A stretch of DNA of 64,000 bases. It comes from Flectonema sp. DT1601 (taxonomy: Eukaryota). A program made the position numbers and the translations under genes. Location: NCBI GenBank assembly GCA_964019425.1, contig OZ025792.1:1116001-1180000 (forward strand), in the 5' to 3' direction. The notes below the pieces were generated by a model that saw nothing but the letters and a program-made list of their open reading frames with translations, did not search any database and had not been told where the DNA came from. Below are positions 1 through 64,000 of the stretch, piece after piece. Each line of letters starts with the position of its first letter. The stretch's first letter is position 1.

Positions 1-3000
1 GACATTCCTGGCGGTGGTACCTCACCTGACGTTATATTCTTTAAAGGATCAATTGTATTAGAAGAATTTTCAATCATAAATGAAGACAGTAAACATAACT
101 CGGATCATCGACCTCTACTCGCTATCTTCGACACAATGGCTCACCTCTCTCAAGCAACAGTTGGAGCAAGGAAACGAACTGTCTGGGATTTCAAATCTAC
201 AAACTGGAGTGCTTTCAGACAGCAACTTGATAGAAGAATTGATAGGGCTAAGTTCTCGGATGATGCCACTGGTAATGTTGGATTATTAAATAACATAATA
301 CATGAAGTAGCTGCGAGGAACGTGCGGAGGAGAATCTTATTTAAGGGCAAGCGCCGACGTAAGTGGAAGACCTCTTCACCTGAATCTATAAAATCAAAAG
401 GTAGTCACCTGAAAGACCAACTGAGGAAGGGGAACAACTTTAACTTCGCCTTCAAGAAGATTAAAGAACTCCAACAGGACGCTGGTAAGGACATCAGCGT
501 ATCAAATATATCTGAGAACGATTTACCTGCAGCATTTCTGGACCTCTTTGTGGCCGATGGGGATGCTGCTAAACTCGAAGCCCCTTCATTGAAGAAAGAA
601 GACTTGGAATTGGACATCTGTTGTGACTTCACAGATACCGAGATATCAGCAGCAATTAAAAACCTGAAGCCTCGCAAAGCAGCAGGCCCTGACGGTATTC
701 ACAACGAAATGCTTAAGAACTTATCTCAGAAGGCAGTTGACTGTTTATTAAAGGTGATCAATTCTTCGTGGAGATCCTCCAATGTTCCATATCTTTGGAA
801 ACAGGGGTTAATCAAACCGATGTTCAAGTCGGGCAAACCGCGGAACGATATTAAAAGCTACAGACCAATCACACTCACTTCGGTTGTTGGCAAACTGGCT
901 GAGAGGTTGGTGTACGACAGGCTCATGCATTGGCTTACCGAAAACTCAGCACTCAGTCCGATTCAAGCTGGCTTCAGACGGGGCAGAAATACCTGCGAAC
1001 AAATCACAATTCTGGTGGACGCCATGGTAAACAACCACACGAAGGGGAGGAGGTCAGTCTTCTTGTCATTCGATTTCACAGCAGCCTTCGATAGGATTAA
1101 CCATCGAATTTTACTTTCAAAACTACAAAGAATGGGCATCCCAACCTTCATCGTTCGATGGATAACGGACTTTCTAACCAATAGGAAGGTCAGAGTTGAT
1201 GCAAATGGACATTTCAGTAAGTTTCGTACGCTGTCAAAAGGAGTGCCTCAAGGATCAATCTTAGGCCCACTACTCTATTTAATATATGTTGACGATCTGT
1301 GTAAGATTCTCTCACAAGAGAAGGAAACGACTTTGACCGCACTGTATGCAGACGACACCGCTTGTGCAGTATTTGGCTCGACCATGGACGAAGCAATCTC
1401 AAACGCTCAACGAATACTTGACATCGTTGACAAGTGGTGCCGTGATAATGACATGGCACTTTCAGTCTCCAAGACTTGCGCTCTGAAAATGGATATTCAA
1501 TCGAAAGAAGTAACCCTGACTGATACTAGCGACCGCGAACTCTTATTCTCAAAATCACTGGAAGTACGTTCGTTAGATATTGACTATTTTGATCTAGACA
1601 GCGTGATCAACACGACGACGACAAGGCCCACTTTACTGAGTGGTGAAACGATCCTCGAAGTAGAGGGGAAACCCATCAGGACTCAACAAGAATTAGAAGA
1701 TTTACTGATGTTGAACATCCACGACGAGATGAATGTCAAAGCGAAAATTAAAATTGCCTTCCTACTGCCGATCACGGACTCAGTGAAATATCTGGGTGTT
1801 TACATTGATAACAGGCTCAGGTTTGATAAACAGTTAGAGAAAATACACGACGAACTGAAGAAAGGGATCTCCCTTCTGCAGTGCCTCCAGCCATATGAAT
1901 TGGACTACAAGACCCTAAAGATGGTTAAAAACTTGTACGTGACAGCGAGGATTTCCTATGCACTGGACAGCTTTGGTTGGTTGCTCAACCAGCATAAAAC
2001 GGATGCTATCGACTTCGAGATGAGAAAAATAGCGAGACTCGTAACAGGATGCAGCAGATGTACTCCGAGGGAGTTGCTCCTTTGGGAAGCCGACATCTTA
2101 CCGTTTAAAAGACAAATCGAAAAGCAGACTAAAATTGCCTATTTCAGGTACAAAGCCATGACCTGGGTGCCGGACACCAACTCACTCGCATCGCCTCGAA
2201 GCTTCTGGGGTGGCCTCATTCCCCGTTCTGAAGGTCAACTAGAAAGTGTGGGGATCGTTCAACCTGACTCTATCAAACCTTGGATTGCTTCGGACAATGT
2301 TCAAATCAGCAACAGCTGCGGTTTTACAAAATCCCCTGATCCCGCAGTGGACAGGGAGAAATTCCTTACCTACAACGCGACACTTCCTCCGGTGGACATG
2401 GTGATCAACTGTGACGGTTCATACTCTTCGAATGCGTCAGGCGCGGCTCTCATTGCTAGGTCACGAGACGGAAAGAAACGTGCTCATGCGACCAGATTAG
2501 TGCGTGCGGATTGCAGCTACAGAACTGAGCAACATGCCTTGAAAAATGCGGCAAACTACTTAAACTGGAAGGTACAGAAAGACGGGCTAACTAAGTCAGT
2601 CAGAATCTATACCGACTCAAAATCATTGTTGGACGAGTTGAAGGGTGGCAGGTGTAAACAGAGAAACACCAGATCCCTCGGCATCCTCGAGAACCTACGG
2701 AACTGCGGTATGAAAGTACATCTTCAATTCATCCCTTCTCATATGGGGATAGAAGCACACGACGAAGTTGATGAACTTGCTAAGAAATCGGCTCACAACA
2801 GATACCTCCCTCAAATCCCAATCCGAGGATCCTTCTTCTATCACAAATCCCGAGTGAGGAGGGGGATCACGAAGGACATTTGGAACAGAATTGGTTACAC
2901 TTGCTATAAAAACACCGTCAAAGGTGCCGCGATAAAATATCCTCCCGACATGAAAAGGAGCGATGAAATCAGAATTGCGAATTTTAGAACGGGGTGTCAT

Positions 3001-3306
3001 CCACTGATGCAAAACTGGCGGAAAGCCATCAAATGTCCATTCTGCCATAGCGCTCCATCCAACCAACTCCACCTACTCGTAGGCTGTCCATCACAGAAAC
3101 TCGATGCAGCCAGATATGAAATCCTTGGCTTTTCTACATTGACAGGCAAATGGGACCGATCAAGTGATCTAATCCTCATCAACGGCATTCCTGCCAGTCT
3201 TGGCTCAATCTTTGCCACCAGCTGGCTTCCTTCAGTAGCGATGTTGATCAGGTGGATGGAACAAGCATCCAACCTGAGACTTTGGAATTGTGTAGGTGAC
3301 ACGTAG
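1..3306 (+). mobile_element. Ingi/I-group non-LTR retrotransposon ORF (APE C-terminus, reverse transcriptase, RNase H, C-terminal Zn knuckle); 5' part lies outside the window
   Basis: Frame is open from base 1 (DIPGGGTSPDV...NSDHRPLL, the end of an APE domain). RT motifs KAAGPDG, YRPITLTS, QAGFR, FDFTAAFD, GVPQGSILGP, YADD (1345), KYLG (1786). RNase H motifs CDGS, TEQHAL, YTDS, IPSHMGIEAHDEVDELAK. CPFC...HLLVGC knuckle near 3034. No internal stops. Confidence 0.95.
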
Positions 3307-3782
3307 TCGCCATTTAAGTGTTTTATCAATATTTAGTATTTTCATCATTATCAATCATCTCCTGGTTGGGTAACTGCACATCACCTTCGGTGTTGTCGCA
3401 GTGTCTCTTCCAACACTCCTGTCTCCTTTTTCTCCTATTCTCCTTATAAATTTCTCTTGAGGGCAGGCCTTCGGGCTGTTCAAGTGGTCTTTGACCACCG
3501 CTCTAGTTATATGCTCGATTCTTTGTTTTTCCTTATCGATGGTAGGAATGGTAACCGAATTAGCTTCGTGTGTCCAATTTCAAGGACGCGTGACCATTTA
3601 TTTTTTCCCGTTGCCGCTCTTCTTACGTCCTCAGGCGGAGCCTACCTATGTTTCCCGTGTTTTCCAATTTGTCAGACTTAAACCAAAAGAAAGTATAAAA
3701 GAAAGACAAAACAAAGAAGTGAAAAGAACAAAAACAAAGAGTCTGGAAGCACAGACGAGTGTAACCAAAAAAAAAAAAAAAA

Positions 3783-3856
3783 GACGACGCAATTTGTCGA
3801 GTGGTATGATTGCAGACTTGCATTCGCTAGGCTGCGGTTCGAACCCCTGTCGGGTC
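3783..3856 (+). pseudogene. tRNA-like element (degenerate; Pro-like D arm, TGC at the anticodon position)
   Basis: A-box-like TCGAGTGGT and B box GGTTCGAACCC; 74 nt; followed immediately by a long T run. Acceptor and anticodon stems pair poorly. Confidence 0.65.
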
Positions 3857-4479
3857 TTTTTTTTTTTTTTTTTTTTTTCCTTCCCAGTGACCAACAGGTA
3901 CACTGTCTGCACTGGCCGTTCGGTCAGGAACGCCGCCGCTGACGTCGTGCGTCGTATCCGTACTGCTGATTCGTTCTGTCACGTTCGGACACTCGTCGCT
4001 CTGAGACATTGCTTAGTGCAGGTTGCTGACTAACAACATCGTTTGAAAGTCTTACACCAGAACCTCATTGGTACCTTACAAAGACCCTGCATCAAATTCA
4101 CACGCGGGTCGTTCTTCAAGGTCAATAGTGTAAACTTCCACTCGACTTAGGACCTCGCTTGGAAGCTTCTGTCATCGCGCAATTCTTCCTTAAGTTAAGT
4201 TAAACTTAACTTTAACATAAGAGAGTAATCCATCGTCCTGTTAACCTCTATTCTCTCATCATGGTGTAGAAGTAAGTTAGTCAACTATTGATGTAGTTAC
4301 TTAATTGTAATGTTCATAAAAAAACATTCTTATTGTTGTAATCTTTTGGACGCAAGCCCTAACACGATCAAAAAGTAACCACCAGTGGTGACTAAGTGAT
4401 CCAGTCTGGCTTACTTCAAAGGCTAACATAGTCAAGCACAGTCACTGCGGATGTGTTGTGTAGCATCACGGCTCCGATC

Positions 4480-4699
4480 GGAGAACCGTAGATACCAGGG
4501 ACTAGAAACGGGAGTTCCTCTCGTACTACCCCGTATTGTGGTCGACTTACACTGCCAAGGGGTCTCTCCCCATCAGTAGGTAAAACTTGTCTCACGACGG
4601 TCCTGTTAGTGGGTGAACTATCCAACCCTTGGACAATTCTGCTTGTCTAGGCTAGGAAGAGCCGACATTGAAGGATCAAAAGCAATGAACGCTTGGCTG
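4480..4699 (-). pseudogene. LSU (28S) rRNA fragment: peptidyl-transferase region plus sarcin-ricin loop, with internal deletions
   Basis: Minus strand reads CAATGTCGGCTCTTCCTAG...GGATAGTTCACCCACTAACAGG...ACCGTCGTGAGACAAG...CTACTGATG and AGTACGAGAGGAAC (4514-4527). Conserved segments are deleted. Left boundary approximate. Confidence 0.9.
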
Positions 4700-4978
4700 G
4701 GTTTGCAGGCCCCAAAAGCTGAACGAAAAAATTGGGCCGTTCGAATCACTAACTTGCATGTTGTCGGTTGCAGTCATCACTCACCTGTCAGCATACTCTT
4801 TACCTTAATTACGCTTAACCCTAACGATGATTTGGCAAATAACAAACCTTGAGGGCATCATTGCGTTGCTACGCTGCACCACGTTGGTAGTATTTAAAAG
4901 TTAACAAAGCCTTAAAAAAAATTGAGTAACAGCGAGATGAACAGATGCCCAGAAAAAAAATTCCGGGAAAAAAAAAAA

Positions 4979-5050
4979 TCCCCCCGAGGGACTCGAACCC
5001 CGTACCTCCAGGGCTTCAGTCCGGCACCAACACCACTGCGCTATCACGGA
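4979..5050 (-). pseudogene. tRNA-Phe(GAA)-like pseudogene
   Basis: Minus strand TCCGTGATAGCGCAGTGG...GGACTGAAGCCC...GGGGTTCGAGTCCC followed by a T run; acceptor stem is mismatched. Confidence 0.7.
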
Positions 5051-6893
5051 TTTGAAAAAGATTTCGCCCAGAATAGAGGGCTGTCGATTTGGAAAAAAGG
5101 TCAAAAAAGCTACACAAGGCCGTGACCGTAGTATACGTTTCTCCAAACCTGGGGGTGGATCTGTAGGTTTTCCCTTCTTATTTTTCTTAATGTATTATAA
5201 ATTATAATAATTATGTTAATTTATAATTAAAATAAAGAAAAAAACTCATTCAAGGCAGAGATAAGGAATCGCTGAACCCAGACAACAAAATCTTGGTAAT
5301 CTACAAGATAATATAAAAGTTAAAATAACAAAAAAAAGAGTTCAAAACACTAAAAAAAAAAAAAAAAAAGCAAGCACTCGGTTTTTTCAATTATTTCTTT
5401 CTTGTATGAGGTATTTTCAATTTAGTACCCCGTATGTACGCAGATCTGGGTTACCTCCACACATGAGGTGCTAATAGCTCATTGTGACTGCAACGGGACA
5501 TTTATTTCTCTACAACTAAATTGCTTAAACTCTACAAGTCGATTATTAAAATAAATAAGAATTCGTACACCCGTTATCTGGTTACTAATAACTTGCATGA
5601 TTTGTTCCTATTTTATTGTTGCCAAAATGACTAACTCCAACACTGAAGTTGTAAATTCAATTTAAAAAAAAAAAAAAAGCACTCTGAAAAGGGAGAGGAA
5701 AAACTGATGATCCGTAAGGTTGACTCGTGCAATCCTGTCTCAACAGTTATGTATAAGAAAAGAGAGAAGAACCGTTAGTTAGTAATGATAATTATCAATC
5801 AAAAAAATCAAATGCAAAAACTCATAGGACAACAAACACACAAACGGTTTTGGCAAGTCCATCAGACCACCGAGTATCGGTTAAACGCTCAAATAGAACC
5901 TGGTAGCTCTTCGAGGGTCTCCAATACTGCAGTAGAAGGCTGAACCTTATCCTAAGAACATTGTTTTATTAGTTCGGCACAGGGCATACATGAATTTAAA
6001 TATAAACATGGTTGAAACACAAAAAACAAGGAATGAAGATGCACAAATTGAAAATAATACTGCCCACAGCAATACCCGAGAAACTTAATAAATAAATCAC
6101 TACAGAGCGGGTGAATGCTTCCCTCCGTGAACGAAACGAATTAAAGAAGCGATAAACCGTACTGCGAGGCGTTTATTCCATCAAGGGATTAACGAAAAGA
6201 AAAGAAAGAAGAAATAAAGACAAACGTTTGTATCAATTTGAATACAACGCGAAATCATTAGTAAGTAAGCTAGCGGGTTCAACAAGCCACCGAGTACCAG
6301 TTATGTCCCCAAAGAGAATCAGGTAGCTCTTCAAGAATTCCTAATACTACGGTAGCAGATTGTGAACCTAATCCCAAGAGGATTATATTGTTAGTCTCCA
6401 CACGAGGCATACTAAATCAAGATATCTGTAACCTCAATACTTCAACGTATCACTAGCAAGAAAGAATATTGAAAAACATGAAATAAATAAATAAGGAAAC
6501 TAGGAGATGAGATGTTACCGAGGGTGGGGCTGGGGGTGATAATATGACACTAACTAAAATGGCCAAGACGACCATTTGAACGACCAGCATAAAACAACTG
6601 AAGAATTGATAAAACAGAAATCAATAAAAAGAGAAAACGAGAACTCCACCGCAAAGTGTCAACTAAACAGAAACCTATAACAAAATGAACCTGTACTCTT
6701 GACCACTACCATGCGACAAACACCAAAAGGGAGAGCTGGAAACCAGATTAGCGTAAGAAATATAGAACTGAAAATTTCTGCGCAAGAATAAAAATTTATA
6801 AAAAAAACTTAGGCAATAACAGCCTCAGGGTTCCAATACTTTATTACGTTTATTCATATTTGAGAGTTGATACAACAAGAAGAACAACAGTAA

Positions 6894-9800
6894 CTAAATC
6901 TCAATTATCTTGGAACTTCTGTTCTTATCCAGGAATTCTTGTTTCATTAAAGAAAGCTCTAAAGAAGCTTCCCCTGTTGGTAAATTCCTCATCGTCAACA
7001 CTGAACCAGAATTCGATGTCCTTGAAAACGAAGCCAACGGATGCATCGATGGCAACGGCGACAACGCATCACTCATCGACAATCCCAAACTCGATCTCAT
7101 CGGCATTGACTCGCTTACTACAGAAGTCTCATCAAGCTTCTTATTCTTTTCCCAATGTCTTTGTTGTACTCGAGTTCGAATACCCTTGCACAGAATGTAT
7201 CCTTCAACAAGAACATCAATTCCTGACTTAACTATTAAAACCATTACCGAAGCAAATAGAAAAGTAGAAGCGACTTCGAAACCGTAGTGTCCGGTGTTCT
7301 CTTCGTAGTAACCTGCCGCCATGCAGAAAAGAGCACCTGCCTGGAGACCGAGGAGGACGAAGTCGACAGTGCTGTCACGTGCTCGACAGTGCGGCCAGAG
7401 AATTGCTTCGAGTACAAGGAGAATTAGAAAGAGAAATCCTTCAAAAAGTTTCTTGTGTCCGCACTGAATTAAAGTTCTGGTATTGAGAGACTCCATAGCA
7501 CTGATCGCAAGCATCGAAGCAAACTCCACAATACTAAACCAAACTACTTCCTGACGAAATGATCCAATCACTGTTCTGTAACGATTCACCCAATGAAGCT
7601 CAACATGATTGCTGACCCATTCTCCAGGTCCCATCAACAGTCGCTTCAATCCATAACGAGCATCGTCAGCGTACACTGCCTGACTAGGAACTCCCTTCCT
7701 GCATTCTCTAAAGATAAATATTGGAACAGCAACACAACCACAACACGTAACAAATCCTATTATAAAGTGAAATGGCGTATTCGGGTAGCTCACAAGAGAC
7801 ATCCCACCTTGTGTCGTACCTTGGTATAAGAATTGGAAGACGAACAACGGAGCCGAAGGAAATCTCAGTAATCCCTGAGTGTCCAAACCATTGAACAACT
7901 TTGGGGCACAACTCGTACCTCCCCGTTCTGCTATCTTTAATATGAAGAAACACAATACTGCAAACCCGAATGATATCATCACATTCCCAGCCACCATTCC
8001 AAGCGCATAACTGCCTCCAATTTTCCACTGTGTCGGGTGTAGAGGTCGAGGGTACTCCCTCGATGAATTATTCTCATTTCCAGCACGGCAGCTTCCAGAT
8101 ATCGCAACCAACCGCAAGGCTGGTCCCGCTGATGCACCGGCTCCCAAAGCAGAAGCCGCCGCAGCCGCAGAACCCACCCCTTCAACGGTTTCCGCCGTCT
8201 TCTTGTCGATCACTGGTGGAACTTCTGTTGGAGGTGCGGCAGTCTCAGGCACGCTAGTGGAAGGAACAGGAGTAGGAGGTAACGGAGAAGGCATCGGTGT
8301 TGGAATTGATGTTGGAGGTAATGTTGGCACAGCGGTTGGTACAGCAGTTGGTATTACAGGAACGGAAGTTGGAACTGCAGTTGGTACAGCTGTCGGTACG
8401 ATCGTCGGTATGGTTGTTGGAACAGCTGTTGTACCAATCGGTTGGGTTGTTGGAACAACAGTTAGCACGGCGGCAGGGACAGTTGTTGGAATTGCAATAA
8501 TTCGAATGGGTACTGCTGTGCCTCTAAAGATTACAACGGGTACAGCTGTGGGAACAACTGCTAGTACTGCGGTCGGCATGGCTGTTGGAACCGCGGTGGG
8601 GACAGCTGTTGGTACTGCGGTCGGCATGGCTGTTGGAATCGCGGTGGGGACAGCTGTTGGTACTGCGGTCGGTATGGCTGTTGGAACCGCGGTGGGGACA
8701 GCTGTTGGTACTGCGGTCGGTATGGCTGTTGGAATCGCGGTGGGGACAGCTGTTGGTACTGCGGTCGGTATGGCTGTTGGAATCGCGGTGGGGACAGCTG
8801 TTGGTACTGCGGTCGGTATGGCTGTTGGAATCGCGGTGGGGACAGCTGTTGGTACTGCGGTCGGTATGGCTGTTGGAACCGCGGTGGGGACAGCTGTTGG
8901 TACTGCGGTCGGCATGGCTGTTGGAATCGCGGTGGGGACAGCTGTTGGTACTGCAGTCGGCATGGCTGTTGGAATCGCGGTGGGGACAGCTGTTGGAACT
9001 GCCGTTGGCACCGCTGTTGGAACGGCTGTTGGTATTGCCGTGGGCACGGCTGTTAGAACAGGTGTTTTTCTTCCATAGAGCCTACACCTGCTATTTGATT
9101 TATTGAGAGTGTAAATAAAGTCTGAGACTGCAATAATTTCATCAGCAGCATTCGCTACGGTATCGACAATTCCACCGTCGAAGACTTTAAGACTGGGACC
9201 GATACCGTAAGCTACTCCTGGAGTGTCTCCATGTTGACAGGTTACGTCTAACATATTACCAGGGTTAGTTGTTACGCGGCTAGATAACGAAGTAGCCAAT
9301 CCACCGAAGAAAGTATTGTCTCCCACGGCAAAGACATATCCGTTGCAGGCAACAATGCGTTTGAGTCTGTTCACGTCGTCAAAATATGTTGCAGAGGACG
9401 ATTTGGATTTTAGTCTACCGACTTCTGGAGTAGTGGATGTGTATTTACCGAGGAAAAATATCATCCCGGAGGACTTGTCTACGGTAATTGATCCGATGTC
9501 TCTGTTTCTTAAGAAGCTTCCTGAGCTGTCTACAGTTCCCATGGCAATGTTTGCCATTTCGAAGTATATTATCCCTTCTTTTTGACATGCGCCATAGATA
9601 GTAGTTCCCTGAGCAGCGAGGTCAAGACAACTTCCAGTGTATGGAAATTCCATCACATTCGCAGAGTCAATTGTACCTACAGCAAGAAGAGGAAATACAT
9701 GTAGCTTACCAGGTTCAGCAGCAACCAAATAAGGTGTTCCTCCGATAGTTATTGAAGTAGCAGTAATAATGTTTGAAGTATAACTCTTTATTGACATAAC

Positions 9801-10004
9801 TGAGCACCGAGAAGTTTCAGGATCAAGCTGACTGATTAGAGTATCAGAAAATATGTACATCCACTTGTCATAAACAGCAATTGATCTTATTGCAGCAAAG
9901 TATACAGAAGTATGTATAGAATCTGTTTTGTAGCATGTTGCTAATTGCACCACAGTCAGAAGGATGAAAAACGTCCCCACATGCCTGAAGGTACTTGCCG
10001 CCAT
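6894..10004 (-). CDS. Mucin-stalked 7-TM surface protein, paralogue 1 (bodonin/adhesion-receptor-like), ~1036 aa
   Basis: Long intact ORF. Signal peptide MAASTFRHVGTFFILLTVVQLATC, ~300-aa beta-rich head, (PTAV/I/M)n stalk, LHPTQW...AGNV motif, seven hydrophobic segments, Ser-rich tail. Start moved from the ORF-track TTG (10052) to the ATG that follows the CAG acceptor. Confidence 0.9.
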   Translation of the reverse strand: MAASTFRHVGTFFILLTVVQLATCYKTDSIHTSVYFAAIRSIAVYDKWMYIFSDTLISQLDPETSRCSVMSIKSYTSNIITATSITIGGTPYLVAAEPGKLHVFPLLAVGTIDSANVMEFPYTGSCLDLAAQGTTIYGACQKEGIIYFEMANIAMGTVDSSGSFLRNRDIGSITVDKSSGMIFFLGKYTSTTPEVGRLKSKSSSATYFDDVNRLKRIVACNGYVFAVGDNTFFGGLATSLSSRVTTNPGNMLDVTCQHGDTPGVAYGIGPSLKVFDGGIVDTVANAADEIIAVSDFIYTLNKSNSRCRLYGRKTPVLTAVPTAIPTAVPTAVPTAVPTAVPTAIPTAMPTAVPTAVPTAIPTAMPTAVPTAVPTAVPTAIPTAVPTAVPTAIPTAIPTAVPTAVPTAIPTAIPTAVPTAVPTAIPTAIPTAVPTAVPTAVPTAIPTAVPTAVPTAIPTAMPTAVPTAVPTAVPTAMPTAVLAVVPTAVPVVIFRGTAVPIRIIAIPTTVPAAVLTVVPTTQPIGTTAVPTTIPTIVPTAVPTAVPTSVPVIPTAVPTAVPTLPPTSIPTPMPSPLPPTPVPSTSVPETAAPPTEVPPVIDKKTAETVEGVGSAAAAASALGAGASAGPALRLVAISGSCRAGNENNSSREYPRPLHPTQWKIGGSYALGMVAGNVMISFGFAVLCFFILKIAERGGTSCAPKLFNGLDTQGLLRFPSAPLFVFQFLYQGTTQGGMSLVSYPNTPFHFIIGFVTCCGCVAVPIFIFRECRKGVPSQAVYADDARYGLKRLLMGPGEWVSNHVELHWVNRYRTVIGSFRQEVVWFSIVEFASMLAISAMESLNTRTLIQCGHKKLFEGFLFLILLVLEAILWPHCRARDSTVDFVLLGLQAGALFCMAAGYYEENTGHYGFEVASTFLFASVMVLIVKSGIDVLVEGYILCKGIRTRVQQRHWEKNKKLDETSVVSESMPMRSSLGLSMSDALSPLPSMHPLASFSRTSNSGSVLTMRNLPTGEASLELSLMKQEFLDKNRSSKIIEI

Positions 10005-10045
10005 ACTGTGTGGGTGGCTGTGAGTGAAGAACATGTAAAACATAA
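10005..10045 (-). promoter_or_regulatory. Putative (trans-)splice acceptor: pyrimidine-rich tract plus two CAG just before the ATG; identical in all seven paralogues
   Basis: Minus strand TGTTTTACATGTTCTTCACTCACAG CCACCCACACAG T ATG. Confidence 0.6.
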
Positions 10046-10821
10046 TACTCAAATAACTTCGTCAATCAATTCTACTCTGATGAGGGGCATCTTGTCAATT
10101 GAAACTTCTGCATAATTGTGATAACTGATGCAAAGATGAGAATAAGAGTAAATAATTTCATTACCTTGTCTTCAACAGAGTTAGAAAGATTGGGTGTAGA
10201 TCCTATCTAGTCGATTGGTCGATCGTTCGAACGATTCTTAGATCCAAAGCTCTCGATAGAACGGATGGTTTGCTTACTTCGAGTCGATGCGCGGGGCAGG
10301 TATCGGAAGAAAGAAGAGAATTTCGCGTGGCCTGAGTTGCTTTGTTTATCGGAGAGGCTTCATACTGAATACCACACGGCACTCCTGAGAATCGTTATCG
10401 TGGATCAGAACCTCCGTGTGTGACTGGGTTAGAGCTTCCAATTTTATTTAAATTGAGGGAAAATGGCGTAAGACATATTTCAGCGTCTTCCATTTGTTAA
10501 TTTACCAAAGTCAGGGTAGTCAACCTCTAGAGAATCCAAAGATCATGTGATAGACACAATGAAATATTAAGTTAGTAATATTAAACGCTCGATGTAAAAA
10601 GAAAGAAAACTTTTTGAAAAAGCAGTGAAGCACTACAAAGAAGGGAAGATGGCAGACAGGTGATTGAAAACAAATAAAAGGGAAAACCCACTAGTCTTTT
10701 TTTTTTATGAGTGCTCCACGACCCACCCTGTTTCTCTTTTATTTTTAACCCTTGTTGAGTGGAAGGGTACCTGCTCTCAAGAGAATAATATTGATAAGGG
10801 GAATAGGAGCATAGTTTATAA

Positions 10822-10905
10822 TTGCAGGTCTTAGAAACGGAAAGCGCCACGTCATTTTCATAGAAACAGTTGTTGACTATGTTGAGTATCAGTTGGGCGG
10901 ATTTA
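10822..10905 (-). mobile_element. Short RT fragment of a LINE related to the element at 1-3306 (second copy at ~17240-17323)
   Basis: KSAQLILNIVNNCFYENDVALSVSKTC aligns with SNAQRILDIVDKWCRDNDMALSVSKTC of the intact element. Confidence 0.8.
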
Positions 10906-11483
10906 AATATCAAGACTGTGACCGTAGTATACGTTTCTCCAAAGTTTTGGGTAGACTTGTAGGTTTTCAAAAAAAAAGAAAAAAAGTTGAGAAAATGTTT
11001 GAGCATATTTATAAGGACACAAATATATGTGTTGTATCAAAGTAAACCAATTTAAACGTTAAGAAATCAAATGCAAAAACTCGTAGGACAACAAACATGG
11101 TTGATTTTGGGCTAAAATTATTTTGTTGTTACCTTCTCATTGATTAGTTGATATTTATCGTTTGTGTTCGCATGTTTTGCTGTGTTAGCAGCAAACATGA
11201 ATTGAAAAAGAATTTCAACACATCATGTATCTAAATATGAGCGTACTAAAAATATATAAGAGAAAAAAAAAGACAACGCAAGTCACTGGAAGCGTTGAGA
11301 ACGTTCTCAAAAGAATACAATCTCATCAACTGCATAAAAGAAAAAGAATTACTGCACAAGCAGTGAGTGAGCAATGGAACGTGACATCACACAATTCATT
11401 CGTTGATCAGACATCAATGGTTGAATTATGCTTTGACACACTCTGAAGAAATAACTAACAAAAAGTTTATACAACGCAACAAA

Positions 11484-11675
11484 GTTAGTATTAATAATTA
11501 TCAGTCAATCAAAAAAAAAAAAAAAGCAAAATCTCGTAGGACAACAAACAAGTTGGTTTCGAGCTAAGATTAAAAACAATCTTTCTTCGGACCATGCCCC
11601 TTACCCAGCCCTCTTCAGCGAAGAAAGCAAGGGGGACACTGCGGTGTCAGGCTTGCCCTACTCATCGCGTTTGCC
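11484..11675 (-). mobile_element. Short retroposed insertion flanked by a 16-bp direct repeat
   Basis: TATACAACGCAACAAA at 11468-11483 and 11676-11691; the insert begins with the GTTAG tail motif shared by many spacer elements. Confidence 0.6.
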
Positions 11676-11706
11676 TATACAACGCAACAAAGTTAGTTAG
11701 TATTAA

Positions 11707-11905
11707 TTAGTTAGCAAAATACAAACTGATGACTACGAGGGGTCTGAGTAGCCCGCATCAGTAAGGACCCAATCGCGAAGATTGTAGTTTCATAGTATTG
11801 GCTGGAAGTGATCGACTTCCAGCCTCCACCTTGCCCAGAGGCTAACAGGTTGTAAACAACTAAAGAAAATAAAAGAGAAATGATCTGGGAGTGGGGGGAA
11901 GGTGA
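11707..11905 (-). repeat. Structured repeat family A, retroelement 3'-end-like with CTAA tail (other copies ~18623, 24295, 34384, 46114, 62514; diverged relatives ~31850, 41200, 52650)
   Basis: Near-identical GCAAAATACAAACTGATGACTACGAGGGGTCTG...GGCTAACAGGTTG blocks, mostly preceded on + by TTAGTTAG or a T run. Confidence 0.8.
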
Positions 11906-12199
11906 AAAAAAAAAAAAAACTTCTTTCTTTCATATACATCTTTCTTTAAAATACGACCACATGTGCCATGTGCCCACACTCCACGAAAGAAAATAGAAAA
12001 CCCCGGAACAGTACCGAGGATCGTTCACCACAGTTGTCCAAAGCATTATAATTGTACTGTGGGCTTACCGAAAAGCTTTAGGAATGTACCACAAAAAAAT
12101 TGGGCAGCACATAGCCATATCACTCTGCAAGAAATGAAAACCAAAAGGATCAGGTAAGATGACAGTCAGTTTAAGGTCATAACTGCGCCGGACCGAACA

Positions 12200-12505
12200 A
12201 AGAAGAGAGAAGAGATACAAAGAAAGGATTGAGTGATCGTTTCTTTAGCACTCCATGTTGATAACTAAAAGCGGGACAGGCTCAAGGAAAACAGCAGGAA
12301 GACAGAAGTGAACATTCACTACATGCGGATCACATTCTGAAGATAATAATGCTGAAGAAATAAACCTTATTAAGACCCAGGTAAGAATCGGTGATTAAGA
12401 TAATCAAAAGAAAGATTGAAGTGAGGATGATTAACAGGAAGGAACAACAAAGAATTAATCAAATTGAAACGTTGGCCTGTCGTCATCCTTGGATAAGTAA
12501 ATAAA
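12200..12505. repeat. ~300-bp dispersed spacer module (copies ~19125, 25530, 33475, 34870, 43225, 44905, 45635, partial 56675)
   Basis: Recurring CACATTCTGAAGATAATAATGCTG...ATTAAGACCCAGGTAAGAATCGG...GGAAGGAACAACAAAG. Confidence 0.85.
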
Positions 12506-13463
12506 GTTAGGTAGCAAAATACAAACCGATGATACGGGTCTGGGTAGCCCATAAGGAATCGATAAACTTATTAAAAGTTGCTTGTTGATTCCTGTACTCC
12601 GAAAGCTTCAAATTAAATTTTAAAAAAAGCTCTGAAATGAAATCTTCCGGTGGGGTGGAAATAAACTGATGATCCGCAGGGCTACTCGTACAATCCTGTC
12701 TCAACAGTAAGTACAAAGAACAAAAAGAGAGAAAAAATTAAATATTAAATATTTAACAAAGCCGAAACAGAAGATTACGCTGATTTAGATTTAATACGCA
12801 CAACAGTTAACTTTTCTACTTGAGTAACAAGCTGTCTTGATTCTCTTCAGATATCCCACGTGTGAATCAACTTCTAAGAATATCATTCAAATCTCTGGTC
12901 GGGTCTCTGAATCTCATAAACAGTGAATTTGAGAAGATGACTTTTCAGGATCCTACTTCTTCTCATCTAATATCCGACAATTCTTCAATTCAAAGGTCCG
13001 TATTCTCAAGCTCTCCGATTGCGGAATCAATGTTCCCGTTTTCAATGGTGAGTTGGATACGTTGGCTATGCATGTTGAAGAAATCAGACAAGAAACACAA
13101 TAGTATTACGACTTGTAAAGAAATTGTATTGAAAAGTACTTAATATTTGACGTGCCTATTTGTGCCATGAGGTCCTTCCTTTTGGTCGATTCCGTATTAA
13201 ATACCTCACTGAATGAAAAGGACATTCATACTAAGGTATACATACTACAAGTGTTTAACGATTACCTTCTCTTGAAGTAACAAACCTTAAACATGAGTAA
13301 TCCTTATTGATATATTATCGAAGTCTTGAGTTACGTTTAGCAGAAGTACCTTGTTCCCTGTAGTCGAACTATTTAAAGTTCTATTCGTTCATATTTGGTT
13401 AAATAGATCTTGTTCTTAAACATTATCAGAGAGAGACGATGAATAATGATATGATCTACAAGA

Positions 13464-13584
13464 TGGGGGGAGAGAGCTCTCTGCGGGCGGCCGCTTAGAG
13501 CGTTTCGAATCCCAGCAATATTTCTCAGCTAGAGGAAGCAAAAGTCGTAACAAGGTTGCTGTAGGTGAACCTGCAGCAGGATCA
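13464..13584 (+). pseudogene. Retroposed 3' end of SSU (18S) rRNA with 6-bp TSD
   Basis: TAGAGGAAGCAAAAGTCGTAACAAGGTTGCTGTAGGTGAACCTGCAGCAGGATCA, flanked by ACAAGA at 13458-13463 and 13585-13590; empty paralogous site at 20616-20621. Confidence 0.95.
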
Positions 13585-13806
13585 ACAAGAGGGCAAATTT
13601 CAAATTGTGTTCGATACTTCAGGAGGAGGAATTTATGGATCTTGGTAGCTGAGTACATAGCTACCAATACTGTAAGCGGGTCATATAGTTAGTATTGGTA
13701 ACATTAGCAGGGGTTATTACAAATAAATAAATAATCAATCAAACAAATCGTAGGACATCAACCAATAATGGTTGGTGAGATAAAAGGGAACATAGTTAAG
13801 TATAAA

Positions 13807-16422
13807 TTAGTTTCTATATAGAATCTGATACGGGTAAACGGAATCCGATGTGAGAAGTGAGGATGTGCCATTCCTATCCAGGAATTCTTGTCTCATTAAA
13901 GAAAGCTCTAAAGAAGCTTCCCCTGTTGGTAAATTCCTCATCGTCAACACTGAACCAGAATTCGATGTCCCTGAAAACGAAGCCAACGGATGCATCGATG
14001 GCAACGGCGACAACGCATCACTCATCGACAATCCCAAACTCGATCTCATCGGCATTGACTCGCTTACTACAGAAGTCTCATCAAGCTTCTTATTCTTTTC
14101 CCAATGTCTTTGTTGTACTCGAGTTCGAATACCCTTGCACAGAATGTATCCTTCAACAAGAACATCAATTCCTGACTTAACTATTAAAATAATTACCGAA
14201 TCAAATAGTAAAGTAGAAGCAATTTCGAAACCGTAGTGTCTAGTGTTCTCTTCGTAGTAACCTGCTGCCATGCAGAAAAGAGCAGCTGCCTGGAGACCGA
14301 GGAGGACGAAGTCGACAGTGCTGTCACGTGCTCGACAGTGCGGCCACAGAATTGCTTCGAGTACAAGGAGAATTAGAAAGAGAAATCCTTCAAAAAGTTT
14401 CTTGTGTCCGCACTGAATTAAAGTTCTGGTATTGAGAGACTCCATAGCACTGATCGCAAGCATCGAAGCAAACTCCACAATACTAAACCAAACTACTTCC
14501 TGACGAAATGATCCAATCACTGTTCTGTAACGATTCACCCAATGAAGCTCAACATGATTGCTGACCCATTCTCCAGGTCCCATCAACAGTCGCTTCAATC
14601 CATAACGAGCATCGTCAGCGTACACTGCCTGACTAGGAACTCCCTTCCTGCATTCTCTAAAGATAAATATTGGAACAGCAACACAACCACAACACGTAAC
14701 AAATCCTATTATAAAGTGAAATGGCGTATTCGGGTGGCTCACAAGAGACATCCCACCTTGTGTCGTACCTTGGTATAAGAATTGGAAGACGAACAACGGA
14801 GCCGAAGGAAATCTCAGTAATCCCTGAGTGTCCAAACCATTGAACAACTTTGGGGCACAACTCGTACCTCCCCGTTCTGCTATCTTTAATATGAAGAAAC
14901 ACAATACTGCAAACCCGAATGATATCATCACATTCCCAGCCACCATTCCAAGCGCATAACTGTCTCCAATTTTCCACTGTGTCGGGTGTAGAGGTCGAGG
15001 GTACTCCCTCGATGAATTATTCTCATTTCCAACACGACAGCTTCCAGATATCGCAACCAACCGCAAGGCTGGTCCCGCTGATGCACCGGCTCCCAAAGCA
15101 GCAGCCGCCGCAGCTGCCGAACCCACTTCTTCAACGGTTTCCGCCGTCTTCTTGTCGATCACTGGTGGAACTTCTGTTGGAGGTGCGGCAGTCTCAGGCA
15201 CGCTAGTGGAAGGAACAGGAGTAGGAGGTAACGGAGAAGGCATCTGTGTCGGAATCGATGTTGGAGGTAATGTTGATGGCACAGCGGTTGGAACAACTGT
15301 CCCAATCGGTCGGGCTGTAGGAATAGTAGGAACTGCGGTGGGGACAGTTGTCCCTGGCTGAACTGTGGTTGGTACTGCTGTAGGAATAGCTGGAACAGCT
15401 GTCGGTATGGCTGTTGGAACAGTTGTCGGTAATGCAGTCGGAATGGCAGTAGGAACTGCTGTTGGTAAAACCTTGGGAACAGGTGTTATTCTTCCGTAGA
15501 GCCTACACCTGCCAGTTGATCTCTTGAGAGTGTAAATAAAGTCTGAGACTGCAATAATTTCATCGGCATCATTCGCTACGGTATCGACAATTCCACCGTC
15601 GAAGACCGGAAGACTGGGACCGATACCGTAAGCTACTCCTGGAGTGTCTCCATGTTGACAGGTTACATCTACCATATTACCAGGGTTAGTTTTTACACGC
15701 TTGGGTAGCGAAGAAGCCTTTTCACCGAAGAAAGTATTGTCTCCTACGGCAAATACATATCCGTTGCAGGCAACAATGCGTTTGAGTCTGTTCACGTCGT
15801 TGAAATATGTTGTAGAGTACGATTTGGATCTTAGTTTACCGACTACTGGAGTAGTGGATGTGTATCTGCTGATGTAAAATATGTTTCTAGAGGACTCGTC
15901 TACGGTAATCGATCCGATGTCTCTGTTTCTTAAGAAGCTTCTTGAGCTGTCTACAGTTCCCATGGCAATGTTTGCCATTTCGAAGTATATTATCCCTTTG
16001 TTTTGACATGCGCCATAGATAGTTTTTCCCTTAGCAGCGAGTTCGAGACAACTTCCAGAGTATGCAATCTTCTTAACATTCGCAGTGTCAATTGCACCAC
16101 CACTAAGAATAGGAATTACATGTAGCTTACCAGGTTCAGCAGCAACCAAATAAGGTGTTCCTCCGATAGTTATTGAAGTAGCAGTAATAATGTTTGAAGT
16201 GTAACTCTTTGTTGAAACCGTTGAGCACTGAGTAGTTTCAGGATCAAACTGTCTGATTAGAGTACCAGAAAATATGTACATCCACTTGTCATAAACAGCC
16301 ATTGTTTCTATTGCACCGTATCCAACACTATCAAGAAAAACTGTTTTGTAGCATGTTGCTAATTGTACCACAGTCAGAAGGATGAAAAACGTCCCCACAT
16401 GCCTGAAGGTACTTGCCGCCAT
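13807..16422 (-). CDS. Mucin-stalked 7-TM surface protein, paralogue 2 (short stalk, rearranged C-terminus), ~871 aa
   Basis: Same architecture as paralogue 1; intact ORF; unique C-terminus TSSLLTSDSVYPYQILYRN. Confidence 0.9.
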   Translation of the reverse strand: MAASTFRHVGTFFILLTVVQLATCYKTVFLDSVGYGAIETMAVYDKWMYIFSGTLIRQFDPETTQCSTVSTKSYTSNIITATSITIGGTPYLVAAEPGKLHVIPILSGGAIDTANVKKIAYSGSCLELAAKGKTIYGACQNKGIIYFEMANIAMGTVDSSRSFLRNRDIGSITVDESSRNIFYISRYTSTTPVVGKLRSKSYSTTYFNDVNRLKRIVACNGYVFAVGDNTFFGEKASSLPKRVKTNPGNMVDVTCQHGDTPGVAYGIGPSLPVFDGGIVDTVANDADEIIAVSDFIYTLKRSTGRCRLYGRITPVPKVLPTAVPTAIPTALPTTVPTAIPTAVPAIPTAVPTTVQPGTTVPTAVPTIPTARPIGTVVPTAVPSTLPPTSIPTQMPSPLPPTPVPSTSVPETAAPPTEVPPVIDKKTAETVEEVGSAAAAAAALGAGASAGPALRLVAISGSCRVGNENNSSREYPRPLHPTQWKIGDSYALGMVAGNVMISFGFAVLCFFILKIAERGGTSCAPKLFNGLDTQGLLRFPSAPLFVFQFLYQGTTQGGMSLVSHPNTPFHFIIGFVTCCGCVAVPIFIFRECRKGVPSQAVYADDARYGLKRLLMGPGEWVSNHVELHWVNRYRTVIGSFRQEVVWFSIVEFASMLAISAMESLNTRTLIQCGHKKLFEGFLFLILLVLEAILWPHCRARDSTVDFVLLGLQAAALFCMAAGYYEENTRHYGFEIASTLLFDSVIILIVKSGIDVLVEGYILCKGIRTRVQQRHWEKNKKLDETSVVSESMPMRSSLGLSMSDALSPLPSMHPLASFSGTSNSGSVLTMRNLPTGEASLELSLMRQEFLDRNGTSSLLTSDSVYPYQILYRN

Positions 16423-19400
16423 ACTGTGTGGGTGGCTGTGAGTGAAGAACATGTAAAACATAATACTCAAATAACTTCGTCAATCAATTCTACTCTGATG
16501 AGGGGCATCTTGTCAATTGAAACTTCTGCATAATTGTGATAACTGATGCAAAGATGAGAATAAGAGTAAATAATTTCATTACCTTGTCTTCAACAGAGTT
16601 AGAAAGATTGGGTGTAGATCCTATCTAGTCGATTGGTCGATCGTTCGAACGATTCTTAGATCCAAAGCTCTCGATAGAACGGATGGTTTGCTTACTTCGA
16701 GTCGATGCGCGGGGCAGGTATCGGAAGAAAGAAGAGAATTTCGCGTGGCCTGAGTTGCTTTGTTTATCGGAGAGGCTTCATACTGAATACCACACGGCAC
16801 TCCTGAGAATCGTTATCGTGGATCAGAGCCTCCGTGTGTGACTGGGTTAGAGCTTCCAATCTTATTTAAATTGAGGGAAAATAGCGTAAGACATATTTCA
16901 GCGTCTTCCATTTGTTAATTTACCAAAGTCAGGGTAGTCAACCTCTAGAGAATCCAAAGATCATGTGATAGACACAATGAAATATTAAGTTAGTAATATT
17001 AAACGCTCGATGTAAAAAGAAAGAAAACTTTTTGAAAAAGCAGTGAAGCACTACAAAGAAGGGAAGATGGCAGACAGGTGATTGAAAACAAATAAAAGGG
17101 AAAACCCACCAGTCTTTTTTTTTTATGAGTGCTCCACGACCCACCCTGTTTCTCTTTTATTTTTAACCCTTGTTGAGTGGAAGGGTACCTGCTCTCAAGA
17201 GAATAATATTGATAAGGGGAATAGGAGCATAGTTTATAATTGCAGGTCTTAGAAACGGAAAGCGCCACGTCATTTTCATAGAAACAGTTGTTGACTATGT
17301 TGAGTATCAGTTGGGCGGATTTAAATATCAAGACTGTGACCGTAGTATACGTTTCTCCAAAGTTTTGGGTAGACTTGTAGGTTTTCAAAAAAAAAAAAAG
17401 GGGGAAATTTGAGAAATTGTTTGAGCATATTTATAAGGATATGTATTGTATCAAAGTAAACTTCTAAGTTAAACGTTAATTAGCGAGCACGACATACTAT
17501 CGAGAATCAGTTGAATACAACGCAACAGGGTGGAACGGTTTAACACCTGTGAATCCGAACCTAGTCCCTAAGAGGATCACTTTTCAGCTTTAGCGAGGAA
17601 AACTAATGTTCAAGGATCTGAATATCGATTATGCTTCCGTCTTGACCAGTTCGCTATCAAAATAACAAAGTTTGGGGAGGGTAACTTGATACTATGATTA
17701 AATAGGGAAGGGAAAAGGAGTTGACTATGAGAATGGCAAAAGTAAAACAACAAAAAAAAATAAATAAGTTAGAAATTTAATCGCGAGGGGTGTTAAAAAA
17801 AGATGAAACTTGTAAAAAAACAGTAACAACTTACTTCAAGTATTAATACAAAATTAATATCAAGTACTGGACTGGAAAATATTTGTAGTTTTTAATTAAA
17901 GTAAGTGTTTTAAAAAAAAAAAAAAAAAAAAAAAATGAATGGAATAAATAGTTTGTTTGTCCTGTTGATCAGACGGTGTCTGATCTGAGGCCACGTACAA
18001 AAAAAGGGGAATGGGTATGTGGGATATTTTGCCACGCCCACTTCTAAAAATAGACTAGAAAGCAACAAAAAGGGAAATGTTAGTCAAAATTAAAGTTTTG
18101 CTTTAAAACAATTCATTTATTTAATGAGAGAGAATATTTCAGGCTTCAGTTACTTGAAGAAGCATGATGAAAGGAAAATAATTATTGTTCAAACTAAAAA
18201 GGGAATCAACGGGAAAATAAAAAAAAAAAAAAAATCATTCAGATATATTTTAGTTGTAACCTTCTCATTGCTTAATTGATATTGCTTGTGTTCGCATGTT
18301 TTCTTGTGTTAGCAACAACATGAATTGAAAAAGATTTTTAACACATCATGTCTAAATATGAGCGTACTAAAAATATATAAGAGAAAAAAAAAAAGAAAAA
18401 CACAAAGAGTCACTGGAAAGGTTGAGAACGTTCTCAAAAGAAAAACAATCTCACCAACCTTTGCTGCACAAAAAGAAAAAAGAATTATTGCGCAATTAAA
18501 ATAATGACAAACATAAACACAGAGCAAGCAATGTAACATGACATCACACATTCATTCGTTGATCAGACATCAATGGTTGAATTATGCTTTGATACACTCT
18601 GAAGAATTTTTTTTTTTTTTTTTTAGCAAAATACAAACTGATGACTATGAGGGGTCTGGGTAGCCCGCATCAGTAAGGACCCAATCGCGAAGATTGTAGT
18701 TTCATAGTATTGGCTGGAAGTGATCGACTTCCAGCCTCCACCTTGCCCAGAGGCTAACAGGTTGTAAACAACTAAAGAAAATAAAAGAGAAATGATCTGG
18801 GAGTGGGGGGAAGGTGAAAAAAATAAAAAATCTTCTTTCTTTCATATACATCTTTCTTTATAATACGACCATATGTGCCATATGCCCACACTCCACGAAA
18901 GAAAATAGAAAACCCCGGAACAGTACCGAGGATCGTTCACCCCTAGTTGTCCAAAGCATTACAATTGTACTGCGGGCTTACCGAAAAGCTTTAGAAATGT
19001 ACCACAAAAAATTGGGCAGCACATAGCCATATCACTCAGCAAGAAATGAAAACCAAAAGGATCAGGTAAGATGACAGTCAGTTTAGAATTAACTAACAAA
19101 AAGTTAATACAACGCAACAAAGAAGACAAGAGAAGAGATAAAAAGAAAGGATTGAGTGATCGTTTCTTTAGAACTCCATGTTGATAACTAAAAGCGGGAC
19201 AGGCTCAAGGAAAACAGCAGGAAGACAGAAGTCAACTGCGGGTCACATTCTGAAGATAATAATGCTGAAGAAATGAACCTCATTAAGACCCAGGTAAGAA
19301 TCGGTGATTAAGATAATCAAAAGAAAGATTGAAGTGAGGATGATTAACAGGAAGGAACAACAAAGAATTCATTGAACTGAAACAGTTGGCCTGTCGTCAT

Positions 19401-21277
19401 CTCTAGATAAGTAAACAAAATAATGAAAATTAATTAAAGGCAGACATAAGGAATCGATAAACTTATTAAAGGTTGCGTGTTGCCTCCTGTACTCCGAAAG
19501 CTTCAAATTAAATTCAAAAAAAAAAAGTACTCTGAAAAATGAAATCTTCTGGGGTGGAAATAAGCTGATGATCCGCAGGGCGACTCGTGTGGTCCTGTCT
19601 CAACAGAAAAAATAAAATATTAAATATGTAACATAGCCGAAACAGAAAATTACGGAATGAAGTAGAAGATGCACTGAAATGATGCACAATTCTCAACAAC
19701 AAAATACCCGAGAAACTTAATAAATAAGTTCCTGCAGAGTGAGCTGAAGCTACCCTCCGTGAACGAAACAAAGTTAAGCCATTAACCGTACGCAGTGTCT
19801 GAGAAGGGCTACGAAAAGGTATTCCATCAAACGAATAACGAAAGAAAAGTATAAAGACCAACAAGAATAGTGACCCTGATTGGGGATCTGTTTTCCGTAC
19901 AACGACAGGTTATCAAAATATAATTGAGCCTTTGATCTTGTTCGGTAATTCCCGAGGGGGTGAAGTATAACGGGATTAAAGAATCACCCTTTACGAACAC
20001 ACACAAAACGTTTTTGCTTTTTCGCAGTCGCTGACGCTGATTTAACCTAAAAGTAAGAAGTCAGTTTGGATTAGCTTCAGCGACGCAACTAGAGAAAGGA
20101 AAAGGGAAAAAAACCACGGAGAGGAAACGGAGAACGGAATTGTGAACTATCGGGTCAATCATATTTCCTACAATACAAAAAAGTGTGGATGCAAAAAAAG
20201 AAGGGAAGAAACTAAATAAAAGATAGGTATCATATCAATTTAATTACGACTCGTTGAATTTATGATTAAATAAATAAAGGAACAAACAAACGAATAAGGT
20301 TAAACTAGGAGATGGGGTTGGCGAAAGTGAGGGTTCTCCTTTCTCTTTAAAGAGAATAATTAATTATATAAATTGCTCGTTAGTTTGAACTGCAAAAACT
20401 TACGTACCTCGTGAAAAAAATTCAATCTCTCCGGTATTACAACACATCACCGGGGTTTTTTGAGTTCTTTTTATGATCCCCTGGTCGTTTACGTTTAGCA
20501 GAAGCACCTCGTTCCCTGTAGTCGAACTATTTAAAGTTCTATTCGTTCATATTTGGTTAAATAGATCTTGTTCTTAAACATTATCAGAGAGAGACGATGA
20601 ATAATGATATGATCTACAAGAGGGCAAATTTCAAATTGTGTTCGATACTTCAGGAGGAGGTATTTATGGATCTTGGTAGCTGAGTACATAGCTACCAATA
20701 CTGTAAGCGGGTCATATAGTTAGTATTGGTAACATTAGCAGGGGTTATTACAAATAAATAAATAATCAATCAAACAAATCGTAGGACATCAACCAATAAT
20801 GTTTGGTGAGATAAAAGGGAACATAGTTAAGTATAAATTAGTTTCTATATAGAATCTGATACGGGTCAATGGAAAGTGAGGATGTGAATCCCCACCAGCT
20901 TTCGTTTCTTTTGTTTTTGAATAAAAAATCTTCCGAAGAAGAACTCTTCATATTTGTTTAATTTTGCTATACCAAAATATTAAAAACGAAACCCTGAATA
21001 ATATGAACATTCACCCCAAATTGTTTCAAGCAGCAATATTACAAGCTGCTTACTGAATGCCTTATAACAACACAAGATCCGTAATAAATATTCCAATCAG
21101 AATCAGAAGGAAGCTCAAATGTGACAACGGGTTATACCTTCCCCTTACTTCCAGGGTTAAAAACGGCTGCTTAAAGAAAAATGAGTCGCGAATCAATTCA
21201 GCCATAGCTCAAAAACAGCACGAATCTTGGTGCAACAGTATGCAGCAGGCAGGCAATCACTGTTGAAATGACATCAA

Positions 21278-23854
21278 CTAAACCTCAACAACAATATCGG
21301 AACTTCTGCTGTTCCCATCCGGGAATTCTTGTCTCATTAAAGAAAGCTCTAAAGAAGCTTCCTCTGTTGGAAAATTCCTCATCGTCAACACTGAACCAGA
21401 ATTCGATGTCCTTGAAAACGAAGCCAACGGATGCATCGATGGCAACGGCGACAACGCATCACTCATCGTCAAAGGCATTGACTCGCTTACTACAGAAGTC
21501 TCATCAAGCTTCTTATTCTTTTCCCAATGTCTTTGTTGTACTCGAGTTCGAATACCCTTGCACAGAATGTATCCTTCAACAAGAACATCAATTCCTGACT
21601 TAACTATTAAAATAATTACCGAAGCAAATAGTAAAGTAGAAGCAATTTCGAAACCGTAGTGTCCGGTGTTCTCTTCGTAGTAACCTGCTGCCATGAAGAA
21701 AAGAGCAGCTGCCTGGACACCGAGGAGGACGAAGTCAAAGGCGCTGTCACGTGCTCGACAGTGCGGCCAGAGAATTGCTTCGAGTACAAGGAGAATTAGA
21801 AAGAGAAATCCTTCAAAAAGTTTCTTGTGTCCGCACTGAATTAAAGTTCTGGTATTGAGAGACTCCATAGCACTGATCGCAAGCATCGAAGCAAACTCCA
21901 CAATACTAAACCAAACTACTTCCTGACGAAATGATCCAATCACTGTTCTGTAACGATTCACCCAATGAAGCTCAACATGATTGCTGACCCATTCTCCAGG
22001 TCCCATCAACAGTCGCTTCAATCCATAACGAGCATCGTCAGCGTACACTGCCTGACTAGGAACTCCTTTCCTGCATTCTCTAAAGATAACTATTGGAACA
22101 GCAACACAACCACAACACGTAACAAATCCTATTATAAAGTGAAATGGCGTATTCGGGTGGCTCACAAGAGACATCCCACCTTGTGTCGTACCTTGGTATA
22201 AGAATTGGAAGACGAACAACGGAGCCGAAGGAAATCTCAGTAATCCCTGAGTGTCCAAACCATTGAACAACTTTGGGGCACAACTCGTACCTCCCCGTTC
22301 TGCTATCTTTAATATGAAGAAACACAATACTGCAAACCCGAATGATATCATCACATTCCCAGCCACCATTCCAAGCGCATAACTGTCTCCAATTTTCCAC
22401 TGTGTCGGGTGTAGAGGTCGAGGGTACTCCCTCGATGAATTATTCTCATTTCCAGCACGACAGCTTCCAGATATCGCAACCAACCGCAAGGCTGGTCCCG
22501 CTGATGCACCGGCTCCCAAAGCAGAAGCCGCCGCAGCTGCCGAACCCACCCCTTCAACGGTTTCCGCCGTCTTCTTGTCGATCACTGGTGGAACTTCTGT
22601 TGGAGGTGCGGCAGTCTCAGGCACGCTAGTGGAAGGAACAGGAGTAGCAAGTAACGGAGAAGGCATCGGTGTTGGAATTAATGTTGGAATCGATGTTGGA
22701 GGTAATGTTGGCACAGCGGTTGGAACAACTGTCCCAATCGGTCGGGCTGTAGGAATAGTAGGAACTGCGGTGGGGACAGTTGTCCCTGGCTGAACTGTGG
22801 TTGGTACTGCTGTAGGAATAGCTGGAACAGCTGTCGGTATGGCTGTTGGAACAGTTGTCGGTAATGCAGTCGGAATGGCAGTAGGAACTGCTGTTGGTAA
22901 AACCTTAGGACCAGATGCTTTTTTCCCGTAGAGGCTACACGTACCAGTTAATTTCTTGAGAGTGTAAATAAAGTCTGAGACTGCAATAATTTCATCGGCA
23001 TCATTCGCTATGGTTTCGGCAATTCCATCGTCGAAGACCTTAAGACTGGGGCCGATACCGTATGCTACTTTTTTAGGGTCTCCATGTTGACAGGTTACGT
23101 CTAACATATTACCAGGGTTAGTTTTTACACGCCTGGATAGAGAATTATCCGCTCCACCGAAGAAAGTTTTGTCTCCTACGGCAAAGACATAACCCTTGCA
23201 GGCAACAATGCGTTTGAGCTTTTTGACATCTCTGATAAAGGTCGACGAATGCGCTTTATGTTTTAGTCTACCGACACCTGGAGCACTGGTTGAGTACTGA
23301 CTGAGGAAAAATATCTTACCAGTGGACTTGTCTACGGTAATTGATCCGATGTCTTGATTTTTTAAGAAGCTTCTTGAGCTGTCTACAGTTCCCATGGCAA
23401 TGTTTGCCATTTCGAAGTATATTATCCCTTTGTTTCTACATGCGCCATAGATAGTTTTTCCCTTAGCAGCGAGTTCAAGACAACTTCCAGAGTATGCACT
23501 CTTCGTAACATTCGCAGTGTCAATTGCACCACCACCAAGAATAGGAAATACATGTAGCTTACCAGGTTCAGCAGCAACCAAATAAGGTGTTCCTCCGATA
23601 GTTATTGAAGTAGCAGTAATAATGTTTGAAATGTAACTCTTTGTTAACAATGATGCGCACTGAGTAGTTTCAGGATCAAACTGTCTGATTAGAGTACCAG
23701 AAAACATGTACATCCACTTGTCATAAACAGCCATTGTTTCTATTGCACCGTATCCAACACTATCAATAAAAACTGTTTTGTAGCATGTTGCTAATTGCAC
23801 CACAGTCAGAAGGATGAAAAACGTCCCCACATGCCTGAAGGTACTTGCCGCCAT
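21278..23854 (-). CDS. Mucin-stalked 7-TM surface protein, paralogue 3 (short stalk), ~858 aa
   Basis: Intact ORF, same architecture; small in-frame deletion in the cytoplasmic tail. Confidence 0.9.
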   Translation of the reverse strand: MAASTFRHVGTFFILLTVVQLATCYKTVFIDSVGYGAIETMAVYDKWMYMFSGTLIRQFDPETTQCASLLTKSYISNIITATSITIGGTPYLVAAEPGKLHVFPILGGGAIDTANVTKSAYSGSCLELAAKGKTIYGACRNKGIIYFEMANIAMGTVDSSRSFLKNQDIGSITVDKSTGKIFFLSQYSTSAPGVGRLKHKAHSSTFIRDVKKLKRIVACKGYVFAVGDKTFFGGADNSLSRRVKTNPGNMLDVTCQHGDPKKVAYGIGPSLKVFDDGIAETIANDADEIIAVSDFIYTLKKLTGTCSLYGKKASGPKVLPTAVPTAIPTALPTTVPTAIPTAVPAIPTAVPTTVQPGTTVPTAVPTIPTARPIGTVVPTAVPTLPPTSIPTLIPTPMPSPLLATPVPSTSVPETAAPPTEVPPVIDKKTAETVEGVGSAAAAASALGAGASAGPALRLVAISGSCRAGNENNSSREYPRPLHPTQWKIGDSYALGMVAGNVMISFGFAVLCFFILKIAERGGTSCAPKLFNGLDTQGLLRFPSAPLFVFQFLYQGTTQGGMSLVSHPNTPFHFIIGFVTCCGCVAVPIVIFRECRKGVPSQAVYADDARYGLKRLLMGPGEWVSNHVELHWVNRYRTVIGSFRQEVVWFSIVEFASMLAISAMESLNTRTLIQCGHKKLFEGFLFLILLVLEAILWPHCRARDSAFDFVLLGVQAAALFFMAAGYYEENTGHYGFEIASTLLFASVIILIVKSGIDVLVEGYILCKGIRTRVQQRHWEKNKKLDETSVVSESMPLTMSDALSPLPSMHPLASFSRTSNSGSVLTMRNFPTEEASLELSLMRQEFPDGNSRSSDIVVEV

Positions 23855-25060
23855 ACTGTGTGGGTGGCTGTGAGTGAAGAACATGTAAAACATAATACTC
23901 AAATAACTTCGTCAATCAATTCTACTCTGATGAGGGGCATCTTGTCAATTGAAACTTCTGCATAATTGTGATAACTGATGCAAAGATGAGAATAAGAGTA
24001 AAATAATTTCATTACCTTGTCTTCAACAGAGTTAGAAAGATTGGGTGTAGACTCCCAATAACCACTATTGGGAATTTGTTGTGTGGTACAAATAAATAAG
24101 TAAAAATGTTCTCTCTGTTGAATGCGAACCTTGCAGGACGTACGCTGTTCTTGAATGGTAGTGATATCCTTGAATCAAATAGTAAGGTATTAAACCGTAT
24201 TGTCTCGAGGGTTGAGATGGGAATAATAAATAGTTACTATTAATGGTTATCAGTCAATTAAAAAATCAACAAAATTTTAATTAATGCAATTTGTTAGTAA
24301 GCAAAACACAGAACAGAGGACTACGAGGGGTCTGGGTAGCCCGCATCACAATCGCGAAGTTTGGGATGCGTAGTAGTTTGATAGCTTCGGCTGAAAGTGA
24401 TCGACTCCCAGCGCCCAGAGGCTACAGGTTGAAAAATGAAGAAAAAAAAGAGAATTGATCTGAGAGTGAGGGGAAGGAAGGTGGAAAAAATTAGAAATCT
24501 TTTTTTATTCCATACATAGAATCTTTCTTTATAATACGACTATATGTGCCATATGCCCACATACCACGAAAGAAAATAGAAAACCCCCGGAACAGTTCAC
24601 CCCCCAGTTGTCCAACGCATTGTAATTGTATGGTGGGCTTACCGAAAACTTTATAAAGGTACCACGAAAACTGGGCAGCACATAGCCATATCACTCAGCA
24701 AGAAATGAAAACAAAAGGATCAGGAAAGACGATAGTAAGTTTAGTTAGTTAGTTTAAGGTCATAACTGTGCCGGACCAACAAATAAAATATCATTTCCAT
24801 TCCACATATGAAAACATTTGTTCATTAGATAATCAAGTGTGTCAAATTCCGCCATACCACAAAAGAATATATTTCCACAAAAATTGGGCAACACGAATTC
24901 AGTGTACCCATCTGCAATCAAATAAGAATCTCACATTTGACAGTCAGTTTAGGTCTTAATTGCTCCTAACCTGACTAAAAGTATCGCAAATATCAAAAAA
25001 AAGGAAAGTACGATCAGTTTAGGGTCTTAGCTGCACCGGCCTCTGAAACTGACTTATCGC

Positions 25061-25091
<31 letters not shown>

Positions 25092-26904
25092 GAGGAAAGA
25101 GGAAAAATCGAAATAAAAAGACGGAAAAAAGAAATCGCAGCATTAAAATCCCTCCTTGATTGAAGAAGATATTAATAACAATATTTCCTTTTTTTTTTTT
25201 TTTTTTAAAAAGGAAATATTTCTTGTGAGGAAAATCTACAATTCCTGGCCCGCAAATGCAACCCTGCTAGACTTCCTAAGTAATCTCGTGAGGAAAAATT
25301 TACGAATTCTTTTTATCCAGTAGAATACATCCTTAACGAGATCAAGTCTTCACAGAATTATTCCTCTGCGGTAAAAGAAGAAGAATCGGAAAAAGAAAAA
25401 AAAGAATCACTGCACAAGTAAAACAATAACAAACAGGATGTGACATCGTAATTTTATTTGAGCTCAGTTGAGCTTCCATTGTTGAATTACTCCGAAAAAA
25501 TAACATTCACAAAGTTCGTAAAAAGCAAAGAAGAGAGAAGATAAGAGAAGAGGCACAAAGAAAGGATCGAGCGGTCGTTTCTTTAGAACTCCATGTTGAC
25601 AACTAAAAGCGGGACAGGCTCAAAGTAAACAGCAGGAAGACAGAAGTGAACATTCACTACATGTGATCACATTCTGAAGATAATAATGCTGAAGAAATAA
25701 ACCTTATTAAGACCCAGGTAAGAATCGGTGATTAAGATAATCAAAAGAAAGATTGAAGTGAGGATGATTAACAGGAAGGAACAACAAAGAATTCATCAAA
25801 TTGAAACAGTTGACCTGTCGTCATCGTTGGATAAGTAAATAAAAATAAAGATAAAGACAAAAAACAAAACAAAACTAATTAAAGGCAGCGACAAGCAATC
25901 GCAAAACCCAGGCAACAAAGTCTGTTCTTTCACATGAGGATTTTAAATCTATTCCATCTTTTTCAGTTTCTTTCTCAGATTAAATTGCAGGTATTCTCGT
26001 GTCGTGTAAAATAAAGTACCCTGAAAATAGAATCTTCCAGGGTGGGAAAAAGAGGGAAAAACTGATAATCCGCAGGGTTACTCGTACAACTCAAATCTGC
26101 AAAGCAGAATAAGAGAAAAAAAAAACTAAATTTAAATAATTAACACAGTCGAAACGGAAACTAACGGGGCGAGAACAGAATTGAAGAAGAAGATGCACAG
26201 ATTGTAAACTAATACACCCCATTGGGGATCTGTACAGTTCTCAACAACCAAATATCCGAGAAACATAATAAATACACCTCCGCAGAGAAGGCGAAAGCCT
26301 CCGTAAATGAAATAAATATAAGAAGCGATAAACCGAACGCAGTGTCTGTGAAGAACTACGAGAAGGTATTCTATCAAATGATTCAACGAAAGAATAGAAA
26401 GAAGAAATAAAGACATAATAGAAAGCGTAATTAATTTTTTCTAAATCGTTTTGTTGGAAATGAGAGACATCAAGTAGTCTGAGCTGACCAACAGATCAGT
26501 AGCTAAACTGAATTAACGACACCTTATGAGTAAGATGGAAATCAAATAACTTGCCGCGTGAAGACTTGCAATTTCATTAAAAGAAAAATAAAAAACAAAA
26601 ATAAATAAAAAGTCGCGCAACTTTTTCAAGAAACCGAAACTGAACCGCCGAAAAAATGCAACACAAATATTCTTAATAAAAGACAATACCGAACTGCAAC
26701 GACGATGAAACAAACACCAAGCTTACTTGGTGAGGAAATAAAATAAATAGAGAGGAAGAATAACATAACGCCGCCGAATTTAAGAACATAACCGTGAACT
26801 TGATACTGTTCATGTTGTGACAAAACACATTTGAATATCAACGTAGTCACATCAAGTTCAACTTCTTTCATAAAGTGAACAAAAGAAAACCAAACAAGAA
26901 ATGG

Positions 26905-27420
26905 GACTTCTCCAACAATGATACAATCTAATGAGGGACACGATGAAGTATGACATTCGCGCATTAGCTTTGTTTAAAATGAATGCAGCGGCTTTTTTTG
27001 GGTAATCAAGACACTTTTGCTCAACAGTTAGAAAAAAGATACTACTTGTCCTTCTTAGGCCTTCATCAGTAAGTTCTGAGGGACTTCATTTCAGTTTATT
27101 AATAAATCAGATTTATCAAAATGTCTATTTCAAAAGAAATGATTTCTCAAAGTCCATCGGAGCTCGCCAAGATGGGCTAGCATATATTTGTTTTTTGATC
27201 AGCTGAGTTCGATCTCTTCTACTGCGGCTTGTTTTATAATAACGAGTGCGAGTTCTCCTTCATCGGAGCTGTAGTCGTCTTTCTTACGCTTTTCCCAAGT
27301 CTCGGTGAGGAGTAAAATTCCTTCGCTCAAAAGTGTCATTGTACAATTAGCAAACAGTGATGACTTTTGTTCACTGGTGTCAGCAACTACATTCTGATGT
27401 TCTTCTTGGGATCCTCCTAG
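26905..27420 (-). mobile_element. Rearranged fragments of the Josephin-carrying Penelope-like family
   Basis: 26905-27010 translates to DYPKKAAAFILNKANARMSYFIVSLIRLYHCW. 27040-27345 matches the ORF end (KRKKDDYSSDEGELALV) and 3' UTR of 53330-53620. Confidence 0.75.
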
Positions 27421-27747
27421 TTGCTCACAAGGAGAGTAAACATGTTAAAAGTTACATTTAGACTCGTCCTTGTAATATTTTGTCAATTAATTAGCTAATT
27501 GATAATACAGTACGATCAGCGTTAAAAACATTCGACGGAATTATAAAAAAGAAATCAATAAAAAGTGAAAACGAGAATGGATTTACCTTCCCCTTATCTC
27601 CAGGGTATTAACAACGGTCGTGTCCAAAGGGCGTGTGACCGAATCATTTCAGCAAAACAACCATCGGAGAGTTGATGCAACAAGAAAGAAGAACAACAGT
27701 ATGCAGTAGGCAGGCAGTAATAAATCACTGTTGATGAACGACATCAA

Positions 27748-30700
27748 CTAAACTTCAACAACAATATCGGAACTTCTGCCATTCCTATCCGTGAATTCTT
27801 GTCTCATTAAAGAAAGCTCTAAAGAAGCTTCCCCTGTTGGTAAATTCCTCATCGTCATCATTGAACTAGAATTCGATGTCCTTGAAAACGAAGCCAACAA
27901 GGACGGATGCACCGATGGCAACGGCGACAACGCATCACTCATCGACAATCCCAAACTCGATCTCATCGGCATTGACTCGCTTACTACAGAAGTCTCATCA
28001 AGCTTCTTATTCTTTTCCCAATGTCTTTGTTGTACTCGAGTTCGAATACCCTTGCACAGAATGTATCCTTCAACAAGAACATCAATTCCTGACTTTAGTA
28101 CTAAAACCATTACCGAAGCAAATAGAAAATTAGAAGCAATTTCGAAACCGTAGTGTCCGGTGTTCTCTTCGTAGTAACCTGCTGCCATGAAGAAAAGAGC
28201 AGCCGCCTGGAGACCGAGGAGGACGAAGTCGACAGTGCTGTCACGTGCTCGACAGTGCGGCCACAGAATTGCTTCGAGTACAAGGAGAATTAGAAAGAGA
28301 AATCCTTCAAAAAGTTTCTTGTGGCCGCACTGAATTAAAGTTCTGGTATTGAGAGACTCCATAGCACTGATCGCAAGCATCGAAGCAAACTCCACAATAC
28401 TAAACCAAACTACTTCCTGACGAAATGATCGAATCACAGCTCTGTAACGATTCACCCAATGAAGCTCAACATGATTGCTGACCCATTCTCCAGGTCCCAT
28501 CAACAGTCGCTTCAATCCATAACGAGCATCCTCAACGTACACTGCCTGACTAGGAACTCCCTTCTTGCATTCCTTAAAGATAAATATTGGAACAGCAACA
28601 CAACCACAACACGTAACAAATCCTATTATAAAGTGAGATGGCGTATTCGGGTGGCTCACAAGAGACATCCCACCTTGTGTCGTACCTTGGTATAAGAATT
28701 GGAAGACGAACAACGGAGCCGAAGGAAATCTCAGTAATCCCTGAGTGTCCAAACCATTGAACAACTTTGGGGCACAACTCGTACCTCCCCGTTCTGCTAT
28801 CTTCAACATGAAGAAACACAATACTGCAAACCCGAATGATATCATCACATTCCCAGCCACCATTCCAAGCGCAGAACTGCCTCCAATTTTCCACTGTGTC
28901 GGGTGCAGAGGTCGAGGGTACTCCCTCGATGAATTATTCTCATTTCCAATACGACAGCTTCCAGATATCGCAACCAACCGCAAGGCTGGTCCCGCTGATG
29001 CACCGGCTCCCAAAGCAGAAACCGCCGCAGCTGCCGAACCCATCTCTTCAACGGTTTCCATAATCTTCTTGTCGATCACTGGTGGAACTTCTGTTGGAAG
29101 TGTGGCAGTCTCAGGCACGCTAGTGGAAGGAACAGGAGTAGGAAGTAACGGAGAAGGCATCGGTGTCGGAATTAATGTTGGAATTGATGTTGGAGGAAAT
29201 GTTGGCACAGCAGTTGGCACTGCCGTTGGAATTGTTGTAGGCACGGCTGTCGGAACTTCAGTTGGAAGAGCAGTCGGTATTGCGGTGGGGACAACTGTCG
29301 GCACTGCAGTCGGCATGGCTGTTGGAACGACTGGCACCGCAGTAGGCACAGCTGTCGGTATGAATGTTGGAACAGTAGTTAGAATTGCGGTTGGAACAGC
29401 CGTTGGCACCGCAGTCGGTACTGCCGTTGGAACAGCTGTAGGAATGTCTGTCGGAATCACGGTAGGGACAACCGTTGGCACAGCAGTGGGTATTGACGTT
29501 GGAATGGCTGTCGGAATTGCGGTAGAGACAGCCGTTGGCACAGCAGTGGGTATTGCCGTTGGAATGGCTGTCGGAATTGCGGTGGGGACAGCCGTTGGCA
29601 CAGCAGTGGATATTGACGTTGGAATGGCTGTCGGAATTGCGGTAGAGACAGCCGTTGGCACAGCAGTGGGTATTGCCGTTGGAATGGCTGTCGGAATTGC
29701 GGTGGGGACAGCCGTTGGCACAGCAGTGGGTATTGCCGTTGGAATGGCTGTCGGAATTGCGGTGGGGACAGCCGTTGGCACAGCAGTGGGTATTGACGTT
29801 GGAATGGCTGTCGGAATTGCGGTGGGGACAGCTGTTGGCACAGCAGTGGGTATTGCCGTTGGAATGGCTGTCGGAATTGCGGTGGGAACAGTTGTTGGCA
29901 CAGCAGTAGGTACTGCCGTTGGAATGGCTGTCGGAATTGCGGTGGGGACAGCAGTTGGCACAGCAGTTGGTAGTGCCGTAGGCACTGCTGTCGGAAAGGC
30001 CGTCGGAATTGCGGTGGGGACAGCTGTTGGCACAGCAGTAGGCACTGCCGTTGGAATGGCTGTCGGAATTGCGGTAGGGACAGCCGTTGGCACTGCTGTC
30101 GGAATTGCGGTGGGGACAGCTGTAGGCACAGCAGTAGGTACTGCTGTCGGAATTGCGGTTGGGACAGCCGTTGGCACGGCTGTTGGTAGTGCCGTAGGTA
30201 CCGCTGTCGGAACGGCCGTTGGAATTGCGGTGGGGACAGCTGTTGGTACTGCTGTTGGAATGGCTGTCGGTACGGCCGTAGGCACTGCTGTCGGTATGGC
30301 TGTTGGTACTGCCGTGGGTACTGCCGTTGGAATGGCTGTTGGTACGGCCGTAGGCACTGCTGTCGGAATTGCGGTAGGCACAGTTGTTGGTACCTCAGTA
30401 GGAATGGCTGTTGGAACGGCTGCTGGAACAGGTGTTACTCTTCCGAAGAGCCTACATCTGCCAGTTGATTTATTGATGGTGTAAATATAGTCTGAGATTG
30501 CAATAATTTCTTCACCATTATGCGCTACGACATCGACAATTCCACCGTCGAAGACCGGAAGAGTGGGACCGATACCGTAAGCTACTCCTGGAGCGTCTCC
30601 ATGTTGACAGGTTACATCTACCATATTACCAGGGTTAGTTATTACACGGCTGGACGTTAACAAAGTAGCCAATCCACCGAAGAAAGTATTGTCTCCTACG

Positions 30701-31377
30701 CCAAAGACATATCCGTTGCAGGCAGCAATGCGTTTGAGTTTGTTCACGTCGTAGAAATAAGTCCCCGCAGCCCCTTTGTTATGAAGTCTGCCGACACCTG
30801 GATTATTGCTTGAGTATTCACTGATGAAATATATCCTACCAGTGGACTCGTCTACGGTAACCGATCCGATGTCGTTGCCGCTTAAGAAGCTTCCTGAGCT
30901 GTCTACAGTTGCCATGGCAATGTCTGCCATTTCGAAGAAAACTATCCCTTTGTTTTGACATGCGCCATAGATAGTAGTTCCCTTAGCAGCGATTTCAAGA
31001 CAACTTCCAGTGTATGGAAATAACATCACATTCGCAATATCAATTGTACCACCAGCAAGAATAGGAAATACATGTAGATTACCAGGTTCAGCAGCAACCA
31101 AATAAGGTGTTCCTCCGATAGTTATTGAAGTAGCAGTAATAATGTTTGAAAAGTATGTCTCGTATACAACCGTCGAGCACTGAGTAGTTTCAGGATCAAA
31201 CTGTACAACAAATGTACTAGAAATTGTGTACATCCACTTGTCATACACAGCCGTTGTTCCTGGTGCAGGGCTGTATGCAAGAGAGTCAATAACAACTGTT
31301 GTGTAGCATGTTACTAATTGCACCACAGTCAGAAGGATGAAAAACGTCCCCACATGCCTGAAGGTACTTGCCGCCAT
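27748..31377 (-). CDS. Mucin-stalked 7-TM surface protein, paralogue 4 (long stalk), ~1209 aa
   Basis: Intact ORF, same architecture; most divergent TM domain of the seven. Confidence 0.9.
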   Translation of the reverse strand: MAASTFRHVGTFFILLTVVQLVTCYTTVVIDSLAYSPAPGTTAVYDKWMYTISSTFVVQFDPETTQCSTVVYETYFSNIITATSITIGGTPYLVAAEPGNLHVFPILAGGTIDIANVMLFPYTGSCLEIAAKGTTIYGACQNKGIVFFEMADIAMATVDSSGSFLSGNDIGSVTVDESTGRIYFISEYSSNNPGVGRLHNKGAAGTYFYDVNKLKRIAACNGYVFGVGDNTFFGGLATLLTSSRVITNPGNMVDVTCQHGDAPGVAYGIGPTLPVFDGGIVDVVAHNGEEIIAISDYIYTINKSTGRCRLFGRVTPVPAAVPTAIPTEVPTTVPTAIPTAVPTAVPTAIPTAVPTAVPTAIPTAVPTAVPTAIPTAVPTAVPTAIPTAVPTAVPTALPTAVPTAVPTAIPTAVPTAVPTAVPTAIPTAVPTAVPTAIPTAIPTAVPTAVPTAVPTAIPTAFPTAVPTALPTAVPTAVPTAIPTAIPTAVPTAVPTTVPTAIPTAIPTAIPTAVPTAVPTAIPTAIPTSIPTAVPTAVPTAIPTAIPTAIPTAVPTAVPTAIPTAIPTAIPTAVPTAVSTAIPTAIPTSISTAVPTAVPTAIPTAIPTAIPTAVPTAVSTAIPTAIPTSIPTAVPTVVPTVIPTDIPTAVPTAVPTAVPTAVPTAILTTVPTFIPTAVPTAVPVVPTAMPTAVPTVVPTAIPTALPTEVPTAVPTTIPTAVPTAVPTFPPTSIPTLIPTPMPSPLLPTPVPSTSVPETATLPTEVPPVIDKKIMETVEEMGSAAAAVSALGAGASAGPALRLVAISGSCRIGNENNSSREYPRPLHPTQWKIGGSSALGMVAGNVMISFGFAVLCFFMLKIAERGGTSCAPKLFNGLDTQGLLRFPSAPLFVFQFLYQGTTQGGMSLVSHPNTPSHFIIGFVTCCGCVAVPIFIFKECKKGVPSQAVYVEDARYGLKRLLMGPGEWVSNHVELHWVNRYRAVIRSFRQEVVWFSIVEFASMLAISAMESLNTRTLIQCGHKKLFEGFLFLILLVLEAILWPHCRARDSTVDFVLLGLQAAALFFMAAGYYEENTGHYGFEIASNFLFASVMVLVLKSGIDVLVEGYILCKGIRTRVQQRHWEKNKKLDETSVVSESMPMRSSLGLSMSDALSPLPSVHPSLLASFSRTSNSSSMMTMRNLPTGEASLELSLMRQEFTDRNGRSSDIVVEV

Positions 31378-34300
31378 ACTGTGTGGGTGGCTGTGAGTGA
31401 AGAACATGTAAAACATAATACTCAAATAACTTCGTCAATCAATTCTACTCTGATGAGGGGCATCTTGTCAATTGAAACTTCTGCATAATTGTGATAACTG
31501 ATGCAAAGATGAGAATAGGAGTAAAATAATTTCATTACCTTGTCTTCAACAGAGTTAGAAAGATTGGGTGTAGACTCCCAATAACCACTACTGGGAATCA
31601 GTTGTGTGGTACAAATGAATAATATTAAGATTGCTCTCTCTGTGTTCTCTATGTTCGCTGTTGAAGGTGAACTTTACAGTCCACATACTAGCAGGACGAA
31701 GAATATCCATTACCTTAATAATTAGAATGGTATTAAGAAGATGAATAAAAATAAGAAATAAGAACTGGTGCGACTGATTGCAACAGAACTCTTAGCGACT
31801 GAGGTCGTAAAAAGATTAACTCAGAACAGGAGAGAACTAAATATGAGTTCGTTAGCAAGTCCAAAACTGATAACTGCGGTGGGTCTAGATTAACCCTCAC
31901 CAGTAGAGGATCCAATCAGAGATTGTGTTTTTATAGCTTCAGCTCGGTTGTCAAACCATTCCCAGATACTAACAGGTTGAAAACAAAAAGAATGATCAGG
32001 AAGGTTGAAATGCTTGAATATATTTATGAACAAATAAATATCTGTATCGTACCAGAGTTAATAGTTATGACACAGTTGACTACAGGTAATGTTAGTATAG
32101 GTAAACACTCTGCAGATGGGAGAGGACTTTACATTATAATAAATGGTTCCAACTTAGCTGCATACATCTCTTTCTCCGTGTGATCATTCGGTAGCATGAT
32201 TCGGGGTCCACGTTCGATAAGTTGAGTGCCCAATGCCTTGCAGTCCGTTACAGCGGATGACTTTCGGTTATCATTACTTATTTTATATGATTTTATTTCT
32301 TAGTTCGAAGCTAGTCACTACTACCGGAGCACACTTCTGCTACAGAATGTTGATTACTGTGTGATTGAAAAGTACTCTGACACCTGGATTTTTGAGTTAG
32401 GCTTTCCACGATGTAGTTTAGATTTCTCTCTCTTTTTTTCATGTGTTTGTATGTATCCGTTTATCGAAAAGATAAGGTCACAATGATCAAGAGAAAGGAA
32501 GGACAGGTGAGTTAACTGTTTGAGCATACTTATATTGAATATAAGTATGTTTATGTATCAAAAGTTAACTGTTGGTTAGTAAATGAGATTATTAAAAAAA
32601 TGCATTTGAGAAAATAAGATCCAACGTTGCCGTATATTATGAGTGCTCCAGGAGGGTAACTCACAGTAACAGAGGACCCAAGCCGTAGCTGTTTCCGAAA
32701 ACTCAACATAGAACGTTGAATTAGCTTCAACTGAAGTGATGTAATTTAAAAAGATTAATGAACATCAATCGTCAGCTTTCTACCTCGCCTAGCTTATTAA
32801 ACTATTGAACTAATAAGAATAAATAAAAATAAATAAATAAGTAAATAAATAAACAAATACACTATCAAGCAAAACACTCGTAAAGCATCAAATATTAACG
32901 CTCTCTGGATGGATCCGAGTTAATTCAGAAGACTCTCTCTTCAGGAATGAATTATACTGTTTGGTTTTTATCTGAATTTAGGAAACAATACAATCCACTG
33001 AATTCCCACTGATGCATTCAGATAGCTGTTACACTACCGATCACATCCAGCAAATCCTCTTATCACATCCATTCGAGCAGCAGAAGGGGCTCGGATTAAT
33101 AAATCAAGGTAATAATAAACAAAATATATTTTCCATTCCACATAAACCTTTATTCATAAGATAATCATATGTGCCTCAAAAAAGAATCGGCAGAGCAAAT
33201 CTTTTTGATTGAAAACACTCGGTTTTCTTATTTGTTTAGTTCATTATAGCAAGAAAAAAACAAGATCAAGGAACGCTCTTATAAGAGAATCTCACAAAAG
33301 AAGAAAGAATCACTGCGCAAGCAAAATAAAAACAAACAGGAACACAGAGCAAGCAATGCAACACAACATCACACTTGTATTTATTGTGCTTCAACAACTG
33401 ATAAGATATCAATGGTTGAATTATGCTTTGATACACTCTGACAATAACGTTTACAAAGTTCATAAAAAGGCAAAGAAGAGAGAAGATAAGAGAAGAGACA
33501 CAAAGAAAGGATCGAGCGATCGTTTCTTTAGCACTCCATGTTGATAACTAAAAGCGGGACAGGCTCAACGTAAACAGCAGGAAGACAGAAGTGAACTGCG
33601 GGTCACATTCTGAAGATTATAATGCTGAATAAATAAACCTTATTAAGACCCAGGTAAGAATCGGTGATTAAGATAATCAAAAGAAAGATTGAAGTGAGGA
33701 TGATTAACAGGAAGGAACAACAAAGAATTCATTGAACTGAAACAGTTGACCTGTCGTCATCCTTGGATAAGTAAATAAAAATAAAAATAAAAATAAAGAC
33801 AACTCGACCAAGGCAGAGATAAGGAATCGCTAAACCGAGGCAACAAAGTCGTAGAATCCATAAGAATGATAAGAAAATATATAATTGAGCCTTCGATCTT
33901 GTTCGATAATTCCTGAGGGGGTGAAGTACAATGGTTGGAGGCTTGGCACTGAAAAATCAGAATACCCCCTTATACAAAATACAATAATATTAAAAAAATG
34001 AGGAGAAAAAAAAGAACAGGAAAACGCTAAAGAATAACTGATTTTAACTAAAACTATACAGAAAATAGTAATATAACACTTGTTGATGTTTTGTTTGTGC
34101 ACAAAACAGTGAACTGACATAAACTGAAAAAGCTAAATGAGGTTACTCGTGCTGCCAAAATTATTTACGGTACAAACAATGTAAATAAACGAATGTAAAT
34201 GGAAATGGCGTCACGGCCCCGTTTGTATGCAGATCTGAATCACCTCCACCCAAGAAGTGTGAATAGTGCACGTGACATCGTAATTTCATTTATTGAGCTT

Positions 34301-37042
34301 CAATGGTTGAATGACGCTTTAACACACTCTGAAGAACAACGTTCATAAAGTTTATAAAAGAAAGAAGAGAGAAGACAAGAGAAGTTTAGTTAGTTTAGTT
34401 AGCAAAATACAAACTGATGACTACGAGGGGTCTGGGTAGCCCGCATCAGTAAGGACCCAATCGCGAAGATTGTAGTTTCATAGTATTGGCTGGAAGTGAT
34501 CGACTTCCAGCCTCCACCTTGCCCAGAGGCTAACAGGTTGTAAACAAGAAAAGAAAATAAAAGAGAAATGATCTGGGAGTGGGGGGAAGGTGAAAAAAAT
34601 AAAAAATCTTCTTTCTTTCATATACATCTTTCTTTATAATACGACCACATGTGCCATATGCCCACACTCCACGAAAGAAAATAGAAACCCCCGGAACAGT
34701 ACCGAGGATCGTTCACCCCCAGTTGTCCAAAGCATTATAAGTGTACTGTGGGCTTACCGAAAAGCTTTAGAAATGTACCACAAAAGATTTGGGCAGCACA
34801 TAGCCATATCACTCAGCAAGAAATGAAAACCAAAAGGATCAGGTAAGATGACAGTCAGTTTAAGGTCATAGAGAAGAGACACAAAGAAAGGATTGAGTGA
34901 TCGTTTCTTTAGAACTCCATGTTGATAACTAAAAGGGACAGGCTCAATGTAAACAGCAGGAAGACAGAAGTGAACATTTACTACATGCGGATCACATTCT
35001 GAAGATAATAATGCTGAATTAATAAACCTCATTAAGACCCAGGTAAGAATCGGTGATTAAGATAATCAAAAGAAAGATTGAAGTGAGGATGATTAACAGG
35101 AAGGAACAACAAAGAATTCATTGAACTGAAACAGTTGAACTGTCGTCATCCTTGGATAAGTAAATAAAAATAAAGACAACTCAATCAAGGCAGAGATAAG
35201 GAATCGCTAAACGCAGGCAACAAAGTCTTGGAATCAATAAGAATGCAAGATAATATAAAATAAACGAAATGCCTGTTTCAGATTCTTTCTCAATTAAGTT
35301 GCACATGTTCTCCAACTTTGATACCTAACAAGTAGAAAGCCTGAATCTGTGGAAACGATGAACCGCAGGGTGACTTTTACAACTCAAGTCTGTATAAGCA
35401 GCAAAGAGAAAACAAAGAAATTATAAATAAAAGCAACACAGTCGAAACGGAAACTAACGGGAAGAGAACGGGAATGAAGAAGAAGATGCGCAAATTGAAA
35501 AAATAATACTTCTCAAGATTGGGAATCTGCACAGTTCTCAACAACCAAACTTAATAAATAAATATCTGCAGAGTGGGTGAATGCTTCCCTGCGTAAACAA
35601 AACAAATTAAAATCAATAAACTGACAAACCGTACGCGGCGTCTGTGAAGGACTACGAGGCGTTATTCCATCAAGGGATTAACAAAAAGAAAAGAAAGAAG
35701 AAATAAAGACAAACGTTTGTATCAATTTAAATACGACTCGAGAAATCTAAAAAGTTGATGTGACTTTGAGGCCTTGCTTTCCATTCGAAGACGGGGCCAT
35801 ATTAAAAATGGGGAATATAAAATTACCACCGTGGGAGATGAGCTTCTTAAGACTCCTCGTCGGGGAAAAGAATATTACAAAAAAAAAAAGGAATATTCCT
35901 ATGAGACTTTTCACATTTATTTTATCTTAAATACGTGGAATCTCATAATCACAATAGAAAGCGCGGGGAACACCTTTCCCTTTCCTTTGACACACTCCTT
36001 GAGAGAGAGCTTGTTGTATCTGCTGGTTAGTATTAATAATTAGATTTTAGTAGCTAGTTAGTGAGTACTAGGATTTCTAATCATCAACAAGAACTTCAAA
36101 AGCATTGTTTTTCAGGGCAATTTATGTTTTCTAAATCGTTTTGTTGGGAATGAGAGCTCAGTAGCTAAACTGAATTAACGACACCTTATGAGAAAGATGG
36201 AAATCAAATAACTTGCCGCGTGAAAACTTATCAACGCAATTTCATTAAAAGAAAAATAAAAATTAATAAAAAGTCTCCAAAAATACAACACAAGTATTCT
36301 TAATAAAAGACAATACTGAACTGCAACGATGATGAAACAAACACCAAGCTTAACCAAATATATTTGGTGGTGAGGAAATAAAATAAATAGAGAGGAAGAA
36401 TAACATAACGCCGCCGAATTTAAGAACATAACCGTGAACTTGATACTGTTCATGTTGTGACAAAACACATTTGAATATCAACGTAGTCACATTTAGTTCA
36501 ACTTCTTTCATAAAGTGAACAAAAGAAAACCAAACAAGAAATGGGACAACGAATTCCTTCTGTGTGCATCAACTGATACAGTACGACCAGCGTCATAAAA
36601 CATTCGAGGGAACTATAAAAAAGAAATCAATAAGAAAAGAAAACGAGAATTCCACCGCAAAGTGTCAACTAAACAGAATCCATAAAAATTGAACCTGTAC
36701 TCTTGACCACTACCATGCGACGTATGAATTACGAGGAAAGATTAAAAAGGGAGAGCAGATGGACACAAGATAGCTCAAGAAAGTTAAAACAAATGTTTCT
36801 GCGCAAGAATAAAAATTTATAAAAGAACTAAGTCCATGGTTCCAACATGAGGTCACCTTCCCCTTACCTCCAGGATATTAAAAGGAGTCGTGTCCAAAGG
36901 GAAATGGGGACTGCGACCGTTAACAATTCAGCCATAGCTCAAAAACAACTCGAACCATCAGAGAGTTGATGCAGCAAAAAAAGAAGAACAGCAGTATGCA
37001 GTAGGCAGGCAGTAATAAATCACTGTTGATGAACGACAATAG

Positions 37043-40000
37043 CTAAAGCTCAATTATCTTGCAACCTCTGCCATTCCTACCCAGGAATTCTTGTCTCATT
37101 AAAGAAAGCTCTAAAGAAGCTTCCCCTGTTGGTAAATTCCTCATCGTCATCATTGAACTAGAATTCGATGTCCTTGAAAACGAAGCCAACGGATGCATCG
37201 ATGGCAACGGCAACGGCGACAACGCATCACTCATCGACAATCCCAAACTCGATCTCATCGGCATTGACTCGCTTACTACAGAAGTCTCATCAAGCTTCTT
37301 ATTCTTTTCCCAATGTCTTTGTTGTACTCGAGTTCGAATACCCTTGCACAGAATGTATCCTTCAACAAGAACATCAATTCCTGACTTAACTATTAAAATA
37401 ATTACCGAAGCAAATAGAAAATTAGAAGCAATTTGGAAACCGTAGTGCCCGGTGTTCTCTTCGTAGTAACCTGCTGCCATGAAGAAAAGAGCAGCTGCCT
37501 GGAGACCGAGGAGGACGAAGTCGACAGTGCTGTCACGTGCTCGACAGTGCGGCCACAGAATTGCTTCGAGTACAAGGAGAATTAGAAAGAGAAATCCTTC
37601 AAAAAGTTTCTTGTGTCCGCACTGAATTAAAGTTCTGGTATTGAGTGACTCCATAGCACTGATCGCAAGCATCGAAGCAAACTCCACAATACTAAACCAA
37701 ACTACTTCCTGACGAAATGATCCAATCACTGTTCTGTAACGATTCACCCAATGAAGCTCAACATGATTGCTGACCCATTCTCCAGGTCCCATCAACAGTC
37801 GCTTCAATCCATAACGAGCATCGTCAGCGTACACTGCCTGACTAGGAACTCCCTTCCTGCATTCTCTAAAGATAAATATTGGAACAGCAACACAACCACA
37901 ACACGTTACCAATCCTATTATAAAGTGAAATGGCGTATTCGGGTAGCTCACAAGAGACATCCCACCTTGTGTCGTACCTTGGTATAAGAATTGGAAGACG
38001 AACAACGGAGCCGAAGGAAATCTCAGTAATCCCTGAGTGTCCAAACCATTGAACAACTTTGGGGCACAACTCGTACCTCCCCGTTCTGCTATCTTTAATA
38101 TGAAGAAACACAATACTGCAAACCCGAATGATATCATCACATTCCCAGCCACCATTCCAAGCGCATAACTGTCTCCAATTTTCCACTGTGTCGGGTGTAG
38201 AGGTCGAGGGTACTCCCTCGATGAATTATTCTCATTTCCAACACGACAGCTTCCAGATATCGCAACCAACCGCAAGGCTGGTCCCGCTGATGCACCGGCT
38301 CCCAAAGCAGAAGCCGCCGCAGCTGCCGAACCCACCTCTTCAACGGTTTCCGCCGTCTTCTTGTCGATCACTGGTGGAACTTCTGTTGGAGGTGCGGCAG
38401 TCTCAGGCACGCTAGTGGAAGGAACAGGAGAAGGAGGTAACGGAGAAGGTATCGGTGTCGGAATCGATGTTGGAGGTAATGTTGATGGCACAGCGGTTGG
38501 TACAGCAGTTGGTATTACAGGAACGGAAGTTGGCACCGCAGTTGGAACAACCGTCGGTACAGTCGGAATTGCTGTTGTGTCAATCGGTACGGCTGTCGGT
38601 AGTGCAGTAGGGACAGCAGTTGGAATGGCTGTTGGAATTACGGTTGGGACAATTGTTGGAACTGCAGTCTGTATTGCGGTAGGAATTGAGGTAGGTACGG
38701 CCGTAGGCACCGAAGTTTGAAAAGCTGTCGGGATAGCTGTTGGAAAGGCTGTCGGGATTGCGGTGGGGACAGCTGTTGGTACAGCAGTTGGAACAGCTGT
38801 CGGAGCTGCAGTTGGTATTGCCGTCGGCACCGAGGAAGGTACTGCAGTCGGTATGGCAGTAGGAATGGCTGTTGGTACCGCTGTGGGAATAGTTGTTGGA
38901 ACAGCCGTAGGCACTGAGGTAGGTACTACATTCGGCATGGCAGTAGGCACCGAGGTAGGTACTGCAGTCGGTATAGCGGTAGGAATAGTTGTTGGAACAG
39001 CCGTAGGCACTGAGGAAGGTACTGCCGTCGGTATGGCAGTAGGAATGGCAGTTGGTACCGCTGTGGGAATAGTTGTCGGAATGGCTGTTGGAACAGCCGT
39101 AGGCGCCGCAGTAGGTATGGCAGTAGGAACGGCTGCTGGTACGGCTGTCGGAATAGCGGTAGGCACAGCTGTTGGCACCGCAGTAGGAATAGCTGTTGGA
39201 ACGGCTGTTAGTACTGCCGTTGGAACGGCTGTTGGTACGGCTGTCGGAATAGCGGTAGGCACAGCTGTCGGCACCGCAGTAGGAATAGCTGTTGGAACGG
39301 CTGTTGGTACTGCCGTTGGAACGGCTGTTGGTACGGCTGTCGGAATAGCGGTAGGCACAGCTGTCGGCACCGCAGTAGGAATAGCTGTTGGAACGGCTGT
39401 TGGTACTGCTGTGGGAGGAGCAGGTGTTTGTCTTCCGTAGAGGCTACACCTACCAGTTGATTTCTTGAGAGTGTAAATAAAGTCTGAGACTGCAAGAATT
39501 TGATCAGCATCATTCGCTACGGTTTCGGCAATTCCACCGTCGAAGACCGGAAGAGTGGGACCGATACCGTAAGCTACTCCTGGAGCGTCTCCATGTTGAC
39601 AGGTTACGTCTAACATATTACCAGGGTTAGCTGTTACGCGTCTAGATAACGAAGTAGCCAATCCACCGAAGAAAGTATTGTCTCCCACGGCAAAGACATA
39701 TCCGTTGCAGGCAACAATGCGTTTGAGTCTGTTCACGTCGTAGAAAATCGTCGTCGAAGAAGTTTTGCTGTTTAGTATACCGACAGCTGGAGCACTGGTT
39801 GAGTATACACCGAGGAAATATATCATCCCAGAGGACTCGTCTACGGTAATTGTTCCGATGTCGCTGTTTCTTAAGAAGCTTCCTGAGCTGTCTACAGTTC
39901 CCATGGCAATGTTTGCCATTTCGAAGAAAACTATCCCTTCGTTTTGACATGCGCCATAGATAGTAGTTCCCTTAGCAGCGAGTTCAAGACAACTTCCAGT

Positions 40001-40366
40001 GTATGGAAATACCATCACATTCGCAATGTCAATTATACCAACAGCAAGAATAGGAAATACATGTAGCTTACCAGGTTCAGCAGCAACCAAATAAGGTGTT
40101 CCTCCGATAGTTATTGAAGTAGCAGTAATAATGTTTGAAGTGTAAACCCTTATTGACATAGATGAGCACTGAGTAGTTTCAGGATCAAACTGTCTGATCT
40201 GAGTACCAGAAATTGAGTACATCCACTTGTCATAAACAGCCATTGTTCCTAATGTAGGAGTGTATCCAACACCATCAAGCATTGCTGTTTTGTAGCATGT
40301 TGCTAATTGCACCACAGTCAGAAGGATGAAAAACGTCCCCACATGCCTGAAGGTACTTGCCGCCAT
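37043..40366 (-). CDS. Mucin-stalked 7-TM surface protein, paralogue 5, ~1107 aa
   Basis: Intact ORF, same architecture. Confidence 0.9.
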   Translation of the reverse strand: MAASTFRHVGTFFILLTVVQLATCYKTAMLDGVGYTPTLGTMAVYDKWMYSISGTQIRQFDPETTQCSSMSIRVYTSNIITATSITIGGTPYLVAAEPGKLHVFPILAVGIIDIANVMVFPYTGSCLELAAKGTTIYGACQNEGIVFFEMANIAMGTVDSSGSFLRNSDIGTITVDESSGMIYFLGVYSTSAPAVGILNSKTSSTTIFYDVNRLKRIVACNGYVFAVGDNTFFGGLATSLSRRVTANPGNMLDVTCQHGDAPGVAYGIGPTLPVFDGGIAETVANDADQILAVSDFIYTLKKSTGRCSLYGRQTPAPPTAVPTAVPTAIPTAVPTAVPTAIPTAVPTAVPTAVPTAVPTAIPTAVPTAVPTAIPTAVPTAVPTAVLTAVPTAIPTAVPTAVPTAIPTAVPAAVPTAIPTAAPTAVPTAIPTTIPTAVPTAIPTAIPTAVPSSVPTAVPTTIPTAIPTAVPTSVPTAMPNVVPTSVPTAVPTTIPTAVPTAIPTAIPTAVPSSVPTAIPTAAPTAVPTAVPTAVPTAIPTAFPTAIPTAFQTSVPTAVPTSIPTAIQTAVPTIVPTVIPTAIPTAVPTALPTAVPIDTTAIPTVPTVVPTAVPTSVPVIPTAVPTAVPSTLPPTSIPTPIPSPLPPSPVPSTSVPETAAPPTEVPPVIDKKTAETVEEVGSAAAAASALGAGASAGPALRLVAISGSCRVGNENNSSREYPRPLHPTQWKIGDSYALGMVAGNVMISFGFAVLCFFILKIAERGGTSCAPKLFNGLDTQGLLRFPSAPLFVFQFLYQGTTQGGMSLVSYPNTPFHFIIGLVTCCGCVAVPIFIFRECRKGVPSQAVYADDARYGLKRLLMGPGEWVSNHVELHWVNRYRTVIGSFRQEVVWFSIVEFASMLAISAMESLNTRTLIQCGHKKLFEGFLFLILLVLEAILWPHCRARDSTVDFVLLGLQAAALFFMAAGYYEENTGHYGFQIASNFLFASVIILIVKSGIDVLVEGYILCKGIRTRVQQRHWEKNKKLDETSVVSESMPMRSSLGLSMSDALSPLPLPSMHPLASFSRTSNSSSMMTMRNLPTGEASLELSLMRQEFLGRNGRGCKIIEL

Positions 40367-41639
40367 ACTGTGTGGGTGGCTGTGAGTGAAGAACATGTAA
40401 AACATAATACTCAAATAACTTCGTCAATCAATTCTACTCTGATGAGGGGCATCTTGTCAATTGAAACTTCTGCATAATTGTGATAACTGATGCAAAGATG
40501 AGAATAAGAGTAAAATAATTTCATTACCTTGTCTTCAACAGAGTTAGAAAGATTGGATGTAGACTCCCAATAACCACTACTGGGAATCAGTTGCGTGGTA
40601 CAAATGAATAATATTAAGAATGAAATATGTTATTCTCGTTGTTGAAGGTGATCTTTCAAATTAGAAAATTCTTTTTTCTTCATAATCACGTGAGAAAATT
40701 GCCGCCATACAATAGAAAATTAAAAACTCGTAACAGGGCGCCGTTCGCTCCCAATTGTCCCAAGCATTAATATCGTAAAGTGCTTCAAAAACATTAATTC
40801 AAAAAAAGAAGTTAGTTAGCTACAATATGAGTTTGTATCATTAATTTTAGAACAGAAAAGTGAGAATAAGAAAAGTAGAGATTAGTAAAAGAAAAGTATT
40901 CATTTCTGCAGTTTCCTAACATCAAAGGGTAATAGAATATGTAGTTTCAGGAGCCTTAATCTTATACTACTTGTCCCTTTTTAGGCCTTTATCAGTAAGT
41001 TCTAAGGGACTTCATTCTATGTTGAAATTGCTATCGTTCTAAGATAAAAATCCATCGGAGCTCGCCAGAAAAGAAGTAAGTTAGCTACAATATGAGTTTG
41101 TTATGAATAATAGTTAATTCATTAAATTTAGTTTAGAAAGGAAAAGCTTGGAAAAATACATTGTTCTGCTGTTTTATTTAACACGGAAGCCTATAGAACG
41201 GTGGGTCCAGATTAACCCTCACCAGTAGAGGATCCAATCAGAGATTGTGTTTTTATAGCTTCAGCTCGGTTGTCAAACCATTCCCAGATACTAACAGGTT
41301 GAAAACAAAAAGAATGATCAGAAAGGTTGAAATGTTTGTTATATTTATGAACAAATAAATATCTGTATCGTACCAGAGTTGACTAAATATTTTTTTTACG
41401 ACCATATGTGACATATGGCGTAGTACACTACTATCGGAGAAACACCTTAAATTGTTATCTATAATTCAGTTAGAAAACTTGTGATATTTTGGTAATATAG
41501 AAACAGTAATAAACTTTAAAACACTCAAAAGATACGTGATAAGGTTAAACTAAGACGTATGACAGAAGCTTTATCTTCATTTCAGAATAGTAACCAAAAT
41601 GATTGATAATAGATTACTTTCTCGTACATAACAAAACTA

Positions 41640-41995
41640 ATGTCAGTATAAGTTTCCAGAAATCGTTATCGAATCTGGTGATTCCGGGTCCACGTTCTAC
41701 AAGTTCAGCGCCCAATGCCTTGCAGTCCGTTACAGCGGATGTAAATTTCTTTTCTTTTTTTGTTTTTCGGTTATCATTACTTATTTTATATATGGTTTTA
41801 TTTCTTAGTTCGAAGCTAGTCACTACTACCGGAGCACACTTCTGCTACAGAATGTTGATTACTGTGTGATTGAAAAGTACTCTGACACATGGATTTTTGA
41901 GTCAGGCTTTCCACGATCTAGTTTAGATTTCTCTCTCTTTTTTTCATGTGTTTGTATGTATCCGTTTATCGAAAAGATAAGGTCACAATGATCAA
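41640..41995 (-). mobile_element. Decayed Penelope-like RT thumb fragment (copies ~32200-32510 and ~54745-55105)
   Basis: Translates, with stops and an insertion, to LDHCDLIFSINGYIQTHEKKREK...PDSKIHVSEYFSITQ...FTSAVTDCKALGAELVERG. This resembles the PLE pattern FLDL...YxKR...P..S.+P...F...L..RGY. Confidence 0.5.
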
Positions 41996-44454
41996 GAGAA
42001 AGTAGTTAGTTTGAGCATACTTATATTGAATATAAATATGTTTATGTATCAAAAGTTAACTGTTGGTTAGTAAATGAGATTATTAAAAAAATGCATTTGA
42101 GAAAATAAGATCCAACGTTGCCGTATATTATGAGTGCTCCAGGAGGGTAACTCACAGTAACAGAGGACCCAAGCCGTAGCTGTTTCCGAAAAACTCAACA
42201 TAGAATGTTGAATTAGCTTCAACTGAAGTGATGTAATTTAAAAAGATTAATGAACATCAATCTTCAGCTTTCTACCTCGCCTAGCTTATTAAACTATTGA
42301 ACTAATAAGAATAAATAAAAATAAATAAATAAGTAAATAAATAAATAAATACACTAACAAGCATAACACTCGTAAAGCATCAAATATTAACGATAGATTG
42401 GCTGCCTGTTCTTGAATCGAACCACTCTCTGGATCGATCCGAGTTAATTCAGAAGACTCTCTCTTCAGGAATGAATTAAACTGTTTGGTTTTTATCTGAA
42501 TTTAGGAAACAATACAATCCACTGAATTCCCACTGATGCAGTCAGATAGCTGTTACACTACCGATCACATCCTGTGAGTTGCGGTAGTTGCACACACTAG
42601 CGCACTATCTACTGAAGGCTCACGGTTCGGGGCACCATGTCGTCTCGCAAAGAGCTGACCGACATCGAACTCTCCAGACTGCCATGGCTTCCCTTTCAGA
42701 GTTTCCTTTGCCGTAAGCTAGGCTCTTGCGATCTTTGCTTGCCTTCTGTTTGACTGCTAGGGTTTGACTCCCAGACCAGGGGGGGCTTGGATTAATAAAT
42801 CAATGTTAACACGCAACAAATTAGACATGAATCAGGGGGGGCTGAGATTGGAGTAATAAACAAAATATCTTTTCCATTCCACATAAACCTTTTTTCATAA
42901 GATAATCATATGTGCCTCAAAAAAGAATCGGCAGAGCATTTGATTGAAAACACTCGGTTTTCTTATTTGTTTAGTTCATTATAACAAGAAAAAAACAAGA
43001 TCAAAAAGTCACCGGAATTGGGGAAGCTTTCAAAAGAGAATCTCACAAAAGAAAGAATCACTGCGCAAGCAAAATAATAACAAACAGGAACACAGAGCAA
43101 GCAATGCAACACAACATCACACTTGTATTTATGGTGCTTCAACAACTGATAAGATATCAATGGTTGAATTATGCTTTGATACACTCTGAAAACAACGTTT
43201 ACAAAGTTTATAAAAGGCAATGGAGAGAGACAAGAGAAGAGACACAAAGAAAGGATCGAGCGATCGTTTCTTTAGAACTCCATGTTGACAACTACACCGG
43301 AACAGGCTCAACGTAAACAGCAGGAAGACAGAAGTGAATCGCGGGTCACATTCTGAAGATAATAATGCTGAAGAAATAAACCTCATTAAGACCCAGGTAA
43401 GAATAGGTGATTAAGATAATCAAAAGAAAATTGAAGTGAGGATGATTAACAGGAAGGAACAACAAAGAATTCATTGAACTGAAACAGTTGCCCTGTCAAT
43501 AAGAATAAATAAAACTAATTAAAGGCAGAGATAAGAAATCGCTAAACCGAGGCAACAAAGTCGTAGATTCCATAAGAATGATAAGAAAATATATAATTGA
43601 GCCTTTGATCTTGGTCGATAATTCCTGAGGGGTGAAGTACAATGGGATTGGAGGCTTGGCACTGAAAAATCAGAATATACCCTTATGAACAACACAAAAC
43701 GTTTTTTTGCTTTTTTCGCAGTCGCTGACACTGATTTAACCTAAAAGTAAGAAGTCGGTTTTGGTTTAGTTTCAGCGATGCAACTAGAGAAAGGAAAAGG
43801 GAGAAAAACCACGGAGGGCAAAAAAGGAGAACGGAACTGTGATCTATCGGGTCAACTATGTTTCCTTCCATACAAAATACTAAAATATAAAAAAAAATGA
43901 GGAGAAAAAAAAGAACAGGAAAACGCTAAAGAATAACTGATTTTAACTAAAACTATACAGAAAATAGTAATATAACACTTGTTGATGTTTTGTTTGTGCA
44001 CAAAACAGTGAACTGACATAAACTGAAAAAGCTAAATGAGGTTACTTGTGCTGCCAAAGTTATTTACGGTACAAACAATCATTCTCCCTGTGTAAACGAT
44101 GCTGTCTCAGGACGCACCAACGAGAATCAAAGTTGCTTTTTCATTTAGGCGAAAGGATTTTTCTTGAAGTGTAACCAGAATTCGACAGGCTATTTGTATT
44201 TTTGGACCACTGCCCATAGAAAAGAATTGGCTTTATCATAAACTTTACAGCAAATAATAATATAACAACTGTGAATGTGTTGTTTGCGCACGAAACTGTG
44301 AACCGATGTAACTGACAAATCGAAAGGACGTTTACGTGTGCTGCCAACATTCTTTTTCTTTCTTACAACATTTCGTGAATGCAAAAAGAATACACCAAGC
44401 TTTAGGCTTCCTCAATTCTTCTCTTCCACACGAGGAAATATATCAATTTGTTAC

Positions 44455-46110
44455 GAGATAAGGAATCGCTAAACGCAGGCAACAAAGTCTTGGAATCAAT
44501 AAGAATGCAAGATAATATAAAATAAACGAAAAGTCTTTTTCAGTTTCTTTCTCAAATTAAGTTGCACATATTCTCCAACATTGATACCTAACAAGTAGAA
44601 AGCCTGAATCTGTGGAAATGGCGTCACGGCTTCGTTTGTACGCAGATCTGAATCACCTCCACACGAAGTGTGAATAGTGCACGTGACTCCACAGTTTAGT
44701 CTTTCCTTTTATTGTTTGCCTAAAATAAAGTACTTTTGAAAATGAAATCACAAAGGGTAGGAAAAAGAGAGAAAAACAATGCAACCTCCACCCAAGAAGT
44801 GTGAATAGTGCACGTGACATCGTAATTTCATTTATTGAGCTTCAATGGTTGAATTACGCTTTAACACACTCTGAAGAACAACGTTCATAAAGTTTATAAA
44901 AGAAAGAAGAGAGAAGACAAGAGAAGAGACACAAAGAAAGGATCGACCGATCGTTTCTTGCCCAAAGCGGAACAGATTCAAAGAAAACAGCAGGAAGACA
45001 GAAGTCAACTGCGGGTCACATTCTGAAGATAATAATGCTGAAGAAATGAACCTTATTAAGACCCAGGTAAGAATCGGTGATTAAGATAATCAAAAGGAAC
45101 AACAAAGAATTCATTGAACTGAAACAGTTGACCTGTCGTCATCCTTGGATAAGTAAATAAAAATAAAGACAACTCAATCAAGGCAGAGATAAGGAATCGC
45201 TAAACGCAGGCAACAAAGTCTTGGAATCAATAAGAATGCAAGATAATATAAAATAAACGAAAAGTCTTTTTCAGTTTCTTTCTCAAATTAAGTTGCACAT
45301 ATTCTCCAACTTTGATTCCTAACAAGTGGAATGCCTGAATCTGTGGAAACGGCGTCACGGCCCCGTTTGTACGAAGATCTGAATCACCTCCACACGAAGT
45401 GTGAATAGTGCACGTGACTCCACAGTTTAGTCTTTCCTTTTATTGTTTGCCTAAAATAAAGTACTTTTGAAAATGAAATCACAAAGGGTAGGAAAAAGAG
45501 AGAAAAACAATGCAACCTCCACCCAAGAAGTGTGAATAGTGCACGTGACATCGTAATTTCATTTATTGAGCTTCAATGGTTGAATTACGCTTTAACACAC
45601 TCTGAAGAACAACGTTCATAAAGTTTATAAAAGAAAGAAGAGAGAAGACAAGAGAAGAGACACAAAGAAAGGATCGACCGATCGTTTCTTTAGAACTCCA
45701 TGTTGACAACTAAAAGCGGGACAGGCTCAAAGTAAACAGCAGGAAGACAGAAGTGAACTGCGGGTCACATTCTGAAGATAATAATGCTGCAGAAATGAAC
45801 CTTATTAAGACCCAGGTAAGAATCGGTGATTAAGATAATCAAAAGAAAGATTGAAGTGAGGATGATTAACAGGAAGGAACAACAAAGAATTCATCAAATT
45901 GAAACAGTTGACCTGTCGTCATCCTTGGATAAGTAAATAAAAATAAAGATAAAGACAACTCAATCAAGGCAGAGATAAGGAATCGCTAAACGCAGGCAAC
46001 AAAGTCTTGGAATCAATAAGAATGCAAGATAATATAAAATAAACGAAAAGTCTTTTTCAGTTTCTTTCTTAATTAAGTTTCACATATTCTCCAACTTTGA
46101 TACCTAACAA
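44455..46110. repeat. Tandem duplication, ~2.2 copies of a ~730-790 bp spacer unit
   Basis: GAGATAAGGAATCGCTAAACGCAGGCAACAAAGTC recurs at ~44455, ~45186 and ~45972 with collinear sequence in between. Confidence 0.85.
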
Positions 46111-47097
46111 GTAGTTTAGTTAGTTTAGTTAGCAAAATACAAACTGATGACTACGAGGGGTCTGGGTAGCCCGCATCAGTAAGGACCCAATCGCGAAGAT
46201 TGTAGTTTCATAGTATTGGCTGGAAGTGATCGACTTCCAGCCTCCACCTTGCCCAGAGGCTAACAGGTTGTAAACAACTAAAGAAAATAAAAGAGAAACG
46301 ATCTGGGAGTGGGGGGAAGGTGAAAAGGAATTGGCTTTAACTTCAACTATACAGAAAATAATGATATAACACTGTGATTTTTTGTTTGTGCACGAAACCG
46401 TGAACCGACTTAAACTGATAAAGCTAAAGGAGGTTTACGTGTGCTGCCAACATTCTTTTTCGTTCTTACAATACTTGTTAAATGCAAAAAAAATAAAAAA
46501 TCTTCTTTCTTTCATATACATCTTTCTTTATAATACGACCACATGTCCCATATGCCCAAGTAGAACGTGAATCTGTGGAAATGGTGTCACGGCCCCGTAT
46601 GTACGTACCGACCAAGGGTTTGACACACGCAGCTGTAACCTATACAGTTCAGCCTTTCCTTTTATTGTTGCCTAAAATAAAATCTTCTAGGGTGGGAAAA
46701 AAGAGAGAAAAACTGATGATCTGCAGGGTGACTTTACAGCTCAAGTCTGTATAAGCAGCAAATAGAAAACAAAGAAATTATAAATAAAAGTAACACAGTC
46801 GAAACGGAAACTAACGGGAAGAGAACGGGAATGAAGAAGAAGATGCACAAATTGAAAAAATAATACTTCCCAAGAGAGGGAATCTGCACAGCTCTCAACA
46901 ACCAAACTTAATAAATAAATATCTGCAGAGTGGGTGAATGCTTCCCTCCGGAAGACTAACATTTGTATCAATTTAAATACGACTCGAAAAATCTAAAAAG
47001 CTGATGTGACCTTGAGGCCTTGCTTTCCATTCGAAGACGGGGTCATATTAAAAATGGGGAATATAAAATTACCACCGTGGGAGATGAGCTTCTTAAG

Positions 47098-47226
47098 TTA
47101 GTTAGTATTAATAATTATCAGTCAATCAATAAAAGGGTAAAATTACGTAGGACAACAAACAAGTTGGTTTGGGCTAAGATTAAAAGAAGTTAGTTAGAAT
47201 ATGAGTTTATTATAGAAGTTAGTTAG
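47098..47226 (-). mobile_element. Short GTTAG-tailed insertion(s) between TTAAG direct repeats
   Basis: Paralogous empty sites read CTTCTTAAGACTCC (~35843, ~57263); here TTAAG occurs at 47093-47097 and 47227-47231. Confidence 0.75.
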
Positions 47227-48433
47227 TTAAGACTCCTCGTCGAGGAAAATAATATTTAAAAAAAAAGGAATATTCCTCTTGAAACTTTTCACATTTATTT
47301 TATCTTAAACACGTGGAATCGCATAATCACAAAGCTACACAATAGAAAGCGCGGGGAACACCTTTCCCTTTCCTTTGACACACTCTTTGAGAGAGAGCTT
47401 GTTGTATCTGCTGGTTAGTATTAATAACTAGATTTTAGTAGCTAGTTAGTGAGTACTAGGATTTCTAATCATCAACAAGAACTTCAAAAGCATTGTTTTT
47501 CAGGGCAACTAATTTTTACTAAATCGTTTTGTTGGGAATGAGAGACATCAAGTAGTCTGAGCTGACCAACAGATCAGTAGCTAAACTGAATTAACGACAC
47601 CTTATGAGTAAGATGGAAATCAAATAACTTGCCGCGTGAAAACTTATCAATGCAATTTCATTAAAATAAAAATAAAAATTAATAAAAAGTCTCCAAAAAT
47701 ACAACACAAGTATTCTTAATAAAAGACAATACCGAACTGCAACGACGATGAAACAAACACCAAGCTTAACCAAATATATTTGGTGGTGAGGAAATAAAAT
47801 AAATAGAGAGGAAGAATAACATAACGCCACCGAATTTAAGAACATAACCGTGAACTTGATACTGTTCATGTTGTGACAAAACACATTTGAATATCAACGT
47901 AGTCACATTTAGTTCAACTTCTTTCATAAATTGAACAAACAACAAATGGGACAACGAATTCCTTGCCATTAGCACGACCAGCGTCATAAAACATTCGACA
48001 GCATTTTACATAGAAATCAATAAGAAAAGAAAACGACAATTCAACCACAAAGTGTCAACTAAACAGAAACCCATAAAAAATGAACTTGTACTCTTGACCA
48101 CTACCATGCGACGTATGAATTACGAGGAAAGATTAAAAAGGGAGAGCAGATGGACACAAGATAGCTCAAGAAAGTTGAAACAAATGTTTCTACGCAAGAA
48201 TAAAAATTTATAAAAGGACTAAGTCCATGGTTCCAACATGAGGTCAACTTCCCCTTACCTCCAGGATATTAAAAGGAGTCGTGTCCAAAGGGAAATGGGG
48301 ACTGCGACCGTTAACAATTCAGCCATAGCTCAAAAACAACTCGAACCATCAGAGAGTTGATGCAGCAAAAAAAGAAGAACAGCAGTATGCAGTAGGCAGG
48401 CAGTAATAAATCACTGTTGATGAACTGCAACAA

Positions 48434-51400
48434 CTAAATCTCAATTATCTTGCAACCTCTGCCATTCCTATCCAGGAATTCTTGTTTCATTAAAGAAAGC
48501 TCTAAAGAAGCTTCCCCTGTTGGTAAATTCCTCATCGTCATCATTGAACTAGAATTCGATGTCCTTGAAAACGAAGCCAATGGATGCATCGATGGCAACG
48601 GCGACAACGCATCACTCATCGACAATCCCAAACTCGATCTCATCGGCATTGACTCGCTTACTACAGAAGTCTCATCAAGCTTCTTATTCTTTTCCCAATG
48701 TCTTTGTTGTACTCGAGTTCGAATACCCTTGCACAGAATGTATCCTTCAACAAGAACATCAATTCCTGACTTAACTATTAAAATAATTACCGAAGCAAAT
48801 AGAAAATTAGAAGCAATTTGGAAACCGTAGTGTCCGGTGTTCTCTTCGTAGTAACCTGCTGCCATGAAGAAAAGAGCAGCTGCCTGGAGACCGAGGAGGA
48901 CGAAGTCGACGGTGCTGTCACGTGCTCGACAGTGCGGCCAGAGAATTGCTTCGAGTACAAGGAGAATTAGAAAGAGAAATCCTTCAAAAAGTTTCTTGTG
49001 TCCGCACTGAATTAAAGTTCTGGTATTGAGAGACTCCATAGCACTGATCGCAAGCATCGAAGCAAACTCCACAATACTAAACCAAACTACTTCCTGACGA
49101 AATGATCCAATCACTGTTCTGTAACGATTCACCCAATGAAGCTCAACATGATTGCTGACCCATTCTCCAGGTCCCATCAACAGTCGCTTCAATCCATAAC
49201 GAGCATCGTCAGCGTACACTGCCTGACTAGGAACTCCCTTCCTGCATTCTCTAAAGATAAATATTGGAACAGCAACACAACCACAACACGTTACCAATCC
49301 TATTATAAAGTGAAATGGCGTATTCGGGTGGCTCACAAGAGACATCCCACCTTGTGTCGTACCTTGGTATAAGAATTGGAAGACGAACAACGGAGCCGAA
49401 GGAAATCTCAGTAATCCCTGAGTGTCCAAACCATTGAACAACTTTGGGGCACAACTCGTACCTCCCCGTTCTGCTATCTTCAACATGAAGAAACACAATA
49501 CTGCAAACCCGAATGATATCATCACATTCCCAGCCACCATTCCAAGCGCATAACTGTCTCCAATTTTCCACTGTGTCGGGTGTAGAGGTCGAGGGTACTC
49601 CCTCGATGAATTATTTTGATCCCCAACACGACAGCTTCCAGATATCGCAACCAACCGCAAGGCTGGTCCCGCTGATGCACCGGCTCCCAAAGCAGAAGCC
49701 GCCGCAGCTGCCGAACCCACCTCTTCAACGGTCTCGGTCGTCTTCTTGTCGATCACTGGTGGAACTTCTGTTGGAGGTGCGGCAGTCTCAGGCACGCTAG
49801 TGGAAGGAACAGGAGTAGGAGGTAACGGAGAAGGCATCGGTGTCGGAATCGATGTTGGAGGTAATGTTGGCACAGCGGTTGGTACAGCAGTTGGTATTAC
49901 AGGAACGGAAGTTGGCACCGTCGGTACAGTCGGAATTGCTGTTGTGTCAATCGGTACGGCTGTCGGTAGTGCAGTAGGGACAGCAGTTGGAATGGCTGTT
50001 GGTACGGCTGTTGGAATTACGGTTAGGACAGTTGTTGGAACTGCAGTCTGTATTGCGGTGGGAATTGAGGTAGGTACGGCTGTAGGCACCGAAGTTTGAA
50101 AAGCTGTCGGGATAGCCGTTGGAAAGGCTGTCGGGATTGCGGTGGGGACAGCTGTTGGTACAGCAGTCGGAACAGCTGTCGGAGCTGCAGTTGGTATTGC
50201 CGTCGGCACCGAGGTAGGTACTGCAGTCGGTATGGCAGTAGGAATGGCTGTTGGTACCGCTGTGGGAATAGCTGTTGGAACAGCCGTAGGCACCAAGGTA
50301 GGTACTACATTCGGCATGGCAGTCGGTATGGCTGTTGGAATAGTTGTTGGAACAGCCGTAGGCACCAAGGTAGGTACTGCCGTCGGTATGGCAGTAGGAA
50401 TGGCTGTTGGAACGGCTGTGGGAATAGTTGTCGGAATGGCTGTTGGCACAGCCGTAGGCACCGAGGTAGGTACTGCAGTTGGTAAAGCGGTAGGAATGGC
50501 TGCTGGTACCGCTGTGGGAATAGCTGTTGGAACAGCCGTAGGCACTGAGGAAGGTACTACATTCGGCATGGCAGTCGGTATGGCTGTTGGAATTGCTGTT
50601 GGCACAACCGTAGGCACCAAGGTAGGTACTGCCGTTGGAACGGCTGTTGGTACGGCAGTGGGCACAGCTGTCGGAATAGCGGTAGGCACAGCTGTCGGCA
50701 CCGCAGTAGGAATGGCTGTTGGAACAGCCGTAGGCACCGAGGCAGGTACTGCAGTCGGCATGGCAGTCGGTATGGATGTTGGAATTGCTGTTGGAATCGC
50801 GGTGGGGACAGCTGTTGGCACCGAGGTAGGTACTGCAGTTGGTATAGCGGTAGGAATGGCTGTTGGTACCGCTGTGGGAATAGCTGTTGGAACAGCCGTA
50901 GGCACTGAGGAAGGTACTACAGTCGGCATGGCAGGAATGGCTGTTGGAATTGCTGTTGGCACAGCCGTAGGCACCAAGGTAGGTACTGCCGTCGGTATGG
51001 CAGTAGGAATGGCTGTTGGAACGGCTGTCGGTACGGCAGTGGGCACAGCTGTCGGAATAGCGGTAGGCACTGCTGTCGGCACCGCAGTAGGAATGGCTGT
51101 TGGAACGGCTGTTGGTACTGCCGTGGGAACAGCAGTCGGAACAGGTGTTTGTCTTCCGTAGAGCTTACAGGTACCAGATGACTTCTTGAGAGTGTAAATA
51201 AAGTCTGAAATTGCAATAATTTCATCAGCAGCATTCGCTACGGTTTGGGCAATTCCGCCGTCGAAGACTGGAAAAGTGGGACCGATACCGTATGCTACTT
51301 TTTGAGGGTCTCCATTATGACAGGTTACGTCTAACATATTACCAGGGTTAGTTATTAAACGGCTGGATAGAAAATTAGGCAATCCACCGAAGAAAGTATT

Positions 51401-52084
51401 GTCTCCCACGGCAAAGACATATCCGTTGCAGGCAACAACGTGTCTGAGTATGTTCACGTCAAAGAAAAACGTCCCCGAAGAGAATTTACTGTTTAGTATA
51501 CCGACACCTGGAGCACTGGTTGAGTATTCACTGAGGAAATATATCTTACCAGTGGACTCGTCTACGGTAACCGATCCGATGTCTCTGGTTCGTAAGAAGC
51601 TTCCTGAGCTGTCTACAGTTCCCATGGCAATGTCTGCCATTTCGAAGAAAACTATCCCTTCGTTTTGACATGCGCCATAGATAGTAGTTCCATTAGCAGC
51701 GAGTTCAAGACAACTTCCGATGTATGGAAATTCCATCGCATTCCTAGTGTCAACTGTACCACCACCAACAATAGGAATTACATGTAACTTACCAGGTTCA
51801 GCAGCAACCAAATAAGGTGTTCCTCCGATAGTTATTGAAGTAGCAGTAATAATGTTTGAAATGTAACTCTTTGTTAACAATGATGCGCACTGAGAAGTTT
51901 CAGGATCAAGCTGTCTGATTAGAGTACCAGAAAATATGTACATCCACTTGTCATAAACAGCCATTGTTTCTAATGTACCGTATCCAACATTATCAAGAAA
52001 AACTGTTTTGTAGCATGTTGCTAAGTGTACCACAGTCAGAAGGATGAAAAACGTCCCCACATGCCTGAAGGTACTTGCCGCCAT
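48434..52084 (-). CDS. Mucin-stalked 7-TM surface protein, paralogue 6 (long stalk), ~1216 aa
   Basis: Intact ORF, same architecture. Confidence 0.9.
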   Translation of the reverse strand: MAASTFRHVGTFFILLTVVHLATCYKTVFLDNVGYGTLETMAVYDKWMYIFSGTLIRQLDPETSQCASLLTKSYISNIITATSITIGGTPYLVAAEPGKLHVIPIVGGGTVDTRNAMEFPYIGSCLELAANGTTIYGACQNEGIVFFEMADIAMGTVDSSGSFLRTRDIGSVTVDESTGKIYFLSEYSTSAPGVGILNSKFSSGTFFFDVNILRHVVACNGYVFAVGDNTFFGGLPNFLSSRLITNPGNMLDVTCHNGDPQKVAYGIGPTFPVFDGGIAQTVANAADEIIAISDFIYTLKKSSGTCKLYGRQTPVPTAVPTAVPTAVPTAIPTAVPTAVPTAIPTAVPTAVPTAVPTAIPTAIPTAVPTLVPTAVPTAIPTAIPAMPTVVPSSVPTAVPTAIPTAVPTAIPTAIPTAVPTSVPTAVPTAIPTAIPTSIPTAMPTAVPASVPTAVPTAIPTAVPTAVPTAIPTAVPTAVPTAVPTAVPTLVPTVVPTAIPTAIPTAMPNVVPSSVPTAVPTAIPTAVPAAIPTALPTAVPTSVPTAVPTAIPTTIPTAVPTAIPTAIPTAVPTLVPTAVPTTIPTAIPTAMPNVVPTLVPTAVPTAIPTAVPTAIPTAIPTAVPTSVPTAIPTAAPTAVPTAVPTAVPTAIPTAFPTAIPTAFQTSVPTAVPTSIPTAIQTAVPTTVLTVIPTAVPTAIPTAVPTALPTAVPIDTTAIPTVPTVPTSVPVIPTAVPTAVPTLPPTSIPTPMPSPLPPTPVPSTSVPETAAPPTEVPPVIDKKTTETVEEVGSAAAAASALGAGASAGPALRLVAISGSCRVGDQNNSSREYPRPLHPTQWKIGDSYALGMVAGNVMISFGFAVLCFFMLKIAERGGTSCAPKLFNGLDTQGLLRFPSAPLFVFQFLYQGTTQGGMSLVSHPNTPFHFIIGLVTCCGCVAVPIFIFRECRKGVPSQAVYADDARYGLKRLLMGPGEWVSNHVELHWVNRYRTVIGSFRQEVVWFSIVEFASMLAISAMESLNTRTLIQCGHKKLFEGFLFLILLVLEAILWPHCRARDSTVDFVLLGLQAAALFFMAAGYYEENTGHYGFQIASNFLFASVIILIVKSGIDVLVEGYILCKGIRTRVQQRHWEKNKKLDETSVVSESMPMRSSLGLSMSDALSPLPSMHPLASFSRTSNSSSMMTMRNLPTGEASLELSLMKQEFLDRNGRGCKIIEI

Positions 52085-53194
52085 ACTGTGTGGGTGGCTG
52101 TGAGTGAAGAACATGTAAAACATAATACTCAAATAACTTCGTCAATCAATTCTACTCTGATGAGGGGCATCTTGTCAATTGAAACTTCTGCATAATTGTG
52201 ATAACTGATGCAAAGATGAGAATAAGAGTAAAATAATTTCATTACCTTGTCTTCAACAGAGTTAGAAAGATTGGGTGTAGACTCCCAATAACCACTACTG
52301 GGAATCAGTTGCGTGGTACAAATGAATAATATTAAGAATGAAATATGTTATTCTCGTTGTTGAAGGTGATCTTTCAAATTAGAAAATTCTTTTTTCTTCA
52401 TAATCACGTGAGAAAATTGCCGCCATACCATAGAAAATTAAAAACTCGTAACAGGGCGCCGTTCGCTCCCAATTGTCCCAAGCATTAATATCGTAAAGTG
52501 CTTCAAAAACATTAATTCAAAAAAAGAAGTAAGTTAGCTACAATATGAGTTTGTTATGAATAATAGTTAATTCATTAAATTTAGTTTAGAAAGGAAAAGC
52601 TTGGAAAAATACATTGTTCTGCTGTTTTATTTAACACGGAAGCCTATAGAACGGTGGGTCTAGATTAACCCTCACCAGTAGAGGATCCAATCAGAGATTG
52701 TGTTTTTATAGCTTCAGCTCGGTTGTCAAACCATTCCCAGATACTAACAGGTTGAAAACAAAAAGAATGATCAGAAAGGTTTGTCAAGTTAGTTAGTATC
52801 ATTAATTTTAGAACAGAAAAGTGAGAATAAGAAAAGTAGAGATTAGTAAAAGAAAAGTATTCATTTCTGCAGTTTCCTAACATCAAAGGGTAATAGAATA
52901 TGTAGTTTCAGGAGCCTTAATCTTATACTACTTGTCCATTTTTAGGCCTTTATCAGTAAGTTCTAAGGGACTTCATTCTATGTTGAAGTTGCTATCATTC
53001 AATTTGGTTGTCAAGTTAGTATTAATAATTATCAGTCAATCAAAAAAAAGGGAAAATTTCGTAGGACAACAGTCCTACGAATTCGGTTGTCAAGTTAGTA
53101 TTAATGGTTATCAGTCAAAAGAAGGGGAGAGGGTGGGAAAATTCAATCGAATGCAAAAGTTCGTAGACAACAGTCCCACGAATTCGGTTGTCAA

Positions 53195-54340
53195 GTTAGT
53201 TAGAATATGAGTTTGTTATAAAAAAGTGCACTAAAATAAAATATAAAAAAGAAAAGTTATAAAAACACATTGTTCTGCTGTTCCATAATACACTGTGGAA
53301 TACGTAGTTTCAGGCCTTAATCTTATACTACTTGTCCCTCTTAGGCCTTCATCAGTAAGTTCTAGGGACTTCATTCCAGTTAAATAATAAATCGGATCCA
53401 TCAATTGGTCTATTTCAAAAGAACTGATTTCTTAATGTCCATCGGAGCTCGCCAGGACGGGCTAGCATATATTTGCTTTTGATCAGCGTTCTATCTCTTC
53501 TACATCTGTTCGTTTTATTACGAGTGCGAGTTCTCCTTCATCGGAGCTGTAGTCGTCTTTCTTGCGCTTTTCCTTAGTGTTGGTGAGGAGTAGAATTCCT
53601 TCATTCGAGGGTGCCATGGTACAGTCGTTATCATTATTATTATCCTGCAGAGTTTTTCTTAAAATCATGTGAAAACAATATTCTGGGCGTTTAAAATGTC
53701 TGTCAAAATGGTCGAATGATAATCGTCGGTCTGTCGCTCCTTTGAGAATGTCTCTAACAATAATGGAATCAAAGGAGACAAGGGCCACCATGTAGTGTGA
53801 CATTCTAGCACCAGCTTTGTTTAAAATGAATGCGGCGGCTATTGTTGGGTAGTCCATAGAACTGGGATCTACATATTGGTGGATTTCCCTGTTGAGTTTA
53901 TGTTTACTTGCTACCCCCAGAACGGTTAAAGAGAACCAGCCATCCGGGGATGGTTTTTGCTCGTTGCTGCCAGGTTCTACTTTTTGATGTTCTTCGTAGA
54001 ATGTTTGTTGTAGTTCTTGCAAATAGCTGAAATTAATTCGGTCAAGATAAAGATGGTCTGCAACAAAATTCAGCGATGCCCATCCACACTCACCTCCGAT
54101 TAGACCTTCCCCTGAAGATTGATGTGATTGTATTGGGAATCGTTTGTCTAAGGTGTGAAGTGTGAAACTTTTATGATTAATGGTGTCTTTTTCGTCGCGT
54201 TAAACTTTTCGGAAGTAATATTTAGTCGTCTTCGAATTGCAGCTGCAACATTGCCATCGTCAATATATAAGTTGATAAAGCTGTGACAAGCTACTGCGAG
54301 GTTCTTAAACTTGTATCCTCGGTTGAGTAGTCTGTATGTT
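53195..54340 (-). mobile_element. 5'-truncated Penelope-like retroelement: RT-thumb-like end, Josephin-like protease domain, 3' UTR with hammerhead, CTAA tail
   Basis: YRLLNRGYKFKNL (54336-54298); frameshift near 54200; then Q...ECGWASLN...DGWFSLTVL...FILN...SHY...FDS; stop at 53483; tail CTAACTAAC ending at 53195. Confidence 0.6.
53304..53369 (-). ncRNA. Putative hammerhead ribozyme, non-circularly permuted (degenerate copies 40941-41010, 52902-52971, 62049-62118; partial 27041-27084)
   Basis: GUCCCU AGAA CUUA CUGAUGA AGGCCU AAG AGGGAC AA GUAGUA^UAAG AUUA AGGCCU GAAA CUAC. All core nucleotides are present. Stems I (CUUA/UAAG), II (AGGCCU/AGGCCU) and III (ACUAC/GUAGU) are fully Watson-Crick. 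Confidence 0.65.
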
Positions 54341-55431
54341 CAAGTTAGTTAGTTAGTTATATAATCCAACGTTACTGTCAAACCATTCCCAGATACTAAC
54401 AGGTTGAAAACAAAAAGAATGATCAGGGGGGTTGAAATGTTTGTTATATTTATGAACAAATAAATATCTGTATCGTACCAGAGTTGACTAAATATTTTTT
54501 TTACGACCATATGTGACATATGGCGTAGTACACTACTATCGGAGAAACACCTTAAATTGTTATCTATAATTCAGTTAGAAAACTTGTGATATTTTGGTAA
54601 TATAGAAACAGTAATAAACTTTAAAACACTCAAAAGATACGTGATAAGGTTAAACTAAGACGTATGACAGAAGCTTTATCTTCATTTCAGAATAGTAACC
54701 AAAATGATTGATAATAGATTACTTTCTCGTACATAACAAAACTAATGTCAGTATAAGTTTCCAGAAATCGTTATCGAATCTGGTGATTCCGGGTCCACGT
54801 TCTACAAGTTCAGCGCCCAATGCCTTGCAGTCCGTTACAGCGGATGTAAATTTCTTTTCTTTTTTTGTTTTTCGGTTATCATTACTTATTTTATATATGG
54901 TTTTATTTCTTAGTTCGAAGCTAGTCACTACTACCGGAGCACACTTCTGCTACAGAATGTTGATTACTGTGTGATTGAAAAGTACTCTGACACATGGATT
55001 TTTGAGTCAGGCTTTCCACGATGTAGTTTAGATTTCTCTCTCTTTTTTTCATGTGTTTGTATGTATCCGTTTATCGAAAAGATAAGGTCACAATGATCAA
55101 GAGAAAGGAGTTAACTGTTTGAACATACTTAGATTGAATATAAATATGTTTATGTATCAAAAGTTAACTGTTGGTTAGTAAATGAGATTATTAAAAAAAT
55201 GCATTTGAGAAAATAAGATCCAACGTTGCCGTATATTATGAGTGCTCCAGGAGGGTAACTCACAGTAACAGAGGACCCAATCCGTAGCTGTTTCCGAAAA
55301 ACTCAAAATAGAATGTTGAATTAGCTTCAACTGAAGTGATGTAATTTAAAAAGATTAATGAACATCAATCTTCAGCTTTCTACCTCGCCTAGCTTATTAA
55401 ACTATTGAACTAATAAGAACAAATAAAAATA

Positions 55432-56078
55432 TGTGTATTAACTGGGGATACTTAAGTTGACATAATTCAACTCGAAACAGTTTAATTATCGTCGAGTGGG
55501 GATTCCGGCGCCAAGCGCGAAAAGCGCGAGGACGAGAAGATAATTATGTGTTGGGAGTTAGACATAATAATGTCAACTTACCGCCCAATTTTATATTTAA
55601 TGTCATACATTAGAATTAGGACTGTGCACATTTCATCACGAGAACCGCCGCTGATTTCTTCCATTTCACTATTGCCCTCCCCACATAATTAAACTTACGG
55701 GCTCAATAATTTTACGTTTGAAAGAAGCGTGAAATTAGGGCTCATAATCCCACTGAGGTCATAATCACACTCTTACTGATGCCCATTATCCACATCTATT
55801 AAATTATCCCCCCGGAAAAGTAAAAAACACCCACAACATAATTGCCATCATGTCAAAATCACCCGGATTATTAAAGGTCAATAACTACATCGCCACAGCC
55901 ATTTTAAACCAAAAACAGAAAATCATAATTTTACTGCTGTATTAGATTTGGTCTTAACTTCACACTTTTGTGATAATTTCGATTTGCCAGCCATCGGCCT
56001 TGTGTACGGAACGTAATTATCGGAACTTTCTACTCCGCGAGTGATGAAATGTGCACAGAAATAATTCGTTTATGGCAT

Positions 56079-56082
<4 letters not shown>
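55432..56082. mobile_element. MITE-like / non-autonomous DNA element insertion
   Basis: Absent from paralogous spacers (~42320, ~32830). Imperfect ~45-bp inverted repeats at 55596-55639 and 56041-56082, with a perfect 18-bp core CTGTGCACATTTCATCAC. Separate long palindrome at 55436-55595. Confidence 0.75.
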
Positions 56083-56240
<158 letters not shown>

Positions 56241-58302
56241 CACTAACAAGCATAACACTCGTAAAGCATCAAATATAAACGATAGATTGGCAGCAGCCCT
56301 CTGTCCGTTTCAGTTTCTTTCTCAATTAAGTTGCACATATTCTCCAACATTGATACCTAACAAGTAGAAAGCCTGAATCTGTGGAAACGGCGTCACGGCT
56401 CCGTTTGTACGCAGATCTGAATCACCTCCACACGAAGTGTGAATAGTGCACGTGACTCCACAGTTTAGTCTTTCCTTTTATTGTTTGCCTAAAATAAAGT
56501 ACTTTTGAAAATGAAATCACAAAGGGTAGGAAAAAGAGAGAAAAACAATGCAACCTCCACACAAGAAGTGTGAATAGTGCACGTGACATCGTAATTTCAT
56601 TTATTGAGCTTCAATGGTTGAATTACGCTTTAACACACTCTGAAGAACAACGTTCATAAAGTTTATAAAAGAAAGAAGAGAGAAGATAAGAGAAGAGACA
56701 CAAAGAAAGGATCGACCGATCGTTTCTTGCCCAAAGCGGAACAGATTCAAAGAAAACAGCAGAAAGACAGAGGGCCACATTCTGAAGATTATAATGCTGA
56801 AGAACTAAACCTCATTAAGACCCAGGTAAGAATCGGAATAAAGTAGAATCTTCTAGGGTGATAATTTGATACTGTATTTTCAAGCTCAAAGGAACAACAA
56901 TGTCTTCGGGTGGGAAAAAAGAGGAAAAAACTGATGATCTGCAGGGTGCCTTCTACAACTCAAGTCTGTATAAGCAGCAAAGAGAAACTAACGGGAAGAG
57001 AACGGGAATGAAGAAGAAGATGCACAAATTGAAAAAATAATACTTCCCAAGATAGGGAATCTGTACAGCTCTCAACAACCAAACTTAATAAATAAATAAC
57101 TGCAGAGTGGGTGAATGCTTCCCTCCGGAAGACCAACATTTGTATCAATTTAAATACGACTCGAGAAATCTAAAAAGCTGATGTGACCTTGAGGCCTTGC
57201 TTTCCATTCGAAGACGGGGTCATATTAAAAATGGGGAATATAAAATTACTGTGGGAGATGAGCTTCTTAAGACTCCTCGTCGGGGAAAAGAATATTACAA
57301 AAAAAAAAAAAGGAATATTCTTCTTGAGACTTTTCACATTTATTTTATCTTAAACACGTGGAATCGCATAATCACAAAGCTACACAATAGAAAGCGCGGG
57401 GAACACCTTTCCCTTTCCTTTGACACACTCTTTGAGAGAGAGCTTGTTGTATCTGCTGGTTAGTATTAATAATTAGATTTTAGTAGCTAGTTAGTGAGTA
57501 CTAGGATTCCTAATCATCAACAAGAACTTCAAAAGTATTGTTTTTCAGGACAATTCATGTTTTCTAAATCGTTTTGTTGGGAATGAGAGCTCAGTAGCTA
57601 AACTGAATTAACGACACCTTATGAGTAAGATGGAAATCAAATAACTTGCCGCGTGAAAACTGATCAATGCTAATTCATTAAAAGAAAATAAAAATAAATA
57701 AAAAGTCTCCAAAAATACAACACAAGTATTCTTAATAAAAGACAATACCGAACTGCAACGATGATGAAACAAACACCAAGCTTAACCAAATATATTTGGT
57801 GGTGAGGAAATAAAATAAATAGAGAGGAAGAATAACATAACGCCGCCGAATTTAAAAACATAACCGTGAACTTGATACTGTTCATGTTGTGACAAAACAC
57901 ATTTGAATATCAACGTAGTCACACTTAGTTCCACCTCTTTAATATGAGGAGAAAGTTTACATCATTACTTGAAGTGAAGATGAAGTCAGAATCAGAGCGA
58001 ATGGTTGAAGAAGATCGAGAATTCGCTGCTGAGGCTGCACAACAACTGGCAAAAGTTTCTGCGCAAGAATAAAAATTTATAAAAGAACTAAGTCCATGGT
58101 TCCAACATGAGGTCACCTTCCCCTTACCTCCAGGATATTAAAAGGAGTCGTGTCCAAAGGGAAATGGGGACTGCGACCGTTAACAATTCAGCCATAGCTC
58201 AAAAACAACTCGAACCATCAGAGAGTTGATGCAGCAAAAAAAGAAGAACAGCAGTATGCAGTAGGCAGGCAGTAATAAATCACTGGTGATGAACTGCAAC
58301 AA

Positions 58303-61300
58303 CTAAATCTCAACTATCTTGGAACTTCTGCCATTCCTATCCAGGAATTCTTGTCTCATTAAAGAAAGCTCTAAAGAAGCTTCCCCTGTTGGTAAATTCC
58401 TCATCGTCAACACTGAACCAGAATTCGATGTCTTTGAAAACGAAGCCAATGGATGCATCGATGGCAACGGCGACAACGCATCACTCATCGACAATCCCAA
58501 ACTCGATCTCATCGGCATTGACTCGCTTACTACAGAAGTCTCATCAAGCTTCTTATTCTTTTCCCAATGTCTTTGTTGTACTCGAGTTCGAATACCCTTG
58601 CACAGAATGTATCCTTCAACAAGAACATCAATTCCTGACTTAACTATTAAAATAATTACCGAAGCAAATAGAAAAGTAGAAGCAATTTGGAAACCGTAGT
58701 GTCCGGTGTTCTCTTCGTAGTAACCTGCCGCCATGCAGAAAAGAGCAGCTGCCTGGAGACCGAGGAGGACGAAGTCGACGGTGCTGTCACGTGCTCGACA
58801 GTGCGGCCACAGAATTGCTTCGAGTACAAGGAGAATCAGAAAGAGAAATCCTTCAAAAAGTTTCTTGTGTCCGCACTGAATTAAAGTTCTGGTATTGAGA
58901 GACTCCATAGCACTGATCGCAAGCATCGAAGCAAACTCCACAATACTAAACCAAACTACTTCCTGACGAAATGATCCAATCACTGTTCTGTAACGATTCA
59001 CCCAATGAAGCTCAACATGATTGCTGACCCATTCTCCAGGTCCCATCAACAGTCGCTTCAATCCATAACGAGCATCGTCAGCGTACACTGCCTGACTAGG
59101 AACTCCCTTCCTGCATTCTCTAAAGATAAATATTGGAACAGCAACACAACCACAACACGTTACCAATCCTATTATAAAGTGAAATGGCGTATTCGGGTAG
59201 CTCACAAGAGACATCCCACCTTGTGTCGTACCTTGGTATAAGAATTGGAAGACGAACAACGGAGCCGAAGGAAATCTCAGTAATCCCTGAGTGTCCAAAC
59301 CATTGAACAACTTTGGGGCACAACTCGTACCTCCCCGTTCTGCTATCTTCAACATGAAGAAACACAATACTGCAAACCCGAATGATATCATCACATTCCC
59401 AGCCACCATTCCAAGCGCATAACTGTCTCCAATTTTCCACTGTGTCGGGTGTAGAGGTCGAGGGTACTCCCTCGATGAATTATTTTGATCCCCAACACGA
59501 CAGCTTCCAGATATCGCAACCAACCGCAAGGCTGGTCCCGCTGATGCACCGGCTCCCAAAGCAGCAGCCGCCGCAGCTGCCGAACCCACCCCTTCAACGG
59601 TTTCCGCCGTCTTCTTGTCGATCACTGGTGGAACTTCTGTTGGAGGTGCGGCAGTCTCAGGCACGCTAGTGGAAGGAACAGGAGTAGGAGGTAACGGAGA
59701 AGGCATCGGTGTCGGAATCGATGTTGGAGGTAATGTTGGCACAGCGGTTGGAACAACCGTCGGTACAGTCGGAATTGCTGTTGTGTCAATCGGTATGGCT
59801 GTCGGTAGTGCAGTAGGGACAACAGTTGGAACGGCTGTTGGAATTACGGTTAGGACAGTTGTTGGAACTGCAGTCTGTATGGCGGTGGGAATTGAGGTAG
59901 GTACGGCTGTAGGCACCGAAGTTTGAAAAGCTGTCGGGATAGCTGTTGGAAAGGCTGTCGGGATTGCGGTGGGGACAGCTGTTGGTACAGCAGTCGGAAC
60001 AGCTGTCGGAGCTGCAGTTGGTATTGCCGTCGGCACCGAGGTAGGTACTGCAGTCGGTATAGCGGTTGGAATGGCTGTTGGAACAGCCGTAGGCACTGAG
60101 GTAGGTACTACAGTCGGCATGGCTGTTGGAATTGCTGTTGGCACCAAGGTAGGTACTGCAGTCGGTATAGCGGTTGGAATGGCTGTTGGTACCGCTGCGG
60201 GAATAGCTGTTGGAACAGCCGTCGGCACTGAGGTAGGTACTACAGTCGGCATGGCAGTCGGTATGGCTCTTGGAATTGCTGTTGGCACAGCCGTAGGCAC
60301 CAAGGTAGGTACTGCCGTCGGTATGGCAGTAGGAATAACTGTTGGAACGGCTGTTGGTACGGCAGTAGGCACTGCTGTCGGCACTGCAGTAGGAATGGCT
60401 GTTGGAACGGCTGTTGGTACGGCAGTAGGCACTGCTGTCGGCACTGCAGTAGGAATGGCTGTTGGAACGGCTGTTGGTACGGAAGTGGGCACTGCTGTCG
60501 GAATAGCGGTAGGCACAGCTGTTGGTACTGCCGTGGGAACAGCAGTCGGAACAGGTGTTTGTCTTCCGTAGAGATTACATCTGCCAGTTGATTTATTGAT
60601 GGTGTAAATAAAGTCTGAGATTGCAATAATTTCATCAGCAGCATTCGCTACGGTATCGGCAATTCCACCGTCGAAGACTGGAAAAGTGGGACCGATACCG
60701 TATGCTACTCCTGGAGTGTCTCCATGTTGACAGGTTACGTCTAACATATTACCAGGGTTAGTTATTACACGGACAGGTAACGAAGTAGCCAATCCACCGA
60801 AGAAAGTATTGTCTCCCACGGCAAAGACATATCCGTTGCAGGCAACAACGTGTCTGAGTATGTTCACGTCAATGAAAAAAGTCCCCGAAGAAAGTTTACT
60901 GTTTAGTATACCGACACCTGGAGCACTGGTTGAGTATTGACTGAGGAAATATATCCTACCAGTGGACTCGTCTACGGTAATCGATCCGATGTCTCTGGTT
61001 CGTAAGAAGCTTCCTGAGCTGTCTACAGTTCCCATGGCAATGTCTGCCATTTCGAAGAAAACTATCCCTTCGTTTTGACATGCGCCATAGATAGTAGTTC
61101 CATTAGCAGCTAGTTCAAGACAACTTCCAGTGTATGGAAAATCCATCACATTCATAGTGTCAATTGCACCACCAGCAAGAATAGGAAATACATGTAGCTT
61201 ACCAGGTTCAGCAGCAACCAAATAAGGTGTTCCTCCGATAGTTATTGAAGTAGCAGTAATAATGTTTGAAGTGTAACTCTTTGTTGAAAGCGTTGCGCAC

Positions 61301-61494
61301 TGAGTAGTTTCAGGATCAAACTGTCTGATCCAAGTACTAGCAAATATGTACATCCACTTGTCATAAACAGCCATTGTTTCTATTGAACCGTATCCAACAC
61401 GATCAAGAAAAACTGTTTTGTAGCATGTTGCTAATTGCACCACAGTCAGAAGGATGAAAAACGTCCCCACATGCCTGAAGGTACTTGCCGCCAT
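58303..61494 (-). CDS. Mucin-stalked 7-TM surface protein, paralogue 7, ~1063 aa
   Basis: Intact ORF, same architecture. Confidence 0.9.
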   Translation of the reverse strand: MAASTFRHVGTFFILLTVVQLATCYKTVFLDRVGYGSIETMAVYDKWMYIFASTWIRQFDPETTQCATLSTKSYTSNIITATSITIGGTPYLVAAEPGKLHVFPILAGGAIDTMNVMDFPYTGSCLELAANGTTIYGACQNEGIVFFEMADIAMGTVDSSGSFLRTRDIGSITVDESTGRIYFLSQYSTSAPGVGILNSKLSSGTFFIDVNILRHVVACNGYVFAVGDNTFFGGLATSLPVRVITNPGNMLDVTCQHGDTPGVAYGIGPTFPVFDGGIADTVANAADEIIAISDFIYTINKSTGRCNLYGRQTPVPTAVPTAVPTAVPTAIPTAVPTSVPTAVPTAIPTAVPTAVPTAVPTAVPTAIPTAVPTAVPTAVPTAVPTVIPTAIPTAVPTLVPTAVPTAIPRAIPTAMPTVVPTSVPTAVPTAIPAAVPTAIPTAIPTAVPTLVPTAIPTAMPTVVPTSVPTAVPTAIPTAIPTAVPTSVPTAIPTAAPTAVPTAVPTAVPTAIPTAFPTAIPTAFQTSVPTAVPTSIPTAIQTAVPTTVLTVIPTAVPTVVPTALPTAIPIDTTAIPTVPTVVPTAVPTLPPTSIPTPMPSPLPPTPVPSTSVPETAAPPTEVPPVIDKKTAETVEGVGSAAAAAAALGAGASAGPALRLVAISGSCRVGDQNNSSREYPRPLHPTQWKIGDSYALGMVAGNVMISFGFAVLCFFMLKIAERGGTSCAPKLFNGLDTQGLLRFPSAPLFVFQFLYQGTTQGGMSLVSYPNTPFHFIIGLVTCCGCVAVPIFIFRECRKGVPSQAVYADDARYGLKRLLMGPGEWVSNHVELHWVNRYRTVIGSFRQEVVWFSIVEFASMLAISAMESLNTRTLIQCGHKKLFEGFLFLILLVLEAILWPHCRARDSTVDFVLLGLQAAALFCMAAGYYEENTGHYGFQIASTFLFASVIILIVKSGIDVLVEGYILCKGIRTRVQQRHWEKNKKLDETSVVSESMPMRSSLGLSMSDALSPLPSMHPLASFSKTSNSGSVLTMRNLPTGEASLELSLMRQEFLDRNGRSSKIVEI

Positions 61495-62759
61495 ACTGTG
61501 TGGGTGGCTGTGAGTGAAGAACATGTAAAACATAATACTCAAATAACTTCGTCAATCAATTCTACTCTGATGAGGGGCATCTTGTCAATTGAAACTTCTG
61601 CATAATTGTGATAACTGATGCAAAGATGAGAATAAGAGTAAAATAATTTCATTACCTTGTCTTCAACAGAGTTAGAAAGATTGGGTGTAGACTCCCAATA
61701 ACCACTACTGGGAATCAGTTGCGTGGTACAAATGAATAATATTAAGAATGAAATATGTTATTCTCGAAGGTGAACTTTCAAATTAGAAAATTCTCTTTTT
61801 CTTCATAATCACGTGAGAAAATTGCCGCCATACCATAGAAAATTAAAAACTCGTAACAGGGCGCCGTTCACCCCCAATTGTCCCGAGCATTAATATCGTA
61901 AAGTGCTTCAAAAAAGAAGTTAGTTAGCTACAATATGAGTTTGTATCATTAATTTTAGAACAGAAAAGTGAGAATAAGAAAAGTAGAGATTAGTAAAAGA
62001 AAAGTATTCATTTCTGCAGTTTCCTAACATCAAAGGGTAATAGAATATGTAGTTTCAGGAGCCTTAATCTTATACTACTTGTCCCTTTTTAGGCCTTTAT
62101 CAGTAAGTTCTAAGGGACTTCATTCTATGTTGAAGTTGCTATCATTCAATTTGGTTGTCAAGTTCAAAAGGTTTAATAAATTTATGAACAAATAAATATC
62201 TGTATCGTACCAGAGTTGACAAAAATAAATAAAAAAAAATATTATTTACAAAGCCTAGGAGCCAAAAGCCAGGAAAGGCACACAGGGTAACATATATCGC
62301 TACCAGCAACCGTGAGATTCTCACAGACGATAAGAGACGTAGAATAACCTGGAACAAATGAGTACCTAAACCCACCGTCCACGCGAGCAGACAGTATTAG
62401 AGACGGCTGATAACGCCAATTTTCGTCAAAGAATAATAAACTATTAGTAATAATATAGTTGACTAAATGTTAGTATAGGTAAACACCCTGCATTTGACGT
62501 AGAGGACTTTACATTAGTTTAGTTAGCAAAATACAGAACTGAGGACTACGAGGGGTCTGGGCATACCGCATCAGTAAGGAACCAATCGCGAAGATTGTAG
62601 TTTTATAGCTTCGGTTGGAAGAGATTGACTCCCAGCTCCCACCTTACCCGAGGCCAACAGGTTAAAACAACTAAAGAAAATAAAGAGAAATGATCTGGGA
62701 GTGGGAGAGGGGTGACAAAAATAAAAAAATCTTTTTTATTCTATAATGTGTTTATAAGA

Positions 62760-63970
62760 AAGAGGATTGAAGTTAAGCTTTCTGGAGGAATCTGGGTTAA
62801 AAATAGGCAGAAAGGCCTGGGATGCCAGAAACTACGTGCCCATAAGTATACGAACCAAAGAAGAGCTGTGCAGTCAAGTGAGAACGAGCTCAAGACAACC
62901 TCGTCTGACTTCAATAGTAGCAAAAAGGCTTCCAGCTCAACATGGAGACTGTTACGTTGCAGAATGTCCTTGGGGACATTTAAATCTATCTATTAAGTCA
63001 GCAGTATTCGAGATGCTATATCAGAATCTACATACCGCCGTATACGTGGGAATGAATATCGTCACCTTGCACTGCGAACTGATATCTGCTCCTACTGCCC
63101 GTGTGGACAGACAATTGGAAAGAAAATTGTCCAAACTACTTAGCAAGTTGAGCCACAGCATGATAACTTATTAACTGTTTGGAATGCTGCACGTGCCAGT
63201 CCGCTGACAATACAACTAATGGCGTCCAATAAAAGTGGCTTACCTGATGGTGTACGACCAGCTGCTATCTCATTATAATGATACAACAGACTTGTTGAGG
63301 TTCATTATCATGTAGAAGAGTTTAAGAGACAGAATGCAGTCTATTCAGAAAACACTTCTGATACGGAGATGATTTAATTATAAAACTTGATTATAAGGAG
63401 CCTTCTCCTTAGGTACCTTGCCACAGGTACCACAAGAGTCATTATCGTAATACTACCAGCATGAGAAGTACAGTTGTCTGGGTGTAATGCATTTCAAGTT
63501 GCACTATGGGACTCGACAGGAACTGACTTTCTAGTGCGATGCATAGTCATATGGAGGGTTATATTGCTATTGAACGCCAGCAACAAATTCAAAGAATGTC
63601 TATTCATAAAATCGAAGTAAGAGGGGAAATCAGATAAGAATATGCGAGGCTTACCCAACGTGTGTGGATTTGTTAATTGTTGAAAGAAAAAAACTTTTTG
63701 ATAATTGCCGCATACAGATCAATTCAAGACCGATGGTAACTCTTCTGAGAGCCACTCAGAGCTCTCGCGATCGGCATGTGATACGTCCGAAGGAAACGCA
63801 AAAAGTGTAGAACACGGTGTTAAAAACTAATAATAATTATCACGTTAAAAATATTATTTCACTGAGGATCCTACCTATTTTCACAATGAAATGTCAGAAT
63901 ATAGATTTAGAGGATGATACTTTTGGCAAGGCTGCATATGTTATGTTTGGGTTTCTCTGTAAGCCACAAG
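62760..63970 (+). pseudogene. Decayed DDD-type transposase, Sola/Zator-like
   Basis: Across frameshifts and stops: RTDICSYC, HVEEFKRQNAVY, DLIIKLDYKEP, LGTLP...YYQHEKYSCLGV, FDNCRIQ, GKAAYVMFG, in the order expected for Sola-type transposases. Confidence 0.5.
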
Positions 63971-64000
63971 CAAAAAATGCAAGATTTCTTTTTTTTTACA

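Follow-up and report, generated by a model that had tools for sequence, protein, structure and literature searches.

The window analysed here is a 64,000-nt stretch of contig OZ025792.1. Near 53 kb its minus strand carries a Penelope-like element (PLE) insertion of 1136 nt, which was delimited by tblastn and by a 13-nt direct repeat on either side (54352-54340 and 53203-53191). Two features describe it:

53204..54339, minus strand: 5'-truncated Penelope-like (Naiad/Chlamys-type) insertion bearing the candidate ribozyme (tblastn of the related proteins P0003 and P0016; 13-nt direct repeat)
53483..54339, minus strand: ORF remnant with the end of the reverse transcriptase (RT) thumb region and a C-terminal papain/Josephin-like region, one frameshift near 54199 (tblastn, relatives)

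The remnant covers residues 1068-1347 of P0016 with 59-61% identity; of the ORF, just the 3' third lies in the window. P0001, whose ORF ends at 53483, had two database relatives, one of which, P0003, reaches into RT motifs. P0004, a longer relative of P0003, and the cluster member P0016 (1350 aa) have PLE RT motifs, CxC and DK motifs and a tail resembling a peptidase; no cysteines intervene in the GIY-YIG at their N terminus. The GIY-YIG of P0016 is located at 237-286; its Pfam match was below threshold (E = 0.15). The RT fragment P0004 had no significant Pfam or PDB match, and the Longin matches obtained were taken as spurious. The C-terminal region of the remnant (53483-54196, minus strand) contains a Cys motif, followed further on by Gly-Trp-Phe-Ser and His, which we take to resemble a Josephin or papain-type peptidase. 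Atlas returned peptidase leads for it with scores of 0.86-0.91, C39/C58 at 0.86-0.89, and the peptidase label is to be read as a lead only.

We compared these proteins with the Naiad and Chlamys elements as presented in the available part of Craig et al., 2021 (PMC8557442). P0016 shares with them the N-terminal GIY-YIG and the CxC, DK and PLE RT motifs. As in Chlamys, no CCHH cysteines separate its GIY from its YIG, which makes it Chlamys-type; its Josephin-like tail matches that of Chlamys-1_cBra. At the level of sequence motifs the full-length kin have the Chlamys-type layout. The carrier also shares 5' truncation and a microsatellite-like target with these elements. Unlike the hosts given in that part of the paper, the present one is neither an animal nor, by a weak lead, a green alga. 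On the minus strand of the window a TAAC-type word is present 32 times, against three times on the plus strand and a mean of 4.8 in shuffles. Because the repeats flanking the mapped inserts contain TAAC units, this word is likely the target of the elements.

Much of the window is occupied by a tandem array of seven ORFs of 877-1235 aa (6894-61551, minus strand), which code for mucin-like membrane proteins with PTAV/PTAI repeats. Their membrane region resembles DGF-1 C-terminal/TRP-like clusters, which is a hint at a protist host of euglenozoan-like affinity. These large repeated ORFs, which lack a Pfam match, were considered as carrier and rejected. Decayed rRNA fragments are present at 4455-4697 (minus strand) and 13510-13579 (plus strand), with an Rfam match to eukaryotic LSU at E = 6e-12 and a weak SSU match.

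A first-pass annotation of this DNA had placed the strands of a hammerhead ribozyme, in the order A-C-B, on the minus strand of a retroelement 3' UTR. Direct reading of the minus strand from 53385 to 53290 found every strand at the position given, and all three stems are fully paired. The predicted cut lies 157 nt downstream of the stop of the Penelope-like ORF fragment and 122 nt before the 3' end of the insert, in agreement with the proposed 3' UTR setting. From 5' to 3' on the minus strand the elements are:

53372..53378, minus strand: outer helix P0, 5' strand (MFE fold, pair counts)
53364..53369, minus strand: enclosing helix, 5' strand (sequence, fold)
53343..53359, minus strand: block C, with the stem I 5' strand, CUGAUGA and the stem II 5' strand (sequence)
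53334..53339, minus strand: enclosing helix, 3' strand (sequence, fold)
53322..53331, minus strand: block S, with the stem III 5' strand, U16.1-A17, the predicted cut 53326/53325 and the stem I 3' strand (sequence)
53304..53317, minus strand: block G, with the stem II 3' strand, GAAA and the stem III 3' strand (sequence)
53296..53302, minus strand: outer helix P0, 3' strand (fold, pair counts)

The motif itself spans 53304-53369. Stem I (53359-53356 / 53325-53322) has only 4 bp, three of which are A-U. The core CUGAUGA (53355-53349) is followed by stem II (53348-53343 / 53317-53312, 6 bp), both strands of which are the same palindrome; its pair 10.1-11.1 is A-U and not the usual G-C. Stem III (53331-53327 / 53308-53304) comprises 5 bp including A15.1-U16.1, GAAA occupies 53311-53308, H17 is A53326, and cleavage is predicted after GUA, between 53326 and 53325. 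CUGAnGA, GAAA and UH are all intact, stems I-III flank the core and the block order is C-S-G. The extra helix GUCCCU/AGGGAC, proposed earlier to enclose strand A, is present at 53369-53364 / 53339-53334; as a stem I/II interaction it links the distal ends of these two stems. Stems II and III are 11 nt apart and the two core words 37 nt. Linkers are 3 nt ahead of the enclosing helix, 2 nt into stem III and 4 nt from stem I to stem II.

Next, all six possible orders of the blocks C (CUGAnGA), S (cleavage site) and G (GAAA) were searched for in the window, with minimum stem lengths of 4/4/3 bp. Two matches were obtained and both were C-S-G: the motif above (core 53355, stems 4/6/5) and one with core 11618 (stems 9/8/4). 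The 53 kb motif was matched in this order alone; the circular orders of hammerhead types I, II and III (CGS, GSC and SCG in one copy) gave no match for it. The non-circular arrangement stands and is the one that Eckert et al., 2023 (PMC10085705) named type CSG; rare natural non-circular permutations had been mentioned in the first-pass annotation. An Rfam search over the window at E <= 1 gave no hammerhead; the Rfam models represent circular orders. Two further plus-strand repeat families contain CTGATGA together with hairpins, one near 11726, 18638, 34414 and 46144, the other near 5704, 12666, 19565, 46713 and 56931. They failed the hammerhead scans in every order.

The 11618 match, absent from the first-pass annotation, belongs to a separate insertion:

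11490..11675, minus strand: 186-nt insertion, flanked by a 22-nt direct repeat, with a second CSG hammerhead of unrelated sequence (scan, repeat mapping)

This hammerhead spans 11554-11640 on the minus strand (core 11618-11612, predicted cut 11590/11589). Its core words are intact, its stem II is not palindromic, and in spite of the unrelated sequence it can make the same four helices as the 53 kb motif; the ViennaRNA MFE has a competing hairpin across the core. The insert extends 100 nt beyond the predicted cut. Shorter 5'-truncated pieces with the same 3' end lie at 47185-47100, 53071-53013, 5838-5777 and 24274-24232; none of them begins at the cut, and their starts are 14 or more nt after it. 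A coding partner for this family was not seen in the window.

Could such motifs have arisen by chance from short words, given that the repeat DNA is AT-rich? The stems are short, and the 53 kb motif was originally picked by eye. However, the same scan of 150 dinucleotide-shuffled windows, both strands included, returned no CSG match and five matches in other orders. Two extra helices, and the fact that the layout recurs at this position in related elements, argue in the same direction, and we regard coincidence as extremely improbable.

MFE folding (ViennaRNA, which does not model pseudoknots) of 53385-53290 yielded a nested three-way scaffold of outer helix, enclosing helix and stem III. The outer helix (53378-53372 / 53302-53296, 7 bp) had escaped the first-pass annotation. 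The fold energy was not unusual (z = -1.4 versus shuffles, with pseudoknots outside the model). Among the three distinct copies of the 53 kb family 98.8% of 84 cells pair. The outer helix has one two-sided change from G-C to A-U between subfamilies, which, with three distinct rows, is not significant (169 of 500 shuffles do as well or better). Stems I-III show no covariation among these copies and the overall signal was not significant. Varied stem sequences appear across families instead, in the 11618 motif by scan and in nematode Naiads by eye.

Type CSG was named by Eckert et al. (2023) for two unique, near-identical sequences known from soil metagenome DNA only; the available text names neither host nor element for them (PMC10085705). 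Single-motif transcripts of CSG-1 and CSG-2 were cleaved in vitro where predicted, with rates of 0.004 and 0.026 per min. The authors rate the evidence for biological relevance of CSG below that for type SGC. The 53 kb motif and CSG-1/2, as described there, have in common the C-S-G order, the full core, stems I-III, the helix around block C, and linkers of 2 nt into stem III and 4 nt between stems I and II. They differ in stem I (4 bp versus 6), and the 53 kb motif departs from the published pair by the A-U at 10.1-11.1, the 3-nt link ahead of the enclosing helix and an outer fifth helix. One RNAmotif descriptor given in PMC10085705 demands a G10.1-C11.1 pair and allows no more than 10 nt from stem II to stem III; it therefore would miss the 53 kb copy with its 11 nt. 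The 2-nt link into stem III had been flagged earlier as sterically demanding. Both published CSG ribozymes have a link of this length and were cleaved, hence it is not a problem peculiar to the 53 kb copy.

We then turned to the published consensi of the carrier's clade. According to the available text of Craig et al. (2021), Naiads and most Chlamys elements are without a canonical hammerhead; some elements are marked 'HHR_core' and eight 'HHR_half_core', with core words up to 35-50 nt apart (PMC8557442). In contrast to such 'half core' words, the two core words of the 53 kb motif, 37 nt apart, form a complete permuted hammerhead. The consensi (File S5) were read through word searches, which covered 27 of 30, 60 of 62 and 23 of 23 matches for three words, plus record ends; names were taken from the FASTA header following each record, and Ppac was assigned by its position between headers. 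Read by eye in this way, all eight nematode Naiad consensi (Ppac, Parc, 1_Nbra, 2_Nbra, 3_Nbra, Hcon, Hpol and Asuum) contain a complete C-S-G hammerhead with enclosing helix in the 3' region. Also by eye, stems I, II and III measure 5-6, 4-6 and 6-12 bp, the enclosing helix about 9-16 bp; the stem sequences differ from each other and from the window motif, and stem II is not palindromic. In the Chlamys consensi no permuted hammerhead was seen among the word matches and six record ends, where line breaks hide some matches. SGC-like cores were noticed by eye in the coral, box jelly, octopus and spider Naiad consensi of the same file.

The first-pass annotation had left open whether the rearranged hammerhead is pseudoknotted or dimeric. 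If the RNA acted in trans or as a dimer, its stem II strand, being self-complementary, would pair between molecules or tandem copies and restore an ordinary junction. This fits the palindrome shared by both stem II strands at 53 kb, the presence of a second copy 400 nt downstream and the dimeric action described for minimal PLE hammerheads in the available part of PMC4209133. However, a palindromic stem II is absent from the 11618 motif, and likewise from CSG-1/2 and the nematode Naiads as far as those sources were covered, hence a dimer is not needed; CSG-1/2 were cleaved from single-motif transcripts (PMC10085705), and the neighbouring copy carries G8A. We consider dimeric action quite unlikely. 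The pseudoknotted monomer is the probable one of the two proposed forms. The canonical type I hammerheads of PLEs, as far as given in PMC4209133 and PMC11167929, likewise have their core in the PLE terminal region and an unclear role in transposition. They differ in being circular C-G-S, often minimal and dimeric, whereas the 53 kb motif is pseudoknotted with a full stem III.

Four other copies of the 53 kb family were found in the window by sequence comparison:

52794..53007, minus strand: short 3' fragment of a sister subfamily, G8A copy (motif 52978-52896), own 13-nt direct repeat
40935..41017, minus strand: G8A copy with stem II insertion, 5' junction different from that of the 52.9 kb copy
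62043..62125, minus strand: G8A copy with stem II insertion
27039..27345, minus strand: diverged copy (86% identical) with intact block C, ending at the predicted cut +1 base

As stated earlier, three further copies (cores 52956, 40995 and 62103) have CUGAUAA plus a 2-nt insertion in stem II. Thus G8A is present in three of the five window copies, which deviate from CUGAnGA in the core; the copy with core 52956 also has one broken pair in the enclosing helix. Judged from the sequence, the G8A copies are probably dead ribozymes. As one of them has its own flanking repeat, a dead ribozyme probably is no bar to insertion. The fifth copy (27345-27039, minus strand), with an intact CUGAUGA, is an addition to the first-pass annotation. 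Joined to it is a piece from the interior of a related element's ORF (27010-26930); this chimera is the only partial tandem seen in the window.

The window holds evidence both for and against processing of the element RNA by the ribozyme. A copy that ends at the cut and is joined to a related ORF piece, as at 27 kb, would be expected if the RT jumped onto a cut RNA end; this junction is one event, noticed after the fact, and is ambiguous by 1-2 bases. On the other hand, the 53 kb insert runs 122 nt past the predicted cut. Most inserted copies derive from RNA uncut at the site, and cutting is therefore probably slow or conditional. Since G8A copies were apparently inserted and inserts retain the whole ribozyme, cutting probably is not needed for insertion. 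A related finding was reported for a Poseidon element: according to the available part of PMC11167929, hammerhead mutants were without effect on insertion in vitro, the ribozyme required the protein, and no reads ended at the cut.

Such data raise the question whether the fold, though real, is mainly structural, e.g. for binding of protein or RT or for protection of the 3' end, with this copy cleaving little or only with an element protein. The short stem I, the spread of G8A copies, the retention of the full motif in inserts and the protein-assisted, dispensable Poseidon hammerhead would be compatible with this. A mere scaffold, however, would not need the catalytic core bases, yet both window families and all eight nematode Naiads (consensi as covered above) retain them, and one copy does end at the predicted cut. 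A predominantly structural role is, in our view, unlikely.

The reading we favor, and hold to be quite probable, is that the RNA is a type-CSG hammerhead in the 3' UTR of a Naiad/Chlamys-type PLE that folds as a monomer and cuts its own RNA after GUA (53326/53325). Outer helix, enclosing helix and stem III would form the nested three-way scaffold first. The two loops of the scaffold would then pair via stems I and II, building an ordinary hammerhead core, which would cut after GUA within a single molecule. By analogy with what has been proposed for type I hammerheads of other PLEs, the ribozyme may trim the element RNA from tandem or read-through transcripts; for this role we see about an even chance.

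Are permuted hammerheads also present in related elements elsewhere? Metagenome loci were collected by an RT alignment of 31 proteins, and the best 80 of 315 confirmed loci were examined. A stop follows the RT in 70 of the 80. A GIY-YIG profile built from P0016 and four relatives matched 24 of the 80 loci, in 23 upstream of the RT. The strict three-stem scan of these best 80 of 315 loci gave no match in any order, and the CSG motif was absent from all 80 also when only stems I and III were required. With stems I and III only, 17 sense-strand S-G-C cores were obtained in the 80 loci versus 0.1 in shuffles. A looser setting gave 21, one per locus; 20 of these follow the RT and the remaining one, in a contig with overlapping ends, precedes it:

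Loci with an S-G-C core (n = 21): L014, L015, L017, L018, L019, L022, L024, L025, L031, L035, L037, L039, L044, L047, L049, L051, L054, L060, L067, L070, L077

Pairing was examined by permutation in 14 of the 21, one per lineage. Results for stems I and III are circular, as these stems were used in selection. Direct pairing of the two stem II strands was unsupported (1114 of 5000 permutations), whereas each of them pairs with an upstream strand (0 of 5000 each in 14 lineages, a test not used in selection). The idea of SGC cores without a stem II was dropped on this result. A helix between the strand preceding stem I and the strand following the core was unsupported as well (2896 of 5000). Related elements, judged by their sequences, thus often have the same reverse-cyclic order in a different version with a split stem II, while many have neither of the two forms. 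Type-SGC hammerheads (HRIMA-1) and CSG are circular permutations of each other. The split-stem-II SGC motif occupies the same place in related Naiad/Chlamys elements; the 53 kb motif differs by its ordinary stem II.

In a quick RT tree of 87 rows, without named references, the window element stood apart from the animal-type loci and from those with an SGC core. The loci closest to it, L057 and L066, had no hammerhead motif. An Rfam search of 20 motif-free loci out of the 80 found no ribozyme. For the 21 motifs, the metagenome contigs yielded no usable element ends at the cut. In viral contigs a degenerate C-S-G pattern had 13 matches, none of which had the stems, and the RT alignment had no relatives there.

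The RNA belongs to the known type CSG; new would be the nuclear-genome and Naiad/Chlamys setting. An earlier link of CSG to either was not found in the open-licence PMC and bioRxiv literature, and PMC13725137, in its available part, merely cites Eckert et al. (2023). CSG thereby gains a host, a carrier and varied stems: a nuclear genome, two unrelated families and 8 of 8 published nematode Naiad consensi. The working view of hammerhead-free Naiad/Chlamys transposition, as expressed in the available text of PMC8557442, would be overturned and the 'half core' notes explained. Hammerhead function in PLEs becomes directly testable with monomeric, full-stem ribozymes, and compact natural constructs are at hand for a first structure of a pseudoknotted hammerhead. 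Taking all data jointly, a wider reading is tempting, to which we give somewhat less than an even chance. Non-circularly permuted hammerheads may be native to the Penelope clade with an N-terminal endonuclease, CSG being standard in nematode Naiads and present in at least two families of a protist-like genome, and most other motif-bearing members having split-stem-II SGC. The forms might interconvert by circular permutation via tandem repeats, the soil CSG sequences would be PLE tails, and cut RNA ends would be the template-jump points which build partial tandems such as the 27 kb chimera.

Some further features of the metagenome loci were noted. The ends of the L025 contig (1-127 and 5100-5226) overlap exactly across the motif, which fits a tandem or circular element. 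Another conserved motif of ~50 nt, apparently structured, is located just past the stop in the 3' UTRs of animal-type Naiad-like loci without a hammerhead core (L055, L056, L058, L059, L063, L068, L072, L075, L082, L084, L085 and L087); the seven of them searched had no Rfam match. L032, L034, L043 and L045 have a further structured tail in common. Lastly, L093 contains at 1987-2048 (plus strand) a SECIS element above the Rfam gathering score, past the RT-bearing ORF, as in selenoprotein Naiads.
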